Shown here in pieces: positions 1 to 39,785 of a stretch of DNA of 39,785 nt (position 1 is the stretch's first letter; the number at the start of each line of letters is the position of its first letter). This DNA comes from an uncultured Candidatus Saccharibacteria bacterium. Its GTDB lineage: Bacteria; Patescibacteriota; Doudnabacteria; UBA920. Where the stretch lies: NCBI GenBank assembly GCA_964589415.1, contig CAZPRQ010000003.1, positions 1 to 39,785 on the forward strand. The letters are read 5' to 3'. The notes beneath the pieces were generated by a model. That model saw nothing but the letters and a program-made list of their open reading frames with translations. It had not been told where the DNA came from and searched no databases. The position numbers were made by a program, and so were the translations under genes.

Positions 1-45
1 GCAGAAGAATGGGGACCCCGACTTGGCCAAACGCGTAAGTCCTAT
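1..45. repeat. Window-truncated end of a MITE-like palindromic element with terminus CGCGTAAGTCCTAT
   Basis: The reverse complement (ATAGGACTTACGCGTTTGGCCAAGTCGGGGTCCCCATTCTTCTGC) matches the left end of the 29929-30157 element at roughly 42 of 45 positions by hand alignment. Confidence 0.5.
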
Positions 46-114
46 CAAAAAGCCCACGAGCTAAATGCTTATGCTCGTATTTCAAAAAATATACAAACTC
101 ATTCAATGTAGAAA

Positions 115-1827
115 TTAAGCGTTCATAACCTTTAAGTGGTCTGCCTTAAGCTTACGGAGCGACTTATAACCGCCGTCTTCCTGCAAAATTCTGGACAGGT
201 GCAACCCGCCAATAAAATGCGGCTGAATGGCATAGTCGATATTTTTTTTATACAACAGCAAGGCTTCGGCTTCACTTTGGGCCACAAAAATCATTTTGGG
301 TCTAGTACGCTTATTGCCACTCCGGTTATTTACCGCCTCTATAAGCATGGCATTGTCATGCATGTCGGGAACGGTTGAAACTATTAACTTGGCGTTAGAA
401 AGCCCCACTTCATCCTGTATATAACTGTCGGAAATGTCTCCACAAATGACGTTTAGACCTTGCTTCTCCAGTTTCGCCGCAATTTCGGGATCGAAGTCAA
501 CTATTACCAATGTTTGCTTCTTTTTATCCAAAGTGTCAATTAAATGCGACCCCAGCCTGTTAGCTCCGATCAAAATAATATGATTTTTAAAAACCAAATT
601 GTTAAAACCCTTTTCCACCGAATGCTTCCTAAAATTAAACAACTGAATAATTGGCGCGAGCCAGTTATATAACCTGTCTGAATACAACACCATATAGGAA
701 GAGCCGGCAATGGTAACAATCCCAACTAAAGTAACCAACCCCAGCATAGAGTCCGACAAATGCCCGAGCCGGTTACCAATGGCCGCGACTACAAAACTAA
801 ACTCAGAAATTTGCGCAACGGTAACAGACGCGAAAAAAGATGTTCTTGGCTTATAGCCCATTAGCCCCATTATGACCATTACAATAAGCGGGTTGCCAAT
901 TAGGACAAAGAGGGACAGCAGTATAGCGGGTAATATCATGGAAACAATACCTGCAAAAACCAGCTTTGTGCCAAAAACTATAAAAAAGATAATTATAAAA
1001 AAGTCCCTCAGCGATTTTATTCGTGCAGATATTTCATAATGTACGTGGCTATTGGCCAAGGCAAGGCCGGCCAAAAAACCACCCGCTTCAATACTAAAGC
1101 CTACAAAGGGTGAAGAAATAAAGGCGGCAAAGCCTAATGCCCAGGCCACGGAAAACACCAGCAACATTTCGTCCGACTTGCCAAATCTATTCACAAAACT
1201 CGGAAATACCCGCTTGCTAAGCCACAAAAGCAAAAGCAAAATTATTAACACTTTAGCTGCCAGGGTAACCAGGTACTGCCAACCGTCCAAAGAATAGAAA
1301 ACATCGCGGTGGGAACCCGAACCTCCTGCCATAAATAATAAAATACCCATAGCCACAAAATCTTGTACTAGCAAAATACCAATGCAGATTCTGCCGTATA
1401 GGCTTTGAAGGTCTTTTTTCTCAGCAAGAAGCTTTATAACAATTATAGTGGAGGAGAATGTTAGTGCAGTGGAAACGTAAAGCGAAACCAAACTCGAAAA
1501 ACCCAAGCCCAAGCAAATAAAGTAACCTATTGCAAAAGTAAATATTATTTGCCCAAGCCCAGTGTAAAGAGCCACTTTGCCCAAATCTTTTATTCGCTTA
1601 ACATCTAATTCAAGTCCGACCATAAACAAAAGCAGGGCAATGCCAATTTGCCCCAGCGCGTCCAAGGCGCTATGCTCAGTGCCGTGCATATAACCCAACG
1701 ACCCAACAACAAGTCCGGTAAGGATATACGCGATTATTGAAGGCTGCTTTAACAAACTAACCGCGGCGGCAATTATTCCCGCAAGCACCAAAATACCAGT
1801 TATATCGTAAAATAATTTAAATTCCAT
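115..1827 (-). CDS. CPA2-family monovalent cation:proton antiporter with C-terminal RCK/TrkA-N domain (KefB/KefC-like)
   Basis: 570-aa ORF. About 12 hydrophobic helices typical of the Na+/H+ exchanger fold are followed by a Rossmann-like segment, NHIILIGANRLGSHLIDTL. Confidence 0.8.
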   Translation of the reverse strand: MEFKLFYDITGILVLAGIIAAAVSLLKQPSIIAYILTGLVVGSLGYMHGTEHSALDALGQIGIALLLFMVGLELDVKRIKDLGKVALYTGLGQIIFTFAIGYFICLGLGFSSLVSLYVSTALTFSSTIIVIKLLAEKKDLQSLYGRICIGILLVQDFVAMGILLFMAGGSGSHRDVFYSLDGWQYLVTLAAKVLIILLLLLWLSKRVFPSFVNRFGKSDEMLLVFSVAWALGFAAFISSPFVGFSIEAGGFLAGLALANSHVHYEISARIKSLRDFFIIIFFIVFGTKLVFAGIVSMILPAILLSLFVLIGNPLIVMVIMGLMGYKPRTSFFASVTVAQISEFSFVVAAIGNRLGHLSDSMLGLVTLVGIVTIAGSSYMVLYSDRLYNWLAPIIQLFNFRKHSVEKGFNNLVFKNHIILIGANRLGSHLIDTLDKKKQTLVIVDFDPEIAAKLEKQGLNVICGDISDSYIQDEVGLSNAKLIVSTVPDMHDNAMLIEAVNNRSGNKRTRPKMIFVAQSEAEALLLYKKNIDYAIQPHFIGGLHLSRILQEDGGYKSLRKLKADHLKVMNA

Positions 1828-2022
1828 TTTAACATGTCAATTTTGTTTCAATTTTCTGGCACTATTCAAATATATTATAACATACTGTTTGCTTTTTATT
1901 CCATTATAAATTTACTTGTGTTATTGTTCTATTACTAGGTATTGGGCAATGGCCCAAAAGGAGGAAAACAAACCCCCTAAACAGGGGAGAAGCCAGGAAA
2001 GACTCTTTTGAGTACGCACTAT

Positions 2023-2056
2023 AGGCAGGCGCCATTACCTCCCGCCTGCTTTTTTA
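2023..2056 (+). terminator. Orphan intrinsic terminator on the plus strand upstream of adk
   Basis: Stem GCAGGCG (2025-2031) pairs with CGCCTGC (2043-2049) around an 11-nt loop, followed by TTTTTT (2050-2055). There is no plus-strand ORF upstream, because the neighbouring kef-like gene is on the minus strand. Confidence 0.5.
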
Positions 2057-2098
2057 TTTGCATATTTCACCCAAATTTACTATACTTTTAACATCTTT

Positions 2099-2671
2099 AT
2101 GGATTTAAATACCATATTTTTTATTGGCCCTCAAGGTTCTGGAAAAGGCACGCAAGCAAAATTGCTCGCAAAGCGCCTGGACTTTTACTATTGGGAAATG
2201 GGCGGAATACTGCGAGATTTGAAAAACGAAACAAGCCCCTTAGCGGAGCAGGTCACAAAACTAATAAACGAAGGGGTTCTTTTGCCGGACGAAATCTTGC
2301 TCGAGGTGGTAAAATCCAAGCTTTCCGACATAAAACCCGAGCAAGGCATAATATTTGACGGAATACCCCGACGCATAGGACAAGCTGAATTTTTATTCAA
2401 TTTTTTAAAGGCTCAAGGCAGGTCTGAGTTTACGACCTTGTTTGTTAACCTGCCAAAAGAAGAAAGCATTAAGCGCATTATGCTTCGGGCAGAAAAAGAA
2501 AATCGCGCGGACGACACCCCGGAAAAAATTGAATTCCGCCTAAAACAATACGAAAAGGACACCTTGCCGGTTGTAGATTACTTAAAGGAGCACACGCGCT
2601 TTATGGAAATAAGCGGTCTTCCTAAAATAGAACAAGTAACCGAAGACATTAATGCCGCCCTGGAGTTATAG
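2099..2671 (+). CDS. adk: Adenylate kinase, short form without a zinc lid
   Basis: P-loop IFFIGPQGSGKGTQAKLLAKRL, NMP-binding GGILRD, IFDGIPRR and RADD motifs. 190 aa. Confidence 0.85.
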   Translation: MDLNTIFFIGPQGSGKGTQAKLLAKRLDFYYWEMGGILRDLKNETSPLAEQVTKLINEGVLLPDEILLEVVKSKLSDIKPEQGIIFDGIPRRIGQAEFLFNFLKAQGRSEFTTLFVNLPKEESIKRIMLRAEKENRADDTPEKIEFRLKQYEKDTLPVVDYLKEHTRFMEISGLPKIEQVTEDINAALEL

Positions 2672-2674
2672 GTT

Positions 2675-3280
2675 ATGCAAAAAAACGTCCGACCCATAAA
2701 TATTATTTTGCTCGGCGACCCGGCGGCAGGGAAAGCCACCCAGGCAAACTTATTGCTTAAGCGTTTTCCGCTTTATGACCTGGATATGGGTAAGGAATTG
2801 AGGGTATTGAAAAGCAAGGACGCGAGAGTAAAAAAACTTCTGGAAGGCACTTATGACAAGGGCAATTTAACCCAAACTGATCTGGTCCGCTCCATTCATA
2901 AACAACAAATTTTTAAAACTCCAAAAAAACTCGGCATTTTGTTTGACGGCACGCCAAAAATGGTGGGCGAAGCCAGGTTAGTACAAAAATGGCTCAAACA
3001 AACAGGGCGCGACCGGGCACTGCTTATTTACCTTTCAATTCCCATGGCGGAAACGTTAAAGCGCATGGAGAAAAGAGTGGAATACTTTAAAGGAAAATTC
3101 AGCAAACGAGCGGACGATAACCAACAAGCATTAAAAAACCGAGTAAAATATTACCGAAAAAACATATCCGCCGTACTGCGATATTTTAAAAAAATATACC
3201 CAAGTAAAAATATTTCCGGACTTGGCAATGTTGGAGATGTTAATAAGCGGCTTCTGAAATTTATTAAAGCCGTGAATTAA
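2675..3280 (+). CDS. Divergent adenylate kinase-like nucleoside monophosphate kinase, a tandem paralog
   Basis: IILLGDPAAGKATQANLL P-loop variant (GKAT instead of GKGT), LFDGTPK and RADDN motifs. The start lies 3 nt after the adk stop, consistent with translational coupling. Confidence 0.65.
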   Translation: MQKNVRPINIILLGDPAAGKATQANLLLKRFPLYDLDMGKELRVLKSKDARVKKLLEGTYDKGNLTQTDLVRSIHKQQIFKTPKKLGILFDGTPKMVGEARLVQKWLKQTGRDRALLIYLSIPMAETLKRMEKRVEYFKGKFSKRADDNQQALKNRVKYYRKNISAVLRYFKKIYPSKNISGLGNVGDVNKRLLKFIKAVN

Positions 3281-3323
3281 AAAACGATCATAAGAATGCG
3301 ACTACGCCGCGAGTTTAAATGTT

Positions 3324-4085
3324 ATGAAGAAGAAATTAATTAAAAGCCAAGCAGAAATTGAGACAATCGCCGAAGGCGGCAAGCTCATTCACGATATTTT
3401 AAGAAAAACCGCCGGGCTTGTCAGGCCCGGTGTTTCAACCTGGGAATTAAACCAAATGGCGGAACAGGAAATTTACGCCATTGGAGCAAGACCCAGTTTT
3501 AAAAATTACGGACCTAAAAAAAACCCCTTTCCCGCGGGCCTTTGCACATCCGTAAATGACCAGGTTGTTCACGGCATGCCTTCTAAAACGGTAATCCTGA
3601 AGGAAGGGGATATTGTTTCGTTAGATATTGGCATGGAATATAAAAGCCTTTTCACAGACACAGCTATAACCGTACCCGTAGGCAAAGTTTCCGATGCGGC
3701 TAAAAAACTAATCGAAATTACAAAAAAAGCTTTGACTGTAGGGATTGATGCAATAAAGCCCGGCCTCAAAGTTGGCGCTATTAGCTCGGCTATACAACAG
3801 ACAGCTGAATCGTCCGGATTTTCGGTTGTAAGGGATTTGGTCGGGCACGGCGTTGGATACGAAGTGCACGAGGATCCGCCCATACCTTGCTATGGCAAAC
3901 CCACACAAGGCATTACACTGGAAGAGGGCATGGTGCTGGCAATTGAGCCCATGCTTTGCATTGGAGAACACTTTGTAATTTTTGACAGCGATGGCTGGAC
4001 AGTCCGCACAACGGACGGAGAACTTTCGGCTCATTTCGAGCACACCGTGGCTGTAACCAAAAACGGGTCGAAAATTCTCACTTAG
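3324..4085 (+). CDS. map: Type I methionine aminopeptidase
   Basis: VVHGMP, DIVSLDIG, GHGVGYEVHEDP, LAIEPM and HFEHTV metal-ligand motifs. 253 aa. Confidence 0.9.
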   Translation: MKKKLIKSQAEIETIAEGGKLIHDILRKTAGLVRPGVSTWELNQMAEQEIYAIGARPSFKNYGPKKNPFPAGLCTSVNDQVVHGMPSKTVILKEGDIVSLDIGMEYKSLFTDTAITVPVGKVSDAAKKLIEITKKALTVGIDAIKPGLKVGAISSAIQQTAESSGFSVVRDLVGHGVGYEVHEDPPIPCYGKPTQGITLEEGMVLAIEPMLCIGEHFVIFDSDGWTVRTTDGELSAHFEHTVAVTKNGSKILT

Positions 4086-5163
4086 TCCAAACGTTATTTT
4101 CTTTAATTAAACCACTTAAAGTTTCAACCTGTTTTATGGTGTGTGCCGGAAAATTTCCAATGCGGATTTCCCGGTCTTTTTTTTCGCCATATCCGGCTCC
4201 AATACAAAAACCTTGCTCCTGTAATCGCCTTATTATGCCGGCCGAACCGTTCTTGGCTGCCGCTACAATTACAGTTGGGGACTGAAAGTCCGTATTTTGG
4301 ACCCCGATTGACAATTCGGAACAATTTTTAACTGCTTCGTATAAAATTTTTGCTTTTTTAAAAGTTTGTTCAACAAGCACTCCTATTCCCTTACGCAAAT
4401 AATCTTTGCACACTTCGTTTAATAAAAACATATTTACAACATTGGGGGTTTCCGGAACTTGATGTTTTGCCTCATAGGCCATAAGTTCTTTAAATGAATG
4501 GTGGGAACCCGTATATTGCCCGGTGCTTTCTATGTCCATGGAAATTTTAGCGGCTCTTGGGCTCGATAAAATTACCCCCAAACCGGCGGGCAAGCCCATG
4601 CCTTTCTGTACGGATAGAAAGATTAAATCTATTTGTGAAAAATCCACATTGCTGACAGGAGCGGAGGATACGACATCCATAGCAATTAAACTGTCAGGGT
4701 AACGCTGTCTAATGCCCGAAATAAGCTTTTGGGGCAAAACCACGCCTGTGCTGGTTTCATTATGAGTGAGACAAATAAGTTCAGGGCTAATGTCGGTTGG
4801 TAACTGATCTAGGGTAAAAGAACTGTCAGAAAGGACGTCTACCCTCACTGTATTCCTGCCTATTTGTCTGGCAATGTTATAAAACTTTTGGGAAAATGAA
4901 CCGCAAACCAAATGCAAAGTTTCCTTGAAGCTGCAGTTTTGTACAATACGCTCCATCCATTCCGTAGCGCAACCATTATAAAAAACATGATAGTTCTGGG
5001 AAACGCCCAAAAGATCTTTTAAATTTTTACCCAGCTCTTTGTGCAGCTCCATAAACTGGCCTCCACGATGCGAAATTGACCCTATGTCCGAATTTATGGC
5101 CTCCTGCATAAAAGCGCCGTACTTTGCATGTAATTGTGATGGTCCAACCGTAAAATAAATCAT
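4078..5163 (-). CDS. serC: Class V aminotransferase, phosphoserine aminotransferase-like
   Basis: The N-terminus FTVGPS...SISHRGGQF resembles SerC F-S-GPA...SHRGKEF. It also has an NETSTG motif and a PLP-lysine context, SVQKGMGLPAGLGVI. Its 3' end overlaps map by 8 nt in convergent orientation. Confidence 0.6.
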   Translation of the reverse strand: MIYFTVGPSQLHAKYGAFMQEAINSDIGSISHRGGQFMELHKELGKNLKDLLGVSQNYHVFYNGCATEWMERIVQNCSFKETLHLVCGSFSQKFYNIARQIGRNTVRVDVLSDSSFTLDQLPTDISPELICLTHNETSTGVVLPQKLISGIRQRYPDSLIAMDVVSSAPVSNVDFSQIDLIFLSVQKGMGLPAGLGVILSSPRAAKISMDIESTGQYTGSHHSFKELMAYEAKHQVPETPNVVNMFLLNEVCKDYLRKGIGVLVEQTFKKAKILYEAVKNCSELSIGVQNTDFQSPTVIVAAAKNGSAGIIRRLQEQGFCIGAGYGEKKDREIRIGNFPAHTIKQVETLSGLIKENNVWTK

Positions 5164-5238
5164 GGTTTATACTCCCTAGCTACTCGTCCCTAACTCTCAA
5201 CTACGTTCGCAATTGCGAACTCAGTTGAGAGAAATGTT

Positions 5239-7002
5239 TTATAGCTTATTTGCTATTTCATTTGTTAGTTTTGACACTAAATCGTTAATGCTCATTTGCC
5301 CCAAATCTTGGCCTTCTCGAGTGCGCACAGCAACCATTTTGGCATCTACTTCTTTTTGGCCAATTATAATTTGGTAGGGGACTTTACTTTGGGAGGCTTC
5401 TCGAATTTTTTTGCCAATAGATTCATTACGCTCGTCTATTTCTAAACGTAAGTCGGGCAAAACAGCCTCCAACTGCTCCCGCACTTCTTTAGCATAACCA
5501 TTTTGGTTTTCCGAAATGGGCAAAATGGCAACTTGGACAGGGGAAAGCCACAAGGGGAAAGCCCCTGCATAATGTTCTATAAGTATGCCTATAAATCTTT
5601 CTAACGATCCGTAAATAACCCTATGAATTGCAATGGGAGTTTTACGGCTACCGTCCTCTGACACATATTCCAACCCGAACCTTCTTGGCTGCTGAAAATC
5701 GAGCTGCACTGTTCCCATTTGCCAGTCCCGTCCAAGCGCGTCTTTCATTAGAATATCCACCTTTGGTCCATAAAAAGCGCCATCTCCTTCCTCTATAAAA
5801 TAATCTTTCCCGCTTTCGGCTAAAATCTTTTTTAACGTAGTTTCGGCGCCATTCCAGGTTTCAATATCGCCCATAAAGTCTTTTGGCCTGGTGCCAAGCC
5901 GAAAACGGTATTGCATGCCAAAAATAGAATAAAACAACTCCACAATTTTAAATACTTCCATATATTCCGATTCCACCATTTCCTCGGCTACATAAATATG
6001 AGCGTCATCCTGGCGAAATTCTCGAACGCGGAATAACCCGTTTAAAGTTCCGGCCAGTTCATAGCGGTGCAAATGGTCGGTGTCGCCAAGCCTTAAGGGC
6101 AGCTCTTTATACGAACGCAGCTTGCTACCAAATACCACATGGGCATTTGGGCAATTCATGGCCTTAACTCCATATTCTTCATTTTCTCCCATGTTTGCTA
6201 CAAACATATTTTCCCAATAATGTTCGTAGTGGCCGGAAGTTACGTACAACTCTTTTTTATTTAGCAGAGGGGAAACAATTTCCTGATAACCGCGTTTTTT
6301 ATGCTCTTTGCGCCAAAAATTCACCAATTCATTGTACAAAATAACTCCCTTTGGCAGCCAGTAAGGCATGCCTGGAGAAGTGGGGTGGAACATAAACAGT
6401 TCAAGCTTTTGTCCCAAAACTTTATGATCCCGTTTTTCAGCCTCTTCCAGCATTTTTAAATGGGCTTTTAAATTCTCGCTGCTTTCAAATGCCAAACCGT
6501 ACACGCGGGTCAGCATGGGATTTTTACTGTCGCCACGCCAATATGCGCCGGCAAGCTTGTGGAGCTTAAAGCACTCCGGATCTATCTCCTTCATGCTCTC
6601 CACATGACCTCCGCGGCACAAGTCTACAAATTTTCCGGATTTATAAAAAGAAATAGGTTCGCCCTTCTTAACCAATTCTTCAATAATTTCAAGTTTAAAC
6701 GGGTTTCCTTCCCAAGTTTTTCTGGCCTCGTCCGGCGTGACTTCAATTTTTTCGAACTTATCCCAAGTATGTAGCAATTTTTTCATTTGCTTCTCAATTT
6801 TAGGCAAATCGCTTTCGGTAATGGGATTTTCGCTACTTTCGAAGTCATAATAAAAACCGTCTTCCACCGGAGGACCAATGGTAATTTTTGCTTTGGGATA
6901 AAACTCTAAAAGCGCTGCCGCAAACAAATGCGCGAGCGAATGCCTAATGGCGTGGAGATGTTCGTTATTGTGTTCCATAATTGTTATATTCTGTTGTGTC
7001 AT
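5239..7002 (-). CDS. thrS: Threonyl-tRNA synthetase lacking the N-terminal TGS domain
   Basis: The protein begins almost directly at the editing-domain HxxxH motif (HAIRHSLAHL). Class II core motifs and a C-terminal anticodon-binding domain are present. The annotated ATG (7000-7002) lies inside a repeat unit, and an alternative start is at M9. Confidence 0.9.
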   Translation of the reverse strand: MTQQNITIMEHNNEHLHAIRHSLAHLFAAALLEFYPKAKITIGPPVEDGFYYDFESSENPITESDLPKIEKQMKKLLHTWDKFEKIEVTPDEARKTWEGNPFKLEIIEELVKKGEPISFYKSGKFVDLCRGGHVESMKEIDPECFKLHKLAGAYWRGDSKNPMLTRVYGLAFESSENLKAHLKMLEEAEKRDHKVLGQKLELFMFHPTSPGMPYWLPKGVILYNELVNFWRKEHKKRGYQEIVSPLLNKKELYVTSGHYEHYWENMFVANMGENEEYGVKAMNCPNAHVVFGSKLRSYKELPLRLGDTDHLHRYELAGTLNGLFRVREFRQDDAHIYVAEEMVESEYMEVFKIVELFYSIFGMQYRFRLGTRPKDFMGDIETWNGAETTLKKILAESGKDYFIEEGDGAFYGPKVDILMKDALGRDWQMGTVQLDFQQPRRFGLEYVSEDGSRKTPIAIHRVIYGSLERFIGILIEHYAGAFPLWLSPVQVAILPISENQNGYAKEVREQLEAVLPDLRLEIDERNESIGKKIREASQSKVPYQIIIGQKEVDAKMVAVRTREGQDLGQMSINDLVSKLTNEIANKL

Positions 7003-7036
7003 TGCGAGGTCAGGGCTTTAACTGACCGAAGCAATC
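6997..7036 (+). repeat. Repeat unit A, GTGTCATTGCGAG-[hairpin]-CCGAAGCAATC, on the 3' side of the GIY-YIG gene
   Basis: The same two modules, GTGTCATTGCGAG and CCGAAGCAATC, recur in inverted orientation at 7439-7469. The internal hairpin is GGTCAG/CTGACC. Confidence 0.55.
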
Positions 7037-7043
7037 TTTAATG

Positions 7044-7319
7044 CTACAAAATAATTTGGCTATATAAATCCTTCCATTCAGGATTTAATTTGTTAATCAA
7101 TATTATCTTCTTATTTCTAGAACCACCCTTAATTTGCTTTTCTCTTAAAATTGCGCTTTCAATACTATCGAAGACTTCGTAATACACCAATTTCGTCACA
7201 TTATATTTACTAGTAAAACCTTTAACTAAGTGATTTTTATGTTCAAAAACTCTTCGGATTAAATTATTTGTTACCCCTGTGTAAAGAACAGAATTGGTAA
7301 TGCTGGTCATTATATACAA
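7044..7319 (-). CDS. GIY-YIG nuclease-domain minigene (UPF0213-like)
   Basis: YIMTS....LYTGVTNNLIRRVFEHK...YYEVF....AILREKQIKGGSR matches the GIY-YIG core. It has a TTG start and encodes 91 aa. Confidence 0.8.
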   Translation of the reverse strand: MYIMTSITNSVLYTGVTNNLIRRVFEHKNHLVKGFTSKYNVTKLVYYEVFDSIESAILREKQIKGGSRNKKIILINKLNPEWKDLYSQIIL

Positions 7320-7382
7320 AATAACTTTTGGTTAGCACGTGTTTACAATTACTAAAAATTATTTAATATAACACAGTTGTGG

Positions 7383-7469
7383 TGCGTCATTGCGAGGAGC
7401 ACACTCTACGAAGCACTCTCTAGGTAAGGTAGTAAAATAGATTGCTTCGGATGCACTCGCAATGACACA
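7383..7469. repeat. Repeat units B (plus orientation) and C (inverted), forming a hairpin upstream of the GIY-YIG gene
   Basis: Unit B at 7383-7420 reads GCGTCATTGCGAGGAGCACACTCTACGAAGCACTCTC. The reverse complement of 7439-7469 reads GTGTCATTGCGAGTGCATCCGAAGCAATC. Confidence 0.55.
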
Positions 7470-7532
7470 CGAAAATAGTTATCCTTTTCATAATTTTTAG
7501 TAATTTAGTCTATTTAGTATTTAGTAGAGGAC

Positions 7533-7587
7533 AAAAAAACCCCAGGATAGGACCACCGAATTAAAATTCGATGACCCAATCCTGGGG
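7533..7587 (-). terminator. Possible minus-strand intrinsic terminator, or the 3' end of an unassigned RNA
   Basis: CCCCAGGAT (7540-7548) pairs with ATCCTGGGG (7579-7587). The A7 run at 7533-7539 gives a T7 tail on the minus strand. The loop is long and partly self-pairing. Confidence 0.4.
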
Positions 7588-7866
7588 TCCGTGCCCTTAA
7601 CTTTAAGGGTAGGACGTTTCCGTCCCAGCTTGCCCTCAAAGCATACGACCAGCAATGAGAGCCTTTTCATCTAAAATAGTCTCTAGAACCAATTTTAGAT
7701 TCATTTATTTACTTCGTTCAGACTCCCTAGCTTGGTAGGCCAAGTACAAACGCCTGAAAGAACTAAAATAACTATACCAAAAGTAAAATGCTTAAGCAAG
7801 GCCACTTTTCCACATAATTTTTAGCCTTTATTTAAGCTATAAATACTAAATTTATGCTATTAGCTA

Positions 7867-7895
7867 TTGACTTTTTACTAAATTTGAAGTATAAT
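7867..7895 (+). promoter_or_regulatory. Near-consensus sigma70-type promoter
   Basis: TTGACT (7867-7872), a 17-nt spacer, then TATAAT (7890-7895). Confidence 0.55.
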
Positions 7896-7902
7896 ATGAT
7901 TT

Positions 7903-8150
7903 CATCATTTGGCACATTATAAATCTAAATATTTATAGTGTAAGCCTCATGGTGATACGCGCCTTTTTTTGCCCGCACGCGGGCACGTATTAACAGGACC
8001 GAGGAATTGGTACGCGGATGAAACTGATTCCTCAAGAAAGGGAGGCGAACTGCCACGCCGGCTGGCAGCCCGAGAGGTAAGCGGTATGGTTTTTTGCCAG
8101 AGCTAATCTCTCACCCCCCACCACATTTGGGAAATTGGTGGGGTTTTTTT
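7903..8150 (+). ncRNA. Candidate ~250-nt non-coding RNA of unknown class, running from promoter to terminator with no credible ORF
   Basis: It is bounded by the 7867 promoter and the 8116-8150 terminator. It is GC-rich relative to its surroundings. Internal hairpins are GCCCG/CGGGC (about 7971-7985), GAGGAAT/ATTCCTC (about 8001-8033) and CTGCCA/TGGCAG (about 8050-8068). Only 6-20-codon ORFs are present. Confidence 0.4.
8116..8150 (+). terminator. Intrinsic terminator
   Basis: CCCCACCA (8116-8123) pairs with TGGTGGGG (8136-8143), followed by T7 (8144-8150). Confidence 0.7.
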
Positions 8151-8264
8151 ATTTCAGGACAAAACCTATGCTACATAATATCTTATTGGCTGATTATCCT
8201 ATGTGAACCTGTAAAATAGAGGTACTTGCGGTTGCACTTCAGATTTAAATTTGCGGAATTTCAA

Positions 8265-8293
8265 TTGACAAATGTCCATAAATCTGCTTAAAT
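8265..8293 (+). promoter_or_regulatory. Putative promoter of the two-gene secreted-protein unit
   Basis: TTGACA (8265-8270), a 17-nt spacer, then TTAAAT (8288-8293). Confidence 0.45.
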
Positions 8294-8399
8294 AAGTGGT
8301 TGTGTTTATTGAAGTTTTTTAAACATGCGCCCGACTGACACGCTGCTGCAGTGGGGAATCCGGCTGCTTAGCTGGAAATTCAAAACTGAAGGTGGAAAA

Positions 8400-8735
8400 A
8401 TGTTCCGATTAGTACTTTTTTTGATGACGTCCCTGTTACTGTTGTTGTATGCCGAAGCCGGCATAACGACCTTTGTAATTGAGACTAAAGCAAAGGGCAG
8501 GCACGGGGTTAGCATTGCCCAGGCCTACGTGCCCGGGGTGGAGGGACGCGAGATCCGCATCTCAGCCCACAGCAGTGAGGTATGCGGCACCAAAGCCGTA
8601 GTGCTGGTACCCAAAAAAGGGCAGCACGAGCTCGTAAACGGAGACTCTAAGGTAATTCCTTCCAAGTGTGAAGGGAAAACTTATAGAGTCACGGTGGATG
8701 CCAACCTGCTTTTGACCATTGCTGAGGAAAAGTAG
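8400..8735 (+). CDS. Small secreted hypothetical protein with a signal peptide and 2 Cys
   Basis: I prefer the internal ATG at 8400, which is preceded by GAAGGTGG, over the ORF-track start at 8325. The N-terminus MFRLVLFLMTSLLLLLYAEA is signal-peptide-like. I recognise no family. Confidence 0.5.
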   Translation: MFRLVLFLMTSLLLLLYAEAGITTFVIETKAKGRHGVSIAQAYVPGVEGREIRISAHSSEVCGTKAVVLVPKKGQHELVNGDSKVIPSKCEGKTYRVTVDANLLLTIAEEK

Positions 8736-8742
8736 GCACAAG

Positions 8743-9183
8743 ATGAGACTGATGATAACCTTAGGCTTGGCCGCCGCGGTTGCTCTGGCCGGATACTACC
8801 AAAAAACTGCCAGCTGGGAGCTTTCCCAGTATGACAGGAAAATGGGATCAATGGGCTTTGAAGCCAGAAGCAGGAGAGATGCGCTTCCGGGGACGGCCAT
8901 AATCCAGAGGGTGAACGGTGACATCTTGGCCCCAAATAAGGTCATCGTACACGCATGCCTTCCTGAACAGACCGCCTGCTATTGGGCAGAGGTAATGGAA
9001 ATGGCGGAGGGAAACCTGATGGGAGGCGGGGATTGGTACAACAAAAACAATAAAAAAATCAATCCACCAAAAGGCGGGGATCGACTTATCCAAGCCATTT
9101 CAACCTCCTGCGCCAAAGAATGGCCGGAATGGGCCAAGAGCGAGGTAAGGCCATATTTGGCCTATCTGGGAATTAACATCTGA
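8743..9183 (+). CDS. Small secreted or membrane-anchored hypothetical protein with 3 Cys
   Basis: The ATG at 8743 follows GAGGAAAAG. The N-terminus is MRLMITLGLAAAVALAG. I recognise no family. The ORF-track TTG start at 8719 would overlap the upstream gene. Confidence 0.5.
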   Translation: MRLMITLGLAAAVALAGYYQKTASWELSQYDRKMGSMGFEARSRRDALPGTAIIQRVNGDILAPNKVIVHACLPEQTACYWAEVMEMAEGNLMGGGDWYNKNNKKINPPKGGDRLIQAISTSCAKEWPEWAKSEVRPYLAYLGINI

Positions 9184-9188
9184 GCAGT

Positions 9189-9222
9189 ATCGGTTCGAGC
9201 GCAAGCCCGGACCGATTTTTTA
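9189..9222 (+). terminator. Intrinsic terminator
   Basis: ATCGGTTCG (9189-9197) pairs with CGGACCGAT (9208-9216, one G-U pair), followed by a T-run. Confidence 0.6.
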
Positions 9223-9333
9223 TTTTATAATACAATTCCAGGTAAGAGGTTTAGAAAATGAAAATTAATTTCCTAACATTTCTGTCCTTGGAAATTCAGC
9301 GCTAACTCAATCAAATTAAAAAATTCATGTAAA

Positions 9334-12300
9334 TCAAACCGTATCCACCTTCCGAATACCCTGCACGGTTTTCAATTCATTCATTAACCCGGGCACCAGG
9401 CTAACCAAGGTCTGGGTCTTAATACGCTTACTTTTTTGTCCGCCTCCAACCTGCAAATAGACCTGGGCATTGCCCGGATACTTTTCCAAAATATTTTTTA
9501 TGCTATTTAGTTCTTCCAAATTTGCCAAACTGTCCATGTAAAGCGTGACTGTCTTGTCTTTTTCTATTTCCGAAAGCGCCATGGCATATAGCTCGTCCGG
9601 GGGCAGTTCTTTAATTTCATCTGCTATTAGCTTTAAATCTTCTTCCTTTTCGGAAATGCGGCCAGAGACCTGGATAATTTTATCATCATTCATTAAATGC
9701 AAAACTTTTTCCATGGTTTTCGGAAATACCAGTACCTCAATACTGCCGGTTAAATCCTGCAAAGTGAAAAAAGCCATGGGATCGTTTTTTTTAGTTAATG
9801 TCCTTTTTAGCCTGGAAATTATGCCGCCCATGACCGCGTATGTGCCCAAATCGCCGGAATTTAAATCCTTCACATTTTTAAAATTCTTCAGCACTTGACG
9901 GTAACGGTCCAAAGGATGCGCGGTTACATACATGCCCAAATGCTCCTTTTCCCAGGCAAGCATTTCTTCCTGGCTTGCCGGCTGAACCTGCCTGAACTTT
10001 AATTTTCCCATTTGCATGCCTTTGCCGAAAAGGGAAGACTGTCCGCTATTTTCGTCGCGGAAATGTTCGCGTACAAACTCCAACACTTCCTCGGTATTGG
10101 CCAGCAATTGCCCGCGCTCCCCAAAACGGTCAAGCGCCCCGCCCTTAACCAAAGCTTCCCAGGACTTCTTATTAAAATTTTTGGTGTGGACCCTAATAAG
10201 AAAATCGGATAAATTTTCAAAGCTGCGCATGGGCTCTCCGCGGGCTTGAATAATTTTTTCAATCACATCTGAACCCAAATTTTTTATGGCATTTAGGCCG
10301 AAACGAATAGTTGTGTCGTCTACCACGGTAAAATCGCCGAACGACTCATTTACGTCTGGCGGCAAAACCTGAATGCCTAAATTTTTACATTCTTCCACGG
10401 CAGCATAAATTTTATCTTCATCTCCGGATTCCGCGGTCATTACCGCGCACATAAATTCCACCGGAAAATTTGCTTTCATGTAAGCAGTTTGGTAGGAAAC
10501 CATACTATAAGACGCGGCGTGAGCCCTGCCAAAACCATAGGCCGCGAAAGGCTCAATAACCGCGAACAGTTCCGCGGCTTTATCCGTACGCATCCCGCCC
10601 TTAACACAGCCGTCTATAAATTTCACCTTCTGCTTGGCCATTTCCTCGGGAATTTTTTTACCCATGGCTTTTCGCAATTTATCCGCTTCTTCCCAGGTAT
10701 AACCCGCAATATTCACCGCGGTCAGCAGTACGTCGTCTTGATACACCAACAAACCCAGGCTCCGCTCCGTATATTCCTTCATGCGCGGATCAAAATATTC
10801 CACTTTGGTTTTGCCGTGCTGCCTGGCAATATAGTCTGGAATAATACTCATAGGACCCGGACGGTATAAGGCAATCATAGCCATAATGTCAAAAATATCT
10901 TTCGGCTTAAGTTCCTTTAAATGTCTGGTCATACCGCTAGATGCCAATTGAAAAACGCCAAAAGTAAGTCCGTTGGCTAAAAGTTTAAATGTTTTTTCGT
11001 CCGGATGCGGCAAATTATAAATATCAATTTTTATATTATGCCGTTTTTGAGAACTTTGCACCGCGGCCTCCAAAATAGAAAGGTTCCGAATACCCAACAA
11101 GTCAATTTTTATTACCCCAATAGCTTTACTGGAAGCTCCGGCATCAAGCGCGTACATATCGTATTGAGTTATGAGCCGTTCACCGTCCGGCTCTTTCTGT
11201 AAAGGACAATACTCGGTAAGGGGAGTAGGGGTTATGGCAATAGCCGCGGCATGAATGGAAGCATGTCTCGCACAGCCTTCCAATTTCTTGGCAATCTCAA
11301 TTAACATTTTAGTGTCAGGATCTTGGTTATAAACTTGCTTAAGCTCGGGGTTCATTTCCACGGCTTTTTCCAAGGTCATATGAAAACCCTGTTTGCCAAT
11401 GGGGATCATTTTGGCAATTTGGTCGCATTTGGAATAGGGGACACCCAGTGCCCGCCCCACGTCCCGAACGGCCGCTCGCGCCATCATGGTACCAAAGGTA
11501 ATAATCTGAGCCACTTTGTCATGCCCATAAGCATTGGTTATCCATGCAATTACTTCATCCCGACGGTTATCTGAAATATCCAAATCTATATCTGGCGGGG
11601 TGGGTCGATATGGGTTCAAAAAACGTTCAAAAGGCAACTGATAATACAACGGATCCACGTGGCTTATGTTTAAAATTCGCCCCACAATGCTGCCGGCAGC
11701 GCTACCACGGGTGTTGGTAATGGCGCCTATGGAATGCGCGCCAGCCACAATATCGGCCACCATAAGGAAATAGTCGGAAAAACCCTTTTGAACAATTATA
11801 TCCAGCTCATAGTCTATGCGCTTAATAACACTCTCTGGCAAAACCCCGTCTTTGCCGTACAACTGCGGCGCCTTTTCAAATACCACTCTACGTAAATATT
11901 CAGTGGTACCCAAACCTTCGGGAATTTTTACTTTCGGAAAATATCTCTGGTCTATGGGTATGTCCACGTGGCAACGATCGCTTATAAGCGAAGAATTTTC
12001 CACGGCTTCCGGTACGTCGCTAAACAATTCCAACATGCGTTCGGTGGATTTTAACGACAAATCATACCCGCGCATATCCAATCTGTCCGGATCGTTTACC
12101 GTACGAGCAGTGCCAATACAAACCATAACATCTTGAGCTTCAGCATCCTCCGGGTATATATAATGACAATCGGCAGTGGCAATAAGTGGCAAATTGTTCT
12201 TCTTGGCTAATAGAATAAGCTTGTCATTTAACTCCCGCTCTTTAGGGTCAACACTTCGACTATTCCTCTGAATTTCTATAAATAAATTTTTAGGACCAAA

Positions 12301-12792
12301 AATGTCCAGATACTTATTCAAAATTTTCTGCGCTTCTATTTCGCTTTTGCTAGCCACAGCCCTTGCTATTTCACCTCGCATGCATCCGGATAAACAAATT
12401 AGGCCGGCGCTATGTTTTTTTAGCAGCTCCAAATCTATGCGCGGCTTATAGTAAAAGCCTTCTATATGGGCGGCGGTAGTCAGCGCTATTAAATTATGGT
12501 AGCCTTCATTATTTTCGGCCAGCAAAGTCAAATGAAAGTAATCGCTGTCTAACTTACCCTCTTTATCAAAGCGAGAGCGGGGAGCGACATAGGCCTCGAG
12601 GCCGATTATGGGTTTAATTCCTAAATCTTTGCAGGTTGTATAAAATTCTATGGCTCCATACATAACACCGTGGTCGGTCATGGCAACGCTGGTCATTCCC
12701 AATTCGCGCACACGTTCAACAAGCGGCTCAATTTTTGACAGGCCGTCAAGTAATGAAAAATGGGTATGGCAGTGTAGATGAGTAAAATTCAT
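9334..12792 (-). CDS. dnaE: DNA polymerase III alpha subunit
   Basis: The PHP domain start is MNFTHLHCHTHFSLLDG. The palm and fingers region and a C-terminal OB fold are present. I prefer the ATG at 12792 to the TTG at 12840. Confidence 0.9.
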   Translation of the reverse strand: MNFTHLHCHTHFSLLDGLSKIEPLVERVRELGMTSVAMTDHGVMYGAIEFYTTCKDLGIKPIIGLEAYVAPRSRFDKEGKLDSDYFHLTLLAENNEGYHNLIALTTAAHIEGFYYKPRIDLELLKKHSAGLICLSGCMRGEIARAVASKSEIEAQKILNKYLDIFGPKNLFIEIQRNSRSVDPKERELNDKLILLAKKNNLPLIATADCHYIYPEDAEAQDVMVCIGTARTVNDPDRLDMRGYDLSLKSTERMLELFSDVPEAVENSSLISDRCHVDIPIDQRYFPKVKIPEGLGTTEYLRRVVFEKAPQLYGKDGVLPESVIKRIDYELDIIVQKGFSDYFLMVADIVAGAHSIGAITNTRGSAAGSIVGRILNISHVDPLYYQLPFERFLNPYRPTPPDIDLDISDNRRDEVIAWITNAYGHDKVAQIITFGTMMARAAVRDVGRALGVPYSKCDQIAKMIPIGKQGFHMTLEKAVEMNPELKQVYNQDPDTKMLIEIAKKLEGCARHASIHAAAIAITPTPLTEYCPLQKEPDGERLITQYDMYALDAGASSKAIGVIKIDLLGIRNLSILEAAVQSSQKRHNIKIDIYNLPHPDEKTFKLLANGLTFGVFQLASSGMTRHLKELKPKDIFDIMAMIALYRPGPMSIIPDYIARQHGKTKVEYFDPRMKEYTERSLGLLVYQDDVLLTAVNIAGYTWEEADKLRKAMGKKIPEEMAKQKVKFIDGCVKGGMRTDKAAELFAVIEPFAAYGFGRAHAASYSMVSYQTAYMKANFPVEFMCAVMTAESGDEDKIYAAVEECKNLGIQVLPPDVNESFGDFTVVDDTTIRFGLNAIKNLGSDVIEKIIQARGEPMRSFENLSDFLIRVHTKNFNKKSWEALVKGGALDRFGERGQLLANTEEVLEFVREHFRDENSGQSSLFGKGMQMGKLKFRQVQPASQEEMLAWEKEHLGMYVTAHPLDRYRQVLKNFKNVKDLNSGDLGTYAVMGGIISRLKRTLTKKNDPMAFFTLQDLTGSIEVLVFPKTMEKVLHLMNDDKIIQVSGRISEKEEDLKLIADEIKELPPDELYAMALSEIEKDKTVTLYMDSLANLEELNSIKNILEKYPGNAQVYLQVGGGQKSKRIKTQTLVSLVPGLMNELKTVQGIRKVDTV

Positions 12793-12910
12793 TCGTTTCA
12801 AGATACGGCGGTTAAAGCAAATTTGTTCTTCTATTTGCAATCTCTGTTAATAAGCATACCAAAAAAATGTAACCTTTGCTATAATAAACTAAACATAAAA
12901 TTCAAATAAA

Positions 12911-13759
12911 ATGAGCTTATTTAAGGAAAAAATAGAATTAAAACTGGAAGAAGCCGAACTCAGGGCAAGTCAGGCTCTTTCTCATTATCCTCCAATTTTT
13001 CGCTATACTGCATTAACGCTTATAGCAATCATTATTCCCGCTTATTTTATTTTCCAATGGGTTGGACAAACACTGGAAAATAGACGCCTCAATCCGCAAC
13101 GACTATCCGCAAGGCAAAGCTTTAGCGAAAGCCACCCTTTGGAGCTCGAGCAAATACTATTGGTAAAAAATAATAACAACACCTATTCGGCTGCAGTACA
13201 AATAACAAATCCGAACAGGGAACTTTCTTTAAACGGCGCGGAGGCTTTATTTTATTTATACGACCAATCCGGAAACCAGACGGAAAAATTACCCATAAAA
13301 TTTTATATTTTGCCAAACCAAACCAAATGGTTGCTTGTCCCCAGGATAAGCGGGGACCAAACCTTAGTCAGCGCCAAGGTAAATTTCGAAGATCCTCTGC
13401 CCTGGATAAAACGTCAACAAATTCCTAACATCAGCATAATTGCAGGGCAAGCCACCATTGTAGAACAAGACCAACCCAAGGGACTCGCTACCCGAGGATC
13501 CATTACCAACGCCAGCAATTATCAAATAAAAGAAGCTGAAATTATATTTTTACTCTCAGACAAATCCGGCCAAATTGTTTCCATAAGCACGCGCACACTA
13601 AATGACTTAAGGCCGCAAGAAAGGCGCGATTATGTTCAACAATGGCCCGGGTTTTCCGGCAATGGCTATAACGTAGAGGTTTTGGCTTCAACCAATGCTT
13701 TAAACAGCCAAAACATAGCAATTCCCGACAGCATAACAGGTGGCGATCTTAACAGATAA
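12911..13759 (+). CDS. Hypothetical membrane-anchored protein
   Basis: 282-aa ORF with one N-terminal TM helix (YTALTLIAIIIPAYFIFQWV), preceded by TATAAT at about 12878. I recognise no family. Confidence 0.5.
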   Translation: MSLFKEKIELKLEEAELRASQALSHYPPIFRYTALTLIAIIIPAYFIFQWVGQTLENRRLNPQRLSARQSFSESHPLELEQILLVKNNNNTYSAAVQITNPNRELSLNGAEALFYLYDQSGNQTEKLPIKFYILPNQTKWLLVPRISGDQTLVSAKVNFEDPLPWIKRQQIPNISIIAGQATIVEQDQPKGLATRGSITNASNYQIKEAEIIFLLSDKSGQIVSISTRTLNDLRPQERRDYVQQWPGFSGNGYNVEVLASTNALNSQNIAIPDSITGGDLNR

Positions 13760-13789
13760 ACATACCGGTAAAAAAGCGCTTAAGGACTT

Positions 13790-14890
13790 ATGCTTAGTTT
13801 TTTTTCCAAATTAAAATATTTTGACATACCACTGCTAATTTCTACTTTACTGCTTTCCCTGGTGGGTCTGTCCATTTTATACAGTACTTCGCTTTCAACC
13901 GAATCTACTGCTATTTTTTGGCGCCAACTGACTTTTTGGGGTATTGGGGCAGTGGCTTTTTTCTTTTTTGCTTTTTTCGATTACCACCAAATGGCAAAAA
14001 TTAACCGGGCGGCCTATGTGCTGTTTATTGTTTTACTCGGTATTTTATTGGTTATTGGTTCCGACATTAGAGGCGGACGCCGCTGGTTCGATGTCGGCTT
14101 TTTTAGGTTCCAACCGGCTGAGTTCGTTAAGCTGGTGGTAATTTTAGGACTGGCAAGGCTGCTATACCTACAGCGTGGCGCCATTAACCACTGGAAGACT
14201 ATAATTATTTCCTTTTTATACGCGTTTATTCCTGCCGCCCTTGTACTGCTTGAACCGGACTTGGGCTCATCTCTTGTCCTAATAGGTATCTGGGCGGGAA
14301 TGATTTTTATTAGCCAAATAAAAAAAAGATATGTGGCTATAATAATTACTACGGGATTAATAATTGCGGGATTTAGCTGGCAATTTTTACTTAAAGATTT
14401 TCAGAAATCTCGCATTGAAGTATTTTTAAACCCTTCCCTCGACCCAAGGGGCAGGGGATACAATGTCAGGCAGGCGGCTATAGCTGTGGGCAGCGGACAA
14501 TGGTTTGGCAGGGGACTTGGCAAGGGGCTTCAAAGTCAAAACAAATTTCTTCCCGAACGGCAAACAGATTTTATTTTCGCGGCCAGCGCCGAGGAAATTG
14601 GTTTTTTTGGCATATCTGCTCTGCTTGCTCTTTTTTTCTTTTTATTTTCTCGCCTGTTAAAAATAATGCGAAAAGCCAAGGACGATTTGGGAATGTATAT
14701 TGTAGGCGGAGTCTTTTTTTTCCTGCTTATTCACGTGGTCATAAATATTGGTATGAATATAGGCATCTTGCCGGTAACGGGCATACCGCTGCCATTTATG
14801 AGCGCTGGTGGCAGCTCGCTATTTATTGTGCTTTGCAGCCTCGGCATTGTTCAAAATATAGCCATGGAATCTAAAGCTTTGAGATTTTAA
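13790..14890 (+). CDS. SEDS-family peptidoglycan glycosyltransferase (FtsW/RodA/SpoVE)
   Basis: About 10 TM helices. It has the motifs RWFDVGFFRFQPAEFVKL, PDLGSSL, LPERQTDFIFA and GILPVTGIPLPFMSAGGSS. Confidence 0.85.
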   Translation: MLSFFSKLKYFDIPLLISTLLLSLVGLSILYSTSLSTESTAIFWRQLTFWGIGAVAFFFFAFFDYHQMAKINRAAYVLFIVLLGILLVIGSDIRGGRRWFDVGFFRFQPAEFVKLVVILGLARLLYLQRGAINHWKTIIISFLYAFIPAALVLLEPDLGSSLVLIGIWAGMIFISQIKKRYVAIIITTGLIIAGFSWQFLLKDFQKSRIEVFLNPSLDPRGRGYNVRQAAIAVGSGQWFGRGLGKGLQSQNKFLPERQTDFIFAASAEEIGFFGISALLALFFFLFSRLLKIMRKAKDDLGMYIVGGVFFFLLIHVVINIGMNIGILPVTGIPLPFMSAGGSSLFIVLCSLGIVQNIAMESKALRF

Positions 14891-15035
14891 AATATATTTG
14901 GTATAATATCCATAGAAAGAAAATTTGGCATCCCGGCTTTATATGAAAATTTGTTTATAGCAGACAATTTAACCGGAAAACATCATATTTAAGCTAAATT
15001 GAATTTGTTATTCTCATAATCAGACAGTCAAACTT

Positions 15036-15395
15036 ATGAAAAACTTCGATCTAAAAAAAGTAATGGAATGGCTGGGATTTGTGCTGCGCTGCCCCATTTG
15101 CAGCTCCAAATATAAGCCCGAAAACGCCCGTATAATTGAGTCGGAAAACCACGAAGCCATTGGTGAAGCCAGGGTGCTAATTCATTCTGACTGCGTTAAA
15201 TGCAAAAGCTCGGTTATGTTTAACATTGAAATCCATGGTCCTGAAGTTTACAGCGTGGGAATGGTAACCGACCTAACCAAAAATGACAGCAAACGGTTTT
15301 CCAAACACACGCCCATAACGGTAAATGAAGTAATTGGCGTGCACAAGGAAATAAGATCGTTTGAAGGTGATTTTATAAATTTGTTCAAACAATAA
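15036..15395 (+). CDS. Hypothetical zinc-ribbon protein
   Basis: Cys pairs CPICSSKY ... CVKCKS. 119 aa. An upstream extended -10 element, TGGTATAAT, lies at 14899-14907. Confidence 0.5.
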   Translation: MKNFDLKKVMEWLGFVLRCPICSSKYKPENARIIESENHEAIGEARVLIHSDCVKCKSSVMFNIEIHGPEVYSVGMVTDLTKNDSKRFSKHTPITVNEVIGVHKEIRSFEGDFINLFKQ

Positions 15396-15518
15396 ATCTC
15401 CCCGCTCCGGGAATGAGAATGTTTAATGAAGGGGGGGGTTGACTTATTTAAACATTTATGTCACTATAATCGTATATGAAATTTAAGGCATTCCAAAACT
15501 CAGTATTTAATTGGTCCT

Positions 15519-15608
15519 GGACTTTGTAACCGCAAAGTCCTAACTTTGGTTTGTCTTTAAAAGATTTAACTCGAACAAACACCTTGGACTTTGCAGAGGT
15601 GTTTTTTT
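15519..15608 (+). promoter_or_regulatory. Structured leader, copy 1: P1 hairpin, P2 hairpin and a terminator whose loop is complementary to the P1 3' arm
   Basis: GGACTTTG (15519-15526) pairs with CAAAGTCC (15533-15540). GTTTGTC pairs with GAACAAAC (15549-15580). The terminator is ACACCT/GAGGTGT plus T7 (15579-15608), with loop GGACTTTGC (15586-15594). Confidence 0.45.
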
Positions 15609-15634
15609 ATTTGTAAATATTTAATAATAATTAT

Positions 15635-16327
15635 ATGAAAACTGTAGGTATAATTGGTGGTCTGGGACCTCAAACAACCTCTGAATTTTATTTAGAGCTG
15701 ATTTTCTCGTGCAAGCAATTAAATAAAATTAGCTATCCGCCTGTACTCATTAATAGCATTCCATTACCATTTAGTATCGAAAAGGATGCAATAGCAGATG
15801 GCCTTGGCGAAGAAAGGTGTTTGCCGTATTTGTTGAAAGTAGCAAAAAATTTAGAAAAAGCAGGCGCTGACTTTTTAGTCTTGCCCTGCAATTCTTTACA
15901 TGTGTTTATAAAGGATATTCGGCAAGCCGTTAAAATACCTGTCTTAAGTATTTTGGAAGAAACTTCCAAATTTCTTAAAAAACAAAACATACACAAAGTT
16001 GGAATTATTGCGACCCCAATAACGGTAAAAAATAGGCTGTATGAGAAACTTCTGAAAGCAAGCAGCATTATCCCGATTATTCCAGATAGTTTACAACAAG
16101 CTAAAATCGGTAAGCTCATACTTAACCTGGTCTCTAACCGCTATGATAATAAAGACAGGGTTATGTTGCTAAAAGTTATACAAGATTTTAGAAAAAAGAA
16201 AGTTAAAAACATTATATTAGCCTGCACGGATTTGCAATTGTTAATTCCCAAGCAGGATAACTTCAAAATATACGATACAATGAAAATCTTGCTTGATGCT
16301 ACTGTGAAAAAGGTAATTGGAATATGA
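15635..16327 (+). CDS. Aspartate/glutamate racemase family protein (aspartate racemase-like)
   Basis: N-terminal VGIIGGLGPQTTSEFY. The two catalytic-Cys contexts are LPCNSLH and LACTDL. 230 aa. Confidence 0.75.
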   Translation: MKTVGIIGGLGPQTTSEFYLELIFSCKQLNKISYPPVLINSIPLPFSIEKDAIADGLGEERCLPYLLKVAKNLEKAGADFLVLPCNSLHVFIKDIRQAVKIPVLSILEETSKFLKKQNIHKVGIIATPITVKNRLYEKLLKASSIIPIIPDSLQQAKIGKLILNLVSNRYDNKDRVMLLKVIQDFRKKKVKNIILACTDLQLLIPKQDNFKIYDTMKILLDATVKKVIGI

Positions 16328-16366
16328 AATATACATCACCATACAAATTAAACAACTCAACCTGGT

Positions 16367-16452
16367 GGGCTTTGCATTCTCGCAAAGTCCTAGGTTAATG
16401 TTGTCTTATTTTTTAAGAACAAGCACCTTCTGGATTTTGCAGAAGGTGTTTT
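16367..16452 (+). promoter_or_regulatory. Structured leader, copy 2, with the same architecture as 15519-15608
   Basis: GGGCTTTGC (16367-16375) pairs with GCAAAGTCC (16382-16390). TTGTCTTA pairs with TAAGAACAA. The terminator is CACCTTCT (16424-16431) with AGAAGGTG (16441-16448) plus TTTT, with loop GGATTTTGC (16432-16440). Confidence 0.45.
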
Positions 16453-16552
16453 ATTTTGTTGATTAATAATTTTTAAAAAGTTATTAGCCATCAACACGAA
16501 ACATCTTGAAGATGTTAGTGTTGAACATTCCAAATCAAACAGGAGGAATTAC

Positions 16553-19021
16553 ATGCGTAAACTTCAAGAAGTCCTTAAAGCAGAAGAAACTATGGTGGGA
16601 GGAAAGGCACTTAGACTAGCCCAGATACAAGCTCTCGGTTTGCCTGTCAAACAGGCACTGGTACTGGATTCCTCTGAGGTGGCCAGTATTGTAGCTTGTG
16701 GACAATGTCCTAACCTTGTCGCGGAAGAAGCCTCACAAACTTTGACTATAAAATCTCATGGAATCGCTGTTCGCAGTTCCGCTGCGGGCGAGGATGGGTT
16801 ACTGTCTTGGGCGGGGCAATTCAAGAGCAAGCTATTTGTTACCCTAAATACTCTAGAAGCAGCAGTTCTAGAGTGCGCAATGGCTATACAAGGCAGCTCC
16901 GTTAGCTCTTATGCTCAATTGCATAATGCTTCTGTCGTCAACCTTGCACTAATCCTGCAAGATATGGTGAAAGCTAAAGTTGCTGGAGTCCTTTTTACCC
17001 ACGACCCCATAACCCTTAACGACCAAGTTATGGTTATTGAGGTGGTTGCGGGAGTAGCTGAAGGCCTAGTATCAGGCTTAATTGAACCTAGACGATACTA
17101 TGTTGATGCAATTACGAGCCAGGTCATCAAAGAGGAGGGGGCGGCGTCTCCTATTCTAAACCAGGGTCAGATAATAGAACTAGTTCAGGTGGGATATACG
17201 CTTCGAACGGCTTTCAACTGTGGTCAGGACGTTGAGTGGGCAATTGAAGAGGAAAGCAATTTGCTTTTTATTAACCAATCGCGAAATATTACTACTGATG
17301 GCAAAATTTCAGCAACACAGATTGTAATCTCCTCAGTAGATAATGCTTTAGCTTTGGAGGGAAGCAGATTGACCCAACTTGGTTGCAATCTTCTTCCGGA
17401 TGTTTTAAGTGACCAAAACATTAGCGAAATTCTTACCCGCTATCCGCACCAAATGAGTTTAGGACTCTTCACTTACTGTTTTGCTCATGGAGAAGGAGCT
17501 ATTCGTACAGCTCGTAACCAAATGGGGTATGACATTGGGGAAGAGTTAGTCACCGGCTTCTTTAGCCTTGTAGGAGGCCAACCAAGGTGTAGCATCATTC
17601 ATGACGCGTTCACCTATCGTATTCAAGGAATACCCTTGGACGATTACTGCCAGCTCGTGAATCACTATCTGGAACGCATACAGGAGGATTCATCCCTTGG
17701 AAACTATCCAGAAGTACAGCTGTATGAACAAAACCCCAGTCAAGAGTTTTTAGCGGAGATTTTTGGAGCGGATAAAGCTGAGGGGTACTTTGCAGCATAC
17801 CAAAAATTCTTCGCTGGAATTCAACAGCTGGAGGATACTCTTTACGCACAATGCCGCGCCTCACTCGTTCAATGGGATGAACAGTTACAAGAAGTAGCTC
17901 CGACCAGAGGAATGGAACTGCAAATTCTGGCAAGTAATTTTTTCACCGTGTGCGATTTACTTCGCACTGAGGCTTGCCCCTTGTTTGTGAAAGTTGCGCG
18001 ATTGGGATTCTTTGCCTTTACCAGACTTAGAAATCTTTTAACCGAGATGTTCGGGGATAAAGGAGAGAGCTGCCTCAATACGCTAACTGGTGGAGCATCC
18101 TTGGAAGACAACCCCAACCTCCAGTTTAACGTTCATCTTCATGAGCTTAAACAAGGTACGCGTAGCTTTGACAATATTGTTGCTCAATATGGTCACCTCG
18201 GAAGCCATGAACTCGAGCTTTCTACCCCTAGATACCAGGACCAACCAAACCTGATACATGAAATGGCGGGAAAGCTTGATGATACATTCGAACATCATCT
18301 TGTGGAAAGCCAGGATGAAGCTAAAAAGCTAGAGGTTGAGTTACTGAAGGCTGCAGGTTCAAATACCGACCAACTAAGACGCGAAATAAAGATGGCTAGG
18401 ACTTATCTTCCACTAAGAGAAGTGGTTAAGTTCCACTTTCTGAAAGGGTATGCCATCTTACGTCAACTAGCCACCTCAATAGAAAGCACCTTAGGGTGGT
18501 CAGAGGGACTAATCTTTCACCTTAACCCAGAGGAGGTATTTAAGATAGCCAATAACTATGCTCATTTACAACTTTTGGCAACTCAAAGGAAAGCGCAACG
18601 AGAATTAGAAAGACTCATTGAAGTTCCGGCAGTGGTATATGCGAATAAGCTTGAAGTAATTGGACAATGTGTAAACATCTCGTCCAATACACTGAAAGGA
18701 ATTGGTGTGACTAATGCTGTAACTGAGGGGGATGTCGTGGTAGTCACGGAGCTAAACGATACAGCTTCGCTTTCCCACCTGCACGCTGGCAGTATACTCG
18801 TAACCACAACAACAGACCCCGCTTGGTCCCCAGTACTTGCAATTATAGGGGCACAGGGCGGTCTAATAACGGAGGTCGGCGGATTGCTCGCTCACGGAGC
18901 AATATACGCAAGAGAAATGAACATTGCTGCTGTACTCAACGTACCTCACGCTACTAAAATCCTTAAAACAGGAATGAAGGTGCGGGTGAATGGTCCATTA
19001 GGCATTGTTGAAGTTTTGTAA
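16553..19021 (+). CDS. PEP-utilising dikinase-like phosphotransferase with a PPDK_N ATP-grasp domain, an unassigned central region and a swivel phospho-His domain (RPH/PpsA-like architecture)
   Basis: N-terminal motifs GGKALRL, AVRSSAAGEDG, LFTHDPIT and QDVEWAIEE. The C-terminal motif is TTTTDPAWSPVLAIIGAQGGLITEVGGLLAHGAIYAREMNIAAV. No PEP/pyruvate TIM-barrel domain is present. A strong SD, AGGAGG, lies 7 nt upstream. Confidence 0.75.
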   Translation: MRKLQEVLKAEETMVGGKALRLAQIQALGLPVKQALVLDSSEVASIVACGQCPNLVAEEASQTLTIKSHGIAVRSSAAGEDGLLSWAGQFKSKLFVTLNTLEAAVLECAMAIQGSSVSSYAQLHNASVVNLALILQDMVKAKVAGVLFTHDPITLNDQVMVIEVVAGVAEGLVSGLIEPRRYYVDAITSQVIKEEGAASPILNQGQIIELVQVGYTLRTAFNCGQDVEWAIEEESNLLFINQSRNITTDGKISATQIVISSVDNALALEGSRLTQLGCNLLPDVLSDQNISEILTRYPHQMSLGLFTYCFAHGEGAIRTARNQMGYDIGEELVTGFFSLVGGQPRCSIIHDAFTYRIQGIPLDDYCQLVNHYLERIQEDSSLGNYPEVQLYEQNPSQEFLAEIFGADKAEGYFAAYQKFFAGIQQLEDTLYAQCRASLVQWDEQLQEVAPTRGMELQILASNFFTVCDLLRTEACPLFVKVARLGFFAFTRLRNLLTEMFGDKGESCLNTLTGGASLEDNPNLQFNVHLHELKQGTRSFDNIVAQYGHLGSHELELSTPRYQDQPNLIHEMAGKLDDTFEHHLVESQDEAKKLEVELLKAAGSNTDQLRREIKMARTYLPLREVVKFHFLKGYAILRQLATSIESTLGWSEGLIFHLNPEEVFKIANNYAHLQLLATQRKAQRELERLIEVPAVVYANKLEVIGQCVNISSNTLKGIGVTNAVTEGDVVVVTELNDTASLSHLHAGSILVTTTTDPAWSPVLAIIGAQGGLITEVGGLLAHGAIYAREMNIAAVLNVPHATKILKTGMKVRVNGPLGIVEVL

Positions 19022-19027
19022 CAACTG

Positions 19028-19061
19028 GGGCGGAAACAAATCACCGTTTCTGCCCTTTCTT
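19028..19061 (+). terminator. Intrinsic terminator
   Basis: GGGCGGAAAC (19028-19037) pairs with GTTTCTGCCC (19046-19055, one G-U pair), followed by TTTCTTATT. Confidence 0.55.
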
Positions 19062-19083
19062 ATTATTTTGCTATACTAAATTT

Positions 19084-19614
19084 ATGAAAAAGTTAATTGT
19101 GTTCGTTTGTAATGGTAATATTCATCGTTCAGTTATTGCAGCTGAATTTTTTTCAAATATTGTAAATAAACTAGGATTAAAAAGTAAATATAAAATAGAC
19201 TCGTACGGACTCCAAGGAACAATGGGCACGAGACTACCGTTGCATAAAAAATTAATAGAATATTCCAAAGAATGGAAAGCAGCTGCTCCCGCTTTGCGTA
19301 AATTTAATATTGATATTAGTAACCATTCTTTTCAAAAAATTACCCCTGCGGTTGTAAAGAAAGCTGCGGTTATTATTGCTATGGATAAAAAAACCCATTC
19401 TACTGCTGTAAATTCCCTAATTAAACAATTTCCTAAATCAAATGGTAAAATACATGGCTTTACAGAACTAACTAGTAGCCATAAAGGTATTAAAGACCCT
19501 GCGGGGAGTAATAATAAAAAATTAAATTATTCAATTATCAAAAATATTAATTTGACTTTACTTAAAAATTCAAGGGCTATCTTGTCCTGGGCAAACCATG
19601 ACAAATATGAATGA
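19084..19614 (+). CDS. Low-molecular-weight phosphotyrosine phosphatase / ArsC-type CX5R phosphatase family protein
   Basis: Active-site loop VFVCNGNIHRS (C-X5-R-S) and a later KDPAG (DP general acid). The gene is very AT-rich. Confidence 0.7.
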   Translation: MKKLIVFVCNGNIHRSVIAAEFFSNIVNKLGLKSKYKIDSYGLQGTMGTRLPLHKKLIEYSKEWKAAAPALRKFNIDISNHSFQKITPAVVKKAAVIIAMDKKTHSTAVNSLIKQFPKSNGKIHGFTELTSSHKGIKDPAGSNNKKLNYSIIKNINLTLLKNSRAILSWANHDKYE

Positions 19615-19779
19615 TTTCCCATACCAACTATCCACTCCACTTTTTTTATATTTTATAACGTAACCTTACACTGCACCTCGAGTATTTTAAAGAGGAAAAA
19701 GTGAAACCATTAACAAAAAACGCCAAGCCTCGACCGGCGAGGTGTTTTATGATATCCTAAACTGCCCATAAAATCTCGA

Positions 19780-19980
19780 GTGGAAGGAGGAACAGCTATA
19801 GAACATAAATGCGACCATATGCCGGATAACGCTAGAATCTTCTCCCAAGAGGAAGACGGACAGTCGTTTCTGGAACTCAGCGAACAAGGACTTGACACCA
19901 CAGGCACCACGCTCGTCGAGACAACAAACAAAATGCAGACGCCCATCTGGCATTGTCCCTACTGCGGAAAACCTGTGTAA
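19780..19980 (+). CDS. Doubtful small ORF with a C-terminal CPYCGKPV
   Basis: GTG-initiated 66-codon ORF in a GC-rich patch, with no convincing SD. The only support is the strong plus-strand terminator just downstream. Confidence 0.25.
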   Translation: MEGGTAIEHKCDHMPDNARIFSQEEDGQSFLELSEQGLDTTGTTLVETTNKMQTPIWHCPYCGKPV

Positions 19981-20004
19981 ACCGCCCTCTCATTCACAAA
20001 TAGC

Positions 20005-20045
20005 GCGCCCCAACCTTCCAAGGTATGGGGCGCTTTTCTTTTTTC
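20005..20045 (+). terminator. Strong intrinsic terminator
   Basis: GCGCCCCAACCTT pairs with AAGGTATGGGGCGC in a roughly 13-bp stem (20005-20033), followed by TTTTCTTTTTT. Confidence 0.65.
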
Positions 20046-20087
20046 CATTTAAACACTAAAAAAACGTGAGTACAATAACCCTACCAT

Positions 20088-20291
20088 ATGTCATCCCGGG
20101 CGAGCCTGCCTCGTCGGCAGACAGGTGCATCCGACTTGTCCGCCGAAGCTTTTGTATATTAAACATAGTTTTGATGAAGCTTGAGGCGAAGGCGGAGACC
20201 CCAAGATCCAGCATCTAAGCCAACTTCTGGATCCCGGATATTTTTACAGCCCTAAAAATTCCCTGCCTACCGCAGGCAGGCGGGATGACAG
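20088..20291. repeat. About 205-bp palindromic (MITE-like) element with TGTCATCCCG termini
   Basis: The left end is ATGTCATCCCGGGCGAGCCTGCCTCGTCGGCAG. The reverse complement of the right end is CTGTCATCCCGCCTGCCTGCGGTAGGCAG. Internal hairpins include GAAGCTT/AAGCTT and GATCCAG/CTGGATC. Confidence 0.45.
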
Positions 20292-20331
20292 AGGTCTTTG
20301 GATTCACGTTAAAAAACCGAATACAAAACGC

Positions 20332-20360
20332 TTGCCAAAAAGTTAGCTTTTTGTTATAAT
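20332..20360 (+). promoter_or_regulatory. Consensus-like promoter of rplY
   Basis: TTGCCA (20332-20337), a 17-nt spacer, then TATAAT (20355-20360). It is nearly the same sequence as the rpsB promoter. Confidence 0.6.
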
Positions 20361-20453
20361 ATCCGAGATATTAAAATTTTGTGAGTACCAAATATACCCT
20401 GCTATATTAGATTAGCAGTGTAAAAAGGGATGGGCAAAATTCATAAGGAAAGT

Positions 20454-21122
20454 ATGGAAAAAATAGAGTTACAGGCAACCGTTCGGGACAATAAAATAAG
20501 TCCTAATCGCATACGAAAAACAGGCCAAATACCTGCTGTTTTATACGGCAAGAAAACTCAAACTTCACACCTGTCGGTAAACACCAGAGACTTTGAAAAA
20601 GTTTTCCGCAAAGCCGGGGAAAGCACTATAGTTGAACTCACGACAGAAGACGGCAAATCCCACCCTGTTATTATTCAAGACGTTCAAAGGCATGTAGTAA
20701 AAGGCGATATTCTTCATATAGATTTCTACCAGGTGGATATGAGCCAAAAACTAAAAGCCACTGTACCAATTGAATTTACCGGCGAAGCACAGGCCGTAAA
20801 AGCTTTAGGCGGCACTCTTGTTAAAATTTTGACCGAAGTGGAAGTGGAATGTTTGCCCGCAGACTTACCCCACAATTTGGAAGTTTCAATAGAAAAACTA
20901 AAGGTTTTTTCCGACTCTATTACAGTATCGGATATTAAAGTAACCGAAAAAGTAAAAATAATTGCCCCACCCGACGAAGTAGTAGCCAAAGTCCAGCCTC
21001 CTAGAAACGTTGAAGCCGAACTGACCCCGGTAGTGGAAGACATTTCCGCTGTAGAGGGCGCGGCAGAAGAAAAGCCTGAAACAGAGGCAGACGAGGCCAA
21101 AACAGAAGAAAAGAAAGCATAA
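20454..21122 (+). CDS. rplY: 50S ribosomal protein L25, general stress protein Ctc form
   Basis: LQATVRDNKISPNRIRKTGQIPAVLYGKK is followed by a Ctc-type second domain and an acidic tail. I prefer the ATG at 20454 (AAGGA 5 nt upstream). The ORF-track start is 20430. Confidence 0.85.
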   Translation: MEKIELQATVRDNKISPNRIRKTGQIPAVLYGKKTQTSHLSVNTRDFEKVFRKAGESTIVELTTEDGKSHPVIIQDVQRHVVKGDILHIDFYQVDMSQKLKATVPIEFTGEAQAVKALGGTLVKILTEVEVECLPADLPHNLEVSIEKLKVFSDSITVSDIKVTEKVKIIAPPDEVVAKVQPPRNVEAELTPVVEDISAVEGAAEEKPETEADEAKTEEKKA

Positions 21123-21133
21123 AAAATCTTTAA

Positions 21134-21163
21134 CCGTCCCGCCTTTGGCGGGACGGTTTTTTT
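21134..21163 (+). terminator. Intrinsic terminator of rplY
   Basis: CCGTCCCGCC pairs with GGCGGGACGG, followed by T7. Confidence 0.7.
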
Positions 21164-21193
21164 AATTTCCAGATTTTCAGATATAATTACCTT

Positions 21194-22069
21194 ATGGCTA
21201 AAAAACAGAAGTACTATCCACTTAAAAATTATATTCGCATACCAATAGTTATTTTATTGGCTGTGGCTATTTTATTTTGGCTAAATCCAAAAGAAAAAAT
21301 AGCAGTGGCTCCTTCTGAATTTGCAAGCGAAAAAGCAAACTTGTCAAAAAACTTCAACACCCCGCCGCCGGAAAGCTTAAACATTCCAATTTTAATGTAT
21401 CATCATGTTGGAGAACTTCCGGCCAAAGCGTCAGCCATTAGAAAAGACTTAACCCTTTCCACTGAGACTTTCACCAAGCAGGTAAAGTGGCTAAAAGAAC
21501 AAGGTTTTTCTTCCATTAGCCTTGAGCAATTATATCTCGCGGCTAGTGGTGACTTCCAGCTTCCTGAAAAACCTGTCATATTTTCCTTCGATGACGGATA
21601 TGAAGATGTATTTATAAATGCTGTTCCAATTTTAGAACAATACCAATTCAGGGGAAGTTTTGGCATTATAACCCAGTACCCCGAAAACTCGAATGAGACG
21701 GACAACCTATACGCAAGCTGGGAAAAAATTAAATCCGCCTCAGACAGAGGACACGAAATAGTTTCCCACACCCAAACCCATTTTGATGGCAATAATTCTA
21801 AATATACAAACGAATATATTTTTGAAAACCTGCAAAATTCAAAAAACGATATACTCAAAAACACAGGAAAATCTACCCGTATTCTTATATATCCTTACGG
21901 CAGTTACACAACCGCGTACATTGAGCAAGCAAAAAACGCCGGTTTTGTCATGGGGTTAACCGTAAAACATGGCAATTTAGTAAACACCAATAACCTTATG
22001 GAAGTTCCTCGTCTGCGAATACATGGAAATCAGAATTTCGAGAAATTTAAAAAGTTATTTTCAAACTAA
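21194..22069 (+). CDS. Membrane-anchored polysaccharide deacetylase (NodB homology domain)
   Basis: N-terminal TM helix, FSFDDGYED (the TFDDG motif) and HTQTH (the H-S/T-x-x-H motif). Confidence 0.75.
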   Translation: MAKKQKYYPLKNYIRIPIVILLAVAILFWLNPKEKIAVAPSEFASEKANLSKNFNTPPPESLNIPILMYHHVGELPAKASAIRKDLTLSTETFTKQVKWLKEQGFSSISLEQLYLAASGDFQLPEKPVIFSFDDGYEDVFINAVPILEQYQFRGSFGIITQYPENSNETDNLYASWEKIKSASDRGHEIVSHTQTHFDGNNSKYTNEYIFENLQNSKNDILKNTGKSTRILIYPYGSYTTAYIEQAKNAGFVMGLTVKHGNLVNTNNLMEVPRLRIHGNQNFEKFKKLFSN

Positions 22070-22908
22070 TAGGAAATTATTTCACAAAAACGCCAAAATT
22101 TATTTATATCCTTATAAAAATGCGTATGGGATTTTGGCAAGCTTTTTTTAATAAGTTTCAATAATCGGGCTTTTTGCCTGGGGTCGAATTCCAAAAAAAT
22201 GTACTTTGGCTTGTGTTTTAACGAGGAAATAGACCGGAGTAACTTTCGGATTATTAACAACCCTTTTTCCCCGGTGAATAAAGCTTGTTTTGGTTCGAAT
22301 TTTAAACCCACTGTCTCTACCGAAGAATTATTTTTCCATTCATTCCAACCATAAGGTAAATTCGCGACAATAACATCGTACGACATTCTCATGTTTTGCA
22401 GAATATCAGAATGAATAAACCTAATTTTTACGCCGTGAGCTTTGGCGTTCGCCTTGGCAACTTTAAGGGCTTTTTTTGATATATCAGAGGCATGAATTAT
22501 GAATCTTGAATCTTGAATCTTGCCGGGAAGAATTTTAGCCAATGATACAGCAACGCACCCGCTCCCGGTACCAACATCCAAAATCTTAATTTCAGAATTT
22601 TTAAATCTTAAATCTTTCAATCTTTCAATTACTTTTTCTACCATACCTTCGGTCTCCGGACGGGGGATTAGCACGTCCTTATTTACCTTAAACCTCAAAC
22701 CCATAAAATCCTTGTACCCCAAAACATAGGCCACCGGCTCGCCCTTTTCCCTGCGCTTGATGTATTTTGATAATATGTTTAGATGTTTGGATGTTAAAAT
22801 AAACTCCGGGTGCAAAAAAATAAACTCCTTAGGCTTATTTAGCACGCCAGCCAGCAGGAGTTCGATTTCTATGTTTCGATGATTTTTTAGGGCTTCTCCA
22901 ATTGTCAT
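22066..22908 (-). CDS. prmC: Release factor glutamine N5-methyltransferase
   Basis: SAM motif ILDVGTGSGCVAVSLA and catalytic VANLPY (NPPY-type). It lies in an operon with prfA. Confidence 0.85.
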   Translation of the reverse strand: MTIGEALKNHRNIEIELLLAGVLNKPKEFIFLHPEFILTSKHLNILSKYIKRREKGEPVAYVLGYKDFMGLRFKVNKDVLIPRPETEGMVEKVIERLKDLRFKNSEIKILDVGTGSGCVAVSLAKILPGKIQDSRFIIHASDISKKALKVAKANAKAHGVKIRFIHSDILQNMRMSYDVIVANLPYGWNEWKNNSSVETVGLKFEPKQALFTGEKGLLIIRKLLRSISSLKHKPKYIFLEFDPRQKARLLKLIKKSLPKSHTHFYKDINKFWRFCEIISY

Positions 22909-22977
22909 TCTTGATCAATCTTATTTAACTCTGGTCATTCCAGATCAATGTTTCAGGATTTCTTTTACTACTGTCAT

Positions 22978-23406
22978 TTAAAACATGTCCTTATAAAATT
23001 CCTTTCCGTCCTCTGTTTTATAACCATTTTTTAGTAACCACTTAATGGTATCTTGTTGATCAAAACTTGGAAATACCAGACGAATTCTTTTTTGATCATT
23101 CTCGCTTAATAATCTTAAAATTTCTTCACAAGATTGCAGGGATGGGGTACCAAAGCCCTGTTCAGCCTCGCGATGAGTATTGTAAAAGGTAACATCCTTA
23201 TCCTTAATGCCAACCGAAAATTGATAGATTGCGGAGCCATTCTCAAATATAGCAATAATTGTTTGCGGGTTATTAAAATTTGAAAAATTCCATCTTCCTG
23301 CCGAAGCATTAACGGTTTCTCCGGACAGAACCATTCTCAAAAGCTTTACAGCTGGTTGAACCTCCTGAATTTCTCTTTGCATTAATTCATTTTCCGAAGA
23401 ATCCAT
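22978..23406 (-). CDS. Hypothetical protein inserted between prfA and prmC
   Basis: 142-aa ORF. Its start lies 3 nt after the prfA stop. I recognise no family. Confidence 0.5.
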   Translation of the reverse strand: MDSSENELMQREIQEVQPAVKLLRMVLSGETVNASAGRWNFSNFNNPQTIIAIFENGSAIYQFSVGIKDKDVTFYNTHREAEQGFGTPSLQSCEEILRLLSENDQKRIRLVFPSFDQQDTIKWLLKNGYKTEDGKEFYKDMF

Positions 23407-23409
23407 AAT

Positions 23410-24522
23410 TTAACTTTTCTTTAATGCTTCTTTCTTAGCTTCCACATCCGCCTTTTGGAGGGCGGCTATAATGGGGGAGAACTTGCCTTCCATTATTAAA
23501 TTTATCTGGTTGAAGTTTTGGTTTATGCGGTGGTCGGTTACTCGATCCTGGGGAAAATTGTAAGTGCGTATTTTTTCGCTGCGGTCGCCGGTGCCAATTT
23601 GGCTTTTGGTGAGGTCGCGCACTTTTTTATTTTCTATTTCTTCATAGTGCGCGGCAACACGGGCGCGAATAACTTGCAGCGCTTTTTCCCGGTTTTGGGC
23701 CTGCGAGCGTTCATCCTGGCACTGGGCAGTTATACCTGTCGGGATGTGGACTATTCGGATAGCTGAATACGTAGTATTAACCGACTGCCCGCCGTGGCCG
23801 GACGAGGTGGTCGCTTCCATTTGAAGGTCTTTGGGGTCTATGGCGTAATCTTTTTCCTCCAAGATAGGCAATACCGCCACTGTAATGGTAGATGTGTGCA
23901 CTCGGCCGCTCTTTTCGGTTTCCGGAACTCTTTGCACGCGATGAACTCCAGACTCGTACTTAAAAATCCCATACGGCGCCCCAAGAGGGTCATCCTCTCT
24001 TCCGGAGAGGATGACCCTCTTGCCAAAAGAATGTTTGGAGTGAATTTCAAAAATAACTTCCTTAAAGCCCCCGGCTTCACTTTTAGAAGCAGACACAATA
24101 TGCGGCTTAAAACCGCACTCTTCCGAAAATTTTCCGTAAGCACGAAACATCTCCGCCACAAACAAGGTCGCCTCGTCGCCGCCCGCGCCGGCTCTAATTT
24201 CCACAATACAACCCTTGTCGTCATTTAGATCTTTGGGCAGTAAGGCTTCCTCAATTTCTGATGTAAGATTTAATATAGCGGATTTAAGCCCAACTACCTC
24301 TTCTTCAGCCATTGCCGCCATATCCTTATCTGAACTTTGGACTAACTCGCCCGCGTGTTTTAAATCCAATTCCATTTTGGCCAATTTACTGACCTTCTCT
24401 ACCAACGGGGCAAGCTCCGACTGTCGCCTGCCTAATTTACCAATATCCAAAACGCCGCCTTTGCTTAAATCTGCGGTAATTTGATTATATTCATCTAAAA
24501 TTTTCTGAAATGCCGTTTCCAT
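23410..24522 (-). CDS. prfA: Peptide chain release factor 1
   Basis: PET (PxT-type) tripeptide in RVQRVPETEKSGRVHTS and the GGQ motif in SGHGGQSVNTT. 370 aa, including an extra segment encoded by a palindrome. Confidence 0.9.
   Translation of the reverse strand: METAFQKILDEYNQITADLSKGGVLDIGKLGRRQSELAPLVEKVSKLAKMELDLKHAGELVQSSDKDMAAMAEEEVVGLKSAILNLTSEIEEALLPKDLNDDKGCIVEIRAGAGGDEATLFVAEMFRAYGKFSEECGFKPHIVSASKSEAGGFKEVIFEIHSKHSFGKRVILSGREDDPLGAPYGIFKYESGVHRVQRVPETEKSGRVHTSTITVAVLPILEEKDYAIDPKDLQMEATTSSGHGGQSVNTTYSAIRIVHIPTGITAQCQDERSQAQNREKALQVIRARVAAHYEEIENKKVRDLTKSQIGTGDRSEKIRTYNFPQDRVTDHRINQNFNQINLIMEGKFSPIIAALQKADVEAKKEALKKS
23982..24022. repeat. Perfect 18-bp inverted repeat with a 5-nt spacer inside the prfA coding sequence
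   Basis: CAAGAGGGTCATCCTCTC (23982-23999), TTCCG, then GAGAGGATGACCCTCTTG (24005-24022). It shares the 13-mer AGAGGGTCATCCT with the interior of the 24541-24691 element. Confidence 0.75.
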
Positions 24523-24540
24523 ACATTATTCTTAACATAT

Positions 24541-24691
24541 TTAGGACTTACGCACCTCAAGAGGGTCATCCTTGCGCAGAATCATTTTGATTTATAGCCA
24601 ATGCCTGATTATTATCAGATTTTGCGTTTTTAAAATATCGCCTGCGGCGCAAGGATGACCCTCTAAAGATTATGCAACGCGTAAGCCCTGA
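24541..24691. mobile_element. MITE-like palindromic element with no ORF and TTAGGACTTACGC-type termini
   Basis: The left end is TTAGGACTTACGC. The reverse complement of the right end is TCAGGGCTTACGC. A nested inverted repeat is formed by AGAGGGTCATCCTTGCGC (24560-24577) and GCGCAAGGATGACCCTCT (24647-24664). Confidence 0.5.
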
Positions 24692-24783
24692 CTTAATATA
24701 TTATACATCATACTTGCTTAAATAACACAAAACCACCCATAAGCTAAACGAGGGGGTGGTTGTTGTAATACTTATGGTAATTG

Positions 24784-25044
24784 CTATTTTTTTGCCCTAA
24801 TCTTGCGTTCTTTTTTTGGCTTAGCTTCCGCTTTAATTTTAGCGGCAACCAAAGTGCGTTTTTTAAACCTATCAACGTTTCCGGTGGTATCTAGAAGTTT
24901 CTGTTTACCGGTATAAAATGGGTGGCAGTTGCTGCAAATTTCAGTATGCACTTTTTCCACGGTTGAGCCGGTTACAAATGTGTTGCCACAAGCGCAGGTA
25001 ACCTTCGCGTTATTGTAATATTGCGGATGAATGTTAGATTTCAT
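24784..25044 (-). CDS. rpmE: 50S ribosomal protein L31 (Zn-ribbon type) with a Lys-rich C-terminal extension
   Basis: [10 protein letters not shown]...CACGNTF...[13 protein letters not shown]. Confidence 0.9.
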
Positions 25045-25154
25045 AGAATTGATTAAATTAGCCTAAAACAACTGAACTTCGCGTACCAAAATCTAAAATT
25101 TAAATTTGCGACACTAATTTGGGCAAACACGAATTAGGGTAATTATAGAATCCC

Positions 25155-25183
25155 TTGCCAAAAAAGTCAAGGTTTGTTATAAT
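25155..25183 (+). promoter_or_regulatory. Consensus-like promoter of rpsB-tsf
   Basis: TTGCCA (25155-25160), a 17-nt spacer, then TATAAT (25178-25183). Confidence 0.6.
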
Positions 25184-25306
25184 CTCTTTATTAGAAATTA
25201 ATCACATTTCGCTTAATTTTCCTTGTTTAAACCGGCTCGAGAGCCAAGGTTTAAATAACCGCGAAATGGGAGCTTCCGCGCTAAGCGGATAAAGGAAATT
25301 CAACAT
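25184..25306 (+). promoter_or_regulatory. Structured rpsB 5' leader, a possible S2 autoregulatory element
   Basis: ATTTCGC (25206-25212) pairs with GCGAAAT (25261-25267) and encloses the hairpin TTTAAACC-GGCTC...GAGCC-GGTTTAAA (25226-25255). Confidence 0.3.
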
Positions 25307-26053
25307 ATGAAAGATATCAGTCTTTTAGACCTGCTAAAAAGCGGGGCTCATTTCGGCCACACCACCAGCAGGTGGAATCCGAAAATGAAACCGTATATTT
25401 TTACGGTTCGCAACAATATTCACATCCTTGACTTGGAAAAGACAAGGAAAGCATTAATAAAAGCCAGCGACTTTGCCAAAGACATAACCTCCAAGGGAGG
25501 AACTATCTTATTTGTAGGCACCAAGCGCCAGTCCAAATCAGCTGTCAAACAAGCTGCACTTGCGGCTGGAATGCCTTTTGTAAACGTCCGGTGGCTTGGC
25601 GGTACATTTACGAATTTCCGCACCATCCAACGCACTATCCGAAAACTGGAAAAACTGGAAAATTTAAAGGCCAGCGGCGAATTGGAAGAGAAATATACAA
25701 AGAAAGAAAGACTGCTTATTGAACGGGAAATTGAAAAACTCAAAAAACTCTTCGAAGGCATTCAAGACTTAAAACGACTCCCTGAAGCCATTTTTGTCAC
25801 AGACACGAGACACGATGACATTGCCGTAAAAGAAGCCAAGCTTTCCAAAATTAAAATTATAGGCATAGTGGATACCAACAGCAATCCGGACACTGCCAAT
25901 TACATTATTCCCTGCAATGACGATTCCAGCAAAGCGATTGAGCTGGTCTGTAACATTATTTCCGAAGCCATTTTAGAAGGTAAAAAAACAATAGTGGTGA
26001 AGGAGCCCCCCAAAATTGAGGCAACAAATAGCCCTCAAGTAAATAGAAATTAA
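25307..26053 (+). CDS. rpsB: 30S ribosomal protein S2
   Basis: LLKSGAHFGHTTSRWNPKMKPYIF, ILFVGTKRQ and DTNSNPD motifs. Confidence 0.9.
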   Translation: MKDISLLDLLKSGAHFGHTTSRWNPKMKPYIFTVRNNIHILDLEKTRKALIKASDFAKDITSKGGTILFVGTKRQSKSAVKQAALAAGMPFVNVRWLGGTFTNFRTIQRTIRKLEKLENLKASGELEEKYTKKERLLIEREIEKLKKLFEGIQDLKRLPEAIFVTDTRHDDIAVKEAKLSKIKIIGIVDTNSNPDTANYIIPCNDDSSKAIELVCNIISEAILEGKKTIVVKEPPKIEATNSPQVNRN

Positions 26054-26066
26054 ACAATACAACAGT

Positions 26067-26648
26067 ATGGAAAACAATCTGCTCAAGGAACTGCGAGAAC
26101 TAACCGGCGCGGGCATGATGGATATAAAAGAAGCCCTCGCCGAAGCGGCAAATGAAAAAGACAAAGCCATTGAAATTTTGCGCAAAAAAGGCGCCATGAA
26201 AATGGGAAAAAAATCGGATCGAATAGCCAATGAAGGCTTGGTAGAAGCCTATATTCACCCTGGCGGAAGAGTTGGTGTACTGCTGGAACTAAACTGCGAA
26301 ACAGACTTTGTGGCCAGAACCGACGCTTTTAAGGAACTGTCTAAAGGACTGGCGCTTCACATTGCGGCTGCGAACCCTCTTTATATAACTTCGGCCGAAG
26401 TTCCGCCAGAGGTTGTGGAAAAAGAAAAAGAGATATACAAAGAACAGTTAAAAGACAAACCGGCCGATGTAGTGGAAAAAATTCTCGAGGGCAAAATTGG
26501 AAAATTTTATGAAGAAGTTTGCCTTATGGACCAGCCTTTCGTGAAGGACCCGAGCCTTAAAGTAAGCCAATTTTTTGCGGAAGCAGGAGCTAAAATGGGG
26601 GAGAATATCCAAATTAGACGCTTTGTCCGGTACGCGTTGGGAAACTAG
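26067..26648 (+). CDS. tsf: Elongation factor Ts, short form
   Basis: The N-terminal UBA-like segment is LKELRELTGAGMMDIKEAL. It also has the ELNCETDFVART motif and lies immediately downstream of rpsB. Confidence 0.85.
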   Translation: MENNLLKELRELTGAGMMDIKEALAEAANEKDKAIEILRKKGAMKMGKKSDRIANEGLVEAYIHPGGRVGVLLELNCETDFVARTDAFKELSKGLALHIAAANPLYITSAEVPPEVVEKEKEIYKEQLKDKPADVVEKILEGKIGKFYEEVCLMDQPFVKDPSLKVSQFFAEAGAKMGENIQIRRFVRYALGN

Positions 26649-26791
26649 CCAATTAGGCAAAAAACACCACTTTAGTATGAAATAATTAACCTAATTAGGA
26701 TAATTATCCCAATACGCCTAAACAAAAATTGGAGTTAAAAATGAGGTTTTAGGTTTATTGGAAATAGGAATAATTAGGACAATTTAAAACA

Positions 26792-27547
26792 TTGTTCTAC
26801 CAAACGCTTCCAAACATTATTTTAGTACTTTCCATATTGGGGATTATTTTATTAATCCTGCGCCGCTTGCCAGAGGTCGCGAAAATTACGGAAGACCCTA
26901 AAAATGAATTGGTTTCCGCTGACAAAAAATTGTTGGAAAAAGGCCTCCCCACGCAAGCGGTATGGGTTTTGCGTTCAAGGGTTATTCATTTCTCAAAAAG
27001 GGCTTGGAATTTCATTCTAGAAGCCAAAGACCTAAAACACCACTCCTTTGCGGGATACCGCATTAAAAAACTCTTTAGGGAAAAGACCTCCCATGCCAAT
27101 TTAACCGCAAACGGACAGCCGCAGCCAATCCAGTCCCCTAAAAAAACCGAAAAGGAATTGCTCGAACAAATTAAACAAGACCACAAAAATCTTTCCCATT
27201 ACGATGCCCTAGGAAAATTTTATTTAGAACGCCAAAGTTACCAAGACGCCAGGGATATTTACTTATATTTGGTTAACCACCAATCCACCAACGCCGATTT
27301 TTACGCCCGCCTGGCGTCCTGCTACTTTAAGCTCAGACAATATAGCCAGGCGGCTGACAGTTATTCCAAATCGGTATCACTTGATTCCACGCAGCCAAAC
27401 AGGTATTATAATTTAGGTCTAGCTTTGGAAGCGGAAGGTAAACTACCAGAAAGCCATGAGGCCTTTGACCAGGCGGCAAAATTGGAACCTGCCAATGAAA
27501 AATATGTTTTAGCCGCTAACCGACTGAAGGCTAAGGCGGGAAAGTAG
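26792..27547 (+). CDS. Membrane-anchored TPR-repeat protein
   Basis: TTG start and an N-terminal TM helix. The C-terminal half has TPR-like repeats (YDALGKFYLERQSYQDARDIY, YARLASCYFKLRQYSQAADSY, YYNLGLALEAEGKLPESHEAF). Confidence 0.55.
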   Translation: MFYQTLPNIILVLSILGIILLILRRLPEVAKITEDPKNELVSADKKLLEKGLPTQAVWVLRSRVIHFSKRAWNFILEAKDLKHHSFAGYRIKKLFREKTSHANLTANGQPQPIQSPKKTEKELLEQIKQDHKNLSHYDALGKFYLERQSYQDARDIYLYLVNHQSTNADFYARLASCYFKLRQYSQAADSYSKSVSLDSTQPNRYYNLGLALEAEGKLPESHEAFDQAAKLEPANEKYVLAANRLKAKAGK

Positions 27548-27638
27548 CAAAGTAAGCTAATAGGCTGATAAGTTAATAAGCAAATAAGGAAATCTTTAAA
27601 TCATTTAATCTTTTTATTTTTAAATAATTAAATTATAC

Positions 27639-27714
27639 GCCGTTGTAGCTCAGTTGGTAGAGCAACTCCATGGTAAGGAGTAGGTCATCGGTTCAATTCC
27701 GATCAACGGCTCCA
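27639..27714 (+). tRNA. tRNA-Thr, anticodon GGU, with encoded CCA
   Basis: Hand-folded cloverleaf. Acceptor GCCGTTG/CAACGGC, D arm GCTC/GAGC, anticodon arm ACTCC-ATGGTAA-GGAGT, T arm ATCGG-TTCAATT-CCGAT. Confidence 0.85.
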
Positions 27715-27716
27715 GA

Positions 27717-27782
27717 CTTCGCCAAGGCTTCGCCTGGTCACGTCGTTCGCGAACGACGGTGACTGGCTTACGCCAAAGAAGG
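27717..27782. repeat. Long imperfect palindrome in the tRNA-Thr/tRNA-Tyr spacer
   Basis: The core is GTCACGTCGTTCG|CGAACGACGGTGAC (27737-27763). The flanking arms are CTTCGCCAAGGCTTCGCC and GGCTTACGCCAAAGAAGG. Confidence 0.45.
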
Positions 27783-27821
27783 TTTGTCGAAAGTTGGATT
27801 AAATTCAATTTATTTATATAT

Positions 27822-27908
27822 GGGCAGGTAGCGAAGCGGTCAAACGCGACTGACTGTAAATCAGTTGGCTTTATGCCTTCATAGGTTCGAATCCTATCCT
27901 GCCCACCA
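27822..27908 (+). tRNA. tRNA-Tyr, anticodon GUA, with a long variable arm and encoded CCA
   Basis: Acceptor GGGCAGG/CCTGCCC, anticodon arm ACTGA-CTGTAAA-TCAGT, variable stem GGC/GCC, T arm ATAGG-TTCGAAT-CCTAT. Confidence 0.85.
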
Positions 27909-27912
27909 TTTT

Positions 27913-27940
27913 AAAAACATCGCAAAATTGCGATGTTTTT
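27913..27940. terminator. Bidirectional hairpin terminator after the tRNA pair
   Basis: AAAAACATCGCAA pairs with TTGCGATGTTTTT. The A-run before and T-run after allow it to act on both strands. Confidence 0.6.
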
Positions 27941-28092
27941 AAAATATCTCGAGCAAAACCGCTCGATGCGTGGCGTAGTCGAGGGGCAGGAATATTAAAA
28001 CCCGACTTACTAAAAATTTTAATTTCCGCCCTGTTAGGATTTGCTTCTTTTCCGAATTGCTTCCGCGTTAATTTCCGTTTAATTCAGCGCCG

Positions 28093-29340
28093 CTATGTGC
28101 CTTCTTCCCAACTGGACAAATATTTTGTCTGCTTAGGGGTAAGCGTATCAATTTTTACGCCCATTGACTCGAGTTTTAAAGAAGCAATTCGCGCGTCCAG
28201 CTCCATTGGAACTTCGTAAACTCTATTTTCCAAATTTTTATAATTTTTTACCAGCCACTCGCACACCAAAGCTTGTCCGGCAAAGGACATGTCCATAACC
28301 GAGGAAGGATGACCTTCTGCCGCGGCCAAATTTACCAGCCGGCCCTCGGCAAGTAAATATACCCGTTTTTTGCCAATCAAATATTCCTGCACCTCTCCCA
28401 TTTTTTTCCCCTTTTTAGCTGTTTTTTGCAGTCCCTCCACGTCTATTTCCACATTAAAATGGCCGGCATTGGCCACTATAGCGCCGTCTCTCATGGCTTT
28501 TAAATGCGCTAAAGTAATAACCGAGGTATTGCCTGTGGCTGTAATAAATACTTCGCCGATTTTAGCTGCTTCGTCCATGGACATAACCCCAAATCCGTCC
28601 ATTACCGCCTTTAAAGCCTTTGTGGCATTTACTTCAGTAACAATTACCCGCGCGCCCAAACCTCTGGCTTTAGCCGCAATGCCGGAACCGCAAAAACCAT
28701 AACCAGCGACTACCAACTTTTTTCCCGGGATTAGCATGTTGGTAGATCTCATTAAAGCGTCCATGGTTGACTGGCCGGTGCCATAATGGTTGTCAAACAT
28801 ATGCTTGGTGGGAGTGTCGTTTACGGCAATTACCGGGTATTTTAAAGCGCCATCTTTTGCCATAGACCGGAGCCGAATTACCCCCGTTGTGGTTTCTTCC
28901 TGTCCCGCCCAGACAGTGGAGAGAAGCTCCTGCCGTTTGGTATGAATAAGAGAAATTAAGTCCGCGCCATCGTCTATGGTTATGTGAGGCTTAATGTCCA
29001 GAACTTTTTGCAGACAATCATAATAATCTTTCCGGCCAATCCCGCGCCAGGCAAAAACCGAAATACCGTTTTTTACCAAAGCAGCCGCCACGTCGTCTTG
29101 GGTGGAAAGGGGATTACTGCCGCATAGGGCCACTTGTGCCCCTCCGGCTTTAAGCGCATTCATTAGCACCGCTGTTTCTTTGGTTACATGAAGGCAGGCC
29201 GCGATTCTTACCCCTTTAAAGCTTTGCTTTTTTGTAAACTCCGTTTTTAACCTTGCCAACACAGGCATTTCTTTTTCCGCCCAGGACACTCTTTCGGCTC
29301 CGGCTTTTTCTAAATTTATATCTTTAACTTCAAATTTCAT
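28093..29340 (-). CDS. ahcY: Adenosylhomocysteinase (S-adenosyl-L-homocysteine hydrolase), short form
   Basis: Motifs DINLEKAGAERVSWAEKEMPVL, TKETAVL, DDGADL and FDNHYGTGQS, with the NAD fold GYGFCGSGIA. 415 aa. Confidence 0.9.
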   Translation of the reverse strand: MKFEVKDINLEKAGAERVSWAEKEMPVLARLKTEFTKKQSFKGVRIAACLHVTKETAVLMNALKAGGAQVALCGSNPLSTQDDVAAALVKNGISVFAWRGIGRKDYYDCLQKVLDIKPHITIDDGADLISLIHTKRQELLSTVWAGQEETTTGVIRLRSMAKDGALKYPVIAVNDTPTKHMFDNHYGTGQSTMDALMRSTNMLIPGKKLVVAGYGFCGSGIAAKARGLGARVIVTEVNATKALKAVMDGFGVMSMDEAAKIGEVFITATGNTSVITLAHLKAMRDGAIVANAGHFNVEIDVEGLQKTAKKGKKMGEVQEYLIGKKRVYLLAEGRLVNLAAAEGHPSSVMDMSFAGQALVCEWLVKNYKNLENRVYEVPMELDARIASLKLESMGVKIDTLTPKQTKYLSSWEEGT

Positions 29341-29469
29341 TGAAATAAAATTATTTATTACAAGAAGTTATTTTTACAATAGCTTCTGGTAAAGTATAAC
29401 AAATTTTGACCATTTAAAAAACCGACCCAAAATTGAACAATTTTTTTGATCGGTTTTTACTTAGGAAAA

Positions 29470-29886
29470 CTACGCGCCCCAAACGCCCAAAATCGCGCCG
29501 GCAGCCAGTAAAGTAAGAAACATATTACCAATACCAAGCCAAAACAAAATCATTTTTCCGCCCCATAAAGCTTCGCCAAGCTTAATAGGCACTACAAAAC
29601 CCAGCCATGCCCAAAAAGCAACCAAGAGCGAACCTTTTAGCGTCAAGTCATTCATGCCTAAAATAAAATGCGCTAGAACGTAAAACATAACTAGGCTGGC
29701 TAAGAACTGCAGCGCGTAAGTGACCCCCATTTTCTTTTTCATAAGAGCCTGTTTTTCCGGCGACCACTGGTCCATGCCCATTGCCTTCATAAATGGCTTG
29801 CCAAAGAGGGGACCGTACCAAATACTGCCAATAACCATAGAAACTATGGCCGATACTAACACTGCCCAAAAGTTTATGTCCGACAT
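29470..29886 (-). CDS. DUF1761-family small membrane protein
   Basis: The N-terminus INFWAVLVSAIVSMVIGSIWYGPLFGKPFMKAMG matches my memory of the DUF1761 consensus. It has 4 TM helices. Confidence 0.6.
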   Translation of the reverse strand: MSDINFWAVLVSAIVSMVIGSIWYGPLFGKPFMKAMGMDQWSPEKQALMKKKMGVTYALQFLASLVMFYVLAHFILGMNDLTLKGSLLVAFWAWLGFVVPIKLGEALWGGKMILFWLGIGNMFLTLLAAGAILGVWGA

Positions 29887-29928
29887 AAAAAACTAAAATT
29901 ACTTTTAATGTTACTTATATACATAGTA

Positions 29929-30157
29929 TTAGGACTTACGCGTTTGAGCAAGTCGGGGTCCCCATTCTTCTGCTTGGCAGGAATGGGGTGATTAATACGA
30001 GGCGTTTTTTGCGGATTTTATGAGGCGTAGTTTAACTACGACGAATAAAAACGTAAGAAAAACAACGAAGTAATTGGCCAAACCGCTTGCGGCGCAGCCA
30101 TTGTTCCTGCAATCTGGCTTTGCCAGTTGCAAACAATGGCAAGCGCGGAAGTCCTAA
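29929..30157. mobile_element. Complete 229-bp MITE-like element with 14-bp terminal inverted repeats and no ORF
   Basis: TTAGGACTTACGCG (29929-29942) and CGCGGAAGTCCTAA (30144-30157) match at 13 of 14 positions. Internal hairpins are CCCCATTC/GAATGGGG and GCCATTGTT...AACAATGGC. GTA is present on both flanks. Confidence 0.55.
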
Positions 30158-30236
30158 GTATATATACAAAGGTGACCATTGTAGGAGGATCTTTGCAACA
30201 TAAAAAGCCCATTCGGGTAAACCGATGGACTTTTTA

Positions 30237-30310
30237 TGGCAGGGGGTGTAGGAATCGAACCCACGTAAACCGATTTGGAGTCGGTTGTATTACCACTATA
30301 CGAACCCCCC
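30237..30310 (-). tRNA. tRNA-Trp, anticodon CCA, with encoded CCA end
   Basis: The minus strand reads GGGGGGT-TC-GTAT..ATAC-A-ACCGA-CTCCAAA-TCGGT-..GTGGG-TTCGATT-CCTAC-ACCCCCT-G-CCA. Confidence 0.85.
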
Positions 30311-30356
30311 AAATAAAGAAGCATGAATGCAAGTTTACATTCAAACTTCTTAATTC

Positions 30357-30512
30357 TTACTTAGTTTCCTTATGCAGCTGCTTTTTTTTGCAAAACTTGC
30401 AAAACTTTTGAAGTTCCAAGCGCTTCTGGGTATTTTTTTTGTTCTTTTTGGTCTGATAATTTAAATTATGACAGACCGTGCATTCTAAATTAATAAGGTG
30501 ATCCTGGGACAT
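30357..30512 (-). CDS. rpmG: 50S ribosomal protein L33, missed by the ORF track because it is under 60 aa
   Basis: My hand translation is [51 protein letters not shown]. This shows the classic L33 pattern CxxC...YxTxKNKKN...RLELxKFCxxCxKxxxHKETK. Confidence 0.8.
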
Positions 30513-30605
30513 ATGTGTATAATTAAAATTTAAAAAATATAAATTGTATATACAGTGTCTTCGGCGAAAAGGCCTGTATGGGCATCACTGATCCTAAAGT
30601 GATGC

Positions 30606-30681
30606 TGGAGCCGGCTGCCGGACTCGAACCGGCCACCTACGGTTTACAAAACCGTTGCTCTACCGGATGAGCTAAGCCGGC
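30606..30681 (-). tRNA. tRNA-Thr, anticodon UGU, with encoded CCA
   Basis: The minus strand reads GCCGGCT-TA-GCTC..GAGC-A-ACGGT-TTTGTAA-ACCGT-AGGTG-GCCGG-TTCGAGT-CCGGC-AGCCGGC-T-CCA. Confidence 0.85.
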
Positions 30682-30819
30682 ATTTAATAATGACTGACTT
30701 GTATAGATTTTACTCTAACTGACCATCCGCCTAAAGCGCGGACGGCACAAAAGCGAACTTGTAATATTCTACCATAAACATAAGAAAAAATCCATAGCAC
30801 AATCATTAGAGTATTCAAT

Positions 30820-30848
30820 TTGGATAATCATATAAAATATTGTATAAT
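30820..30848 (+). promoter_or_regulatory. Putative promoter of the NRAMP gene
   Basis: TTGGAT (30820-30825), a 17-nt spacer, then an extended -10 TGTATAAT (30841-30848). Confidence 0.5.
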
Positions 30849-30898
30849 TAAATCAATAAAGCTTCGCCCCAGAAATAAAAAGACAGAAAAACTCAAAC

Positions 30899-32254
30899 AT
30901 GAAAAGCACAATCCGAAAGGACTATTTTACCCTGCCGGCCAAAGTTTCAGAAATGGAACAAAAAGGAAATGGAAAATCTTCCCACGAAACTCCATTAAAA
31001 AAAGCTTCGCGGTTTTGGCATATGCTTGGACCGGGACTAACTACGGGAGCTGCCGACGACGACCCTTCCGGCATAGCCACATACTCCCAAGCCGGCGCAA
31101 AATTTGGTTTTCAATACGCCTGGCTGGCAATTTTTACTTTCCCTTTTATGGCAGTCGTGCAAGAAATGTGCGCTCGCATTGGCTTAGTTACCGGCAGGGG
31201 ATTGGCGGCAAATATTCGCCGTCATTACCCAAAATGGGTCCTTTATGCCTGCGCTTTTTTACTTTTTGCCGCCAACACTTTAAACATTGGCGCAAACTTG
31301 GGAGCCATGGCCAAAGCAACACAGCTCATTTTGCCATCTTTAAATTTTGGGCTACTTATAGCAGGATTTTCCATTTTGTGCCTGGCGCTGCAAATTTTTA
31401 TTACCTACCAGGAATACGCCAAATACTTAAAATGGCTCGCGCTAATTCTGCTTTCATACATCTTTTCAGCGCTCTTTATAAATTTCGATTGGTCTGCCGT
31501 AGCCAAAGCCACCTTTATTCCCAGCATACAGCTTGATAGGGACCATATATTTCTTCTCTGCGCTCTACTTGGCACCACCATTTCACCATATTTGTTTTTT
31601 TGGCAAACCAGCCAGGAAGTAGAAGAAGAAATTCTTAGCGGCCACGCGACCATACACGAAAGGCAAACAAGCGTAACCAAAAGCCTAATTCGCAACATGA
31701 AAATAGATGTCTGGTCAGGCATGCTATTGTCGAACCTGGTTATGTTTTTTATTATAATTACTTGCGCCGCAACGCTCTTTTCGTCCGGCATCACGAATAT
31801 TAAAACAGCTGCGGAAGCTGCGGAAGCCCTAAAACCGCTAGCGGGTAACCAAGCCAGTTTACTGTTTGCCTTGGGTATTATTGGCACCGGCCTCTTGGCT
31901 GTTCCGGTTTTAGCAGGGAGCGCTTCTTACGCCATATCTGAAGCCGCCGGGTACAAGCAGGGCCTGTACAGAAAGCTAAAACAGGCAAAGGCCTTTTACG
32001 GCATAATTATTTTTTCCATGGCCCTTGGGCTAATTATAAATTTTCTAGGTATAGATCCTATACAAACACTCATATGGTCTGCCGTTATAAATGGCATTAT
32101 TGCCCCTGTAATTCTTTTCTTTATTGTCCATATTAGTTCAAACAAGCAAACCATGGGGATTTGGGTCAGCGGGAGCCTTAGCACCAAGGCTGGCTGGCTA
32201 ATTTTCGCGCTCTTGACTGTCACATCGGCCGCGACTATTATATCCTTGTTGTAA
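30899..32254 (+). CDS. NRAMP-family divalent metal cation transporter
   Basis: GPGLTTGAADDDPSGIATYSQAGAKFGF and a multi-TM body of 451 aa. The true start may be the internal M at 30953. Confidence 0.8.
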   Translation: MKSTIRKDYFTLPAKVSEMEQKGNGKSSHETPLKKASRFWHMLGPGLTTGAADDDPSGIATYSQAGAKFGFQYAWLAIFTFPFMAVVQEMCARIGLVTGRGLAANIRRHYPKWVLYACAFLLFAANTLNIGANLGAMAKATQLILPSLNFGLLIAGFSILCLALQIFITYQEYAKYLKWLALILLSYIFSALFINFDWSAVAKATFIPSIQLDRDHIFLLCALLGTTISPYLFFWQTSQEVEEEILSGHATIHERQTSVTKSLIRNMKIDVWSGMLLSNLVMFFIIITCAATLFSSGITNIKTAAEAAEALKPLAGNQASLLFALGIIGTGLLAVPVLAGSASYAISEAAGYKQGLYRKLKQAKAFYGIIIFSMALGLIINFLGIDPIQTLIWSAVINGIIAPVILFFIVHISSNKQTMGIWVSGSLSTKAGWLIFALLTVTSAATIISLL

Positions 32255-32316
32255 ACGTAATTAAATAAAACCTATAACAAAAACCAGAATGATGGTAAAT
32301 AGGTTTTAAATATGCA

Positions 32317-33015
32317 GTGAATTTAGAACATAGCACAATCCGAACAGTGGAAGAAATTCACCCTGTCAAAAGTCGTTTTAAAACGGTCTTGCCGTTTATT
32401 TTAGGGTTATTTTTAATTTGCGCGGCTGCTGCGGGCGGGTACTTATTGCGCATGCGCACGCACCCACAGCTTAAAGTGCAAGTTGTCGCGGCTCCGCTAC
32501 CGGGCAGCATTAGCGCCACAACTACTGTTATGCCTGGACAAAAAGTAGTCGAGTTGGAAAAAAATATTCCCACCGAAAACAAACCTAAGTCGAATTTGCC
32601 AATTTTAAGAGAAAATACAGCACAAATTCCGCTTCCGCAGACGCTGGGTAAAAATATTTATACTAACAGCGACATGAACCTCTCTATGCAAATACCGAGC
32701 GACTGGCAAGTAGACCCTGGCCAGAGCAACGAAAAACGGTTAGTGTTTACCAGCGATGCACTGGGAGAAACAGCCTATATTGAACGTTACGAAGGCGTAA
32801 CCGCAAGCTTGGAAAATATAGAAACAACACTTCAAAATTCGCCCTCGGTTATAAAAACTCAGAAAGTCCTGGTTTTAGGAAAGCCGGCCATAGCTTTTAC
32901 CGGCAGCAATGGCAGTCCAGACGGCGTAGCCATGCTGAATAATAATAGCTTATATTATTTTCACGCCCAAACAGCAACCGACGCATTTTTACAAAACATG
33001 ACCTTTATAAATTAA
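32317..33015 (+). CDS. Hypothetical membrane-anchored or exported protein
   Basis: GTG start with one TM helix (VLPFILGLFLICAAAAGGYLL). I recognise no family. Confidence 0.45.
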   Translation: MNLEHSTIRTVEEIHPVKSRFKTVLPFILGLFLICAAAAGGYLLRMRTHPQLKVQVVAAPLPGSISATTTVMPGQKVVELEKNIPTENKPKSNLPILRENTAQIPLPQTLGKNIYTNSDMNLSMQIPSDWQVDPGQSNEKRLVFTSDALGETAYIERYEGVTASLENIETTLQNSPSVIKTQKVLVLGKPAIAFTGSNGSPDGVAMLNNNSLYYFHAQTATDAFLQNMTFIN

Positions 33016-33026
33016 CCGTAAATAAT

Positions 33027-33278
33027 ATGAAAACTCAAAAATCAAACAGCGAAGAATTTAGGGTTTCCGGGGATGAAGTCATAAAAAAACTTAAACAGCT
33101 GCTGCGTGAAGGAAATATACGCCGCATTATTTTAAAAAATGAAAGTGGCAAGGTATTGCTGGAAATTCCGCTTACCGTTGGCGTCATTGGCGCGGCATTA
33201 CTGCCCATATGGGCGGCCGTGGGAGCAATTGCCGCCCTGGTGGCCAAAATGACAATTGTTGTCGAAAAAAGAGATTAA
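33027..33278 (+). CDS. DUF4342-family small protein
   Basis: FRVSGDEVIKKLKQLLREGNIRRIILKNESGKVLLEIPLTVGVIGAALLPIWAAVGAIAALV matches my memory of the DUF4342 consensus. Confidence 0.6.
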   Translation: MKTQKSNSEEFRVSGDEVIKKLKQLLREGNIRRIILKNESGKVLLEIPLTVGVIGAALLPIWAAVGAIAALVAKMTIVVEKRD

Positions 33279-33359
33279 ACAACATTCACCAATAATGTTA
33301 AAATCCCAAAAGCGCCGCAAACTTAAAACGGACGGTTTATTTAATGGTATAATAAGAGC

Positions 33360-35114
33360 ATGCAAACGCTATCGAAACAGACATTAAAAATATTCTGGCA
33401 GCATGCCAAACGGTACCCGTGGAGAATTTTTTTTATTACTTGCAGTGTACTGTTTGTAACCGGCCTGGACATTTATCGCCCACTTCTCTATAGGGACTTT
33501 TTTAACGTCCTTGAAAAATTTAACTACGGGGATATTTCCCCGCTGTTTAAAATCTTGTGGCTGATTCTAGCAGTTCATGTGCTCCACCGAATACTTTGGA
33601 CGGCCTTCGACTATGTAAACAACTTTTTCCAGCCAAAAGTAATGGCGGATTTAACCTACAGTTGCTACCGCTATTTGCAAAAACATTCATTCAGCTTTTT
33701 TAGCAATAGCTTCGTGGGCAGCCTGGTAACAAAAGTTAAGAGGTTCGAGCGTTCATTCGAAAGCATAGCCGACCAGGTCCATATGAACTTAGGCAGAGCA
33801 GCACTACGCACAGTGCTTATTCTTATTGTCTTGCTTTCCGTGCATTGGATTTTTACAGCAATAATATTGGTTTGGGCGATTTTTTATAGTCTTTTTACAT
33901 ATTATTTTGCCCAATACAAACTTAAGTACGATGCTCAAAAAGCCAATGCCGATACCAAAGTAACCGCGCAACTAGCCGATAGCATTACCAACAATACAAA
34001 TATTAAACTCTTCTCCGCCTACGAACAAGAAAATAAAAATTTTGCCGATGTAAACCAAAACCAATTTCGTCTGCGCAAGCTGACTTGGGACTTGGGCACC
34101 ATGGCCATGTTCGTACAGGGCAGTCTCATGATACTTTTAGAAATTAGCATATTATACGTGGCTATTATTTTATGGAAAAAGAATATTGTCACTTTGGGTG
34201 ATTTTGTACTCCTGCAGGCGTATTTATCTCAAATTTTCGACAAACTCTGGGAAATTAGCCGGTACATTAGGGCAATTTACGAGGCCCTGGCCGACGCCAA
34301 TGAAATGACAGAAATATTACTCACACCCCATTCTGTGCAAGATATAGAAGGCGCCAAAGAACTTCAAGTTTCAAGCGGTAAAATAGAATTCCATGACGTG
34401 CGATTCGCCTATCATGGCAAACGTCCGGTGTTTAAAAACTTCGAACTAGCCATTAACCCCGGCCAGCGGATTGCGCTAATTGGCAGTTCTGGTGGAGGAA
34501 AAACCACCATTGTAAAATTACTATTTCGTTTTTATGACCTAGAGCGCGGTAAAATTTTAATTGATGGCCAGGACATTGCTAGCGTAACCCAAGACAGCCT
34601 TAGGGATTGCTTGTCACTGGTCCCGCAAGAACCTATGCTCTTCCACCGCAGTTTGTTTGAAAACATACGCTATGGAAAACCCAACGCCTCCAAAGATGAA
34701 GTTTTGGAAGCCGCCAAAAAAGCGCATTGCCATGAATTTATTTCCCGTTTTCCTGAAAAATACGAAACTTTGGTGGGAGAGAGGGGAGTTAAACTCTCCG
34801 GAGGAGAAAGACAAAGGGTGGCTATTGCCAGGGCAATTCTAAGAAACGCGCCCATCCTGGTACTAGATGAAGCAACTTCCAGCCTGGACAGCGAAAGTGA
34901 AATGTTCATTCAAGATTCGCTTAAAACCCTAATGCGGGGCAAAACAACAATAGTTATTGCCCACCGGCTTTCAACCATTATGCAAATGGACAGAATAATA
35001 GTGTTAAAACAGGGAAAAATAAGCGAAGAAGGAACCCACCAGGAACTGTTAAAAGCCAAGCAGGGGACATATCAAAAACTCTGGAATATACAAGCAGGCG
35101 GATTTGCAACATAA
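33360..35114 (+). CDS. ABC exporter with fused permease and ATPase (MsbA/MdlB-like)
   Basis: A six-TM N-terminal half, Walker A GSSGGGKTT, signature LSGGERQRVAIARA, Walker B ILVLDEATS and an H-loop IAHRL. Confidence 0.85.
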   Translation: MQTLSKQTLKIFWQHAKRYPWRIFFITCSVLFVTGLDIYRPLLYRDFFNVLEKFNYGDISPLFKILWLILAVHVLHRILWTAFDYVNNFFQPKVMADLTYSCYRYLQKHSFSFFSNSFVGSLVTKVKRFERSFESIADQVHMNLGRAALRTVLILIVLLSVHWIFTAIILVWAIFYSLFTYYFAQYKLKYDAQKANADTKVTAQLADSITNNTNIKLFSAYEQENKNFADVNQNQFRLRKLTWDLGTMAMFVQGSLMILLEISILYVAIILWKKNIVTLGDFVLLQAYLSQIFDKLWEISRYIRAIYEALADANEMTEILLTPHSVQDIEGAKELQVSSGKIEFHDVRFAYHGKRPVFKNFELAINPGQRIALIGSSGGGKTTIVKLLFRFYDLERGKILIDGQDIASVTQDSLRDCLSLVPQEPMLFHRSLFENIRYGKPNASKDEVLEAAKKAHCHEFISRFPEKYETLVGERGVKLSGGERQRVAIARAILRNAPILVLDEATSSLDSESEMFIQDSLKTLMRGKTTIVIAHRLSTIMQMDRIIVLKQGKISEEGTHQELLKAKQGTYQKLWNIQAGGFAT

Positions 35115-35132
35115 AATTAATTTTAAACTTCA

Positions 35133-35516
35133 ATGCGAAACATTCAAGAAATTTGGAACTCAATTAACGAAAAAAAGCGGGAGCATAAGCAATACAAAAA
35201 CATGTACCGTGACGCGCTGGACTCCAGCCGCGAGTACAAAGAAATTTTAGACAAACTCAAACAGCTAAAAGAACGGAAAAAACAAATTGAGAACGATACA
35301 AAAAATGAACTGGGTAAAGACTGGGACAAAGTAGACTTACTGGCTTTGCATATTCGGGAGGAAAAGGAAACTTTGACTGACATAGCCATTTCCACCCTCA
35401 TGAAGGGGGAGACTGTTAAGGTGCAAGACCAGGATAAAAATGAATACGAGCCCATATTTTCAGTAAAATTTAAAAGGGCCAATAAAGCCGAGGCAGACAA
35501 GGCCGCGCGGACATAA
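35133..35516 (+). CDS. Hypothetical charged coiled-coil protein
   Basis: 127-aa Lys/Glu-rich ORF that starts 19 nt after the ABC exporter gene. I recognise no family. Confidence 0.45.
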   Translation: MRNIQEIWNSINEKKREHKQYKNMYRDALDSSREYKEILDKLKQLKERKKQIENDTKNELGKDWDKVDLLALHIREEKETLTDIAISTLMKGETVKVQDQDKNEYEPIFSVKFKRANKAEADKAART

Positions 35517-35557
35517 TTAAATCCATTCTATGTTTGATCTAGTTGCCTTAGAATTTA

Positions 35558-36628
35558 TTGCCAAGCATGAGGTTAAACCCTCATATTAAACAATCCCGTA
35601 AAAAATCTTTTTTAGAACAGATGCAAAAAAGTGAGGAAATAAATTGGAATGTGCCGGAACTTAAACTTTCCGTCCGTGAATTATTTTCAGGGCCTACCGC
35701 CAGGTTATATTGGACAGTAGCAATTTTAGGCCTGCTTGCGGAAATTGGCATAATTTATTCTGTTATAAATTCCGGCCTCAATTCCGAAATTTCCGCCAAG
35801 GGCCTAGCGATGATTTTTACCCTGCCAGCTCTTGGTATTGGCCTGCTCAAATATATTATTGGGGAGAAAAAACGGCAATATTTCTTTAAGACCTTTTCCG
35901 CCCTAAACGGGTTTATATACCAACCCAATTCACTCACCGGAATTCCTGACAGCTCTCTCTTTACTGTGGGCCACAGCAAAACCAAAAACCACGAAATTGC
36001 CGGGAACATTGGGCGTATAAAATTTAAAATATTTATCTACCGGTATACGATAGGGTCAGGCAAATCCGCACATACTTACACTGCTTCGGTCATGGAACTT
36101 TCGCTGCCCGCACAGGCAGGCAGCATGATGCTAATTCCAAACCGCATGAGCTTTGGCGATGAACTGGCCGATAACAAGTTAAAAAATGTAAGCGCAGTGC
36201 CACTTCCTTCTGAATTTCTAACCTCCTACCGTCTGTTTTGCGAAAACAAGATGGAACCGGAAGCTTTGCATATTTTTTCACCTGAAATATTAATTCTGCT
36301 TAAAAACCAATTTCCAAACGTAACCCTGGAATTTATGGCAAACCAATTATTCATATATAGCCGCACTGTAGCCGACACCACTAACACGCTAAAACCTTTC
36401 TTTGTGCTCATGGACTTTACCCAACAGGCGCTGCTACCGCGGCTTCTTGCCCAAGAAGGCTCGGTAAAAGCCATGCAGGAAGTACTGACTAAAGCGCCCG
36501 CCCAAGGCGTGCTTTCCAAACAATGGATAGTGATGAAACCAGAATTTAAACAGGGCTTAATTTTTGCCCTCTTCCTTATAATATTCTTAATTATTACGAT
36601 CGTGGCTGTTAAGCAGTTTACCGTTTAA
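35558..36628 (+). CDS. Hypothetical membrane protein
   Basis: 356-aa ORF with two N-terminal TM helices and one C-terminal TM helix. The start is uncertain (TTG at 35558 or ATG at 35567). Confidence 0.45.
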   Translation: MPSMRLNPHIKQSRKKSFLEQMQKSEEINWNVPELKLSVRELFSGPTARLYWTVAILGLLAEIGIIYSVINSGLNSEISAKGLAMIFTLPALGIGLLKYIIGEKKRQYFFKTFSALNGFIYQPNSLTGIPDSSLFTVGHSKTKNHEIAGNIGRIKFKIFIYRYTIGSGKSAHTYTASVMELSLPAQAGSMMLIPNRMSFGDELADNKLKNVSAVPLPSEFLTSYRLFCENKMEPEALHIFSPEILILLKNQFPNVTLEFMANQLFIYSRTVADTTNTLKPFFVLMDFTQQALLPRLLAQEGSVKAMQEVLTKAPAQGVLSKQWIVMKPEFKQGLIFALFLIIFLIITIVAVKQFTV

Positions 36629-36805
36629 CTATTTTGTGACTTATAAATAATACTAAAAAATATTGTGTCATATTATTTTAATGAAGATTGTTAAAAAAAA
36701 TATACATTCACCCAAACATAAATACCACCACGTTAGACATAACTCCCGAGGATTTAAAAAATAATTTATTACATACCGGCCAGGAACTGCATAGCATACA
36801 AATAT

Positions 36806-36838
36806 AAAAGACCACACTGCCCCGGCAGGGTGGTCTTT
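36806..36838 (-). terminator. GC-rich hairpin terminator, usable on both strands
   Basis: GACCACACTGCC pairs with GGCAGGGTGGTC, flanked by AAAA and TTTT. Confidence 0.6.
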
Positions 36839-36856
36839 TGCTCTACCCGAATTATC

Positions 36857-36931
36857 TCAACGACGTCGCCTAATAGCTTTCTTCCTCTTGTTATAAATCC
36901 TACGACGTCGCGCTGTTCGGTTTCTTCCCAC
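36857..36931 (-). CDS. Candidate 24-aa arginine-rich peptide, possibly a bTHX-like ribosomal protein
   Basis: TAAGGAGGG lies 4 nt upstream of a GTG. My hand translation is MGRNRTARRRRIYNKRKKAIRRRR, followed by a stop. The stop lies 18 nt before the 36806-36838 terminator. Confidence 0.3.
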   Translation of the reverse strand: MGRNRTARRRRIYNKRKKAIRRRR

Positions 36932-37075
36932 AATCCCTCCTTAGGCGTGGACAATATTCTCCTTGCCCGGAGAAAACAAAAAAATAAGGCCTTTGCGACG
37001 GTGGCAAAACCGCCAAGCCCAAAATAGTGCTAAAATAAGTATACTAATATATAACTTTTTTGTCCAAAATTACCC

Positions 37076-37807
37076 ATGTATAAGCAATTAATAGATGAAG
37101 TTGAGCAATCAAAAAACCCACAAAAAGCCAAAATATTACAAAATTTTTTTAAGACAGGTAAAGGGCAATATGGGGAAGGGGATATATTTTTGGGAATTGT
37201 GGTGCCTAAACAGCGGGTTTTGGCTAAAAAATATGTGGGATTAGATTTTGCCGGTATTGGGAAACTGGTCCAAAGCCCCTACCATGAACACCGTATGATT
37301 GGTTTGCTTATTTTAACTTATAAATACCAGCTGGCGGAGAAACTTAAAATAAAAAATCCAAAGCTTGCAGAAGATCAGCAAAAAAATATATATAATTTTT
37401 ATCTTGCCCATACCGGCGGCATTAACAACTGGGACCTTGTGGATGTTACCGCCCCTAAAATTGTAGGTGCATATTTGAGGCACCGGGACAAGAAAATTCT
37501 TTTTAAACTTGCCAAGTCTAAAAATATTTGGGAACGCCGAATAGCCATAATCTCCACTTTTGATTTTATTTATTTTGGCAACCATAAAACCACGATACTC
37601 TTAGCCGAATACCTGTTAAGCGACACCCACGATTTAATCCATAAGGCCGTGGGCTGGATGCTACGTGAAGTAGGTAAACGCTGTGGCGAAAAATATTTAA
37701 TCGAATTCCTAAACAGAAATGCCACGCGCATGCCCCGCACCATGCTCCGCTATGCCATTGAAAGACTTAACCACGAATTGAAGTATAAATACATGAGAAG
37801 CAAGTAA
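37076..37807 (+). CDS. DNA alkylation repair protein (AlkD/AlkC-like HEAT-repeat glycosylase family)
   Basis: Motifs KAKILQNFFKTGKGQYGEGDIFLGIVVPKQRVLAKKY, NNWDLVD, WERRIAIIS and KAVGWMLREVGK. Confidence 0.75.
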   Translation: MYKQLIDEVEQSKNPQKAKILQNFFKTGKGQYGEGDIFLGIVVPKQRVLAKKYVGLDFAGIGKLVQSPYHEHRMIGLLILTYKYQLAEKLKIKNPKLAEDQQKNIYNFYLAHTGGINNWDLVDVTAPKIVGAYLRHRDKKILFKLAKSKNIWERRIAIISTFDFIYFGNHKTTILLAEYLLSDTHDLIHKAVGWMLREVGKRCGEKYLIEFLNRNATRMPRTMLRYAIERLNHELKYKYMRSK

Positions 37808-37950
37808 CCCAACCATGAAAAAATTAAAATGTAGTCAACATTTGTAACCTCTCATTTTACCAATTTGTAACCCCTTAATGTTAACTGAACAACGGGAGCT
37901 GACAAAACCCTGAAAAATGCTTATACTGCAGACAAGTAATAAACAATTAT

Positions 37951-38343
37951 ATGCGAAATGGGGAATATTCCGGCGCCTCTGAGAAACCAAAAAATTTGGA
38001 CGAAAAGCCTAAGGATAATTACAGGCGCAATGCTATAATTAAGACACTGGAATTAATATCCGCGGGTGCTATAGCAAAAACGGGTAAAGTTCTGTGGGAT
38101 AGGTTAAATGAACCAAATTCGGAAACAAGATTACCAAAAAACGCCGAGGACGTGGCTAAATTTTTGTCCGCCAAGGTAAATATTCCCATGCAAACAATTT
38201 TAACTGAGATGGAAAAACTAAAGCAGCCAGGCGTAATTGAGTTTATATACAACAACGTAACCTATATCCTAAAAGTGGATGAGATATCTGATGGTCACAT
38301 AAAGAAAGCTAACTTGATTGCTAAAATTAACAGGGTTGTGTAA
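37951..38343 (+). CDS. Hypothetical protein
   Basis: 130-aa ORF followed by a terminator. I recognise no family. Confidence 0.4.
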   Translation: MRNGEYSGASEKPKNLDEKPKDNYRRNAIIKTLELISAGAIAKTGKVLWDRLNEPNSETRLPKNAEDVAKFLSAKVNIPMQTILTEMEKLKQPGVIEFIYNNVTYILKVDEISDGHIKKANLIAKINRVV

Positions 38344-38416
38344 AAATGCTGAATCGTGAATAGTTTTGTTTAAAAAGGCTATTGATTTATTTTAATTTTT
38401 ATGTTACCATATTTTT

Positions 38417-38441
38417 GTTCCGCCCAAGGGGCGGAACTTTT
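38417..38441 (+). terminator. Intrinsic terminator
   Basis: GTTCCGCCC pairs with GGGCGGAAC, followed by TTTT. Confidence 0.6.
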
Positions 38442-38487
38442 AAATGCCTATATTGATTTTACCCAATTAAAATTCACAAGCCTGAAT

Positions 38488-39785
38488 ATGTCCGCCGATT
38501 CCGTAATATTGCGTTTTTCAGAAGTAATTTTTGAATACGACCACGCCAAAAGACTTTTAGATGAAGCCAGTTTTTCGGTTCGCACCGGGTCTCGCATTGC
38601 CCTAATGGGTCAAAATGGTGCAGGTAAGTCCAGCCTGTTTAAGCTCATTACGGGCGAAACCAAACCCACCGAAGGCGCGATTTTTATAACCCCCAAAGAT
38701 GCGAGCATTGCCATTGCCAAACAGGTTATTCCGCGTGATATGTTAAATTTAACAGTGCGGGAATACTTTAGCACAGCCTTCGCGGAAAAAAAATACAATT
38801 TAGATAAACTAATAAGGGACGTATTTGAAGCGGTAAACGTAAACCTGCCCCTTGAAAAAAAACTTAAGGAATTTTCTGGCGGCCAACAAGCGCGGCTATT
38901 ACTTGCCTACGCGCTTATTCAAAATCCGGATATTTTACTACTTGACGAGCCGACCAACAACCTGGACCAGGCCGGCATAGAACACCTTACCGGTTTTTTA
39001 ATGATGTATGAAAAAACCTGCATTGTCATTTCCCACGACGCGGACTTTTTAAACGCTTTCACGGACGGGGTTTTGTATCTGGACGTATTTACCAAAAAGG
39101 TTGAACAATACACCGGCAACTATTACGACGTGGTGGAAGAAATTAAAGCCCGGATCGAGAGGGAAAATTTGCAGAACGCCCGTATGCAAACGCAAATTAA
39201 GGAAAAAAGGTCCCAGGCGGAAGTTTTTGCCCACAAGGGCGGAAAACTCAGGGCAGTAGCCAAACGCATGCGGGAAGCCGCGGAAGAAGCGGAAGAGAAC
39301 ATTGTAGATGTAAGGCGCGAAGACAAAACCATTCGGGACTTTAACATACCGGCCCAGCAATTCGACTCGTTCTTTAATGGACAAATAGTTAAAATTTCAA
39401 ACGTCCCGACATTCATTAACCACAAACCTGTAAACAAACCGATAGACATTATTATCCGCAAGGGAATGCATGTGCTAGTCAGCGGACCAAATGGCATTGG
39501 CAAGTCCACCTTTTTACAAAGCTTAATAGATAACAACGCCCAGGGTGCCACCATTTCCCCGGATGTTAAGGTTGGCTACTATAAACAAGATTTCTCCATG
39601 CTCAATTTCGAACAGGTGGCATACGAAGCCCTGGCCGAAGTTATGCAGTTGCAAGACGAGCAAAAACTCAGGTCCACTGCTTCCGGCTTTTTACTGGACG
39701 GAAAGGCATTGTCTTCGCAAATAAACCTATTGTCGGAAGGCCAAAAAGGCTTGCTGGCATTTTGCCGTCTGGTGCTAATGGAGCC
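38488..39785 (+). CDS. ABC-F family ATPase with tandem NBDs and a charged linker, 3'-truncated by the window edge
   Basis: This ORF is not in the supplied track because it runs off the end of the window. My hand translation is MSADSVILRF...GQNGAGKSSLFKLI...FSGGQQARLLLAYAL...LLLDEPTNNLD, then a charged linker ERENLQNARMQTQIKEKR, then a second Walker A GPNGIGKSTF and LSEGQKG. Confidence 0.85.
   Translation, partial: MSADSVILRFSEVIFEYDHAKRLLDEASFSVRTGSRIALMGQNGAGKSSLFKLITGETKPTEGAIFITPKDASIAIAKQVIPRDMLNLTVREYFSTAFAEKKYNLDKLIRDVFEAVNVNLPLEKKLKEFSGGQQARLLLAYALIQNPDILLLDEPTNNLDQAGIEHLTGFLMMYEKTCIVISHDADFLNAFTDGVLYLDVFTKKVEQYTGNYYDVVEEIKARIERENLQNARMQTQIKEKRSQAEVFAHKGGKLRAVAKRMREAAEEAEENIVDVRREDKTIRDFNIPAQQFDSFFNGQIVKISNVPTFINHKPVNKPIDIIIRKGMHVLVSGPNGIGKSTFLQSLIDNNAQGATISPDVKVGYYKQDFSMLNFEQVAYEALAEVMQLQDEQKLRSTASGFLLDGKALSSQINLLSEGQKGLLAFCRLVLME

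Follow-up and report, generated by a model that had tools for sequence, protein, structure and literature searches.

Two probable trp-type leader-peptide attenuators in series in an operon of an uncultured Candidatus Saccharibacteria bacterium

In Escherichia coli, the trp operon is under dual control, exerted by TrpR and by an attenuator in which a short leader ORF with two Trp codons is combined with 1:2, 2:3 and 3:4 helices, the 3:4 helix being an intrinsic terminator. In Sinorhizobium, rnTrpL acts in trans. How leader-peptide attenuation works in general is set out in two papers (PMC1183508, PMC6614838), the second of which places S. meliloti trpL in front of trpE(G). In the case of TnaC, free L-Trp is sensed via specific peptide residues and Rho-dependent termination is blocked (PMC8429421). 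Our literature search found no report of leader-peptide attenuation in CPR/Saccharibacteria.

We analysed a stretch of 39,785 nucleotides from an uncultured Candidatus Saccharibacteria bacterium (contig CAZPRQ010000003.1; hereafter, the window), in which two look-alike elements stand in series within one operon, one before a racemase gene and the next before a dikinase-like gene, all on the forward strand. The operon promoter (15439-15470) consists of a -35 box TTGACT (15439-15444), a 20-nt spacer and a -10 box TATAAT (15465-15470). A previous reading of the DNA, made from the sequence only, had pointed to these two boxes as a weak promoter candidate; they are indeed present, but the qualification as weak does not hold, since their position is conserved across 8 loci. 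In 8/8 "up" copies of the element, from different loci, the leader ATG follows the end of a TTGACA-17-TAnnAT promoter at a distance of 5-9 nt. As the -10 box of the window ends 5 nt before this ATG, the mRNA of leader 1 is probably leaderless or nearly so. The gene behind element 1 (15635-16327; 230 aa) belongs to the Asp/Glu-racemase family and matches TIGR00035 "amino acid racemase", while that behind element 2 (16553-19021; 822 aa) encodes a PEP-synthase/rifampicin-phosphotransferase-like "dikinase" with PPDK_N and PEP-utilizers domains, for which no NCBIfam model reached its cut-off. Between the second terminator and the Shine-Dalgarno sequence of the latter gene lies an extra conserved hairpin, CAACAC...GTGTTG (16492-16523), which is found as CA[G/A]CAC...GTG[C/T]TG in 6 loci, the form in the window being marked by a compensatory change from G-C to A-T. 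The gene content of the locus in the window is limited to the racemase, the dikinase-like gene and an LMW phosphatase; neither a Trp-biosynthesis gene nor a TrpR operator beyond chance was found within the window.

The sequence-only reading had taken the two elements for an unknown class of ligand-binding riboswitch, overlooking a leader ORF with Trp codons at the start of the P1 hairpin. Leader ORF 1 (15476-15529) encodes MKFKAFQNSVFNWSWTL, with Trp codons at 15512-15514 and 15518-15520, and its TAA stop codon (15527-15529) falls within the P1 loop. Leader ORF 2 (16324-16398) encodes MKYTSPYKLNNSTWWALHSRKVLG, with tandem Trp codons at 16363-16368; its ATG (16324-16326) and the TGA stop codon of the racemase gene (16325-16327) form an ATGA overlap, and its own stop codon, TAA (16396-16398), directly follows region 2. 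The Trp pattern, located in both leaders at the start of P1, is therefore WSW in copy 1 and WW in copy 2. Extending this analysis to the relatives, an ATG-initiated ORF of 12-16 codons, reaching the P1-proximal TGG in frame, was present in 15/15 copies from 9 lineages, and in 0/15 copies when the same test was applied to the other two frames. Two Trp codons within three codons (WxW or WW) occur in 13/15 copies, the other 2/15, which display a single Trp codon (W-R), being "down" copies in relatives. The codon lying between the TGGs differs among copies (TCC, AGC, CGC, CAA, GGC, AAC), both TGGs being retained; at the peptide level, the N-terminal parts vary, and the Trp residues are followed by a conserved A/T/G and then L.

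RNA folding of both copies yielded P1, a spacer hairpin P2 and a terminator with a T-run, with folding energies of -26.4 kcal/mol (z -2.3) for copy 1 and -39.3 kcal/mol (z -6.4) for copy 2. In copy 1, P1 (15519-15540; -12.3 kcal/mol) is made of region 1 (15519-15527; GGACTTTGT), whose first two nucleotides are the GG of Trp codon 2, a loop (15528-15531), and region 2 (15532-15540; GCAAAGTCC). It is followed by P2 (15545-15575), whose sequence and length are variable among relatives, and by an intrinsic terminator (15577-15609) with a stem formed by 15577-15585 and 15596-15604 (core CACCTT/GAGGTG), an apex at 15586-15595 and a T-run at 15602-15608. Region 3 (15586-15594; GGACTTTGC) pairs with region 2 in a 2:3 duplex of -15.9 kcal/mol, equalled by 1/500 shuffles. 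In copy 2, P1 (16367-16390) comprises region 1 (16367-16375; GGGCTTTGC), a loop (16376-16381) and region 2 (16382-16390; again GCAAAGTCC), and has an outer extension in which 16359-16364 pair with 16391-16396. P2 (16401-16422), identified by RNA folding, precedes an intrinsic terminator (16423-16458; stem 16423-16432/16440-16449, then TTTTATTTTG), which was also picked up by a terminator scan (16421-16451). Region 3 of this copy (16432-16440; GGATTTTGC) takes in the loop plus the top stem pair, and its 2:3 duplex amounts to -13.6 kcal/mol, 4/500 shuffles being as good. The motifs described earlier for these elements were all recovered: the 9-mer of region 2 sits exactly at its two positions, its complement in the terminator loops is exact in copy 1 and has 1 mismatch in copy 2, and the 5' arms of P1 carry 1 mismatch each, which is G-U compatible.

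The earlier proposal that terminator and antiterminator compete via the shared 9-mer was borne out by the 2:3 duplex energies and by masked folding. When ribosome positions were scanned by masked folding, assuming a +12-nt ribosome footprint, the MFE structure was the 9-bp 2:3 helix without terminator only for an A site at codons 12-15 in copy 1 and at codons 13-16 in copy 2, both four-codon intervals including both Trp codons of their copy. With the A site at any other position, stop codon included, the terminator formed in both copies. For copy 1, a steric argument suggests that the 2:3 helix and the terminator stem would exclude each other, RNAfold being confined to structures free of pseudoknots. 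The same switch was obtained upon masking region 1 in L006_up, L010_up, L012_up and L012_dn. In 6/12 tested copies, the terminator stayed the MFE structure despite masking of region 1, so that read-through there would need kinetic control. Across copies, the 2:3 duplex has an energy between -12 and -21 kcal/mol, better than that of almost all of the 500 region-2 shuffles; in L016_dn, both region 2 (TACAAGTCCTG) and the terminator apex (CAGGACTTGTA) are altered together as compared with the window. In the alignment of P1 and the terminator, 92.5% of cells were paired and 10 pairs had changed on both sides, a result matched by 0/500 shuffles. Covariation of the 2:3 pairs was not above shuffles in a fixed-column alignment, a test limited by a GTCC/GCC indel and by low variation; hence, duplex energies were used for this helix.

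Besides the window, eight further lineages have the element next to their racemase orthologue, irrespective of the neighbour genes. With a covariance model built from the relatives, the window copies reached 80.9 and 91.3 bits, at E values of about 1e-13 to 1e-15, which exceeds chance; over ~150 kb of the window and related loci, the model detected the two racemase-flanking copies in each locus and no others. No GTDB representative genome contained the exact pattern GCAAAGTCCTA-N28-58-GGAYTTTGCAG; its one match in JGI metagenomes lies inside a coding region and was dismissed as due to chance. The elements, which the earlier reading had not recognised as any riboswitch or attenuator class, had no match in Rfam: only tRNAs passed the gathering threshold within the window, the best sub-threshold candidates were rli60 (26 bits vs 60) and PyrR (25 vs 54), with E about 0.5-0.65, and no Rfam match was found at the leaders of 10 related loci. 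Several relatives carry TrpR-like genes, with GCGTACTAGTACGC operators next to the -35 box. As to gene order, L016 shows the attenuator, the racemase, then trpS; L013 the racemase, the attenuator, trpE and trpG; L011 the racemase, a SerK-like gene and TrpB2; in L014, L017 and L019, the racemase comes after TrpRS and a TrpR-like gene. The RNA of L014 and L019, whose racemase is 69-74% identical, bears no relation to the element, but Trp-codon-rich leaders are retained (...NSWWGAS..., MWW-stop and MAWSSDDDWWF-stop, the last two preceded by a Shine-Dalgarno sequence). No clear leader was seen in L017, and L003 (racemase 75% identical) is devoid of the element, with CTAG palindromes only.

Given that a leader ORF places two Trp codons where P1 begins, each element is very probably a ribosome-mediated transcription attenuator of the trp-operon type. 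What the analysis shows directly is a set of conserved ORFs, Trp codons and helices, along with the switch obtained in silico; from these we infer leader translation, stalling and the direction of regulation, as follows. The short leader ORF would be translated while RNA polymerase transcribes the leader, starting on an apparently leaderless transcript in copy 1, and by coupling to the racemase stop via ATGA in copy 2. When charged tRNA-Trp is scarce, the ribosome would stall at the Trp codons and mask region 1, that is the 5' arm of P1, leaving region 2 free for region 3 at the apex of the terminator hairpin; as the 9-bp 2:3 helix should be incompatible with the terminator stem, the polymerase would read into the racemase gene (copy 1) or the dikinase-like gene (copy 2). 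With ample Trp, the ribosome would reach the stop codon, in or just after P1, and mask region 2, allowing the terminator to form. If the leader were not translated, P1 would form along with the terminator, leading to termination as well. Judging from the sequence, the racemase and the dikinase-like gene are most likely under tryptophan-starvation control.

The same downstream RNA switch could be operated by a nascent peptide, W-x-W/WW-[A/T/G]-L, arresting the ribosome in response to a small molecule, for instance free Trp (as with TnaC) or an antibiotic, tRNA-Trp shortage playing no part. Such a sensor would account for the conserved A/T/G and L after the Trp codons and would suit a downstream gene resembling rifampicin phosphotransferases and PEP synthases; antibiotic-related roles are possible for trp attenuator leader peptides (PMC7298713). 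However, the codons of the conserved residues are part of the P1 stem, so that RNA constraint explains them; the N-terminal ends of the peptides vary, and distant relatives, with leaders such as MWW-stop, retain the Trp codons only. Together with a TrpR, trpS and trpE/G context that fits starvation sensing, this makes peptide-mediated arrest an improbable explanation. We regard as very unlikely a ligand-binding riboswitch of a new class, in which a metabolite would directly stabilise P1 or the alternative helix. Three hairpins with alternative pairing, and no Rfam match, are indeed features of both elements, but conservation is seen only in regions 1-3, which are complementary to one another, in the terminator stem and in the Trp codons, while P2 and the junctions are variable and L010_up and L013_up bear P2 insertions of 30-40 nt, which leaves no conserved pocket; moreover, the in-frame ORF found in every copy would be superfluous to a riboswitch. 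We rejected this reading because the pocket is absent and the ORF conserved. The ligands earlier put forward (Asp, Glu, PEP and others) received no support, the context in relatives, with TrpR-like genes, trpS, trpE/G and TrpB2, being indicative of tryptophan.

Alternatively, no switch would be involved if the elements were constitutive terminators, hairpins derived from repeats (MITE/REP), or a DNA operator bound by a dimeric protein. Copy 2 does lie directly 3' of the racemase gene, and TAGGACTT, which is over-represented (8 occurrences vs 0.78 expected), recurs at the termini of the window's MITE-like elements, a resemblance which had led the sequence-only reading to consider a DNA-level protein-binding site. 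Copy 1, by contrast, lies downstream of a conserved promoter and is thus a leader rather than a 3' end; no additional, dispersed copies exist in the window or related loci; the half-sites, separated by the P1 loop, stand 4 to 7 nt apart depending on the copy; the TA completing TAGGACTT is not conserved in relatives; and compensatory changes affect both strands of P1 and the terminator. Taken together, these data render constitutive terminators, repeats and operators highly improbable.

Overall, the two elements most likely represent a new family of trp-type leader-peptide attenuators, which Rfam does not contain. An apparent "unknown riboswitch" becomes a readable signal, whereby the genes would be on when charged tRNA-Trp is low, and a functional clue is provided for two poorly annotated enzymes, an Asp/Glu-family racemase and a PEP-synthase/Rph-like phosphotransferase. 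The mechanism being a textbook one, the gain lies in annotation and physiology, not in concept. CPR/Saccharibacteria are hard to culture and thought to be host-dependent for amino acids, Patescibacteria are mostly unable to make Trp, and synteny of the Asp/Glu-family racemase with TrpRS and TrpR is widespread among the latter. Tentatively, the attenuators might mark an unrecognised Trp-starvation regulon in Patescibacteria, with the racemase (here also the dikinase-like enzyme) acting in Trp salvage, although we hold this to be rather doubtful. One possible salvage route, suggested by the gene contents of L011 and L016, is racemisation of D-Trp or D-Ser feeding a kinase, TrpB2 and TrpRS. Abundant terminated leader RNAs, which have the 9-mer in common, might in addition work in trans, by analogy with rnTrpL.

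Compared with known systems, the elements resemble the T-box and TRAP leaders controlling Trp genes in Firmicutes in that a Trp-responsive choice between terminator and antiterminator would be made in the 5' leader. Unlike these, they are only about 90 nt long, show no T-box match at Rfam gathering or E-value thresholds, and lack an array of the (G/U)AG triplet repeats of TRAP. With TnaC and other arrest peptides they share a short Trp-containing leader whose reading by the ribosome would decide transcription, but here the terminator is intrinsic, the logic is 1:2/2:3/3:4, and distant relatives conserve only the Trp codons. The likeness to the E. coli trp attenuator (trpL) extends to a leader ORF bearing two Trp codons towards its 3' end, to four segments forming 1:2, 2:3 and 3:4 helices of which 3:4 terminates, to a stop codon placed so that a terminating ribosome would mask region 2, and, in several relatives, to the combination of the attenuator with a TrpR-type repressor and a CTAG operator. 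In contrast, no sequence or covariance-model similarity to Rfam Trp_leader (RF00513) was found (best Rfam E about 0.5), region 3 is the terminator apex (loop plus 0-4 stem nt) instead of the whole 5' arm, an extra hairpin, P2, lies inside the antiterminator, the leader ORF begins 5-9 nt after the -10 box and is probably leaderless, and the attenuators of the window would regulate a racemase and a dikinase-like enzyme rather than trpEDCBA. Finally, as in E. coli pheM-pheST and Sinorhizobium trpL, codons of an upstream ORF would control genes outside a full biosynthetic operon; in relatives, attenuators stand before racemase-trpS (L016) and before trpE-trpG (L013). The present case differs from these in its phylum (Patescibacteria/Saccharibacteria), in having two attenuators in series within one operon, and in a second leader translationally coupled to the stop of the preceding gene.

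The 9-mer GCAAAGTCC occurs exactly at 15532-15540 in copy 1, the element upstream of the racemase gene (15635-16327), and at 16382-16390 in copy 2, upstream of the dikinase-like gene (16553-19021). An exact reverse complement is present at 15586-15594 and one with a single mismatch at 16432-16440, as the sequence-only reading had described. RNA folding likewise returned, for both segments, the three-part architecture proposed there: the region 1:region 2 hairpin P1 (5' arms at 15519-15527 and 16367-16375, one mismatch in each), the spacer hairpin P2, and a G+C-rich hairpin with a T-run. Fold energies were -26.4 kcal/mol (z -2.3) for copy 1 and -39.3 kcal/mol (z -6.4) for copy 2, and 16421-16451 was also called by a terminator scan. 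The two copies align with ~78% column identity, the best-matching blocks being CGCAAAGTCCTA, TTGTCTT, GAACAA, CACCTT, and TGGAYTTTGCAGA. At gathering thresholds, Rfam yielded four tRNAs in the whole window and no family at either element, in keeping with the earlier failure to recognize a class; a permissive scan of 15400-16560 gave a best E of about 0.5 (rli60; PyrR 25 bits vs a cut-off of 54). An extra hairpin, CA[G/A]CAC...GTG[C/T]TG, lies at 16492-16523 between the second terminator and the next gene's Shine-Dalgarno; it is kept in six loci before varied genes (dikinase-like, small ORFs, trpE), and the window version shows a compensatory change. A terminator-like hairpin is also present at 19027-19056, between the dikinase-like gene and the LMW-phosphatase gene (19084-19614), which may therefore lie outside the dikinase-like gene's transcript.

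A short ORF, overlooked in the sequence-only reading, overlaps each element and has its Trp codons exactly at the foot of P1. Leader ORF 1 (peptide MKFKAFQNSVFNWSWTL) runs from the ATG at 15476 to a TAA at 15527-15529 in the P1 loop; its TGG codons occupy 15512-15514 and 15518-15520, and P1 starts at the GG of the latter. Leader ORF 2 (peptide MKYTSPYKLNNSTWWALHSRKVLG) begins at the ATG at 16324, shared with the racemase stop as ATGA, carries tandem TGG codons at 16363-16368, and stops at 16396-16398, shortly 3' of region 2. An in-frame ATG ORF of 12-16 codons leading into the P1-proximal TGG was found in 15/15 copies from the window and related loci (0/15 in the other two frames), with variable N-terminal residues. 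Thirteen copies have two Trp codons, arranged as W-x-W in 'up' copies (5' of the racemase; separating codon S, S, R, Q, G, or N) and as WW in 'down' copies (3' of it), while two have W-R instead. All eight 'up' copies possess a TTGACA-17-TAnnAT promoter ending 5-9 nt ahead of the leader ATG; this conserved placement strengthens the promoter candidate previously noted at 15439-15470 and suggests that 'up' leaders are translated leaderless. The 'down' leaders begin at an ATG that overlaps the 3' end of the gene before them.

For the folding test, the RNA was masked from its 5' end to 12 nt past the first base of the A-site codon, this ribosome footprint being an assumption, and refolded. The 9-bp region 2:region 3 helix appeared without the terminator when the A site stood on codons 12-15 of copy 1 or 13-16 of copy 2, four-codon windows that each include both Trp codons; all remaining positions, stop codon included, gave P1 and/or the terminator in both copies. 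The same switch occurred in L006_up, L010_up, L012_up, and L012_dn. For a further six copies, the minimum-free-energy structure was still the terminator, so that read-through there would need kinetic control; E. coli trp read-through is usually described as kinetic. The 2:3 duplex has an energy of -12 to -21 kcal/mol, better than nearly all of 500 region 2 shuffles. Since the terminator apex constitutes region 3, the 2:3 helix and terminator stem together would make a pseudoknot whose connecting loops measure 0-1 nt; a 9-bp helix is too long for a 1-nt loop, from which we infer that the two exclude each other, as originally postulated.

In an alignment itself fitted to the model, 92.5% of P1 and terminator cells were paired (slid controls, 41-61%), with both-side changes in 10 pairs, matched by 0 of 500 shuffles. 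For the 2:3 pairs, 86% of cells were paired vs 36-56% when slid, and covariation showed no excess over shuffles. The clearest compensated 2:3 case is L016_dn, where region 2 reads TACAAGTCCTG and the apex CAGGACTTGTA (window, GCAAAGTCC and GGACTTTGC).

The racemase (Pfam Asp_Glu_race; TIGR00035 'amino acid racemase') has many homologues with 69-87% identity, the closest in a Candidatus Saccharibacteria MAG and others in Patescibacteria. The contigs of eleven were compared. Neighbourhoods are dissimilar across L006/L007, L008/L009, L010, L011, L012, L013, and L016, and include glycolysis genes, SecA, Mur ligase, trpE/G, trpS, and the dikinase-like gene; the element lies directly 5' of the racemase in every one of these loci, usually with a second copy directly 3'. 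A 12-copy covariance model recovered both window copies (80.9 and 91.3 bits), and across ~150 kb (window plus 10 loci) it matched racemase-flanking copies exclusively, with no dispersed copies elsewhere. This distribution identifies a gene-linked leader rather than a dispersed repeat.

A TrpR-like gene (PF01371) adjoins the racemase in L010, L011, and L013, the last matching TIGR01321 TrpR at 4e-12, under the model cut-off. A TrpR-type palindromic operator abuts the -35 box: GCGTACTAGTACGC in L008 (about 9795-9810), L009, L010 (about 3897-3912), and L013 (about 2478-2493), and GTGCACTAGTGCA in L011 (about 1032-1046). Such an operator at the attenuator promoter is seen in relatives with an adjoining TrpR-like gene; the window, L006, L012, and L016 lack it. 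Gene order is racemase, attenuator, trpE, trpG in L013; racemase, SerK/SbnI-like gene, TrpB2 (725 bits vs a cut-off of 366) in L011; and attenuator, racemase, PF00579 (tRNA-synt_1b) gene, second attenuator in L016, where the size of the PF00579 gene and its synteny with the confirmed L014 TrpRS are taken to indicate trpS. In the more distant loci L014, L017, and L019/L020, whose racemases are 69-74% identical, the racemase follows a class-I synthetase gene (PF00579) and a TrpR-like gene, in that order, and the L014 synthetase passes the TIGR00233 trpS cut-off. In the Nomurabacteria-like L014 and L019, the RNA 5' of the racemase bears no sequence relation to the window element, and Trp-rich leaders persist (...NSWWGAS..., and MWW-stop or MAWSSDDDWWF-stop behind a Shine-Dalgarno), in succession at 5381-5480 and 5859-5975 (L014) and at 5493-5640 and 5878-5975 (L019). 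One leader of these loci is a minimal MWW ORF with its Shine-Dalgarno, and the stretch between the two holds a small W-rich ORF (...RWGGWGGGP). L003 (Saccharibacteria MAG) has, 3' of the racemase at 6780-6980, a long, structured leader in which a T-box-like GGGTGGCACCGTGG motif occurs and which scores under the Rfam gathering threshold; the 460-aa ORF that follows is presumed, from synteny with L014/L017/L019, to encode an aaRS. The window itself contains a tRNA-Trp (CCA) gene at 30237-30310 (- strand), 14 kb from the attenuators, and three further tRNAs at 27639-27908 and 30606-30681.

Across the distance to L014/L019, Trp codons are the only conserved part, which favours codon-based starvation sensing over an arrest peptide or a ligand pocket. 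A TnaC-like peptide sensor is a less probable candidate; the conserved leader residues are the ones that the P1 stem encodes. A ligand-binding riboswitch lacks support, since P2 and the junctions are variable, with 30-40 nt insertions. The sequence-only reading had offered a MITE or DNA-level protein-binding site as an alternative, from the likeness of the P1 palindrome to MITE termini, and TAGGACTT does occur 8 times in the window vs 0.78 expected; however, the covariance model found no copies beyond the racemase flanks in the window and related loci, P1 loop length is not constant, and the TA completing TAGGACTT is not kept in relatives, making this explanation unlikely. MITE-like elements with TAGGACTTACGCG-type terminal inverted repeats are located at 1-44 (cut by the window edge), 24542-24690, and 29930-30156 (adjoining the tRNA-Trp gene). 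A 50-nt inverted repeat at 7347-7505, 76% complementary, contains GTCATTGCGAG/CTCGCAATGAC, and its CTCGCAATGACA motif recurs in an L010 intergenic region, near 5335.

Overall, both elements are very probably ribosome-mediated, trp-type leader-peptide attenuators. Their main value lies in the hint that the racemase, plus the dikinase-like enzyme here, is part of a Trp-starvation response. Full-text literature searches returned no paper on leader-peptide attenuation in CPR or Saccharibacteria, and scans of the window and related-locus leaders place the element in neither Rfam Trp_leader nor any other curated family. The element would work like the E. coli trpL attenuator, and in relatives it is accompanied by a TrpR-type operator. 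It is distinctive in that the terminator apex serves as region 3, the P2 hairpin is internal to the element, leaderless translation is probable for the first leader ORF, a second, operon-internal attenuator has its leader coupled to the racemase stop, and the targets are other than the classical trp genes.

Follow-up and report, generated by a model that had tools for sequence, protein, structure and literature searches.

Two tryptophan attenuators in series precede an amino-acid racemase and a rifampicin phosphotransferase-like dikinase in a Patescibacteria locus

In the trpL attenuator of E. coli, a short leader ORF places two Trp codons on region 1 of an RNA whose 1:2, 2:3 and 3:4 pairings are mutually exclusive and which carries an intrinsic terminator with a U-run. 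Rifampicin phosphotransferase (RPH) of Listeria monocytogenes (PDB 5HV1/5FBS) is built in the order ATP-grasp domain, helical substrate domain and C-terminal His-swivel domain, and we know of neither a phosphatase partner nor a Trp-dependent regulation for it. A dikinase-then-phosphatase catabolic logic is found in the Rhodococcus HpeHI dikinase and HpeD phosphatase (4-hydroxyacetophenone/acetovanillone) and in phenylphosphate synthase: a PpsA/RPH-type dikinase phosphorylates a hydroxyl, activating or protecting it, and a dedicated phosphatase later removes the phosphate. Here we compare with these systems a locus within a 39,785-nt stretch of DNA (the window), whose host is a Patescibacteria, Doudnabacteria-like, tiny-genome bacterium from a group generally regarded as auxotrophic. 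Three co-directional ORFs with genuine catalytic motifs, already recognized in the first-pass annotation, lie on the + strand, as do all features described below: an amino-acid racemase (15635-16327; 230 aa; catalytic Cys85 and Cys197), an RPH-like His-swivel dikinase (16553-19021; 822 aa) and a low-molecular-weight (LMW) phosphatase (19084-19614; 176 aa; P-loop C9-X5-R15-S16, D138-P139). We consider it fairly probable that the region forms one arm of a Trp-limitation regulon whose net role is tryptophan acquisition, salvage or homeostasis; what computation shows is which genes are present, their catalytic residues, the anatomy of the attenuators, Trp-specific control in relatives and the conservation of the dikinase-phosphatase pair.

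The duplicated RNA element that had been noticed 5' of the racemase and dikinase genes is real, and it is a classical ribosome-mediated tryptophan attenuator in two copies, each comprising a leader peptide, alternative 1:2, 2:3 and 3:4 pairings and a terminator. Overlooked earlier, this identity gives the region a physiological meaning, and the proposed co-regulation of the two genes by one kind of RNA element is supported. A -10-like TATAAT at 15465..15470, read from the sequence and not found by a consensus promoter scan, is a putative promoter, with TTGACT 20 nt 5' of it (15439-15444) at an atypical spacing. Since the ATG of leader ORF 1 begins only 6 nt past TATAAT, the leader transcript probably has no 5' UTR, or almost none. 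Leader ORF 1 (MKFKAFQNSVFNWSWTL, then a stop codon; 15476..15529) has in-frame Trp codons at 15512-15514 and 15518-15520 and homologs in the relatives L001 (..NIWSWGLQ, then stop) and L152 (..FSWRWALQ..); WW or WxW occurs in just 2.5% of 445 random 10-35-codon ORFs of the window. Attenuator 1 (15519..15608; terminator stem and U-run 15577-15608) contains region 1 (GGACUUUGU, 15519-15527), region 2 (GCAAAGUCC, 15532-15540) and region 3 (GGACUUUGC, 15586-15594), all located by motif search. The full leader is predicted to fold into 1:2 plus terminator; once region 1 is removed, the 2:3 antiterminator becomes the fold of lowest energy.

Leader ORF 2 (MKYTSPYKLNNSTWWALHSRKVLG, then a stop codon; 16324..16398), whose ATG overlaps the stop codon of the racemase, has tandem Trp codons (16363-16368) and homologs in L001 (..FGWRALLL..), L009 (..SWWAKL..), L016 (..KSWWGIE..), L067 (..ITWWSLKG..), L073 (..IGWWSPL..) and L157 (..TAWWSLKR..). 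Attenuator 2 (16367..16457) consists of region 1 (GGGCUUUGC, 16367-16375), region 2 (16382-16390, with the same letters as region 2 of attenuator 1), region 3 (GGAUUUUGC, 16432-16440) and a terminator (16421-16451, U-run to 16457) that a terminator scan also picked up. It folds into 1:2 plus terminator (-42.4 kcal/mol, z -6.6); with region 1 excluded and the full terminator still present, the 2:3 antiterminator is again the minimum-energy fold. The in-frame Trp codons of both leader ORFs fall directly on region 1; L001 retains both leaders, and L152 the racemase leader. Unlike trpL of E. coli, the copies in the window control a racemase and a dikinase rather than trp biosynthetic genes, stand two in series within one transcription unit, and begin with a leader that is probably translated from leaderless mRNA. 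We know of no described trpL-type attenuator in a Patescibacteria genome, as far as an incomplete literature search goes.

Transcription would begin just 5' of the 17-codon leader ORF and then meet two sequential trpL-type attenuators. Under a shortage of charged tRNA-Trp, the ribosome would stall at the W-S-W or W-W codons and mask region 1. Region 2 would then pair with region 3, which lies within the terminator, and RNA polymerase would read through, first into the racemase and, once past attenuator 2, into the dikinase. When Trp is ample, the ribosome would reach the leader stop codon and mask region 2, and the 3:4 terminator would form.

Relatives tie the dikinase to Trp by several kinds of signal. 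The window itself has no T-box, and a T-box core lies 5' of the dikinase in about 24 of 44 relative loci; all six loci tested match the Rfam T-box model (RF00230; E 1e-17 to 3e-5), with every match scoring below its gathering score of 93 bits. These leaders resemble known Trp T-box riboswitches in having UGG as specifier, UGG(U/C) in the bulge and a terminator; they differ in that Stem I is very short in many of them and that they control a dikinase instead of an aaRS gene, a biosynthetic gene or a transporter gene. Of 26 T-box leaders, 20 have UGG as the specifier (the UGG patterns searched for were not found in the other six), and the variable base of UGGN, U in 15 leaders and C in 11, fits both the G73 of the L067 tRNA-Trp and the G:U wobble reported as a peculiarity of Trp T-boxes (PMC7778990). 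Leader peptides with Trp codons occur in nine loci, namely the window, L001, L009, L011, L016, L064, L067, L073 and L157; about 12 of the 44 relatives have no recognisable Trp signal 5' of the dikinase. Trp_repressor is the first gene upstream in 7 of 42 dikinase loci and lies farther off in 4 more, tRNA-synt_1b is a neighbour in 10 (three confirmed as trpS above cut-off), and one locus has a neighbouring tRNA-Trp. No Trp-biosynthetic enzyme is consistently adjacent to the dikinase, IGPS, PALP, PDT and CM_2 being sporadic only.

The dikinase bears out the RPH-like architecture of a "substrate, water dikinase" that had been assigned to it. It matches PPDK_N (E 2e-29) and PEP-utilizers (E 3e-16) in Pfam, with no PEP/pyruvate TIM-barrel family listed at E <= 0.01, and divides into an ATP-grasp domain (about aa 1-250), a conserved helical central domain that is the putative substrate domain (about aa 255-700, with R622 and K626) and a swivel domain (about aa 705-822) in which His781 (nt 18893-18895) lies in the phospho-His context GGLLAHGAIYARE (aa 776-788). 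The earlier statement that some 450 residues are unassigned holds for the Pfam copy searched, but a newer, precomputed Pfam lists PF27448 "Rph_4th" in the dikinase and many of its relatives, and the whole chain is RPH-like. Listeria RPH is both the best sequence match (E 6e-39) and, over the whole chain of the AlphaFold model (pLDDT 92), the top structural match (E 1e-33). H781, R622 and K626 are invariant across 53 dikinase sequences, and R622/K626 align with R666/K670 of RPH. For the central domain, however, the match holds at the level of fold only: the dikinase is only 18-20% identical to RPH, aa 249-516 fails to align by sequence alone, and the RPH equivalog model of NCBIfam (RIF_Ptrans_rph) gives 196 bits, far short of its 999-bit cut-off. 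The family forms a discrete Patescibacteria clade outside of which the score falls sharply, and its 37-61% identity across many Patescibacteria classes speaks of broad and vertical conservation, like that of a core function.

That the dikinase is under Trp-dependent regulation argues against rifamycin resistance; the protein appears not to be a resistance enzyme but part of an apparently undescribed Trp-limitation regulon. Could it nevertheless inactivate some antimetabolite, or a compound that blocks Trp charging (a toxic analogue of Trp, say, or an inhibitor of TrpRS), by phosphorylating it as RPH does rifampicin? The inhibitor would cause uncharged tRNA-Trp to build up and so induce the dikinase, and control by uncharged tRNA is the logic of inhibitor-resistant aaRS copies; trpS often adjoins the dikinase, and the closest structure is that of an antibiotic-inactivating enzyme. 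Yet the co-conserved and sometimes fused phosphatase would reverse the inactivation, and neither the broad vertical conservation nor the score so far under the RPH equivalog cut-off suits this scenario, which we regard as unlikely.

Less likely still, and in our view very improbable, is that a rifamycin phosphotransferase or PEP synthase merely lies beside an unrelated housekeeping racemase and phosphatase in a horizontally acquired mosaic. The best NCBIfam matches do carry these names ("phosphoenolpyruvate synthase" PRK06241 models and RIF_Ptrans_rph), and source names include "pyruvate, water dikinase", but all these scores fall well short of the cut-offs (only 215 of 972 bits for PRK06241), the dikinase has no PEP/pyruvate-binding domain, and neither function explains the conserved phosphatase partner or the Trp regulation. 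Base composition had been taken as a sign of an accessory mosaic, and the sharp differences reported earlier do apply to two genes: against a window GC of 41.7% and a mean of 42.8% (sd 3.7) for its 29 other genes, the racemase (34.3%, z -2.3) and the LMW phosphatase (30.7%, z -3.3, GC3 22%) are AT-rich outliers. The dikinase (45.3%, z +0.7; GC3 40%, under the mean) is no outlier, and the earlier figure of 45-58% was therefore overstated. Since the closest relative, L001, shows the same pattern (35.8, 48.8 and 32.8% for racemase, dikinase and phosphatase) and close homologs of all three genes are of Patescibacteria type only, the pattern is old and does not reflect recent foreign mosaicism. We reject the accessory mosaic reading for these conserved Patescibacteria genes.

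Under the Trp-limitation reading, the dikinase is expected to act like RPH. Its ATP-grasp domain would transfer the beta-phosphate of ATP to His781 of the swivel domain, releasing AMP and Pi, and the swivel domain would carry the phosphate to a hydroxyl or enol of the central-domain ligand with the assistance of Arg622 and Lys626. The many invariant Arg and aromatic residues of the central domain suggest that this ligand is anionic and probably aromatic; the substrate class, like the direction and order of the reactions, we infer. The phosphatase would then strip the phosphate, either from a product after further conversion or as a reset. The HpeI ATP domain (9GOJ) is among the structural matches of the dikinase; unlike HpeHI/HpeD, the dikinase loci conserve no carboxylase or other intermediate enzyme, and the dikinase of the window is a single chain, regulated by amino-acid charging in a Patescibacteria context.

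The phosphatase matches LMWPc above the Pfam cut-off (E 1e-16) and shares the CX5R(S) P-loop (CNGNIHRS, aa 9-16) and the DP general-acid motif (aa 138-139) with LMW protein tyrosine/arginine phosphatases such as Campylobacter 2GI4 and B. subtilis YwlE. Unlike these, it has His in place of the second P-loop Cys; with a single Cys, it is not an ArsC-type reductase. Its roughly 100 Patescibacteria homologs (50-64% identity) make up a subfamily that is specific to this group and dedicated to the neighbourhood of the dikinase. The earlier suggestion that dikinase and phosphatase are functionally linked is corroborated: the gene directly 3' of the dikinase encodes a phosphatase in 39 of 49 loci, an enzyme of the histidine phosphatase superfamily replacing the LMW phosphatase in most relatives (His_Phos_1 in 34, LMWPc in 5), homologs of the LMW phosphatase follow the dikinase in L001, L015, L067, L150 and L157, one natural dikinase-LMWPc fusion protein exists (P0057), and an arbitrarily chosen LMW phosphatase homolog (P0315) likewise stands 3' of a dikinase. 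The pair recurs across the whole Patescibacteria group. A fixed three-gene module does not, as among the dikinase loci the racemase is adjacent in the window and L001 only.

Dikinase and phosphatase may be co-transcribed. A GC-rich hairpin with a T-rich tail (hairpin 19027-19056) nevertheless separates them as a probable, perhaps leaky, terminator, and a -10-like TATACT (19071-19076), 7 nt 5' of the phosphatase ATG, marks a probable separate leaderless start; a hairpin and U-tract also occur here in most relatives. The phosphatase may therefore escape Trp control, and an antagonistic reset role would then fit better than a linear pathway. It is conceivable, if rather doubtful, that the two enzymes are antagonists on one target, be it a metabolite, a protein or an RNA (an alarmone-like phospho-compound, TrpRS or tRNA-Trp, for example), with Trp starvation inducing the dikinase to raise a phospho-signal, a possibly constitutive phosphatase resetting it, and Trp charging serving as a nutrient gauge in these reduced genomes. 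The terminator-like hairpin and possible separate leaderless start, present 5' of the phosphatase in most loci, favour this scenario, as do the absence of a consistent intermediate enzyme among the neighbours and the use of two unrelated phosphatase families, which L005 and L064 combine. Each family has members that are N-P or protein phosphatases (SixA, YwlE), and fusions of a kinase with His_Phos_1 that act on a signal metabolite exist (PFK-2/FBPase-2). However, the fusion and the gap of <=17 nt in six loci (L011, L067, L076, L082, L083 and L095) would amount to constitutive futile cycling in the absence of regulation, the central domain is similar to an RPH-type small-molecule pocket, and the accessory neighbours of dikinase loci (CM_2, PDT, AstE_AspA, Biopterin_H and a decarboxylase) are aromatic-amino-acid enzymes.

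In the Trp-limitation regulon that we favour, the racemase would be an independently Trp-regulated partner that most plausibly makes an L-form, D-Trp to L-Trp being the simplest guess; it could instead supply cell-wall D-amino acids. By sequence it is a PLP-independent amino-acid racemase of the Asp/Glu family (PF01177, E 5e-33; TIGR00035, 157 bits against a cut-off of 93), with both catalytic Cys contexts (PCNSLH, aa 84-89; ACTDL, aa 196-200) and a full-length match (E 4e-35) to the Pyrococcus horikoshii aspartate racemase (1JFL). It departs from that enzyme in standing behind Trp leaders, or behind trpS and a TrpR-family gene, in the window and at least three other loci from relatives. No Trp leader is visible in Curtissbacteria and Taylorbacteria. 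Elsewhere the gene stands alone or follows trpS and a TrpR-family gene. In L001, L152, L153 and L154 it comes after Trp leaders, and five of the seven contexts examined have either such leaders or trpS with the TrpR-family gene 5' of it. Over 120 homologs in Patescibacteria share 61-87% identity with the racemase, a gene highly conserved in the CPR.

The RNA element said by the first-pass annotation to be duplicated before the first two genes of the trio proved to be two homologous leaders, arranged in series as leader 1, racemase, leader 2 and dikinase. Both contain a short ORF with Trp codons clustered over region 1, the first (15476-15529, + strand) encoding MKFKAFQNSVFNWSWTL before its stop, with W-S-W codons, and the second (16324-16398, + strand), whose ATG overlaps the racemase stop codon, encoding MKYTSPYKLNNSTWWALHSRKVLG before its stop, with W-W codons; WW or WxW occurs in only 2.5% of random window ORFs of 10-35 codons. 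The in-frame Trp codons of both leaders sit on the 5' strand of the first hairpin, and the classical regions arise from three copies of one 9-mer or its complement: region 1 (GGACUUUGU / GGGCUUUGC in the attenuators), region 2 (GCAAAGUCC) and region 3 (GGAYUUUGC), the last of which lies inside a terminator hairpin with a U-run after it. The anti-antiterminator (1:2), antiterminator (2:3) and terminator (3:4) helices are mutually exclusive. The full leaders fold as 1:2 plus terminator (-42.4 kcal/mol and z -6.6 for leader 2), and removal of region 1, which mimics its coverage by a ribosome stalled at the Trp codons, turns the minimum-energy fold into the 2:3 antiterminator, even when the whole terminator sequence is kept, while the leader stop codons are positioned for a non-stalled ribosome to cover region 2. 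Judged by its sequence, the shared element is an attenuator with the logic of E. coli trpL, and a Trp response of read-through is predicted; the likeness lies in the ribosome-on-Trp-codon logic, whereas the presence of two copies in series is one difference. The closest relative, L001 (a Doudnabacteria MAG), keeps both leaders (..NIWSWGLQ before a stop and ..FGWRALLL..); the five attenuator copies are too alike for covariation statistics to inform.

Other regulatory RNAs fit the leaders less well. At the Rfam gathering score the window and 11 loci yielded tRNAs and rRNAs only, which leaves the leaders without a family, and PyrR, L10 or rli60 elements appeared in a permissive Rfam scan of the leaders at chance level, the leader-peptide reading being preferred. 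An ANTAR element, a PRD-RAT element or a ligand riboswitch was rejected because the hairpin loops vary while the in-frame Trp codons are kept. A search of the window for a T-box core found none.

Sequence analysis places orthologs of the dikinase under Trp-specific control by independent mechanisms. Among 56 non-identical loci of the dikinase clade, drawn from genome and metagenome collections, 44 offer enough upstream DNA, and in about 24 of these a T-box core (GGUGGNACCRCG) with a terminator lies on the strand of the dikinase, 100-310 nt ahead of it. The Rfam T-box model RF00230 matched all six loci tested (E 1e-17 to 3e-5), at scores of 39-88 bits that do not reach the gathering score of 93. 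In 20 of the 26 T-box leaders the specifier position reads UGG, in the form GAAAN-UGG-A or, for a class with a short Stem I, hairpin-(G/A)U-UGG-G, and the variable bulge base is only ever U or C (UGGU/UGGC). The tRNA-Trp adjoining one dikinase ortholog carries G73, and the TBDB paper (PMC7778990) reports this very U:G wobble as peculiar to Trp T-boxes; specifier and UGGN bulge together fit one tRNA, tRNA-Trp. Eight further loci (L001, L009, L011, L016, L064, L067, L073 and L157) have Trp-codon leader peptides instead. Inspection by eye also found trp-operator-like palindromes (GTACTAGTAC) beside TrpR-family genes in several loci, a hint that Trp may be sensed at a third level. Putative operators similar to that of E. 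coli trp (GTACTAGTAC, GCACTAGTGC, TACTAGCATGCTAGTA), likewise palindromic, overlap promoters in L012, L014, L016, L064, L152, L153 and L154, often near Trp_repressor-family genes, and none was found in the window's promoter region. A separate conserved box, GTTCTTTGA(C/A)AA, lies between terminator and ribosome-binding site, 20-60 nt before the dikinase start, in many loci (for example L009, L011, L016, L023, L064, L067, L151 and L157); it is common to T-box and leader-peptide loci, is absent from the window, and might sequester the ribosome-binding site or be a protein-binding site.

Around the dikinase in relatives, Trp_repressor accounts for 7 of 42 genes immediately upstream and for 4 more among the ORFs at positions +/-2 to 4, and tRNA-synt_1b occurs near the dikinase in 10 loci, three of them verified as trpS (223-262 bits; cut-off 177). 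One tRNA-Trp gene, CM_2 (often fused to a methyltransferase), PDT, AstE_AspA, an aromatic amino-acid hydroxylase, group II decarboxylases and EamA transporters are also found, and no intermediate enzyme recurs consistently among these neighbours, which do not point to a substrate. The CM_2 and SAM-methyltransferase fusions recur beside the dikinase operon (L006 6149-7336; L018 5896-7191; L151 12697-13842) and could be enzymes of a chorismate to prephenate to carboxy-SAM route, CmoA-like. Locus L015, from a Kaiserbacteria MAG, contains a group I intron (370-731, - strand; Rfam 70.5 bits) within its 16S rRNA gene.

All three co-directional ORFs of the first-pass annotation are present at exactly the positions it gave. 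The racemase (15635-16327, + strand; 230 aa) belongs to the Asp/Glu family: it matches PF01177 (E 5e-33), reaches 157 bits against a cut-off of 93 on the 'amino acid racemase' profile TIGR00035, and has the two catalytic Cys contexts that had been read in it, PCNSLH at aa 84-89 and ACTDL at aa 196-200. Its best solved relative is Pyrococcus aspartate racemase 1JFL (E 4e-35). Among dikinase loci this gene adjoins the dikinase only in the window and L001, and the racemase is, on the sequence evidence, a member of the Trp regulon in its own right, being independently Trp-controlled. In L153, a Patescibacteria MAG, and in L154, the contig whose racemase NCBI names from a Nomurabacteria genome, trpS, a TrpR-family gene, an operator-like palindrome and a WW leader with terminator come first, in this order, followed by a small W-rich ORF, a second mini-leader (MAWSSDDDWWF or MWW, each before a stop) and the racemase. 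In L152 the racemase follows a W-R-W leader (..FSWRWALQ..) of the same type as the window's, and no dikinase lies close by; before the racemase of a Curtissbacteria genome, and before that of L156 (named by NCBI from a Taylorbacteria genome), no Trp leader can be seen. The small Trp/Gly-rich ORFs of L153 (4594-4818) and L154 (4669-4845), of 58-74 aa and ending in ..RWGGWGGGP or ..SWGWGGVVAP before the stop, sit between the first Trp attenuator and the second mini-leader, upstream of the racemase; they could act as additional Trp-sensing leaders or encode genuine W-rich proteins.

The dikinase (16553-19021, + strand; 822 aa) has PPDK_N and a PEP-utilizers swivel domain, both PF01326 and PF00391 scoring above their cut-offs, which places it in the His-swivel dikinase superfamily. 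The RPH-like architecture proposed for it earlier (ATP-grasp, substrate domain, His-swivel) is borne out by Pfam domains, an AlphaFold model (pLDDT 92) and Foldseek alike; the phospho-His context is there, as GGLLAHGAIYARE at aa 776-788, and the claimed lack of a PEP/pyruvate TIM barrel agrees with there being no such Pfam family at E <= 0.01 and with the swivel domain ending the protein. The closest sequence match is rifampicin phosphotransferase 5FBS in the PDB (E 6e-39), and Foldseek aligns RPH 5HV1 over the whole chain (E 1e-33, 18-20% identity), so sequence and modelled structure agree that, among characterised enzymes, rifampicin phosphotransferase is the closest. H781, R622 and K626 are invariant across 53 homologs, R622 and K626 aligning to RPH R666 and K670, which we take to be residues with a catalytic role, and conservation within the family is highest in the central domain, which has many invariant Arg and aromatic residues. 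The predicted dikinase is catalytically complete and RPH-like. Despite this fold, profile scores place it outside both the RPH and the PpsA families: it misses the RPH equivalog cut-offs (NF041857, 196.5 against 999 bits; NF000283, 129.2 against 1700 bits) and that of PpsA (TIGR01418, 134 against 740 bits), and the PEP/pyruvate-binding domain of the latter is absent. In an exhaustive search, in which the superfamily comprised 1,080 representatives at E <= 1e-30, its clade is discrete, with about 20 representative clusters at 467 bits or more and then a sharp fall to 285 or less. Rifamycin resistance and PEP synthesis are poorly supported as functions of this enzyme, and caution is due before RPH-like genes in metagenomes are called antibiotic-resistance genes.

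Distant full-length homologs of about 29% identity (L026-L051; Methylomirabilota, Proteobacteria) have one or two Peptidase_U32-family genes and NMT1-like genes beside them, a different but conserved neighbourhood hinting at another dikinase function, and were left out of the functional inference because of this context. Split or truncated dikinases occur in some relatives (P0072-P0082; L085, L096 and L104), as proteins of about 580 aa without the ATP-grasp domain or as two adjacent ORFs, and may be either assembly frameshifts or true two-component dikinases.

The phosphatase (19084-19614, + strand; 176 aa) contains the CX5R(S/T) P-loop previously recognized (CNGNIHRS) and a DP motif, and scores above the PF01451 cut-off as LMWPc. 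An ArsC-type, thioredoxin-coupled arsenate reductase was rejected: with one Cys the protein lacks the additional redox Cys pair, and its 26.6 bits fall below the cut-off of 215. The proposed module of racemase, dikinase and phosphatase survives in part: the racemase is not a regular neighbour, but the dikinase-phosphatase pair is conserved. The gene directly 3' of the dikinase encodes His_Phos_1 in 34 of 49 loci and LMWPc in 5 of 49, and in P0057 (976 aa) dikinase and LMWPc are fused into one protein, with a His_Phos_1 gene after it. An arbitrarily picked LMWP homolog, on a 1.04-Mb contig, likewise lies directly 3' of a dikinase with a ..TAWWSLKR.. leader. A degraded His_Phos_1 gene was sought in the window and L001, and none was found. 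The phosphatase may be transcribed separately from the dikinase: most loci, the window among them (hairpin at 19027-19056), have a strong hairpin with a U-tract and a -10-like box between the two genes, and no Shine-Dalgarno sequence precedes the phosphatase ATG. These terminators favour the main rival to a pathway, in which the regulation is kept and kinase and phosphatase are antagonists acting on a starvation signal or a macromolecular target. The fusion, the tightly coupled loci (a gap of 17 nt or less in six) and the aromatic-metabolism neighbours argue for a pathway instead. Rhodococcus Hpe catabolism offers a precedent for a dikinase with a dedicated phosphatase after it, as PFK-2/FBPase-2 does for the pairing of a kinase with His_Phos_1.

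On the favoured reading, Trp limitation would induce the racemase and then the dikinase; the latter would convert ATP to AMP and Pi and phosphorylate, via His781, a ligand that is probably anionic and aromatic, and the phosphatase would strip that phosphate, after a conversion or as a reset. Such a system would help to acquire Trp or keep it in balance in a member of a group generally regarded as auxotrophic. Perhaps, and we put this forward tentatively and with more doubt than conviction, the parts make up a widely conserved and hitherto undescribed Patescibacteria pathway for Trp acquisition or charging, with dikinase and phosphatase as core, the racemase as accessory, three interchangeable sensors of tRNA-Trp charging (T-box, leader peptide and TrpR-family repressor) and a new class of dikinase substrate. 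That substrate could be an indole or aromatic precursor or, most boldly, a tRNA-bound intermediate as in the SepRS or PSTK routes; either would show how these minimal symbionts handle the scarcest amino acid.

Patescibacteria (CPR) make up a very large share of bacterial diversity and are generally regarded as auxotrophic, host-dependent and without most amino-acid biosynthesis; how they perceive a shortage of amino acids and react to it is, to our knowledge, poorly understood. Each part described here is of a known kind, whether RPH/PpsA-type dikinase, LMW phosphatase, Asp/Glu racemase, trpL-type attenuator or T-box. The novelty appears to lie in how they are combined: a discrete clade of Patescibacteria dikinases that has a conserved phosphatase partner, the recurrence of dikinase and racemase genes as targets of tRNA-Trp-sensing devices, and leader-peptide attenuation in Patescibacteria; these statements are provisional because our check of the literature is incomplete. 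An uncharacterised enzyme pair and a highly conserved racemase are recurrent targets of T-boxes, trpL-like attenuators and TrpR-family genes across many CPR lineages, which adds apparently new cases of classical ribosome-mediated attenuation in Patescibacteria, opens a way into the physiology of an RPH-like clade whose present annotation is 'PEP synthase' or 'hypothetical', and frames a testable hypothesis of a new phosphorylation-dependent step in Trp economy.

The compositional mosaic of the first-pass annotation held for two of the three genes. Against a window GC of 41.7% and 42.8 +/- 3.7% for the 29 genes other than the trio, the racemase (34.3%, z -2.3) and phosphatase genes (30.7%, z -3.3; GC3 22%) are AT-rich outliers, but the dikinase gene is ordinary (45.3%, z +0.7; GC3 40%). 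The trio of L001, whose proteins are 83%, 60% and 58% identical to those of the window, has the same GC pattern, and close homologs are numerous: more than 120 for the racemase (61-87% identity), about 70 for the dikinase (36-61%) and about 100 for the phosphatase (50-64%), all named ones being from Patescibacteria. The trio is therefore not a recently imported mosaic; its accessory status is not supported, recent HGT was rejected on the dikinase GC, the pattern common to L001 and the CPR-specific homologs, and a mosaic by chance or HGT is poorly supported. The surrounding DNA is typical Patescibacteria housekeeping (ThrRS, DnaE, RodA, L25, PrmC, RF1, S2, Tsf and others), no trp genes were seen within the window, and no PADLOC model of known anti-phage defence matched the trio or orf119. 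The window's real GC-rich outliers are two overlapping ORFs at 8325-9183 (136 and 154 aa; no Pfam match; 51-52% GC, GC3 60-61%), for which a foreign origin is more plausible than for the dikinase.

The 816 nt between the phosphatase and L25 genes (19615-20430) are relatively GC-rich (45-48%), with several hairpins, no ORF of at least 100 aa and no Rfam match; a 66-aa ORF at 19780-19980 ends in a zinc-ribbon-like CPYCGKPV motif, and the interval could hold a gene for a small protein or an RNA not yet annotated. No T-box core lies upstream of the ThrRS gene (5239-7002, - strand), and a small ORF just upstream of it (7045-7310, - strand) looks GIY-YIG/UPF0213-like by eye (..KQIKGGSRNKK..). Tandem adenylate-kinase-family paralogs of 190 and 201 aa lie at 2099-3280.

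What the first reader, a model, noticed from the sequence alone, without database searches (positions are those of the whole stretch)
23982..24022. Perfect palindrome related to a neighbouring MITE, inserted in frame in the decoding domain of release factor 1
Inside prfA there is an 18-bp perfect inverted repeat with a 5-nt spacer: CAAGAGGGTCATCCTCTC, TTCCG, GAGAGGATGACCCTCTTG. It encodes KRVILSGREDDPLG. From memory, E. coli RF1 reads ...[32 protein letters not shown]... at the aligned position. This protein reads ...KEVIFEIHSKHSFGKRVILSGREDDPLGAPYGIFKYESGVHRVQRVPETE... That is roughly 18 extra residues just upstream of the PxT codon-recognition loop.

The 13-mer AGAGGGTCATCCT and its complement occur four times within about 700 bp: at 23984-23996, 24008-24020, 24560-24572 and 24652-24664. 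The latter two form the inner inverted repeat of the MITE-like element immediately upstream of prfA. This looks like a repeat-element hairpin that landed in an essential gene and was retained in frame. Possible consequences are a new surface loop on RF1 and a strong mRNA or cruciform structure in the coding region.
Basis: partly seen in the sequence, partly recalled or inferred. Interest (0 to 1): 0.7.

Follow-up and report, generated by a model that had tools for sequence, protein, structure and literature searches.

The report
Hairpin repeat translated inside release factor 1
A 41-bp perfect DNA palindrome from a family of small hairpin repeats sits in frame inside the essential release factor 1 gene of an uncultivated Candidatus Doudnabacteria-like bacterium, and related bacteria carry different palindromes at the same spot and in other housekeeping genes, so "extragenic" hairpin repeats can live inside proteins here.

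Summary
Window 23982-24022 is a perfect 18-bp-stem, 5-nt-loop palindrome inside prfA (minus strand, 23410-24522). It adds 13 residues compared with the closest orthologs (17 compared with Thermus RF1), in a turn between two beta-strands about 19 residues before the PET (PxT) motif. Its arm recurs as an 18-bp inverted pair, 69 nt apart, in the rpmE-prfA spacer.

The same RF1 loop is extended in 24 of 116 relatives. For all nine with DNA in hand the insert is a palindrome: eight perfect (15-22 bp stems, different sequences) and one decayed. Arm differences between genomes are compensated, while the encoded peptides are unrelated, so the DNA hairpin is what is conserved.

Palindromes of the same design (AGAGG-N5-CCTCTC, short loop, complementary arm) lie in frame in RecR, LigA, a DinB-family polymerase, Fmt and RecJ. 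They also bracket IS200-type Y1 transposase genes whose only NCBIfam hit is the REP-associated tyrosine transposase model, below its cut-off.

Best reading: a compact REP-doublet (REPIN-like) element tolerated in a surface loop, analogous to Rickettsia palindromic elements. Mobilisation by that transposase is inferred, and no transposase gene lies in the window. The "MITE" label for the upstream element is unproven. I rate it a new variant of a known kind, of moderate interest.

The parts
23982..24022 (.). Perfect palindrome: two 18-nt arms and a 5-nt spacer. Each arm is itself a mini-palindrome (AGAGG-GTCAT-CCTCT and AGAGG-ATGAC-CCTCT), so this is a compact inverted doublet of one repeat unit.
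   Evidence: RNA fold -39.2 kcal/mol, z = -5.05; longest stem in surrogates 12 against 18 observed
23980..24021 (-). Codons 168-181 of RF1 (KRVILSGREDDPLG), encoded by the palindrome. This is the extra loop segment that the closest orthologs lack.
   Evidence: 17-residue gap in Thermus RF1 at this position; lies between predicted strands 153-162 and 186-192, pLDDT 31-39
23410..24522 (-). prfA, peptide chain release factor 1, 370 aa and intact.
   Evidence: Pfam PCRF 3.8e-54 and RF-1 6.6e-38; PDB RF1 2.9e-86; homologs named Candidatus Doudnabacteria RF1
23917..23925 (-). PET tripeptide (residues 200-202), the PxT codon-recognition motif, 19 residues after the insert.
   Evidence: P200 and T202 are invariant in alignment A1; aligned to PVT of Thermus RF1
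23785..23793 (-). GGQ motif (residues 244-246), intact.
   Evidence: invariant G244, G245, Q246 in A1
24560..24577 (.). Left arm of the intergenic inverted pair (AGAGGGTCATCCTTGCGC). It shares CAAGAGGGTCATCCT with the prfA palindrome.
24647..24664 (.). Right arm of the intergenic inverted pair (GCGCAAGGATGACCCTCT).
24542..24690 (.). Composite hairpin element in the rpmE-prfA spacer: an outer stem GGACTTACGC/GCGTAAGCC around the 18-bp inner stem and 69-nt spacer. Its geometry is REPIN-like (arm starts 87 bp apart). Only one copy is seen in the available data.
   Evidence: DNA fold -33.1 kcal/mol, z = -6.2; no other full copy; only sub-threshold generic hairpin hits in Rfam
24784..25044 (-). rpmE (ribosomal protein L31), the upstream neighbour. 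Given for context on the intergenic element.
   Evidence: ORF; PF01197 in the same position in syntenic loci

Best explanation
The palindrome is one copy of a family of very small hairpin repeats. Each copy is built as an inverted doublet of a short, self-complementary unit (here AGAGG-GTCAT-CCTCT). That is the architecture of REP doublets (REPINs), compressed to 34-44 bp.

Shown: the repeat is present twice in this contig, once in the rpmE-prfA spacer with a 69-nt spacer and once inside prfA with a 5-nt spacer. The prfA copy lengthens a turn between two beta-strands of RF1 domain 2 by 13 residues compared with the closest orthologs. It is in frame and free of stop codons, and the catalytic and codon-recognition motifs are untouched. 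Related Patescibacteria carry different perfect palindromes at the same RF1 loop, at a second RF1 site, in prmC and in RecR, LigA, DinB, Fmt and RecJ. What is conserved is base-pairing of the two arms, not the peptide.

Inferred: the copies are made and kept alike by a RAYT-like Y1 (HUH) tyrosine transposase that recognises the folded single-stranded hairpin, as shown for REP/RAYT systems. Genes of that kind are bracketed by same-design palindromes on related metagenome contigs. In essential genes, only insertions that fall in permissive surface loops, keep the frame and avoid stops survive. This would explain why the RF1 loop is hit or retained again and again.

Also inferred: the insert is translated as a tolerated, probably disordered, surface loop, and the mRNA carries a -39 kcal/mol hairpin that the ribosome must unwind.
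For: 1. Palindrome and repeat statistics.
2. The closest orthologs (P0002 at 86.5 % identity, plus L001 and L002) have a short loop with no hairpin (MFE -10 to -20 over the region, against -50.6 here).
3. Nine insert-bearing RF1 loops were read as DNA. Eight are perfect palindromes with 15-22 bp stems and different sequences (WIN, L081, L082, L083, L105, L106, L108, L111). One is decayed (L107)..
4. L081 carries the same 15-mer as the window but with arms swapped, in another reading frame and at a different junction (ERMTLSQREGHPL). This argues for a DNA-level element and independent events.
5. L106 and L111, at the same site, differ at three arm positions and all three are compensated. L106 also has a sister copy in the intergenic region after prmC that differs by one compensated change..
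6. A metagenome scan with the architecture pattern found 11 true palindromes, in frame in RecR, LigA, a DinB-family polymerase, Fmt (which also has a second palindrome) and RecJ (also two).
7. Transposase link. In L097 a Y1_Tnp gene (Pfam 2.2e-11) has palindromes 43 bp upstream and 4 bp downstream, plus one in frame in its own C-terminus. In L095 a homolog (38 % identity, E 2e-33) has one copy immediately downstream and one in frame inside the gene. In L109 a homolog is flanked by inverted ~45-nt repeats (36/45 identical). The only NCBIfam hit for both proteins tested is REP-associated tyrosine transposase..
8. The arm cores of L108 (RF1) and L095 (next to the transposase) match (ACGGC/GCCGT), as do those of L083 (RF1) and L097 (ACTGT/ACAGT).
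9. The transposase family is abundant in Patescibacteria.
10. Precedents: REPIN/RAYT (PMC3116915, PMC5581495) and in-frame Rickettsia palindromic elements (PMC10969869).
Against: - No transposase gene lies in the 39.8-kb window, and the rest of the genome is not available.
- Only two doublets of this family are in the window, so high copy number is not shown.
- L097 and L095 are short metagenome contigs of unknown taxon. The named homologs are Gottesmanbacteria, Microgenomates or 'Patescibacteria group', not Doudnabacteria.
- The Y1 proteins score 51 and 45 bits against an NCBIfam RAYT cut-off of 80.
- No filled/empty polymorphism between near-identical genomes was found, and no conserved target sequence or target-site duplication was seen at the junctions.
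- Occupancy of the same RF1 loop in about a fifth of relatives is more than simple random insertion predicts. It needs either strong filtering or some site preference or retention.
Confidence: 0.7

Rival explanations
1. The hairpin is a selected, prfA-specific regulatory structure. For example, it could be a pause site or an RNase III target in the mRNA that tunes RF1 level or co-translational folding, and lineages keep a hairpin at this spot for that reason.
For: The same loop holds a perfect 15-22 bp hairpin in many lineages despite unrelated sequences, and arm changes are compensated. 24 of 116 homologs have an extended loop, and a second RF1 site is extended in 12 of 100. The window hairpin is very stable.
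Against: The closest orthologs and most homologs lack it. One loop copy and one N-terminal copy are decaying. Same-design palindromes occur in unrelated genes and between genes, and they bracket transposase genes. prmC in relatives carries multi-hairpin inserts as well. RF1 is also simply where I looked hardest.
Confidence: 0.12
2. The palindromes arise in place rather than by transposition. Template switching or hairpin-primed repair at a quasi-palindrome creates and then perfects inverted repeats in a mutation-tolerant loop, and the similarity to the intergenic copy reflects gene conversion.
For: All arms are perfect, with no target-site duplication and no conserved target. Junctions differ between lineages. 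Template-switch correction of quasi-palindromes is an established mutational mechanism (general knowledge).
Against: This does not explain why one unit design (AGAGG-N5-CCTCTC) recurs in many genes and contigs, nor why identical units flank Y1 transposase genes. It also does not explain why each genome's prfA copy matches that genome's other copies.
Confidence: 0.1
3. The extra loop is an adaptive protein feature of RF1, a new contact surface selected at the peptide level, and the palindromy is incidental.
For: The insert is retained in frame in an essential factor near the decoding elements.
Against: Insert peptides are unrelated between lineages (KRVILSGREDDPLG, ERMTLSQREGHPL, STMGTIVQHNGAHCG, PLKIPIKGHDGNLQG), while the DNA pairing is always kept. 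The same DNA unit is read in different frames. The segment is predicted with very low confidence.
Confidence: 0.05
4. The palindrome is an assembly or amplification artefact.
For: Palindromes can be produced by chimeric reads, and the window is a single metagenome contig with no reads available.
Against: The ORF stays intact and in frame. Equivalent palindromes at the same codon position occur in independent assemblies from JGI, ENA, NCBI and Logan. One identical RF1 gene (P0037) was recovered from two sources (L082 and L102)..
Confidence: 0.02

Closest known systems
REPINs (REP doublets forming hairpins) mobilised by RAYTs (REP-associated tyrosine transposases); Bertels & Rainey 2011 (PMC3116915), Bertels et al. 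2017 (PMC5581495)
   Same: An inverted doublet of a short unit that is itself palindromic. The doublet folds into a long hairpin. Copies within a genome are alike. Same-design repeats bracket a Y1/HUH transposase gene whose best family match is RAYT. The intergenic copy here has a typical REPIN span (arm starts 87 bp apart).
   Different: Classical REPs and REPINs are extragenic by definition, whereas here copies sit in frame inside essential genes. The doublets are collapsed to 0-9 nt spacers (34-44 bp in all) and are perfect rather than imperfect. The hosts are Patescibacteria rather than Proteobacteria. The transposases fall below the curated RAYT cut-off. Copy number and the single-copy status of the transposase are unknown.
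Rickettsia palindromic elements (RPEs); Ogata et al. 2000, as summarised in PMC10969869
   Same: Palindromic repeat elements inserted in frame into many unrelated housekeeping genes of a small-genome bacterium. They are translated as extra segments at positions compatible with the protein fold.
   Different: RPEs are about 100-150 bp, fall into families that each encode a conserved peptide, and have no known transposase. The elements here are 34-44 bp, are read in different frames to give unrelated peptides, and are linked to Y1 transposases. No sequence relationship was tested.
MITEs and IS200/IS605-derived palindrome-associated elements
   Same: Short, non-autonomous repeats with inverted termini, presumably mobilised in trans. 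The IS200/IS605 family inserts without target-site duplication and recognises hairpins in single-stranded DNA.
   Different: No second full-length copy of the upstream element was found, no target-site duplication is evident, and no parent IS with matching ends was identified.
Mobile GC-cluster and double-hairpin elements in organelle genomes (from my own knowledge; not checked here)
   Same: Small hairpin repeats that spread within a compact genome and are sometimes found inside protein-coding genes.
   Different: Those occur in organelles, and some are bypassed during translation rather than read. There is no evidence for bypassing here, and all copies are in frame.

Membership tests
REPIN (REP doublet forming a hairpin) | Two copies of a REP unit in inverted orientation that pair into a hairpin | tested here: met
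   18/18 pairing at 23982-24022 and at 24560-24577/24647-24664; folds
REPIN (REP doublet forming a hairpin) | Each REP unit is itself a short palindrome | tested here: met
   AGAGG-GTCAT-CCTCT and AGAGG-ATGAC-CCTCT (direct reading); same design in L081, L082 and L108
REPIN (REP doublet forming a hairpin) | Highly repetitive within the genome (tens to hundreds of copies) | tested here: inconclusive
   Two doublets in 39.8 kb. The window is the whole contig and no more of the genome could be retrieved.
REPIN (REP doublet forming a hairpin) | Located in extragenic space | tested here: not met
   The copy in question lies inside prfA. Relatives carry copies inside RecR, LigA, DinB, Fmt, RecJ and prmC. 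The second window copy is intergenic.
REPIN (REP doublet forming a hairpin) | The same repeat flanks a RAYT gene in that genome | tested here: inconclusive
   No Y1 transposase in the window. The feature is met on related contigs: L097 (both flanks plus one internal copy) and L095 (downstream plus one internal copy). L109 is flanked by inverted 45-nt repeats.
RAYT (for the putative mobilising enzyme on L097 and L095) | Y1 transposase fold with HUH motif and catalytic tyrosine | tested here: met
   Pfam Y1_Tnp 2.2e-11. PNHFHLL / PNHFHFL and YIHRNP / YIHNNP are read in the translations.
RAYT (for the putative mobilising enzyme on L097 and L095) | Scores above the curated NCBIfam REP_Tyr_transpos (NF047646) cut-off | tested here: not met
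   51 and 45 bits against a cut-off of 80. It is the only family hit. No PDB relative by sequence.
RAYT (for the putative mobilising enzyme on L097 and L095) | Single copy per genome, vertically inherited | not testable with these tools
   Only short metagenome contigs are available. Many homologs sit on 1-2 kb contigs.
Rickettsia palindromic elements | Palindromic repeat inserted in frame in unrelated housekeeping genes | tested here: met
Rickettsia palindromic elements | About 100-150 bp, with each family encoding a conserved peptide | tested here: not met
   The elements are 34-44 bp, and the same DNA unit is read in different frames (KRVILSGREDDPLG against ERMTLSQREGHPL). RPE definition taken from PMC10969869.
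   18-bp perfect inner repeat plus an outer 9-10 bp stem
   BLAST of 24535-24700 against the window and all fetched loci finds only the arms. The sequence space searched was small.
   No direct repeat is evident at the element's borders by inspection, and no IS is in the window.
Release factor 1 (host gene) | PCRF and RF-1 domains with PxT and GGQ motifs | tested here: met
   (PET 200-202, GGQ 244-246)

The most novel reading that the evidence does not exclude
In Patescibacteria, REPIN-like hairpins and their RAYT-like transposases may not be merely tolerated. They could act as a routine generator of in-frame surface-loop variation in core proteins. Alternatively, the RF1 domain-2 loop could be a maintained landing site whose mRNA hairpin tunes RF1 synthesis. 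Either way, the repeated occupation of one loop by unrelated but always perfectly paired palindromes would reflect selection rather than filtering alone.
Probability: 0.12. Interest if true: 0.85.

Novelty: new variant of a known kind. Interest (0 to 1): 0.6.

Why it matters
REP and REPIN elements are defined as extragenic, and the only well-known case of palindromic repeats routinely translated inside bacterial housekeeping proteins is Rickettsia. Here a compact REPIN-like family does the same in an unrelated, reduced-genome lineage (Patescibacteria/CPR), and it is associated with a candidate transposase, which the Rickettsia elements lack.

This matters in three ways.
- It offers a tractable system for asking how hairpin repeats enter and persist in essential genes.
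- It explains part of the odd length variation, and the spurious "hypothetical" peptides, in CPR proteomes.
- It warns annotators and structure predictors that 10-20 residue loop inserts in these genomes may be repeat DNA rather than functional protein features.

It also raises a testable question: how does the ribosome cope with 18-22 bp perfect hairpins inside the mRNA of a translation factor?

Tried and rejected
- The window's RF1 is not on record in the contig index, so no further sequence of this genome could be obtained.
- A peptide-only test for compatibility with a DNA palindrome is too permissive at stem >= 14 (130 hits in 120 shuffled proteins). Only the stem >= 19 tail was informative (12 in the loop, 2 elsewhere, 1 N-terminal), so I relied on real DNA.
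A plain 14-mer would have been swamped by chance hits, so I used the architecture pattern instead.
- Rfam gave only tRNAs at gathering threshold. The permissive pass gave only far-sub-threshold miRNA-precursor models, which are generic hairpin matches. A known RNA family is rejected.
- The promoter/terminator scan shows nothing above shuffle expectation.
- The AlphaFold model from the 37-sequence alignment was poor (mean pLDDT 59.9). I therefore ran no fold search and make no claim about contacts with the ribosome.
- No PDB relative of the Y1 transposase was found by sequence.
The statement that this has not been described for CPR rests on a limited search and on my own knowledge.
- rpsB in syntenic loci varies only at its termini and showed no internal hairpin insert.
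Full report
**1. The observation.**
Window 23982-24022 reads CAAGAGGGTCATCCTCTC-TTCCG-GAGAGGATGACCCTCTTG, with perfect 18-nt arms and a 5-nt spacer.

It lies in a 370-aa minus-strand ORF (23410-24522) with Pfam PCRF and RF-1 domains. The ORF aligns over its whole length with solved RF1 structures (best E 2.9e-86). Its homologs are RF1 proteins of Candidatus Doudnabacteria and other Patescibacteria. Codons 168-181 (23980-24021) encode KRVILSGREDDPLG. PET (200-202) and GGQ (244-246) are intact and invariant in the family alignment.

The 13-mer AGAGGGTCATCCT occurs exactly four times (23984, 24008-, 24560, 24652-). With up to two mismatches there are 6 matches against 0.36 expected, and none of 100 shuffles reached that number. 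In 40 first-order Markov surrogates of the window the longest perfect stem was 12, against 18 observed. As RNA the segment folds at -39.2 kcal/mol, z = -5.05.

**2. Is it an insertion?**
Thermus RF1 has a 17-residue gap exactly here. The closest orthologs are 356 aa (P0002 is 86.5 % identical). They have a loop 13 residues shorter, with no hairpin in the DNA: the region folds at -9.6 to -20.5 kcal/mol, against -50.6 here.

A poor AlphaFold model (mean pLDDT 59.9) places residues about 163-185 between two consecutive beta-strands (153-162 and 186-192) with pLDDT 31-39. I use this only to say that the insert lengthens a turn. Whether the loop touches the ribosome was not tested.

**3. The surprise: the site is occupied again and again.**
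In the alignment of 37 homologs, the segment between FEIH.. and PY.IFKYESGVH varies in length, and a second variable site lies near the N-terminus. Over 116 homologs the modal loop is 12 aa and 24 have 15-26 aa. At the N-terminal site 12 of 100 are extended.

I fetched DNA for nine insert-bearing loops, and every insert is a palindrome.

| Locus (protein) | Loop palindrome | Stem |
|---|---|---|
| WIN (P0001) | see section 1 | 18 bp |
| L081 (P0008) | GAGAGGATGACCCTCTCG-CAG-CGAGAGGGTCATCCTCTC | 18 bp |
| L082 (P0037) | GGAAAGAGGGCTCCCCTCTC-CGGA-GAGAGGGGAGCCCTCTTTCC | 20-22 bp |
| L083 (P0010) | AAAGGACTGTCCTCTT-GG-AAGAGGACAGTCCTTT | 16 bp |
| L105 (P0028) | CCCCTTGAAGATTCCCATC... | 20 bp, 9-nt loop |
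| L106 (P0054) | CCACAATGGGCACCATTGTGC-A-GCACAATGGTGCCCATTGTGG | 21 bp |
| L108 (P0005) | GCAAGAGGACGGCCCTCTTG / CAAGAGGGCCGTCCTCTTGC | 20 bp |
| L111 (P0048) | CACAAGGGGCATCCTTGTGC-T-GCACAAGGATGCCCCTTGTG | 20 bp |
| L107 (P0111) | decayed copy | - |

The N-terminal site in L107 is TCCGCCAAAGGCGGA|TCCGCCTTTGGCGGA, which is perfect. In L082 the same palindrome has one mismatch.

**4. The DNA is conserved, not the peptide.**
- L081 contains the same 15-mer as the window, but with the two arms swapped, read in another frame (ERMTLSQREGHPL) and joined to the flanks at different codons.
- L106 and L111 differ at three arm positions, and all three are compensated on the other arm. The corresponding peptides (TMGTIV../..HNGAHC against TRGILV../..HKDAPC) change together accordingly.
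- Within L106, a sister copy lies in the intergenic region just after prmC (7655-7695) and differs by one compensated change.
- In the window the prfA copy shares CAAGAGGGTCATCCT with the intergenic pair.

So each genome's prfA palindrome belongs to that genome's own repeat family.

**5. It is not confined to prfA.**
I scanned metagenome contigs with the architecture pattern AGAGG-N5-CCTCTC-N2-5-GAGAGG-N5-CCTCT (22 specified bases). It gave 20 loci, 11 of them true palindromes with complementary cores.

They lie in frame in these genes:
- RecR (L087)
- LigA (L090)
- a DinB-family polymerase (L091)
- Fmt (L093/L096)
- RecJ (L101)
- RF1 (L102, the same gene as L082)

Fmt and RecJ each carry a second palindrome. 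In syntenic relatives prmC has in-frame inserts made of strings of small hairpins (L081 about 60 aa, z = -7.3; L082 about 45 aa, z = -7.5). It also has perfect palindromes in L084 and L107.

In four relatives' loci (59 kb) there are 14 perfect palindromes with stem >= 12, against none in shuffles.

**6. The transposase link.**
- L097 (1.3 kb) carries a Y1_Tnp gene (Pfam 2.2e-11). One palindrome lies 43 bp upstream of its start, one lies 4 bp after its stop, and a third lies in frame in its C-terminal part.
- L095 carries a homolog (38 % identity, E 2e-33). A palindrome lies right after the gene, and another with the same core lies in frame inside it.
- L090 has a weak homolog 1.7 kb from the LigA palindrome.
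- L109 carries a 60 %-identical homolog on a 62-kb contig. It is flanked by inverted copies of a ~45-nt motif (36/45 identical).

For the two proteins tested (L097 and L095), the only NCBIfam hit is NF047646, REP-associated tyrosine transposase, but at 51 and 45 bits against a cut-off of 80. HUH and YI..NP motifs are present. The family is abundant in Patescibacteria, mostly on 1-2 kb contigs.

The arm cores tie RF1 inserts to transposase contigs: L108 with L095 (ACGGC/GCCGT) and L083 with L097 (ACTGT/ACAGT). The window itself encodes no such protein.

**7. Interpretation.**
The architecture is that of REPINs: a short, self-complementary unit, doubled in inverted orientation so that it folds into a long hairpin, with copies alike within a genome and units flanking a Y1 transposase gene (PMC3116915, PMC5581495). 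The window's intergenic element has arm starts 87 bp apart and fits the usual REPIN geometry. The prfA copy is the same pair collapsed to a 5-nt spacer.

What departs from the definition is location. REPs are extragenic, whereas these are translated inside essential genes, as Rickettsia palindromic elements are (PMC10969869).

- Shown: the repeat family, the in-frame insertion, recurrence at one loop, compensated arm changes, and the association of same-design palindromes with RAYT-like genes on related contigs.
- Inferred: that such an enzyme mobilises or homogenises the copies in this genome, that the insert is translated and tolerated, and that repeated occupation of the RF1 loop reflects filtering for permissive, frame-preserving sites.

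**8. Rivals.**
- A prfA-specific regulatory hairpin would explain the recurrent, always-paired structure. It is hard to reconcile with the empty closest orthologs, the decaying copies, and the same design in unrelated genes and around transposases.
- An in-place origin by template switching explains the perfection of the arms, but not the shared unit design or the transposase flanks.
- A peptide-level adaptation is contradicted by the unrelated insert peptides.
- An assembly artefact is contradicted by equivalent palindromes in independent assemblies from four sources, including one gene recovered twice (L082 and L102).

**9.
The upstream element (about 24542-24690) is a real composite hairpin (z = -6.2). 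I found no second full-length copy, no target-site duplication and no known RNA family. It is better described as a REPIN-like doublet until the genome is available.

**10. Novelty and score.**
I found no description of in-frame hairpin repeats in Patescibacteria. Several literature searches failed, however, so this rests on a limited search and on my own knowledge.

Given the REPIN/RAYT and RPE precedents, I rate this a new variant of a known kind. Interest is about 0.6. It is a clear exception to the 'extragenic' rule, it is recurrent in a translation factor, and it comes with a candidate enzyme. The mechanism in this genome is still inferred.

Noticed in passing
L107:7273-7302; L082 (prfA codons ~25-35); proteins P0037, P0053, P0066, P0090, P0097, P0102, P0111, P0117: A second insertion site lies near the RF1 N-terminus, after 'MSSGG'. 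It carries a 30-bp palindrome, TCCGCCAAAGGCGGA|TCCGCCTTTGGCGGA (peptide SAKGGSAFGG). The palindrome is perfect in L107 and has one mismatch in L082. 12 of 100 homologs are extended at this site.
   Followed up: partly
L107:8988-9019 (prmC); window prmC around codons for FIHSDILQNMRMS: A perfect 16-bp no-loop palindrome (ACATTCTGACATTCTG|CAGAATGTCAGAATGT) covers a normal-length, conserved part of PrmC (HSDILQNVRMS). The window has a degraded version at the same place (fold z = -2.2). So a palindrome can coincide with 'native' sequence without adding length. This is unexplained.
   Followed up: partly
L081:3505-4542 and L082:3240-4298 (prmC): PrmC in two relatives carries 45-60 aa in-frame inserts after the RPETE motif. 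The inserts are made of four to six consecutive small hairpins (fold z = -7.3 and -7.5). L106 has a further insert at a second prmC site.
   Followed up: partly
window 7347-7505: A different intergenic inverted-repeat element: 50-nt arms at 76 % complementarity, 59 nt apart, with a GTGCGTCATTGCGAG / CTCGCAATGACACAC core. It is followed by an imperfect 24-nt palindrome at 7539-7588. This may be another repeat family.
   Followed up: no
window 27908-27945: A perfect 18-bp AT-rich palindrome (ATTTTAAAAACATCGCAA/TTGCGATGTTTTTAAAAT) lies immediately after the tRNA at 27822-27905. A 14-mer at 27935-27948 matches the spacer of the rpmE-prfA element.
   Followed up: no
L095:303-338 and L097:325-358: The RAYT-like transposase genes themselves contain in-frame copies of the palindrome that flanks them (peptides RTAPLQEGRPL and QRTVLSREDSPL).
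   Followed up: partly
L111:2580-2948; L084:267-1915; L081:1479-1946: The rpmE-prfA interval is variable among relatives. It holds a 23S_rRNA_IVP-family gene in L111, a TrmB-family gene plus a small ORF in L084, and an unannotated 155-aa gene in place of rpmE in L081.
   Followed up: no
proteins P0070 and P0099 (N-terminal site): There are about 36-aa inserts with an internally repeated peptide (NIEIRAGDNGGGDVFIRAGDAGPSGSGGNVTMRAGD). Their DNA was not examined, so it is unknown whether they are hairpin arrays.
   Followed up: no
window 23794-24228 (+) and 23838-24224 (-): Two spurious ORFs of 128-144 aa overlap prfA and read through the palindrome. The + strand one reads KRVILSSGEDDPL, nearly the same peptide, simply because the DNA is palindromic. 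This is a trap for gene callers.
   Followed up: yes
one search hit list (P0121-P0240): Most of the RAYT-like homologs in Patescibacteria lie on contigs of only about 1-2 kb, as expected if the genes are bracketed by repeats that break short-read assemblies. It could also mean that they are multi-copy.
   Followed up: no
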